Shown: piece by piece, positions 1 to 64,000 of the stretch
Numbering within the stretch: the first letter of the stretch is position 1
Layout: each line of letters opens with the position of its first letter
NCBI RefSeq assembly: GCF_006345805.1
Contig: NC_043016.1
Location: 12,710,001 to 12,774,000 of the forward strand
DNA from: Octopus sinensis
Lineage: Eukaryota
Length of the DNA: 64,000 nucleotides
Direction of reading: 5' to 3'
Notes under the pieces: model-generated
The model's database searches: none
Told to the model about the DNA's origin: nothing
Seen by the model: the letters and a program-made list of their open reading frames with translations, nothing else
Translations under genes and position numbers: made by a program

Positions 1-1150
1 CACAAATTACAATTTTTAAGATATTTCTGGGGAAAATTTTTTCCCGAAGAGGTTTCCAAAAGTACTCTCCCCACGCCCACATTCGTTTAGTCAAACTTTT
101 TTCATATTCTTTTACATCTAGTAGGCTGGGTTTCTTTTTGTTTTCGTTAACGGGTCTCAAACTGTATATTGACCCTAATTTCTGTCGGAGTTCACACGAT
201 CCGTTTTCTTCCCCTCATAACTTTCAGGATCTAGCTTAGCGCCAGGTCACCAAAACGGAAAAAAAAACTCTATTGTAACGGGTGTAAAAAATAATGTATA
301 GAAAACGAATATGAGAAAAAAAAATTACGCAAATGAATGGGGGGAGGCAGGCAAGTTATCCTTTCCTCTCTCGAATCGTTACCGTCAAATAATTACCAAC
401 CAAGACGTAGGTGTATACATGTGTGTTTGCGCAAATTTTTATTTTCATATTCGTTTTCTTTCCGTTACACCAATTAGACTGGTTTCTTTTCGTTTTGGTG
501 ACCGAGCGCTAAACTAGATCCTGAAAGTTATGAGGAGGAGCGGGGGGGGGTGTCGGACCGTGTGAACTTTCCGACAGTCCTCTCCCCACCCCTTCGGAAA
601 AGCATTTCCCCACAAATTTGTTTATAATCGCAATCTAAGCTGCTTGAAATGTGTTTCTGTAAAATTTTATTCAAAGATATCCATTTTCCTGAAAGTTATG
701 AGGAAAAAACCGGATCTTGTGAATTTTCCGAAAGTCTCCACCCCCCGTTAGTTTGTGCAGTTTTTTTCATATTCGTTTTTTACACATTTTTATTTACACC
801 TATTAGACTTTTTTTTTTTCGTTTTGGTGACCGGGCGCTAAACAAGATCCTGAAAGTTATAAAGGAAAAAAACCGGATCTATGTTGTTTGAAAGGTGTTT
901 CTGCAAAACCTCAACGAAAGATATCCATTTTCCTGAAAGTTACGAGGGAAAAAAACGGATCGTGAGAATTTTCCGAGTCTTCTCCCCATCCCTTCGGGGA
1001 AAAAAATTTCCCCAGAAATTTCTTTATAATAGTAATTTGTGTCATTTGAACGGTATTTCTATAAAATTTCATGAATATATATCCATTTTCCTGAAAGTTA
1101 AAAGGGGAAAATCGAATCCTGCGAATTTTCCAAAAGTACTCTCCCCACCC
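1..1150. repeat. Degenerate tandem repeat (satellite-like or decayed element ends)
   Basis: Recurrent blocks ATATCCATTTTCCTGAAAGTTA (about 677, 920, 1080), TTTTGGTGACCG(A/G)GCGCTAAAC (about 492, 822) and AAAGTACTCTCCCCAC (about 58, 1133). Confidence 0.65.
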
Positions 1151-1169
1151 CCACATTCATTTTTTTTTT

Positions 1170-1568
1170 CTCTCTTTTTCTTTTTTACTTGTTTCAGTCA
1201 TTTGACTGCGGCCAAGCTGGAGCACTGCCTTTAATCGAGCAACTCGACCCCGGGACTTATTCTTTGTAAGCCCAGTACTTATTCCATCGGTCTCTTTTTG
1301 CCGAACCGCTAAGTAACGGGGCCGTAAACACACCAGCATCGGTTGTGAAGCAATACTAGGGGGACAAACACAGACACACAAACACACATATATATACATA
1401 TATCCGACAGGCTTCTTTCAGTTTCCGTCTACCAAATCCACTCACAAGGCTTTGGTCGGCCCGAGGCTATAGCAGAAGACACTTGCCCAAGATGCCACGC
1501 AGTGGGACTGAACCCGGAACCATGTGGTTGGTAATCAAACTACTTACCACAGAGCCACTCCTGCGCCT
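1170..1568 (-). mobile_element. tRNA-derived SINE family A, full length (tRNA-like head, core, (TA)/(TG)n spacer, tail)
   Basis: Reverse complement has A box TGGCTCTGTGGTAAGTAG, B box GGTTCAGTCCC, then CTTGGGCAAGTG core and the tail ...ATGACTGAAACAAGTAAAA. More than 20 related copies in the window. Confidence 0.85.
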
Positions 1569-2204
1569 ATAGTCAAACTTTTTTTCATATTCTTTTACAC
1601 CTAGAAGGCTGGGTTTCTTTTTGTTTTCGTTAACGGGTCTCAAACTGTATATTGACCCCCATTTCTTCAAATATAATTTTCCTCTCATTTTTAAGTTCTT
1701 CTAGTTCTCTTTCTTCTCTCAAACATTTCAAAAGTTCTGACCGTGTTCTTTCTAAATCTTGAATCTTCGTTTTCATCTCAGCTTTTAACTTTTACATATT
1801 TTTCTTTTTGCTCTCTTATGCATTCTAAAACTATAGAATGTTTTGTTTTCCCAAATTTTGAAAATCGATTTCCATATCATCTTTTAGCTTTTTAGATATT
1901 TCTTTCTTCACTTTTATTCTAGAAGGGTTGAACGTGTTCTTTGCAAATCTAAATAAATAATTTTCTCCTCTCCATATTGTAGGTCTATGCGTTTCCTATG
2001 TCTTAAGATTTTTTAACATGTTCTCTTCCACTTTGCCAAATGTCTATAGGACCCCGATAAGACATCTTCGTCTGTGTCTAAAACTGCAACAACTACCACA
2101 GAAATTCCTATTTCTTTACTACCCATAAGGGGCTAAAACTACCACAGAAATTCCGTTAATGGAAAAAAACCCCGTTACTTTTATACATAAAAATATGAAA
2201 ATAC

Positions 2205-2250
2205 ACACACACACACATCTATCTATCTATCTATCTGTCTGTCTGTCTGA

Positions 2251-2324
<74 letters not shown>

Positions 2325-2355
2325 GTCTGTCTCACTCTGTCTCTCTGTCTATCTA
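2205..2355. repeat. (CA)n/(ATCT)n microsatellite upstream of MDH1
   Basis: Direct inspection. Confidence 0.95.
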
Positions 2356-2683
2356 TGAAAGAGGGAGATAGAGCGCATGAGTGTAAGTAAAGGAAGAAAA
2401 GAAAGCGAAAGAAGAGGAGGTGAGAGAGAGATAGATTAATAGAGCTGTTTTGTATTAGACCGTTCCTCACGCACTCCTCTTGAAGAAAGAAGGGGAGGAG
2501 AGAGATAGACAGAGAGAGAGAGAGAGAGAGTTCTTCTCTATTAGTTTATTATTCCTCACGCTCTCCTCTTGCTGCTGCTGCTGCTTTTGTGTTTTGTTCA
2601 ACCCGACGTTCACTCAGTGCTGTCCTTAAAGCAAACTTCGGCGTTGTTGGTTCAAATTAAGCTTCTCAACACCTCAAGCAATC

Positions 2684-33747
<31,064 letters not shown>

Positions 33748-33750
<3 letters not shown>

Positions 33751-33771
33751 CTGTTTGATCCTAAATTGTAA
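33748..33771 (+). other. Candidate stop-codon readthrough extension X-LFDPKL* with PTS1-like end
   Basis: TGA CTG TTT GAT CCT AAA TTG TAA in frame with MDH1. Leaky UGA-C context; C-terminal PKL. Function is inferred. Confidence 0.55.
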
Positions 33772-34088
33772 CCTTGCCTTAGACAAATATCTTGTGAAAA
33801 ATATGATATTTTTAGATATCCTTTAGTTTACACAGCTACATCTTTATAATTTGATTCACAAAGAAAATATTTCTCTGATAAAAAATTAATTTTTTTAAAG
33901 ATTTGCCCTGAAACTCAAGTCCTTAGGTTAAATTTTCTGTATCTGATTCAATAGATTAAGTGATTGTGCTAATTGTTTTGGCAAAATGATGTCCCTATCA
34001 AGAAGTAGATATTTTTAAAATGAAGAATAAGGTATATATTATGGTAAAACTGTTTCAGAACAAGAATCGATCAAAAAGTAAAATTAAA

Positions 34089-34187
34089 AATAAAGAATAA
34101 AACGTTAAAAAAAAAAATGAAAACGGTTTATTGATCTGAAGAATAACATATTGAAATTTTGCTTGTAATTCATGTCTTCAGAATAAA
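34089..34187 (+). terminator. Candidate MDH1 polyadenylation signals
   Basis: AATAAA at 34089, 34096 and 34182, 340-440 nt after the stop; T-rich sequence follows the last one. Confidence 0.55.
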
Positions 34188-35779
34188 TATTTGTAACAGA
34201 ATTCTATACTGTATTCTTGTTTTATACATTACACTTGCACATACATACATAAGCAAATAAATAAACCGTTTTTCCATGCTTGGTTGGGGGTGAGTCTCAC
34301 AGAGACTCTGAGATCCTTTGTCATTTGGGATATGGCAGCAGAGGAAACCAATCTTAGTTGTGTATATGATTTTATGATCAGCTTCCTTTATTTTACAGCA
34401 TAGACTCTATGCATTTTATCATACTACTGGCACTGAAAAGATTGTCTGTGACATGAGTAGATAACCCCTTCTTAATAACTCTGAATAAAAGGGGAAAAAA
34501 AGCAAAACCAAATTTTATTCAGTTATTTGCTCCTAGCTGGTTTGTCTGCTCTGAGACTTGTGCAGTCCATTGTCTCTTCCATTCATTCCTTTCATATTGC
34601 CAACCCCACTCACTGGTCATTGTTCTAAAATTAGAGAAAAGCTTCCGTAAGAAAGACGCGTTAACAAACTTGCATCAGAAATGTCAGTGAATCCCTACTG
34701 GGTGACTTCAACCTGCCTTAGCCTCAAATGGCCAAAAAGACTACCTTCTCTCTGGAATTCACAGTATGATGACAAACAATCTTCACTTGACCTCATTGTT
34801 ATTCAAGTCATTGGAATAAATGGTCCACTGCAGATGCAAAGGCAACAAAAGTAATTTGAAAATTATGATATAAAGGTGACTCTTAGGTTCTTTTCTCCAA
34901 CCACATCATCATCATCATCGTTTAGCATCTGCTTTCCATGCTGGCATGGGTTGGATATTTTGACTGTGGACTGGCAAGCCAGGAGGCTGCACCAGGCTCC
35001 AATCTGATCTGGCAATGATTCTACAGCTGAGAGTGTAGTGGTTGCATTTCACATGCCACCGGCACAAGTGTCAATCAGATGGTACTGGCATCAACCGTGT
35101 TTTTTACATGCCACCAATATGGGAGCCAGTCAGGCAGTGTAAAATTAATGATGTGCAGGCCAAGAGAAAATGTTGTTCAGAACTGCCAAAAATGTATACA
35201 CACTTCAGGAAAGGAAAAATCTTTATAAACGTTTTTTTTTTAGTGTTATCACAGTTTGACAAAACATGGAAAGTGGCATCTATATTTATAGAGGTACTTA
35301 TTTATACAAGTTAGATATTTATACAGATTTTTCCTTTCCTGAAGTGTGCATACATTTTTTTGGTGAACTCTATATTAGCATGTTTAGCGTGAATTCTAAT
35401 GGGAAGAAATTTCAGTTGAGGATGCAAGGGCTGTAATTTAAGGGCTAAAACCAAAGCCGTAGCAAATAGGAAAATGGACAAATCTAAAATCCCCCCTAAG
35501 GAGACGGCCTTATTCAGGATGTGGGAAAGGTACTGGTAGAAACTCCATACAGTGTACCCACTATGGTTGAATGGTTTGGCCAGCTAGGGAGCTGTCTTGG
35601 TTCCATTCGTCTATTTTGGAATGGATGCATAAGAGATGTGGTGTATCATGGGAAGGTTAACAAAAAGGAGCCTTTGTGTGTGACAGATGTGTGGGTATAA
35701 TAAATGCTAAGAATGCACAGAGAATAGACTTCCTGAAATGTCTGGGGGTTCCTTAGCAGACAGCTTCCTTTACCTAGGT

Positions 35780-36630
35780 AACTGAGTAGTGGAGAAGGAA
35801 GTTCTGAAAGTGTTGCTAGAATAAGAACAGGCTGGGCAAAGTTGAGAGAGCTTCTATCTTTGTTGGTAACTAAGGGCCTCTCCCTCAGAGTGAATGACAG
35901 ATTGTATGATGCCTGTATATGTACAGCTATGCTACACAACAACAAAACATGAGTTGTGACTACAGAGGACTTGTGAAGGTTTGAAAGAAATGAAGCCAGC
36001 ATGCTCAACTGGATGGGTGATGTCGGTGTGCAAATAAGATAGAGTGTAATTGTCTTGAGAGAAAAATTGGGTACAAGAGGCATCGGCTGTAATGTATAAG
36101 AGAGGAAACTGCGCTAGTTTGATCATAGGATGCATATGGATGGGGATAGCTGCTTAAAGAAGTGCTAAGGGAACATGTGGAAAATCCAGGAAGATGTGAG
36201 ACAAAGTAGAGAAAGGTCTTCAGACGGGTCTTATTGAGGAGATTCCTGGTAGTTTGTTGTGCTTGAGAAGACCTGACAAGTTTAGTAAAAGTGTAGCTGT
36301 CCATACATATAGGTATATCCTCTACATCCTTTTCTCAGCCCAGAGGTTCTTCCTTTGAGAGCTCACAGGTGCTGCTGTCACATGAAATGCGTGCTAGTGT
36401 CATGTAATGGCACTGTGCCGGTGCCATGTAAAATTCCCCATGCCAATGCCATGTAAAAGCACTCTTGTCGGTGCCACATAAAAAGCACCCAGTGAAATGG
36501 TTGGTATTAGGAAGGGCATCTAGTTGTAGAAGCCATTTCAAAATAGACGAATAGAACCTGGACAGCTCCTCAGCTGGCCAAACCGTTCAACCAATGCCAT
36601 CATGGAAAGCAGACGTTAAATAATGGTGAT
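35780..36630 (+). mobile_element. Decayed RTE-clade LINE 3' fragment
   Basis: Remnants resembling WAKLRELLSLLVTKGLSLRVNDRLYDAC and the RTE 3' tail GCAGACGTTAAATAATGGTGATG. Confidence 0.75.
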
Positions 36631-37115
36631 GGAACTGTTCTGAAACCATCTGTATGCAAACAACAGGCATGGATGATTAGGAAGTTAGTTAGTGCCCTAA
36701 CTAACTTTGTGGTTTCAGATTCAATAATACTTACTTAGTACCTTGGGCAAATGATTTCTGTCATTGATTCAGATACCAATACACATTTTTTCGTCAGCTC
36801 GTTGTCCTAAAAGGGATAGAAAAATTTTTTTTAAATGATTTCACGTTCGCATTCCATGCTGGTATGGGTTGGATGGTCTGACAGTAGAAGTCAGAAGACG
36901 AATATAAATAATAAAAACAAAGATGGCAGAATCGTTAACACGTTGGGGAAAATGCTTAACGGCATTTCGTCCGTTTTTACGTTCTGAGTTCAAATTCTGC
37001 CATGAACGACTTTGCCTTTAATCCGTCTGAGACTGGTATAATAGATACCAGTCGATGTAATCCACATACCTCTTTCCTGAAATTGCTGGACGTGTACCAA
37101 AATCTGAAGCAAATA

Positions 37116-37510
37116 TCTTTATATATAAAAGTGAAGTTGTGTGTCTGTCTCCTACGATTTAGATTCTTAACTACTCCCACATTTTGCGGTGCAGTTTAAC
37201 CAAAACCGGGTATCTTATAGTCGTGATTCATATCGAGCCCTTCTGGGTATTAGCGCGCGTCTACGATGAGTCTACGATTTAAAAAAAAATTTACCATCAA
37301 TTTTTCCCATTTTTAATCCATTTTTGACATATATAAGGGAAGTAACTCTCTAAAATTTATTATTAAATCTCAGAACGTAAAAAGCTACAGTAACACCCCT
37401 CCCCCTTTGTGGTTAGCCATATTGAGATGGCTATTATACTTTACATCTCTAAAAATGCTTATATAATTATTTCTCTTACAAACCCGAGCAACGCCGGGCG
37501 ATACTGCTAG
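37116..37510 (+). mobile_element. Non-autonomous Helitron
   Basis: A|TCTTTATATATAAAAGTGAAG 5' end; 3' hairpin CCCGAGCAACGCCGGG followed by CTAG|T. Confidence 0.8.
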
Positions 37511-37881
37511 TGTATAATAAAAGAAAATAAGCAGTCGTTTGTATCTTTTTTTCTTCCTAAATTTTTCATTTTAAACCTGTATTTATTTTTCATTGATGTA
37601 TGCCATCGATATTTTCTTTTATCTGCAGTAAACCACTAAGTCAGTTTTAAGAATCACTGCAAATGCATTGTGATCTGAGAGTGGATTCCTATTTCTAGCA
37701 AGCGACCATTTCCAAAATAGGAGCTGACAAAATCATAATCATAAGCAGAGTATACTGAGATGGAAAGAGTTGTGTACCTTGCCAACAAAAACACTGGTTT
37801 TATTCCTTTCCTCCCTCCCTCCCTCCTTTCCGTTCCTATGCTTTTCTTATGAAGACACCAGAGGTTTAACAGTATCAACCA

Positions 37882-38262
37882 CTAGCAGTATCGCTCGGGT
37901 TTGTTTCGACCCTTTAGAATTGGAATTTTTTGAAAAGTAAAAATTTTGCATTATGTACCTTGTTATTCTCTTTAAGTGAACATTTTTCTGGTTGAAATAC
38001 ACCGAAAAATGGCGACACAGCAGTCAAAAAACCGTAAAAAATAGGGATTTTCATAGAAAAAAAGCACCTTTTTGATGTAAATAATTTTTGGTGTTAACAT
38101 GGTCCGATTTGAATTTTTTCTTCTACGGAAGGAAGAGCAAGCCTTCTTCTATCATACTCTCAATTTTGGTCAACTAGCGCCACAGGGTCTCGGAAGAGAC
38201 AGTGTTAATTGAAGGCTACCAAACCAGCCATATACAGAGAACTTCAGCTTTATATATAGAGA
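37882..38262 (-). mobile_element. Non-autonomous Helitron (second family, opposite orientation)
   Basis: Minus strand starts A|TCTCTATATATAAAGCTGAAG and ends CCCGAGCGATACTGCTAG|T. Confidence 0.75.
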
Positions 38263-39189
38263 TTAGCTGAAAGTTTGCTGTTATAATCAGTAAGAAAGAA
38301 CTCATTAAAAAGGAAATTATGAGTTGCCTCCCCTGCTTTGGTTTACAGAAACATCACGGATTACATTCGTACGCACACACACAGACACGTACACACACAC
38401 ACACACTGGCATACTTAACGCCGATAATTGATTCCATGACACGCGACTTAACTAGAAAATCAATAATATTTTGTACATATATTTTTTTACAATCTTATTA
38501 TATTATTCTTTATAAGCCTAGTACTTATTCTATCGGTCTCTTTTGCTGAACTGCTAAGTGACAGGGACGTAAACACACCAGCATCGGCTGTCAAACAATG
38601 CTAGGGGGACAAACGCAGACACACAAACATATACACACACATACATATACATATATACAACAGGCTTCATTTCAGTATTGAGTTTTTGATGTATTATTAA
38701 AAATTGTTAATCTTTTAAAAGATGTTGATTTGAGACCGACGGATAAATCGGTTCAAGTTTATTTTTTCCATTAATTTATTTAAAAAAAGCAAAGAACAAA
38801 CAAAAAAAACGATGCAAATAAAAAAAAAAAAGGCGTAACACGAAACGACGTAATTTGAGGTAGGCGTACATTGGGTTATCATCTACAAAGTATGGTGTTA
38901 TCTATTTAATTATCAACTTCCTGAACACGGTTGATTAACGTCCGTAGAAATGCTTTGCAACGGTATTCGTTCCGGATCTTTACGTTCTGAGCTCAAATCC
39001 CTGAGTTGCCTTTCGTCTTTTTGAGGCTCAGTAAAATAAAGTAAAAAACCCCGGTTAAGTGTCATTGGTATCGACTAATCTCCTCCAAACACAATTGCCA
39101 TATATATATATATATAATGGCCTTGTGCTTATATCTGAAAGGTTGCTTCTTGCTCCACTTTCGCTACAGACAAAAGATGTGTTTATATC

Positions 39190-39934
39190 TATTTCTTTAT
39201 TACCCACAAGGGGCTATACATAGAGAGGACAAACAAGGACAGACATAGGTATTAAGTCGATTACATCGACCCCAGTGCGTAACTGGTACTTTATTTATCG
39301 ACCCCAGAAGGATGAAAGGTAAAGTCGACCTCGGTGGAATTTGAACTCAGAACGTAACGGCAGACGAAATACCGCTAAGCATTTCGCCCGACGTGCTAAC
39401 GGTTCTGCCAGCTCGCCGCCTTCGATGTGTTTATATCATGGAAACCAAGCAACCGGTCTTGTAAGTCCGTGGATGCGAGATAATAATTAATGTCTTGGGG
39501 CTGTTGATGCTGAAGAACTTTTCGCATTGGTTTTTTTTTTAAACAAACAAAAAAAAAACTTTCATATTCATTATAACAAATCACTTTGCAGTAAAATTTA
39601 CATAATTAAACAAAAGTAAAAAATGTCAATATTTCAGACTAGATTAAGACGTCAAGCTGGCAGAATTGTTTGCACGCTGAGAAAAATGCTTCGTGGTAAC
39701 TCGCTTGTCTTTACATTATGAATTCAAATACCTATTTCTTTACGACCCGCAAGGGGCTGAACACAGAGGAGACAAACAAGGACAGACGGATTAAGCCTGG
39801 TACTTAATTTATCGACCCCGAAAGGATGAATGGCAAAGTCAACCTTGGCGGAATTTGAACTCACAACGTAACCGCAGACGAAATACCGCTAAGCATTTCG
39901 CCCGGTGTGCTAACGTTTCTGCCAGCTCGCCGCC
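39190..39934 (-). mobile_element. Two SINE family B copies (39190-39420, 39733-39934)
   Basis: Reverse complements of the 7531 copy. Confidence 0.85.
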
Positions 39935-40659
39935 CGCCGAGGTCGATTTTGCTTTCCGTCCTTTCGGATTCGATAAAATAAGTACCAGTTGAGCAAGGGG
40001 GTCGATGAAAGCCACGTACCCCCCTCCACCGAAACAGACGGTGTTGTGCCGAAATTCGAAACCAATATTTCGGAATACTTCAATAAATGTTAGCCAACCT
40101 CACTAGATTAGGCTACCGAACAGTAATTCCCAAGATATACTGGAGTGATCTCCCCTCGTTATCTAAGGTCCACAAGAGAAGGATTTTAATTTCAAGACAG
40201 CAAGCTAGCAAAATTAATAATTTACACTACCATCATCTCACAACAATGAGATTTTGTGGTTGTTTAGCATCAAGCAAATCCTGTTCTAGTGTACCTATAG
40301 TCAAAGACATTTTTGTTCAGATAACTTTTGCATTAGTACGTCTTGCCTCTAAGACTTTCCTTCTATGACTTTCTTGTCTTTTCAAACATAAATTATAACT
40401 GGTGCTTCCTGCACGAATGCAATACGAGTCTCGGATATATAAATAAAGGCGAATAACAGATCAGATTTCATTATTCGTGCAAGAGTCAAACAGTATTTGT
40501 TCTGGCCGATTTTCTATGGCTGGATGCCTTTCCTCTCATATTACAACCCACAGCAGAACATGTTTTTGCAGAAGATTGGAAACAAATGACACCAAATATT
40601 GTTCCTGAAAGTTGTTTTTTATATCTTTATCCTTGGATTTTACTGTTTTATATATATAT

Positions 40660-40733
<74 letters not shown>

Positions 40734-40737
40734 CATA

Positions 40738-40787
<50 letters not shown>

Positions 40788-40839
40788 TTGCTTCTCAGTC
40801 TTATAGCTTAGATCAAGGTCTAATATCTACTCTTATCAG

Positions 40840-40881
<42 letters not shown>

Positions 40882-40983
40882 TCGGGGTGAGTACTTGATA
40901 ATTATAAGCACCTGTGTATATCGTTTGGTGGTGTAGGTGGTGGAGTAAATTGATCAAAATAAAAACATGATGCGAAGGATTCA

Positions 40984-41061
40984 GCGGTACATATGTTTCG
41001 GGCCTTTATTAGACAGATTTATAACAATGCATAATGTATGTCTGTGGCCTTCTTCAGCCGC
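40984..41061 (-). ncRNA. Type I hammerhead ribozyme motif (left arm of palindrome)
   Basis: Mirror copy with perfect stem I GCGG/CCGC. Confidence 0.65.
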
Positions 41062-41313
41062 GCACAACAGCTTCCACAAGGACATGTGTTACATCAAAAA
41101 TTCTTGGTTGGGGATGCAAATCCTCTCATTCGCGTACGACATAATGCGGCAGCAGCATAGAATTGAAGCGTCCATCTCTTTCTTCTCTCAAAGAAAGAGA
41201 TGGACGCTTCAATTCTATGCTGCTGCCGCATTATGTCGTACGCGAATGAGAGGATTTGCATCCCCAACCAAGAATTTTTGATGTAACACATGTCCTTGTG
41301 GAAGCTGTTGTGC

Positions 41314-41391
41314 GCGGCTGAAGAAGGCCACAGACATACATTATGCATTGTTATAAATCTGTCTAATAAAGGCCCGAAACATATGTACCAC
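41314..41391 (+). ncRNA. Type I hammerhead ribozyme motif (right arm of palindrome)
   Basis: GCGG-CTGAAGA-A-GGCC...GGCC-C-GAA-ACATATGT-A-CCAC; palindromic stem III; stem I has one mismatch. Confidence 0.6.
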
Positions 41392-41814
41392 TGAATCCTT
41401 CGCATCATGTTTTTATTTTGATCAATTTATATATATATATATATAATGGTATTTATATAAGCTTAAAGCTTATGGTGATCACCATGCAATGACTAAGGAA
41501 AATAGTCTAATAATGGGGCAAATAAGCCCTCAACAGAAAAAAGTAGGCTTTCCTATCCGCGTGGGACTCAAACCCACATCTCTTTGTTAATGCGACTAAG
41601 TGTGTTACTATTTTACCAGCAAAAACACACAAAGGGATGTGGGTTCAAGTTCCACACGAAAGGGAAAGCTTACTTTTTTTCTGTTGAGGGCTTATTTGCC
41701 CCATTATTAGACTTTAAGCTTTAGGCTCATAAAAATACCATTATTATTATTTACAGGATTGTAAAACTCAGCACCGTATAACAAAACCATTCACATCGAA
41801 AGCACATATCATCA

Positions 41815-43650
41815 TCATCATCATCATCATCATTTAACGTCCGTTTTCCATGCTGGCATGTGTTGGACGATTTGACTGGGGTCTAGGAAGCCTGGAGGCT
41901 GCACCAGGCCCCAAAATGATCTGGCAGTGTTTCTACAGCTGGATGCCCTTCCTAACACCTCACTTTATTTGCCAGGGTTTTTCGGTCACAGCATACCTCC
42001 AGAGGTCTTTGTCTTTTGTAATTGCCTCTGTGAAGCCCAACGTTTGAAGGCCATGCTTCACCACCTCATCCCATGTCTTCCTGGGTCTCCCTCTACCCCA
42101 GATTCCTTCCACTGTTTGGGAGTGACACTTCTTCACACAGTTCTCCTCATCCATCTGCAGTACATGACCATACCAGTGCAGATGTCTCTCTTGCACTCCA
42201 CAGCTGATGCTTCATATATCCAACATTTCTCTCAGAGTGCTTACACTCTGTCATGTGTGCACACTGACATTATACATCCAGCGGATCATGCTAGCTTCAT
42301 TTCTTTTGAGCCTACGCATGTCTTCAGTAGTCATGGCCCATGTTTCACGACTGTGAAGCATGGCATTTTGCACACATGCATCATACAATTTACCTTTCAG
42401 ACTAAGCAAGAGAACCTTTGTCACCAGTAGGAGTAGAAGCTTTCTGAACTTTGCCCAGGCTATTCGTATTCTAGTGGTAACACTCTCTGAGCATCCACCC
42501 CCACTACTAACTTGGTCACCTAGGTAACGGAAGCTATCAACTACTGGATCAACACTTGGCAGGCTCTCCTCCCCACATTCATTCTCCACGTTGAGCAGTC
42601 TTTCATAATGGCTTCTCCAAACCTCTTTCTTTTCAGAAACATTAAAAGCAAATGCACCATCATCCATGTGAACACATTTCTCTCCTGTGACATTACAATT
42701 ATCTCTCACACACTGTCTTACAATCCAGAATACTTCAGTTCCCAGGTCCTCAAGTCACTGGACATTGGCAAACTTCTTTTCTGCTTCACACTTGGCTATA
42801 TATACCTGCTGCCAAGCCTCCCTTTCTGCTTTCTAGTACAGTTCCCTGCTACCCCCACCCTTCTAGGCTTTCTAGACCTGTTTCTTTGCTCTGATAGCTT
42901 TGTCTACTGTATTATTCCACCACCACATTACTATAGGTTGGAAGGGATTTAGCACCATCCGCAGACTTGGTCTGTGGCACTTGGCAAGCTGTCCTGTAGG
43001 AATTTCCAGCTACCTTCTATGTCCAAGGACTGTAGCTCCTCCTCCCTCTCATCAAATTTCTTGACGAGGATGTCCCTAAATCTCTGACCATGTGAAGGGT
43101 TCTTTAGCTTCCAAATTCTCTTCTGGATTGGCCTACTTCTAGGCATCCTCCTGGTCTCAAGTCGAAAGTCACTAACGACTAGTCTACACTGGGGGGTGGG
43201 GTGCATTCCTCACCTGGGAGGGTTTTTGTATTTAAGAGCAACTCTGAATCCCACTGTCTGGTGAGGATGAAATCAATCTGGCTAGCAGATTCACCTGACT
43301 GATAGGTTATAAGGTGACTCTCTGGCTTCCTGAAGTTAGTGTTGCAGATTAAAAGGTTACATGCATCACAGAACTCCAGTAGCCTAGTTCCCTCATCATT
43401 CTGGGAACCAATACCATGGACTCTGTGTACACCAGTGAAGATACCGGATTTCCATCCAACATGCCTAGTCACAAAGACGAGGTCATTGCCACTCGTCTTT
43501 GAGGTAGCCTGTTGAAGGGTATAATAAAAATGGTCCTTCTGATCATTTGTAGCCCCGCTTGTAGGGTGTAGGCAGAGATAATTGTAGCTGTGCTGTTCTG
43601 CAGGACTAAGGTCCTTGTATAAAGATAGAGTATTTCCAGGGAAACAGTCA
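41815..43650 (-). mobile_element. RTE-clade LINE, internally deleted and decayed (APE endonuclease plus RT C-terminus)
   Basis: Minus translations HGIGSQNDEGTRLLEFCDACNLLICNTNFRKPESHLITYQSG...QIDFILTR, FRYLGDQVSSGGGC...WAKFRKLL and LHWYGHVLQMDE; (GAT)n tail. Confidence 0.9.
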
Positions 43651-43794
43651 ACCTGAGTTCTGGACTATCAACAGATTGTTGGATTTCAGACTAATACTGA
43701 AATTCTTCAAGTGGAGAAAATTCTGGTTTCATGATGATAAAACCATTGTATGGGTGTGCCAGAGAGTATATGTATGTATATATATATATATATA

Positions 43795-45000
43795 TATCAT
43801 CATCATCATCATCATCATCATTGTTTAACGTCTGCCTTCCATTCTAGCATGGGTTAGACGATTTGACCAAGGGCTGGCGAACCAGATGGCTGCACCAGGC
43901 TTCAATCTTGATCTGGTAGAGTTTCTACAGCTGGATGCCCTTCCTTACACCAACCACTCTGAGAGTGTAGTGGGTGCTTTTACATACCACCGGCATGGGG
44001 CCAGTCAGGTGATACTGGCAACGACATAGCTCGAATCTTTTACACATGCCACCGGCACAGGTGCCAGTAAAGCGATGCTGATAACGATCACACTCGAATG
44101 GTGTCTTTTACATGTCACCGGCACAGAGGCCAGATAACCACTCTGGCAACGATCATGCTCGGATGGTGCTCTTAATACCCTACTAGCACGGGGCTTGAGT
44201 GCCAGTAAGGTGACGCTGGTAACGATCACACTCGAATGGTGCCTTTTAAGTGTCACTGGCATGGAAGCTGGTTAGCCGCTCTGTCAGTAATCACACTCAT
44301 ATGGTGCTCTTTGCACCCCGCTAGCACGGATGGCAGTCATCGAATTTGATTTTGATTTTGATTTCACTCAACAGGTCTTCGCAAGCAGAGTTTTAGTGTC
44401 CAAAGAAGGAAAAGGTACGCATAAGTGGGCTTTTTACGCCCCTGTCATAGGCCACGAGATTATGGTCTCATTTAGCTTGCAGGTCTTATCATGCAAGGCA
44501 TATTTCCTAAAGTCTCGGTCACTAGTCATTTCCTTGGTGAGGCCTAAAGTTCAAAGGTCATGCTTCACCACTTTATCCCAGGGTGTGGCACATTTTCACA
44601 CAGCTATCCTCATCCATTCTCACCACATGACCATACCAGCGCAGTTGTCTCTCTTGCACACCACATCTGATGCTTCTTAGGTCCAGCATTTCTCCTAAGG
44701 TACTTACACTCTGTTGAGTATGCACACTGACATTACACATCCATCGGATTATACTGGCTTCATTCCTTGCAAGCTTATGCATGTCCTCAGCAGTCATGGC
44801 CCATGTTTCACTGCCATGTGGCATGGTTGTTCATACACATGCATCATACAGTCTACCTTTTATTTTGAGTGAGAGGCCCTTTATCACTAGCAAAGGTAGG
44901 AGCTCTCTGAACTTTCCCCAGGCTATACTTATTCTAGCAGCTACACTTTCAGACCATCCACTCCTGCTACTGACTCGGTCACCTTGGTAATGGAAGCTAT
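43795..45000 (-). mobile_element. RTE-clade LINE 3' fragment with tandem subrepeats in the 3' region
   Basis: GSETWAMTAEDMHKLARNEASIIRWMC...LRWYGHVVRMDE; (GAT)n tail. Confidence 0.85.
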
Positions 45001-45062
45001 CTATTACTTGTAGTTTTTCCTCCTGGAATGTGACGGAAGCTGTTATATATATATTATATTAT

Positions 45063-45155
<93 letters not shown>

Positions 45156-45279
45156 TTATATGTATATATATATATACATATATAAGTAAGCATATAAATG
45201 CAAAACAAGGTGGGAAAAATAGTACTCGAATACTGGAGGTAGAGTAATATGCTTTTATTAAAGCTCCAAAAAGCATCAC

Positions 45280-45323
45280 AAACTGTTACTCAGAGTTTCA
45301 CATTACTGTTCATCAGACAGTTT
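45280..45323 (-). ncRNA. Type I hammerhead ribozyme with intact catalytic core
   Basis: Minus: AAACTGT-CTGATGA-ACA(GTAA)TGT-GAA-ACTC-T-GAGT-A-ACAGTTT; 7-bp stem I, GNRA-capped stem II, GUA cleavage triplet. Confidence 0.8.
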
Positions 45324-47871
45324 AGATTGATCATAACAGTCCAACAAACAGTAATAGGAAATTTTGAGTAACACTATGTGAAGGGTTTTGCAGTTTTAAT
45401 TAAAGTATATATGATAAATGAAAAAATGTTGGGTAAATAAAATGTTGGGCATAACATATACTAAGTGTACAACCAGATGGAAGACAAACACAGAAGGTCC
45501 TTAATTCTTCATCGGTCATCAACCGATTGGTAATACTCAGTTTAGTTTGATCTTCAGGTTTTATTATTTGCAATTTTTACAATTTTACAATTTTACAATA
45601 TTGAAATAAACTAATACTTTCATGTGTTTAAGCAATCATCAAGTTCCATAATTGACAACTTTAGTGAAATGGTTGGATTTATCCTTTAAATAAGGGGTCG
45701 GTGAATGGGAATAAATTACTCCAGGTGGGGTAAAAATGAAATCCTTTGGGTGTAATGAGGACTCATTAGACATAAGTAAAATTATATAAAAACATGTTCC
45801 TTGTTATGACAGAAATTTTTCTTCTGGCTGCAATGGATGTGTTTAGGAAATGTCTTGCCATTCTGAACTAAGGCATTGTCAAGTAACTAAACAGGTATTA
45901 TTTGTCAGTTGTTTTTTATCCACCTTAACCGTATTTTTCAATACACGTGTTTTTCCTTTCTTGAAGTAGATTTAAGTAGTTATTTAATTCACCCCTTTAA
46001 CAAATTCGATTGGACCCTGAAGACGGTATCCAAATTGCTCTGGCATCAAAATGCCCCAATTTTGATGTATTTGTAACAAAAATTAAACAAAATCTTTTCT
46101 CCAAAACCTGAAGTGAAAAAGTTTCTAGAAAAATCCTTTTGCTTCCTGATGACAATGTTAATTTATTTTATTGCGTTTGTTTTATACTTTTTATATTTAT
46201 TATTGCATTCTCCGTATAAATAGATTCAATAATCCTTTTGAATTCAAAGAATCTCTGATTTTCTACCTTTCAAATCAAGGGGGTAACGTTGGCATAAATA
46301 AATATATTTTGGGGTAATTGGTTTAAAAAGTTCCCTGACCCCTGCTTTAAATACCCTCGAATAGCCTCCAGCAGGTTAAATCTTACAAAGTATATTTTGA
46401 CCAATCAGCATGTGGCTTAGATGTTGTGATTTGGTGAGCATACCAACTAAGTTCTAATTCTATTTCATCCAATAAGTAGTATGTGGCTAAGACGTCACAG
46501 TTTGGTGAGCATGTCAAGGATTTTCTACTTTGATCGAATTTAAAGGAATAATTGTTTGGCTGTATTTTGGAATGTTGTTTACAACATTCCTCTTTTCATT
46601 GAATTCTATTGTTACCCCAGAAATTTTAAGATTTTAATCAATTCAATGTTCATTTGGTCAACTCTCCTATCATCTTCCCATCATGTTTAATATTGTTGTT
46701 GTTAGTAGTGGTGGAGATAACAGTAGTAATAGCAGTAATATCTATTATTATTAGTATCACCATCATTGTTATAATTATCACCATTACTTTAACTGTTCAT
46801 TAAGAACAGGTTTGAATTCATCAATAAAATCATTTCCCCTCACTTTACTCCCAATTTCACTTGAGTTGTGTAATTTGTACAGAGGGAATATTATAAGCTT
46901 TTTCTGACCACATGTTGCCAGATGGTTGCTTAAAGGGATCTGACAGACACCAGGGTCCCTAATTTTATATACTCTTTTACTTGTTTCAGTCATTTCACTG
47001 TGGCCATGCTTTGTAAGCCTTGTACTTATTCTATCGGTCTCTTTTGCCGAACTGCTAAGTTACGGGGCTGTAAACACACCAGCATTGGTTGTCAAGTGAT
47101 ATTGGGGTGACAAACACAGACACACAAAGATATACACACAGATTCATATATATATATATATATATACGACAGGCTTCTTTCAGTTTCTGTCTACCAAATA
47201 AACTCACAAGACTTTGGTCGGCCCGAGGCTATAGTAGAAGACACTTGCCCAAGGTGCCACGCAGTGGGACTGAACTTGGAACGATGTAGTTGGTAAGCAA
47301 GCTACTTACCACACAGCCACTCCTATGCCTTGATGATGATGATGATATATATATACACAAAAATGGTATCAGGACAAAATTCCCTTGGGCAAATTTTACC
47401 CAGAAATATCAACAAATAAATATTAAAAATTTTTTTATAAAATTTTACTTTCTTAAAATATTTTTATTGTAAAGAAATAAATATATTCTGGAGGATATTG
47501 ACTGTGGGGAGTTTTTATTTGGTGGCAGATTTTGTTCAGGGGAGATCTTGTCCTAGTACCTATATAAACACATACATATGTAGAAGGCACTTCTCCAAGG
47601 TGCCACACAGTGGGGCTCAACTTGGAACCATGATGAGCTTCCACACAGTTTCCATCTACCAATTTCAATAACAAAGCATTGGTCAAGCCAGGGCTAGAGT
47701 AGAAGATACTTACCCACAGTCCTGCTGTGGGACTGAACCCAAAACCATGTTGTGAGAAAGCAAACTCCTTAACCGCACAGCTATACCTGCATACTTTGAC
47801 TTATGTACCAGGAGTCAACTCTGATATATTGTATATATGTATATTCATATATGTATACCAATATATGTATA

Positions 47872-47915
<44 letters not shown>

Positions 47916-47919
<4 letters not shown>

Positions 47920-48313
47920 AAATAAGAAAATGGAGGAATAGATTTCTTTCAATCATCAACTTCCAGATAATACCAATTCATATAATTTATTAACTAATAC
48001 TTTATAATCTCTGACGAGGCCTTGAGATATATATATATAAGTAACTCATTTTTAACTGCATATTACCTTAATACATCTGACTAATATGGACATAATGAGA
48101 TACTCTTATCTACAGGCTGAAACAGCTGTAAGATCCATTTTATATGTATTATCCTTATGGTATTATCTTACATATTGATGTATATTGTTTTATTCTGTCT
48201 TATTCTGTTGGATTTGGATGTTCCTATTTAGGTAGTTAATAAATTATATGAATTGGTAATATCTGGAAGTTGATGATTGAAAGGAATCTGTTCCTCCATT
48301 TTCTTATTTTGTA
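47916..48313. mobile_element. Element with 81-bp terminal inverted repeats enclosing a hammerhead motif
   Basis: Arms 47916-47996 and 48233-48313 are near reverse complements; hammerhead at 48007-48134. Confidence 0.75.
48007..48134 (+). ncRNA. Type I hammerhead motif with expanded stem II loop
   Basis: ATCT-CTGACGA-GGCCT...(about 90 nt)...AGGCT-GAA-ACAGCTGT-A-AGAT. Confidence 0.65.
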
Positions 48314-48531
48314 TTATGAATTTGAGGTAAAACATTTTACCTTTGCCCATATGATACAATAAATGAACTGATTGCATTGCAATTGTAAGCGTTTATGTAT
48401 TAGCCTTTTGGGTACTTCACTAGCAGTATATTGGATAAATGATATCCCATAGTGGGTTACACTCATAACCCCTATCTCACTTTGTACTTATATATATAAA
48501 TATACACACACCACACACATATTATGTATAC

Positions 48532-48565
<34 letters not shown>

Positions 48566-48577
48566 ATTATATGTATA

Positions 48578-48673
<96 letters not shown>

Positions 48674-48689
48674 ATATATACACACACAC

Positions 48690-49560
48690 ACAAGGGGCAT
48701 TCATTAAAGATTTACCCTGACCCACTTCCAAAGGACTGGAATAAATGAAACTTCACATAATTATTAGTCCTTCTCTACATAGCCACCACCAATGGCAACA
48801 CACTTCTACCACCACTTTGTGCAGCTGTGAAGATCTCGTCTGTAGAAGTCGGTAGGTTGCATCTGAAGCCAAAATGGAAATAAGTTCATCATCAACTGAA
48901 AGGAGCTTCCCCTTCAAAAAAAGACTTCATGTTTGGAAAGAGGTGGAAGTCAGATGATGTAAGGTCAGGAGGGTAAGGGGGATGAGGAAGTATTTCGTAG
49001 CTGCAGGAGTGTGCATTCATCTGAGCAATATGCACATTGTGTACTGGGGCTTGTCTTGGAGGAGACAGTATGCCACCACGCCTCTCTGCTTTGATGACAT
49101 CCTACAATTTCTGCCACAGAGAAGCATAATATGTCCCATTAATTGTGGTGCCCTTTACCAGAAAATCCATCATCCCTACTCACTGGTCCCAAAAGACTGA
49201 GCTTTACTTTGCCTGCTGTGGGTTGGACAGGAGCCTTCTGTGGAGGTGGTGAGTTACCATGCTTCCTTTGCTTTGATTGGACTTTACTTTCAGCATCATA
49301 GTGATGAACCCACGTTTTAACCTGTGTGATAAGTCAGTTGAAAAATTCCTCCTCATTTTCTTGGCACATTGTCGAAAGAGCTTGGGAGCAATTGACTCCT
49401 TCCTGCTTCTGAAAAGGTGTGAGCATCTGGGGAATCCATCGTGCAGACAACTTCCACTTTTGCTAATGGCTGTGAATGATTTTTTTTCACATACCTGATA
49501 CCTGATTCACAAAAGGGACAGAGATGCAGGTAAAGCAGCAAAATGAGATAACTGATGCAA
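48690..49560 (-). mobile_element. Decayed mariner transposon
   Basis: Minus remnants such as MDFLVKGTTINGTYYASLWQKL*DVIK, typical of the mariner DDD domain; many disruptions. Confidence 0.7.
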
Positions 49561-49594
49561 TCTTTGTGGAGTTAACACTAAATATATCACCTGC

Positions 49595-50030
49595 ATCATA
49601 AGCAGTTGTCTGGAAATGTTATTTTGGTATAATCTACCGATGAGACATGATGTTGCTAGGACACTCTATAATGAAATATGTTGGAAGGATAATCCCAAGG
49701 ACAAAGAAATAAGAACCCACAGTATGGTAGAAGCCATAGCCACTCATAATAAAAAGAAATACTGGAGGAATGTACCAGTGAAGACCTCAATAAAAAGGAA
49801 GCACAACAGACCTGATATAATGATTTGGGATAGAGAAGAGAAATTATGCACAGCTGTGGAAATTAGCTGCTCAGTGGATGTTAACATAAAGCTGAAGATC
49901 AGTGAAAAAGAGAACACCTATACTGAACTATTGAGAAATCTGCAGTTACTCAATCCAGATTACAAGTTCAGGTTTATACCTGTAATTATTGGGGCCCTGG
50001 GATATGTAACACATTGCCTAAATACCAATC
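49595..50030 (+). mobile_element. RLE-type non-LTR retrotransposon fragment (restriction-like endonuclease domain)
   Basis: RHDVARTLY...HNRPDIMIWD...VEISC...KISEKENTYTEL...IPVIIGALG (PD..D motif). Confidence 0.8.
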
Positions 50031-51107
50031 CAATCCATCACTGGGACTGTAAAAATCTGTAAAACTTTCCAGGAGTCATTTAAGTATATATGAGCATGTC
50101 CAGATATGCAACTATATGCATGAGAATACATACATAAAGCAAAACATTCAAATCTACACATACATACATACATACATACATACATACATACATACATACA
50201 TACATACATACGTAGATACATATATACATACATATATGCATACATACATACATACATACATTCATACACACATACATACATACATACAGAAGTACCTTAT
50301 TGTTGATGTTGAAATTCCAATGAAGGAGCTAGGTTAGAAACTGGTTCTTTCCCTATTGGCGAGAAATCTTGAAGCAAAACTGAATAACAGCATATATACA
50401 TAGAAATAGATTGATGGATATATTGATAGAAAAAGATAAAAAGTGCAAAAGTACAGAATACTTTTTAAAAACCTTTCTCTTTTACTCTTTTACTTGTTTA
50501 GTCATTTGACTGTGGCCATGCTGGAGCACCACCTTTAGTCGAGGAAATCGACACCAGAACTTATTTCTTTGTAAGCCTAGTACTTATTCTATCGATCTCT
50601 TTTGCCAAATCACTAAATTATGGGGACGTAAACACACCAACATCGGTTGTCAAGGGATAATGGGGGACAAACACAGAAACACAAATGCACACACACACAC
50701 ACATATATAAATACATATATGTGATGGGCTTCTTCCAGTTTCTGTCTACCAAATCCACTCATAAGGCTTTCGTTGGCCTGAGACTATAGTAGAAGACACT
50801 TGCCCAAGGTGCCACACAGTAGGACTGAACCCGGAACCATGCGGTTCGTAAGCAAGCTACTTACAGCACAGCCGCTCCTACGCCTATAAAATAGTCGTAT
50901 TTTTCGTTCATAAAAATTAAAATTTTCAAAAATAATTGAACTGTACAACATTTCATGAATAACACGGGTGGCTTTGTGGGTACTATTTGAGCAGCTGCCC
51001 ACCCTAACTGCCTGTAAGCCCAAATTTACCCAAACTCAGTTAAATTACATTGTTTTTTGCTGATGCTGACACAAATTCATACTTCATGGAAGCTTAAGTG
51101 GGAGTGG

Positions 51108-51262
51108 GTGCGATGGTGATGGTGGTGGTGGTGGTGATGGTGGTGGTGGTGGTGGTGGTGGTGGTGGTGGTGATGGTGGTGGTGGTGGTGGTGGTGGTGG
51201 TGATGGTGGTGGTGGTAGTAGTGATTATGGTGGTGGCGATGGTGGTGGCAGTTATAGTTGTA
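51108..51262. repeat. (GGT)n/(GAT) trinucleotide repeat
   Basis: Direct inspection. Confidence 0.95.
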
Positions 51263-51453
51263 GTGGGTGGAGGATTTAAAAGTGTTTTATCTATAATCCA
51301 TCTTTGGAACTTGGAAGTCATAGACTGAAATGTAAACATAAATTCAAGAGATGTTAATTAGCCAACCATTAGAGGCCTTTATTATGAAAAGAAGACGAAA
51401 TAAAAGCTGAGTAATCTTGTTAATCCGAAGATTAATAAGAGAAAAAAAAATAC

Positions 51454-51601
51454 CCATTGGCTTCCCCTTCCCCACAACGCCCGTCATCCACTCCACCCTC
51501 ACAAACACGTCACTTTTATTTTTACTTCAACCACTGTGACAATGTAGTTAAATCCTAAATCATAGAGATTTAGATCCATGATGAACAGTTTCCATAGCAA
51601 C
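51454..51601 (+). promoter_or_regulatory. Promoter-like module with RFX X-box
   Basis: ATTGG (reverse CCAAT) near 51455, CACGTCA near 51507, X-box GTTTCCATAGCAAC at 51588-51601. Confidence 0.65.
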
Positions 51602-51715
51602 AGTTTAAGCCCCTTAAGTATTAAATTGGTTACTACCTAAAATTTCAAACGAGTTTGTCATTTCTACTCTTGGTTTCAGCAGAGATGTGTTCTCTCCTGA
51701 CACTTGCAGATTCGA

Positions 51716-51774
51716 ATGACCAAAGCCACAATACTTCCAGGTGTCCGAACAGAGAAAAACAATCATATTTACAG
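51716..51774 (+). CDS. Candidate first coding exon of an unidentified, possibly ciliary, gene (MTKATILPGVRTEKNNHIY-)
   Basis: ATG 115 nt after the X-box, open frame to a strong CAG|GTAAAT donor. The alternative ATG at 51685 (MCSLLTLADS..., phase 0) is also open. Downstream exons not securely found. Confidence 0.35.
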
Positions 51775-52228
51775 GTAAATGTATATTCTTCTTCGTCTTT
51801 TAATTACGTTTTAGTTAATTTTTTCTTGTTAGTTTGTTTAAAAAAGCAACAATATGTGCATTGGCAATAAATAAAATTTTTAATTTTCCAGGTGATTTAT
51901 ATTGCAAGGATATGACATTTTTCAATTTTTTTTTTTTGTGTGTTGGGGTGAAATGGTAACTATTCTTTAAATTTCAGAAACCTTTCATATATCCTCAAAA
52001 GAAAATTCTTTCTCAAAAACAAGCATGTTTTATATCATGTAATTTTATTCAAGTGTGGTCAGAAAATCATTGAAAGGGGTTTTTGAGAGTTTGAACTTCC
52101 CTCACTCTTTCAATCAATCTAAAAAAAAAAAATCTCTCTGTCTGACTATTTGCCCGTCTAATCTATCTATCTATATCTGTCCGTTTGTCAATTGATCAGT
52201 TGGCCTACCTGCCTGCCTGCTTATCTCT

Positions 52229-52278
<50 letters not shown>

Positions 52279-52682
52279 CCTCTATCTACTTATCTATCTA
52301 TCCATCTTTCTATCTATCTATCTGTCTGTCTCTATCTATCTATCTATCTATCTATCTATCCATCTATCTATCTATCTATCTGTCTGTCTCTATCTATCTA
52401 TCTATCTATCTAACTAGCTAGCTTATCTGTCTATCCCTTTATATGTCTGTCTATCTATTTGTTTGTCTGTGTAATTATATGTAATATATATAACAAACTT
52501 TGTGTATACAGCGCTCAGGTGTGCTACAACTCATCAGAAAAAGCAACCAGAACTGCATGAACAGCACATAGAAGAATACACAAAAAAATTTATCTACCTA
52601 GCTAGCAAAATGTTTGTCTGTCTACCTGTCTCTCAGTCTGCCTTTCTGCCTTTCTAACCATCTATCTGTCTGTCTGTCTACT

Positions 52683-53932
52683 ATTAGGCGGTCAAGAAAG
52701 TTCTTGTGGTTTTTAACCTTTAAATTCAGATGCACATATCTCAGCTCAAACAAAGCTTTATTAAAACACCATCAGAATCAACACACTTTTGCCAATACGA
52801 AACAAGTTTATTTATGCCAGTAGCATAAAATTCCTGCGTTCTGGTGGCGATGAAGTCGGTGAAGGTGTGTATCTTGGTTTTTGAAGCATTTTTAATGCAG
52901 GATGTTGTCGAGATGCTTGAAAAAGGGGTAGTCAGTAGGCAAGAGGTCTGGTGAGTATGGTGGATGAGGCAGAGTTTCATAGCCCAATTCGTACAACTTC
53001 TGCAGGGTCAGTTGTGTGATGTGTGGCTTAGCATTGTTGTGGAGAAGAACTGGTCCTTTTCTATTGATCAATGCTGGCTGTTGTTGTCAGAGTTTCTTAT
53101 GCATTTCATCCATTTGCTGACAGTACTTCTCCACCATAGTGGTTTTGCCTGGATCTAAAAAGCTGTGATGGATGAGACCAGCCGTAGACCACTTCTTTTG
53201 GTGCAACTTTGGCTTCGGGAAGTGCTGTGGAGCTTTGTTGGCATCCAACCACTGAGCTGAGCATTGCTGGTTGACATGAAGAATACACTTTTAATCACAA
53301 GTCACAATCCGGTTGAGAAATGGGTCGTTCTTGTTGCATAAAAGAAGGGAAGACGACACTTCAAAATGGCGTTTTTTGGGGTTGTCATTCAATTCGTGTG
53401 GCACCAATTTCTCAAGTATTTTTGTTTTTCCAATCTCTTTCAAGTGGTTGGAAATTGTCATATATGTTATGTCTAATTCAGAAGCAAGCTCTTGAACAGT
53501 TGTGCATAGATTGGCTGCAACTAAGGCTTTTAGTTGATCGTTGTCAACATCTGATGGTTGACCACTGCACGTATCATCTGCAAGACTCTCGTCACCACTA
53601 CGAAATTTCTTGAACCACCATTGTGCTGTATGTTCACTAGTGGTGCCTGGGCCAAACGCATCATTGATGTCATGAGTTGTTTCAGTATCGTTTCGGCCTA
53701 GCTTGAACTCGAATAAGAAAATTGTGCAAATTTGCTTTATGTCCCTGTTGTATTCAACATTCTGGAAAAAATGGCCTGATTATTCAAAAAGAAAAAGAGT
53801 AACATGATTAAATAGAGCGAAAAACGGGCTTTAAAATTATATATAAAGTCAAAGTAATTTAATGAAAATTAATTTGAAAATACATAATTTAAAACCAAAA
53901 TTAAAAATTCTGCAAGAACTTTCTTGAGAACT

Positions 53933-53938
<6 letters not shown>
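52683..53938 (-). mobile_element. Decayed mariner transposon, about 1.25 kb
   Basis: Degenerate TIRs sharing CAAGAAAGTTCTTG; minus C-terminus FYATGINKLVSYWQKCVDSDG; flanked by (CTAT)n. Confidence 0.8.
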
Positions 53939-53970
<32 letters not shown>

Positions 53971-54000
53971 TATCTTTATTTCTTTCTATCTATCTATCTT

Positions 54001-54085
<85 letters not shown>

Positions 54086-54087
54086 TC

Positions 54088-54179
<92 letters not shown>

Positions 54180-54250
54180 GCCTATCTATCTATGTGTCTA
54201 TCTGTCTGTCTATATGTTTGTCTGTCTTTTTGTATGTCTATCTGTCTAAT
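53936..54250. repeat. (ATCT)n microsatellite
   Basis: Direct inspection. Confidence 0.95.
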
Positions 54251-54501
54251 TATATATAATAAATAATAATGAACTAATTATATACAGAGCTCAGATGCAC
54301 AACAATTTATCAGAATTGGTAGCCAAAACCAAAGTTTAGTACTTAGATAATTCAGAGAAAGAACTATCCATCCCTCTATCCATCTTAGTATTTTTGTGTC
54401 TATACACACACACACACACATGGATACAAATCAACTCTAAATAAATATCTATTTACAATTACATATATACATACATAAATATACATACATACATACATAC
54501 A

Positions 54502-54537
<36 letters not shown>

Positions 54538-55334
54538 CATATATATATCATCATCATCATCATCATTTAACGTCCATTGTTCTTGCTGGCATGTGTTGGA
54601 CAGTTTGACCGGGCTGGCATGTTGGAAGGCTGCACCAGACTCCAGTTTAATTTGGCATGGTTTTCTACAGCTGGATGCCATTCCTAATGCCAACCACTCC
54701 AAGAGTGTAATGGGTGCTTTTAAGTGCCACTAGCACAGGTGGAATTTTCATGACACCATTATCTGCCACGACTGCGATTTTGCTCAGCTTGATGAGTCTT
54801 CTTTTCAAGCACAAAGGTCTCGGTCATTGCGATACATATATATCATCATCATCATCATCATTTAGCATCCGTTTTCTATGCTGGCACGGGTTGGATGGTT
54901 TGACAGGAGCTGGTGAGGATGGAGAGAGCTCCATTGTCTGCTTTGGCATGGTTTCTACGGGTGGATGGCCTCCCTAACACCCACCACTTTACAGATTGTG
55001 CTGGGTGCTTTTTAACATGGCTCCAGCACCTGCAGGGTCACCAGGCAACTTGACTTGCAGGACAAAGACCTCCCAGCTAGGGGAGGGAGTGGAACTGAGG
55101 GAAGTGGCTTTGTGCCCAGTGAAGGCAGGGGATACAAATCAGCACAAGTTGTTAAGCAATGGTGAGGTAAAGACACAAAGACACACACATATACAAACAC
55201 ACAAATGTATGTGTGTGTATGTAGATATATATATATACATATAGGGAGAGTTTACGAAAAAAACAAAAGACGAAGACTGGTGGTGTACAAAACAAACAGA
55301 TGTATTAGTATAACGCTCAGGAATAGAAAAAAGT

Positions 55335-55370
55335 CTTTTACGTTTCGAGCCTACGCTCTTCTACAGAAAG
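55335..55370 (-). ncRNA. Minimal hammerhead-like motif (CUGUAGA variant), same family as 30571
   Basis: Identical motif within a roughly 200-bp repeat (55243-55450) next to (TA)n. Confidence 0.55.
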
Positions 55371-56239
55371 GGACACAGAAAAAACAAGGAGAGAAAAAAA
55401 GGAAAGAAAAAAATGTGTGTAGTGGCTAATGATCTATCATGGCGCTGACTCGGACAGACATATATATATACATATCTGTAAATGTAATATGTGACAATTA
55501 TTCGGTAGCCATGATAAAACTCCGAGTTTTGGATGCCGAGGTGGAAATCCATGCTGCCATCTCTTCAGTTATCTAGCCATCAGAAAAAGGCTATTGAAAA
55601 TGACCGTTATACAAAGGGAAATTACTGTGTAGTTGACCGTTATTAAGACAAAAGAGCTATTCAAATGACTGCTAAGTAAGGGGGTAAAAAGTTCATAGCA
55701 TTCGCGTAAACGTGCCTGTTCATACCTACACATGTGCGCCCGCACACCCACGTGCATGCGCCTAAAGCTATACATTCATCCACCCTCACTTGAAACATAC
55801 ACATCCTCACTCACATCTTTCGCCAAATGTATGTGCATATACAACAAACCCACACACACACACACACGCGTGCACCATAAAGGTTCATACACACGTCTAC
55901 ATACGCACAAGCACAAGAAAAAGCAGGGTTAAGGGTAACAATACAGAAAAAAGGCACAAGGGAGTATACAAGGAGTAAACCACGTCTATATATGCACATA
56001 CCCTTATGTATGAACACACACATGCCCATATACGCACACATCTATATACACACACACGCACGCACGCACAAAAAGGATTATACATATGTCTAACACAAGA
56101 AAAAAACAGGGCTAAGGGCAAAAATACAGCTTGATATTATGTAAATAGAGGAATTTATATGTAAATATAATATAATTATATATATATGTATATATATCCA
56201 CTATGTGTGGAAGGTTCAAAAGTACAATAAACACTAAAA

Positions 56240-57210
56240 ATGTACAGAAAATAGACTCCAGCAAATACCAGAGGGCAAAGTTAGAAGTACTTGATAGCTT
56301 CCATTACCTAGTTTACCAAGTCAGTAGGGGAAGTAGATGCTCCAAGAGCATAGCTGCTGGAATAAGAATAGGTTGGGTAAAATTCAGAGAACTCCTACCT
56401 CTCCTGGCATCAAAGGGCCTCTTGCTCAGAGTGAAAAGCTGATTGTAAGGCGCCTGTGTGCAGACAGGCGTACTACACAGCAGTGAAACATGGGCTGTGG
56501 ACATGCAAAGGCTTGAAAGAAATTAAGCTAATATGCTTCACTGGATGTGCTATGTCAGTCTGTGTATATGATAGAGTTTAAGCATCTTGAGAGAAAAGTT
56601 GGACTTAAGAGGCATCAGGTGTGGTGTGCAAGAGAGACAAATGCACTGGTATGGTCATGTGTTGCGTATGGATGAGGTCAGCTGTGTAAAGAAGTGTCAA
56701 TCTCTAACCGTGGAGGGAACCTGTGGAAGAGGTAGACCCAGGAAGACATGGAACGAGGTGGTGAAGAATGATCTTTGAACCTTGGGTCTCAAGGAGGCAA
56801 TGACAAGTGACCAAGTCATTTGGAGATATGCTGTGCTTGAGAAGATTCATCAAACCAAGTGAAATCACAATTGTGACTGATGCCAGTGACACATGAAAAG
56901 CACCTTTTCAACGTTGGGTTGCCTAGAGGTGATGACAAGTGACCGAGACCTTTGGCAATATGCCATGCATGAAAAAGACCTGTCAAGCCAAAGTGAGATC
57001 ATAGTTGTGGCCAATGCTGGTGTCATGTAACTGGCATCTGTGTCACGGGCATCTAAAAAGCACCCATTACATTCTTGTTGTGGTTGGTGATAGGAAGGAC
57101 ATCCAGCTATTGAAACCATACCAAATCAGACTGGAACCTGGTGTAGTCCTCCAGCCTCAAACTGTCTAACCCATGCCAGCTAAATGATGATGATGACGAT
57201 GATGATGATG
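56240..57210 (+). mobile_element. RTE-clade LINE 3' fragment
   Basis: IRIGWVKFRELLPLLASKGLLLRVK, QMHWYGHVLRMDEVSCVKKC; (GAT)n tail. Confidence 0.85.
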
Positions 57211-57426
57211 ACGATATATATGTAATATGTGTGTGTATGCATCGTCATCATCATCATCATCACATCATCTTTTAACGTCTGTTTTCTATGCTAGCATGTG
57301 TTGGACAGCTGGCATATATATATATAACGAGAAGGTTTACGAAAATAAACAAAAGACGAAGGCAGGTGGAGTACAAACAAACAATTGTATTAGTATGGCG
57401 CGCTCAGGAATAGAAATAGAAAAAGT

Positions 57427-64000: not shown

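What the first reader, a model, noticed from the sequence alone, without database searches (positions are those of the whole stretch)
33748..33771. Hidden peroxisomal MDH1 isoform: UGA-CUG readthrough would append X-LFDPKL, a PTS1-like tail
Seen in sequence: the MDH1 stop TGA is followed in frame by CTG TTT GAT CCT AAA TTG TAA, so readthrough gives ...SVCE-X-LFDPKL-COOH. Established: UGA followed by C is the leakiest stop context, and vertebrate MDH1 uses UGA-CUA(G) readthrough to make peroxisomal MDH1x ending in a PTS1 (Stiebler 2014; Loughran 2014; Hofhuis 2016). PKL fits the relaxed PTS1 consensus (small residue or P, K/R, L) and is a non-canonical PTS1 reported mainly in plants. Inference: a mollusc may use the same trick with a much shorter extension, making a peroxisomal NAD-recycling MDH older than vertebrates or convergent. 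Caveats: CUG differs from the efficient CUA(G) context, and PKL is weaker than SKL.
Basis: partly seen in the sequence, partly recalled or inferred. Interest (0 to 1): 0.88.

Follow-up and report, generated by a model that had tools for sequence, protein, structure and literature searches.

The report
Octopus MDH1 readthrough peroxisomal tail
The octopus cytosolic malate dehydrogenase gene ends in a leaky-type stop codon followed by six in-frame codons for a peroxisome-targeting tail, and the same arrangement recurs across molluscs, a brachiopod and an annelid, so it is very probably real, but it is a new example of a mechanism already described for animal MDH1.

Summary
The last MDH1 exon (Octopus sinensis, 100% identical to XP_029648735.1) ends GAA TGA(33748-50) CTG TTT GAT CCT AAA TTG TAA(33769-71), which reads *LFDPKL*.

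It is not chance. In 16 of 17 animal MDH1 sequences examined, the stop is TGA followed by C (usually CT). A 4-19 codon open frame then ends in [S/A/P][K/R/N/H]L directly before the second stop:
- Cephalopods: O. bimaculoides LFDPKL, Argonauta LSDSKL, cuttlefish-like transcripts LLALESKL, LFSLKSKL and LPTSPAKL.
- Other molluscs: oyster PSPKL, abalone LLGPKL, limpet LFPRL, chiton LTPPANL.
- Outgroups: Lingula ...SNL, Owenia ...SNL.

Tail length and inner residues vary, and the final Leu uses five different codons. The other two frames give no such tail (0 of 34). Shuffling puts chance at 0.002-0.007 per sequence.

The best explanation is UGA-CU readthrough that makes a minor MDH1x isoform imported into peroxisomes by PEX5. 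No readthrough or localisation was measured.

Stiebler et al. 2014 defined UGA-CU as the sufficient motif and reported the cryptic MDH1 PTS1 as conserved in animals down to Hydra. This is a new member of a known kind. The short lophotrochozoan tail and the recurrent PKL/PRL ending are modest new details.

The parts
2684..2686 (+). MDH1 coding exon 1 (the ATG only), followed by a GTAAGT donor
   Evidence: Exact match to the O. bimaculoides exon-1 context AAGCAATC ATG GTAAGT. The spliced model equals P0001.
17433..17531 (+). MDH1 coding exon 2
   Evidence: tblastn with MDH1, splice sites, spliced model identical to XP_029648735.1.
21884..21980 (+). MDH1 coding exon 3
23337..23512 (+). MDH1 coding exon 4
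25210..25332 (+). MDH1 coding exon 5
27168..27344 (+). MDH1 coding exon 6
29988..30101 (+). MDH1 coding exon 7
33541..33750 (+). MDH1 last coding exon up to and including the annotated stop
33748..33753 (+). Stop-codon context TGA CTG (the UGA-CU readthrough motif). TGA+C is kept in all 16 tail-bearing orthologues, and TGA CT in 14 of them.
   Evidence: motif definition in PMC4207609
33751..33768 (+). Six-codon readthrough extension CTG TTT GAT CCT AAA TTG = LFDPKL
   Evidence: orthologous tails
33760..33768 (+). Terminal tripeptide codons CCT AAA TTG = PKL, the putative PTS1
   Evidence: PKL is also the tail end in Ostrea edulis, Haliotis asinina and the unidentified P0130. Patella has PRL, and Argonauta and the cuttlefish-like transcripts have SKL or AKL.
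33769..33771 (+). Second in-frame stop, TAA, immediately after the tripeptide

Best explanation
Octopus MDH1 mRNA carries a programmed leaky stop. A small fraction of ribosomes decode UGA (33748-50), in the UGA-CU context, with a near-cognate tRNA. In human MDH1 the inserted residue is Trp or Arg. These ribosomes then add LFDPKL and stop at the TAA. The new C-terminus, PKL, acts as a type-1 peroxisomal targeting signal read by PEX5. A minor MDH1x isoform, possibly carrying an unextended partner in the dimer, would then enter peroxisomes. There it would regenerate NAD+ for beta-oxidation through a malate/oxaloacetate shuttle, while most MDH1 stays cytosolic. Shown here: the sequence anatomy, orthology, and conservation of the stop context, the frame and the terminal tripeptide across Lophotrochozoa. 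Inferred: that readthrough occurs, how efficient it is, the residue inserted, PEX5 binding, import and the metabolic role.
For: (1) Anatomy as described, inside one exon, so no splicing is needed. (2) Sixteen of 17 animal MDH1 3' ends have TGA+C and a 4-19 codon frame ending in [SAP][KRNH]L directly before the next stop. These are O. bimaculoides LFDPKL and Argonauta LSDSKL; Sepia esculenta LLALESKL and three other cephalopod-like transcripts LLTLESKL, LPTSPAKL and LFSLKSKL; Ostrea PSPKL, Haliotis LLGPKL and Liolophura LTPPANL; Patella LFPRL, Lingula LVNKMSNL and Owenia RVTSNL; and three metatranscriptome MDH1s ending in SHL, SNL and SKL. (3) The signature is at protein level. Tail length varies from 4 to 19 codons and inner residues vary freely. 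The last residue is always Leu, encoded by TTG, TTA, CTC, CTT or CTA, and Lys is encoded by AAA or AAG. (4) The other two frames give 0 of 34 PTS1-like ends, and shuffles give 0.1-0.7% per sequence. (5) The third base of the first tail codon varies (CTG, CTT, CTA) while C and T are kept, as expected if the UGA-CU motif is what is selected (motif in PMC4207609). (6) Published precedent: human MDH1x shows about 4% readthrough, has a functional PTS1 and incorporates Trp or Arg (PMC5133446), and the cryptic MDH1 PTS1 was reported as conserved in animals down to Hydra. (7) PKL sits on vertebrate IDH1 orthologues where human IDH1 has AKL, and chicken PKL scores +1.3 in the PTS1 predictor.
Against: There is no experimental evidence for octopus: no Ribo-seq, no mass spectrometry, no reporter and no localisation. 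The +6 base is G, not the A that gives the highest readthrough, so efficiency may be well below the human 4%. Pro at -3 lies outside the canonical [SAC] set, and Asp at -4 (LFD-PKL) is acidic, whereas basic upstream residues usually help PTS1. Within octopods the first ~70 nt of the 3'UTR are also well conserved at nucleotide level, so the octopod comparison alone does not separate coding from RNA-level constraint. The argument rests on the wider comparisons. One animal-like MDH1 transcript (L021) has TAA and no PTS1 tail, so the feature is not universal.
Confidence: 0.8

Rival explanations
1. Relic or weak signal in Octopus. The readthrough PTS1 is ancestral and functional in relatives with SKL or AKL. 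In Octopus sinensis and O. bimaculoides it has drifted to a poor signal (PKL after an acidic residue, CUG context) and contributes little or no peroxisomal MDH.
For: Argonauta and the decapodiform-like transcripts have SKL or AKL, whereas Octopus has PKL. The +6 base is G rather than A. Asp sits at -4.
Against: PKL recurs independently of the inner tail sequence in oyster, abalone and P0130, and PRL in limpet. This argues that Pro at -3 is tolerated or even favoured in molluscs. The frame, the UGA-CU motif and the immediately following stop are all intact and identical in two Octopus species. PKL is the C-terminus of zebrafish and chicken IDH1, which are taken to be peroxisomal.
Confidence: 0.1
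2. RNA editing rather than ribosomal readthrough. In coleoid cephalopods, ADAR converts the A of UGA to inosine, which is read as UGG (Trp). The stop is removed on a fraction of mRNAs and this produces MDH1-W-LFDPKL.
For: Coleoids recode mRNAs extensively by A-to-I editing (general knowledge). UGA is one edit away from a Trp codon. Two database ORFs in the cuttlefish-like cluster show W at the stop position (P0125 and P0126).
Against: The same TGA-C plus tail arrangement is kept in oyster, abalone, limpet, chiton, Lingula and Owenia, which are not known for mass recoding. The W-ORFs start at the internal Met of the last exon, and one lies on a 240-kb genomic contig, so they are DNA and not edited RNA. 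Similar W-at-stop ORFs appear in unrelated taxa, and one has a second W in a junk tail. This points to gene calling with a UGA=Trp table. Exact look-ups of five full-length cephalopod MDH1+W+tail proteins found nothing, while the TGA-terminated cuttlefish protein is listed in 99 blocks of the collection; the five transcript contigs examined for P0005 and its close relative P0006 (L003-L007) all carry TGA. A 5' G neighbour is the least favoured for ADAR (own knowledge). No stable local RNA structure is predicted (z = -0.5).
Confidence: 0.04
3. Chance, or an untranslated 3'UTR element. The tail is never translated, and the similarity among species reflects RNA-level conservation or coincidence.
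For: The proximal 3'UTR is conserved at nucleotide level among octopods. A single PTS1-like tail occurs by chance at about 0.3%.
Against: Outside octopods the tails cannot be aligned at nucleotide level and differ in length. They still always end in xK/R/N-L plus a stop, with synonymous Leu and Lys codons. The pattern is found only in frame 0: 16 of 17 there, against 0 of 34 in the other frames. TGA+C is invariant in the 16.
Confidence: 0.03
4. Selenocysteine insertion at the UGA.
For: UGA is the Sec codon.
Against: No Rfam family reached its gathering score anywhere in the window, and no SECIS match was found at E<=5 in the 2.8 kb downstream of the stop. MDH1 is not a known selenoprotein. The vertebrate and fungal precedents use near-cognate tRNAs.
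Confidence: 0.01

Closest known systems
Vertebrate MDH1x (readthrough-extended cytosolic malate dehydrogenase; Stiebler et al. 2014, PMC4207609; Hofhuis et al. 2016, PMC5133446)
   Same: It is the orthologous gene. Both have a UGA stop followed by CU, an in-frame extension whose last three residues form a PTS1 directly before a second stop, and conservation of the stop context together with the tripeptide.
   Different: The octopus extension is 6 codons, against about 19 in vertebrates. The tripeptide is PKL, against CRL in mammals and SRL in other vertebrates. The context is CUG rather than CUA-G. The tails cannot be aligned with each other. Nothing has been tested experimentally in any mollusc.
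Animal-wide cryptic PTS1 of MDH1 (Stiebler et al. 2014, Fig. [quoted passage not shown]
   Same: My lophotrochozoan series fits it.
   Different: The figure is not held, so I could not see whether any mollusc was listed for MDH1. No full-text paper combines readthrough, peroxisome, PTS1 and mollusc. The cephalopod, bivalve, chiton, brachiopod and annelid tails listed here, and the recurrent Pro at -3, may therefore be new detail.
Readthrough PTS1 of NADP-isocitrate dehydrogenase in insects and the mollusc Aplysia (Stiebler 2014, Fig. S3)
   Same: TGA CTA followed by a short tail ending in SKL, ARL or SHL. This shows that a mollusc uses the same device on another redox-shuttle enzyme.
   Different: It is a different enzyme (NADPH shuttle), and the Aplysia tail is longer (N16-SKL).
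LDHBx (mammalian lactate dehydrogenase B readthrough; Schueren et al. 2014, PMC4359377)
   Same: UGA-CUA-G readthrough exposes a hidden PTS1 on an NAD-dependent dehydrogenase, and unextended subunits are imported piggyback.
   Different: It is restricted to mammals and concerns a different enzyme.
Fungal cryptic PTS1 by readthrough or alternative splicing (Freitag 2012, cited in PMC4207609); yeast Mdh3 and plant pMDH
   Same: They meet the same need, a peroxisomal NAD(H) shuttle dehydrogenase. Fungal PGK, Art1 and Rpe1 use UGA-CU readthrough.
   Different: Yeast Mdh3 is a separate gene with a constitutive PTS1, and Yarrowia uses splicing. That plant pMDH uses a PTS2 is from my own knowledge. 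These enzymes are not orthologous.

Membership tests
MDH1x-type functional translational readthrough (hidden PTS1 on cytosolic MDH1) | The gene is the orthologue of cytosolic NAD-malate dehydrogenase (MDH1) | tested here: met
   tblastn with MDH1 finds 7 exons at 47-82% identity. The spliced model is 100% identical to 'malate dehydrogenase, cytoplasmic [Octopus sinensis]' and carries Pfam Ldh_1_N and Ldh_1_C.
MDH1x-type functional translational readthrough (hidden PTS1 on cytosolic MDH1) | UGA stop followed by the dinucleotide CU (the minimal motif of Stiebler 2014) | tested here: met
   TGA CTG at 33748-33753. TGA CT is kept in 14 of the 16 tail-bearing orthologues, and TGA C in all 16.
MDH1x-type functional translational readthrough (hidden PTS1 on cytosolic MDH1) | Full high-readthrough context UGA CUA G (Loughran 2014, Schueren 2014) | tested here: not met
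   Octopus has CUG U. The bases at +6 and +7 differ. This context defines the most efficient subclass, not the minimal motif.
MDH1x-type functional translational readthrough (hidden PTS1 on cytosolic MDH1) | The in-frame extension ends in a PTS1 tripeptide directly before the next stop | tested here: inconclusive
   The tail ends PKL-TAA. K and L are canonical. Pro at -3 lies outside [SAC] but occurs as the C-terminus of zebrafish and chicken IDH1 and in three other mollusc-type MDH1 tails. No PTS1 predictor or binding test was available.
MDH1x-type functional translational readthrough (hidden PTS1 on cytosolic MDH1) | Stop context, open frame and tripeptide conserved among related species, with a coding-type substitution pattern | tested here: met
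   Sixteen of 17 animal MDH1 3' ends match, the other frames give 0 of 34, and the terminal Leu uses 5 synonymous codons.
MDH1x-type functional translational readthrough (hidden PTS1 on cytosolic MDH1) | Measured readthrough above background (reporter, Ribo-seq or extension peptide by mass spectrometry) | not testable with these tools
   No expression, ribosome-profiling or proteomic data were accessible.
MDH1x-type functional translational readthrough (hidden PTS1 on cytosolic MDH1) | PEX5-dependent peroxisomal localisation of the extended isoform | not testable with these tools
   This needs cell biology or binding assays.
Selenoprotein (UGA = Sec) | A SECIS element in the 3'UTR | tested here: not met
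   No Rfam hit at gathering score in the window. No SECIS match at E<=5 in 33600-36600.

The most novel reading that the evidence does not exclude
Molluscs (and possibly lophotrochozoans generally) may keep a deliberately short and weak PTS1 on MDH1x. The recurrent Pro at -3 (PKL/PRL) could reflect a lineage-specific PEX5 preference or a tuning of dual localisation. In coleoid cephalopods, A-to-I editing of the UGA to UGG might add a tissue-specific route to the same isoform. My evidence excludes neither idea, and the editing part is unlikely.
Probability: 0.12. Interest if true: 0.6.

Novelty: new member of a known kind. Interest (0 to 1): 0.3.

Why it matters
Peroxisomal beta-oxidation needs NAD+ regenerated inside an organelle whose membrane NAD(H) cannot cross, and animals have no dedicated peroxisomal MDH gene. 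The octopus locus and the series assembled here show that one device, a UGA-C(U) stop plus a minimal tail ending in a PTS1, is kept on MDH1 across four mollusc classes, a brachiopod and an annelid. This supports the published view that MDH1x is an old, animal-wide solution rather than a vertebrate peculiarity. For genome annotation, mollusc MDH1 genes should carry a readthrough isoform, as zebrafish Mdh1x already does in RefSeq. For peroxisome biology, the 4-8 residue tails with PKL, PRL, ANL or SNL endings give a natural panel of minimal, weak PTS1 signals to test. The principle itself is not new.

Tried and rejected
(1) Selenocysteine. No SECIS or any other Rfam family was found at gathering score in the window, and no SECIS match was found at E<=5 downstream of the stop. 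Rejected.

(2) A stimulatory RNA structure after the stop. The fold of 33739-33860 is no better than shuffles (z = -0.5), so there is no support. Human MDH1 does not need one either.

(3) RNA editing of the stop. Exact look-ups of five cephalopod MDH1+W+tail proteins found nothing. W-at-stop ORFs do exist (P0125, P0126, P0130, P0138, P0141, P0148, P0151, P0152). They are last-exon ORFs, at least two of them on contigs over 200 kb. They occur in unrelated taxa, and one has a second W in a non-conserved tail. I read them as products of a gene caller using a UGA=Trp table.

(4) The JGI metagenome scan for more MDH1 transcripts returned mostly bacterial MDH genes. Only about six eukaryote-like transcripts were usable.

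(5) Naming the Logan runs. Only SRR20545813 could be tied to a species, Sepia esculenta. The others are called 'cephalopod-like' on the basis of 76% identity and shared C-terminal and 3'UTR features.

(6) Octopod-only nucleotide conservation cannot separate coding from RNA-level constraint, because the neighbouring 3'UTR is conserved too.

(7) A Pfam scan of six long non-MDH ORFs in the window gave nothing meaningful.

Full report
**Observation.**
The window at 33739-33771 reads GTT TGT GAA TGA CTG TTT GAT CCT AAA TTG TAA. In the frame of the exon that starts at 33541 it translates to ...[17 protein letters not shown]. The other two frames are closed.

**What gene it is.**
- All seven have AG/GT borders.
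- The one-codon first exon (ATG at 2684-2686, then GTAAGT) was located through the O. bimaculoides orthologue.
- The eight exons splice to 999 nt, and the product is identical to XP_029648735.1, 'malate dehydrogenase, cytoplasmic [Octopus sinensis]'.
- The window is therefore Octopus sinensis DNA, or a near-identical relative. The O. vulgaris protein differs from it at one residue.
- The stop and the tail lie in the same exon, so no splicing event is needed or possible to join them.

**Is it more than chance?**
For one sequence the case is only moderate. Shuffling the 150 nt after the stop gives a PTS1-like end on the first in-frame ORF in 0.24% (strict) to 0.36% (relaxed) of trials.

| Source | Stop and first codon | Tail |
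|---|---|---|
| O. bimaculoides | TGA CTG | LFDPKL |
| Argonauta hians | TGA CTG | LSDSKL |
| Sepia esculenta RNA-seq (SRR20545813; PMC10466719) | TGA CTT | LLALESKL |
| Three more cephalopod-like transcripts | TGA CTT | LLTLESKL, LPTSPAKL, LFSLKSKL |
| Ostrea edulis | TGA CCT | PSPKL |
| Haliotis asinina | TGA CTA | LLGPKL |
| Chiton Liolophura sinensis | TGA CTA | LTPPANL |
| Patella vulgata | TGA CTA | LFPRL |
| Brachiopod Lingula anatina | TGA CTT | LVNKMSNL |
| Annelid Owenia fusiformis | TGA CGG | RVTSNL |
| Three animal-like metatranscriptome MDH1s | TGA CTA or CTT | ...SHL, LSNL, LEESKL |
| A fourth metatranscriptome MDH1 (L021) | TAA | no such tail |

- Sixteen of the 17 sequences end the post-stop frame in [S/A/P][K/R/N/H]L immediately before the next stop.
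- The other two frames do so in 0 of 34 cases.
- The pattern is of protein-coding type. Tail length ranges from 4 to 19 codons and the inner residues are free.
- The last residue is always Leu, encoded by five different codons (TTA 5, CTC 5, CTT 3, TTG 2, CTA 1). Lys is encoded by AAA or AAG.
- The first stop is always TGA followed by C, and by CT in 14 of the 16. The third base of that codon is free (CTT 6, CTA 5, CTG 3), as expected if the nucleotides UGA-CU are what is selected.
- Within octopods the neighbouring 3'UTR is also conserved, so the weight of the argument lies on the cross-class comparisons. There the nucleotide sequences cannot be aligned, yet the tripeptide and the stop persist.

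**Mechanism.**
The best-supported reading is programmed translational readthrough. The steps below are inferred for octopus and were not shown here.
- Stiebler et al. 2014 showed in Ustilago and in HeLa cells that UGA followed by CU is sufficient for efficient readthrough. An A at the next position stimulates it further (PMC4207609).
- Human MDH1 is read through at about 3.5-4%, with Trp or Arg inserted. Its extension carries a functional PTS1 (PMC4132726; PMC5133446).
- By analogy, a small share of octopus MDH1 would end in ...SVCE-(W/R)-LFDPKL. PEX5 would bind it and import it into peroxisomes, possibly with an unextended partner subunit.
- Inside the peroxisome it would re-oxidise the NADH made by beta-oxidation.
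- PKL is a non-canonical but plausible PTS1 in animals. Zebrafish and chicken IDH1 end in PKL where human IDH1 ends in AKL, and the chicken signal scores +1.3 in the PTS1 predictor.
- In my series Pro at -3 recurs in Octopus, Ostrea, Haliotis, Patella (PRL) and an unidentified genomic ORF (P0130...QYTVPKL).

**Rivals.**
- Selenocysteine. No Rfam family reached its gathering score in the window, and no SECIS match appeared at E<=5 downstream of the stop.
- A downstream stimulatory RNA structure. The local fold is no better than shuffles (z = -0.5).
- A-to-I editing of UGA to UGG, which is attractive in a coleoid.
  - Against it, the device is kept in oyster, abalone, limpet, chiton, Lingula and Owenia.
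  - Five exact look-ups of full-length MDH1+W+tail proteins found nothing, while the TGA-terminated cuttlefish protein is listed in 99 blocks of the collection.
  - The edited A would have a 5' G, which ADARs disfavour (own knowledge).
  - Database ORFs that do show W at the stop (P0125, P0126, P0130, P0138, P0141, P0148, P0151, P0152) are last-exon ORFs, at least two of them on contigs over 200 kb. They come from unrelated taxa, and one has a second W in a junk tail.
  - I take them to be gene calls made with a UGA=Trp table. I could not fetch their DNA to prove it.
- The Octopus tail as a weakened relic (CUG context, Pro at -3, Asp at -4). This cannot be excluded without experiments. The intact frame and the independent recurrence of PKL argue against it.

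**Comparison with what is known.**
- This is the orthologue of vertebrate MDH1x and works like it.
- It differs in tail length (6 codons against about 19), in the tripeptide (PKL against CRL or SRL) and in the bases at +6 and +7.
- The idea that it predates vertebrates is already published. [quoted passage not shown] - The same authors listed a readthrough PTS1 on Aplysia IDH (Fig. S3).
- The figure itself is not held, so I cannot say whether a mollusc MDH1 was shown.
- No full-text paper combines readthrough, peroxisome, PTS1 and mollusc. None treats cephalopod MDH1 readthrough.

**Verdict.**
- The novelty claim is largely pre-empted, so I file it as a new member of a known kind.
- The modest new content is the explicit lophotrochozoan series of very short tails and the recurrent Pro at -3.
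- Interest is 0.3. Confidence that the octopus tail is a functional readthrough PTS1 is 0.8.

Noticed in passing
Proteins P0125, P0126, P0130, P0138, P0141, P0148, P0151, P0152: The protein collection holds last-exon MDH1 ORFs that read W at the TGA stop and continue into the tail, for example ...SVCAWLLTLESKL...SVCAWLPSAKL and ...KVCAWQYTVPKL. They most likely come from a gene caller that used a UGA=Trp table on AT-rich eukaryotic contigs, since P0148 has a second W in a junk tail. They reveal further hidden tails, but they should not be read as evidence of TGG or of RNA editing.
   Followed up: partly
Proteins P0138, P0151, P0152, P0141: A group of MDH1 last exons ending ...EAMAVCSA is possibly from arthropods, but the taxon is unknown. 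After the stop position they have W-G/S-(Y/H)..., that is UGA followed by G or A rather than C. Their 12-23 residue tails end in SQL three times and in SHI once. A conserved SQL tail behind a non-CU context would be a different readthrough context on the same enzyme.
   Followed up: no
window 2687-17432: Intron 1 of MDH1 is about 14.7 kb and separates an exon whose coding part is only the ATG from exon 2. It is largely alignable with O. bimaculoides at 84-93% identity.
   Followed up: partly
window 23232-23322: A (TTA)n microsatellite of about 30 copies sits 14 nt upstream of the exon 4 acceptor site of MDH1 and effectively forms part of its pyrimidine/AT tract.
   Followed up: no
window 24646-24882 and 43982-44329: Related tandem units of about 63-66 bp (consensus GCCAGT(C/A)AAGCGACACTGGCAACGA(C/T)CAC(G/A)CTC(A/G)AATGGTG...) lie in MDH1 intron 4 and again 10 kb downstream of the gene. 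The megablast comparison places copies at non-syntenic positions in O. bimaculoides, so this is probably an interspersed octopus repeat.
   Followed up: no
window 42251-42709 (-), 49616-50062 (+), 57814-58215 (+), 58573-58911 (-): These ORFs of 112-152 aa look by eye like fragments of retroelement or transposase proteins. The GC-richer stretch at 42-44 kb coincides with the first one. None matched Pfam at E<=0.01, apart from a spurious low-complexity hit.
   Followed up: partly
window 35198-35347 (-): A weak sub-threshold match to microRNA precursor models (mir-3688 at 34 bits against a gathering score of 84, and mir-1277) lies 1.4 kb downstream of the MDH1 stop. It is probably just an AT-rich hairpin.
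   Followed up: no
L021 (JGI Ga0247647_1003336): One animal-like MDH1 transcript (65% identity) ends in TAA ATA and has no PTS1-like tail. The readthrough tail is therefore not universal among MDH1 genes of this type.
   Followed up: no
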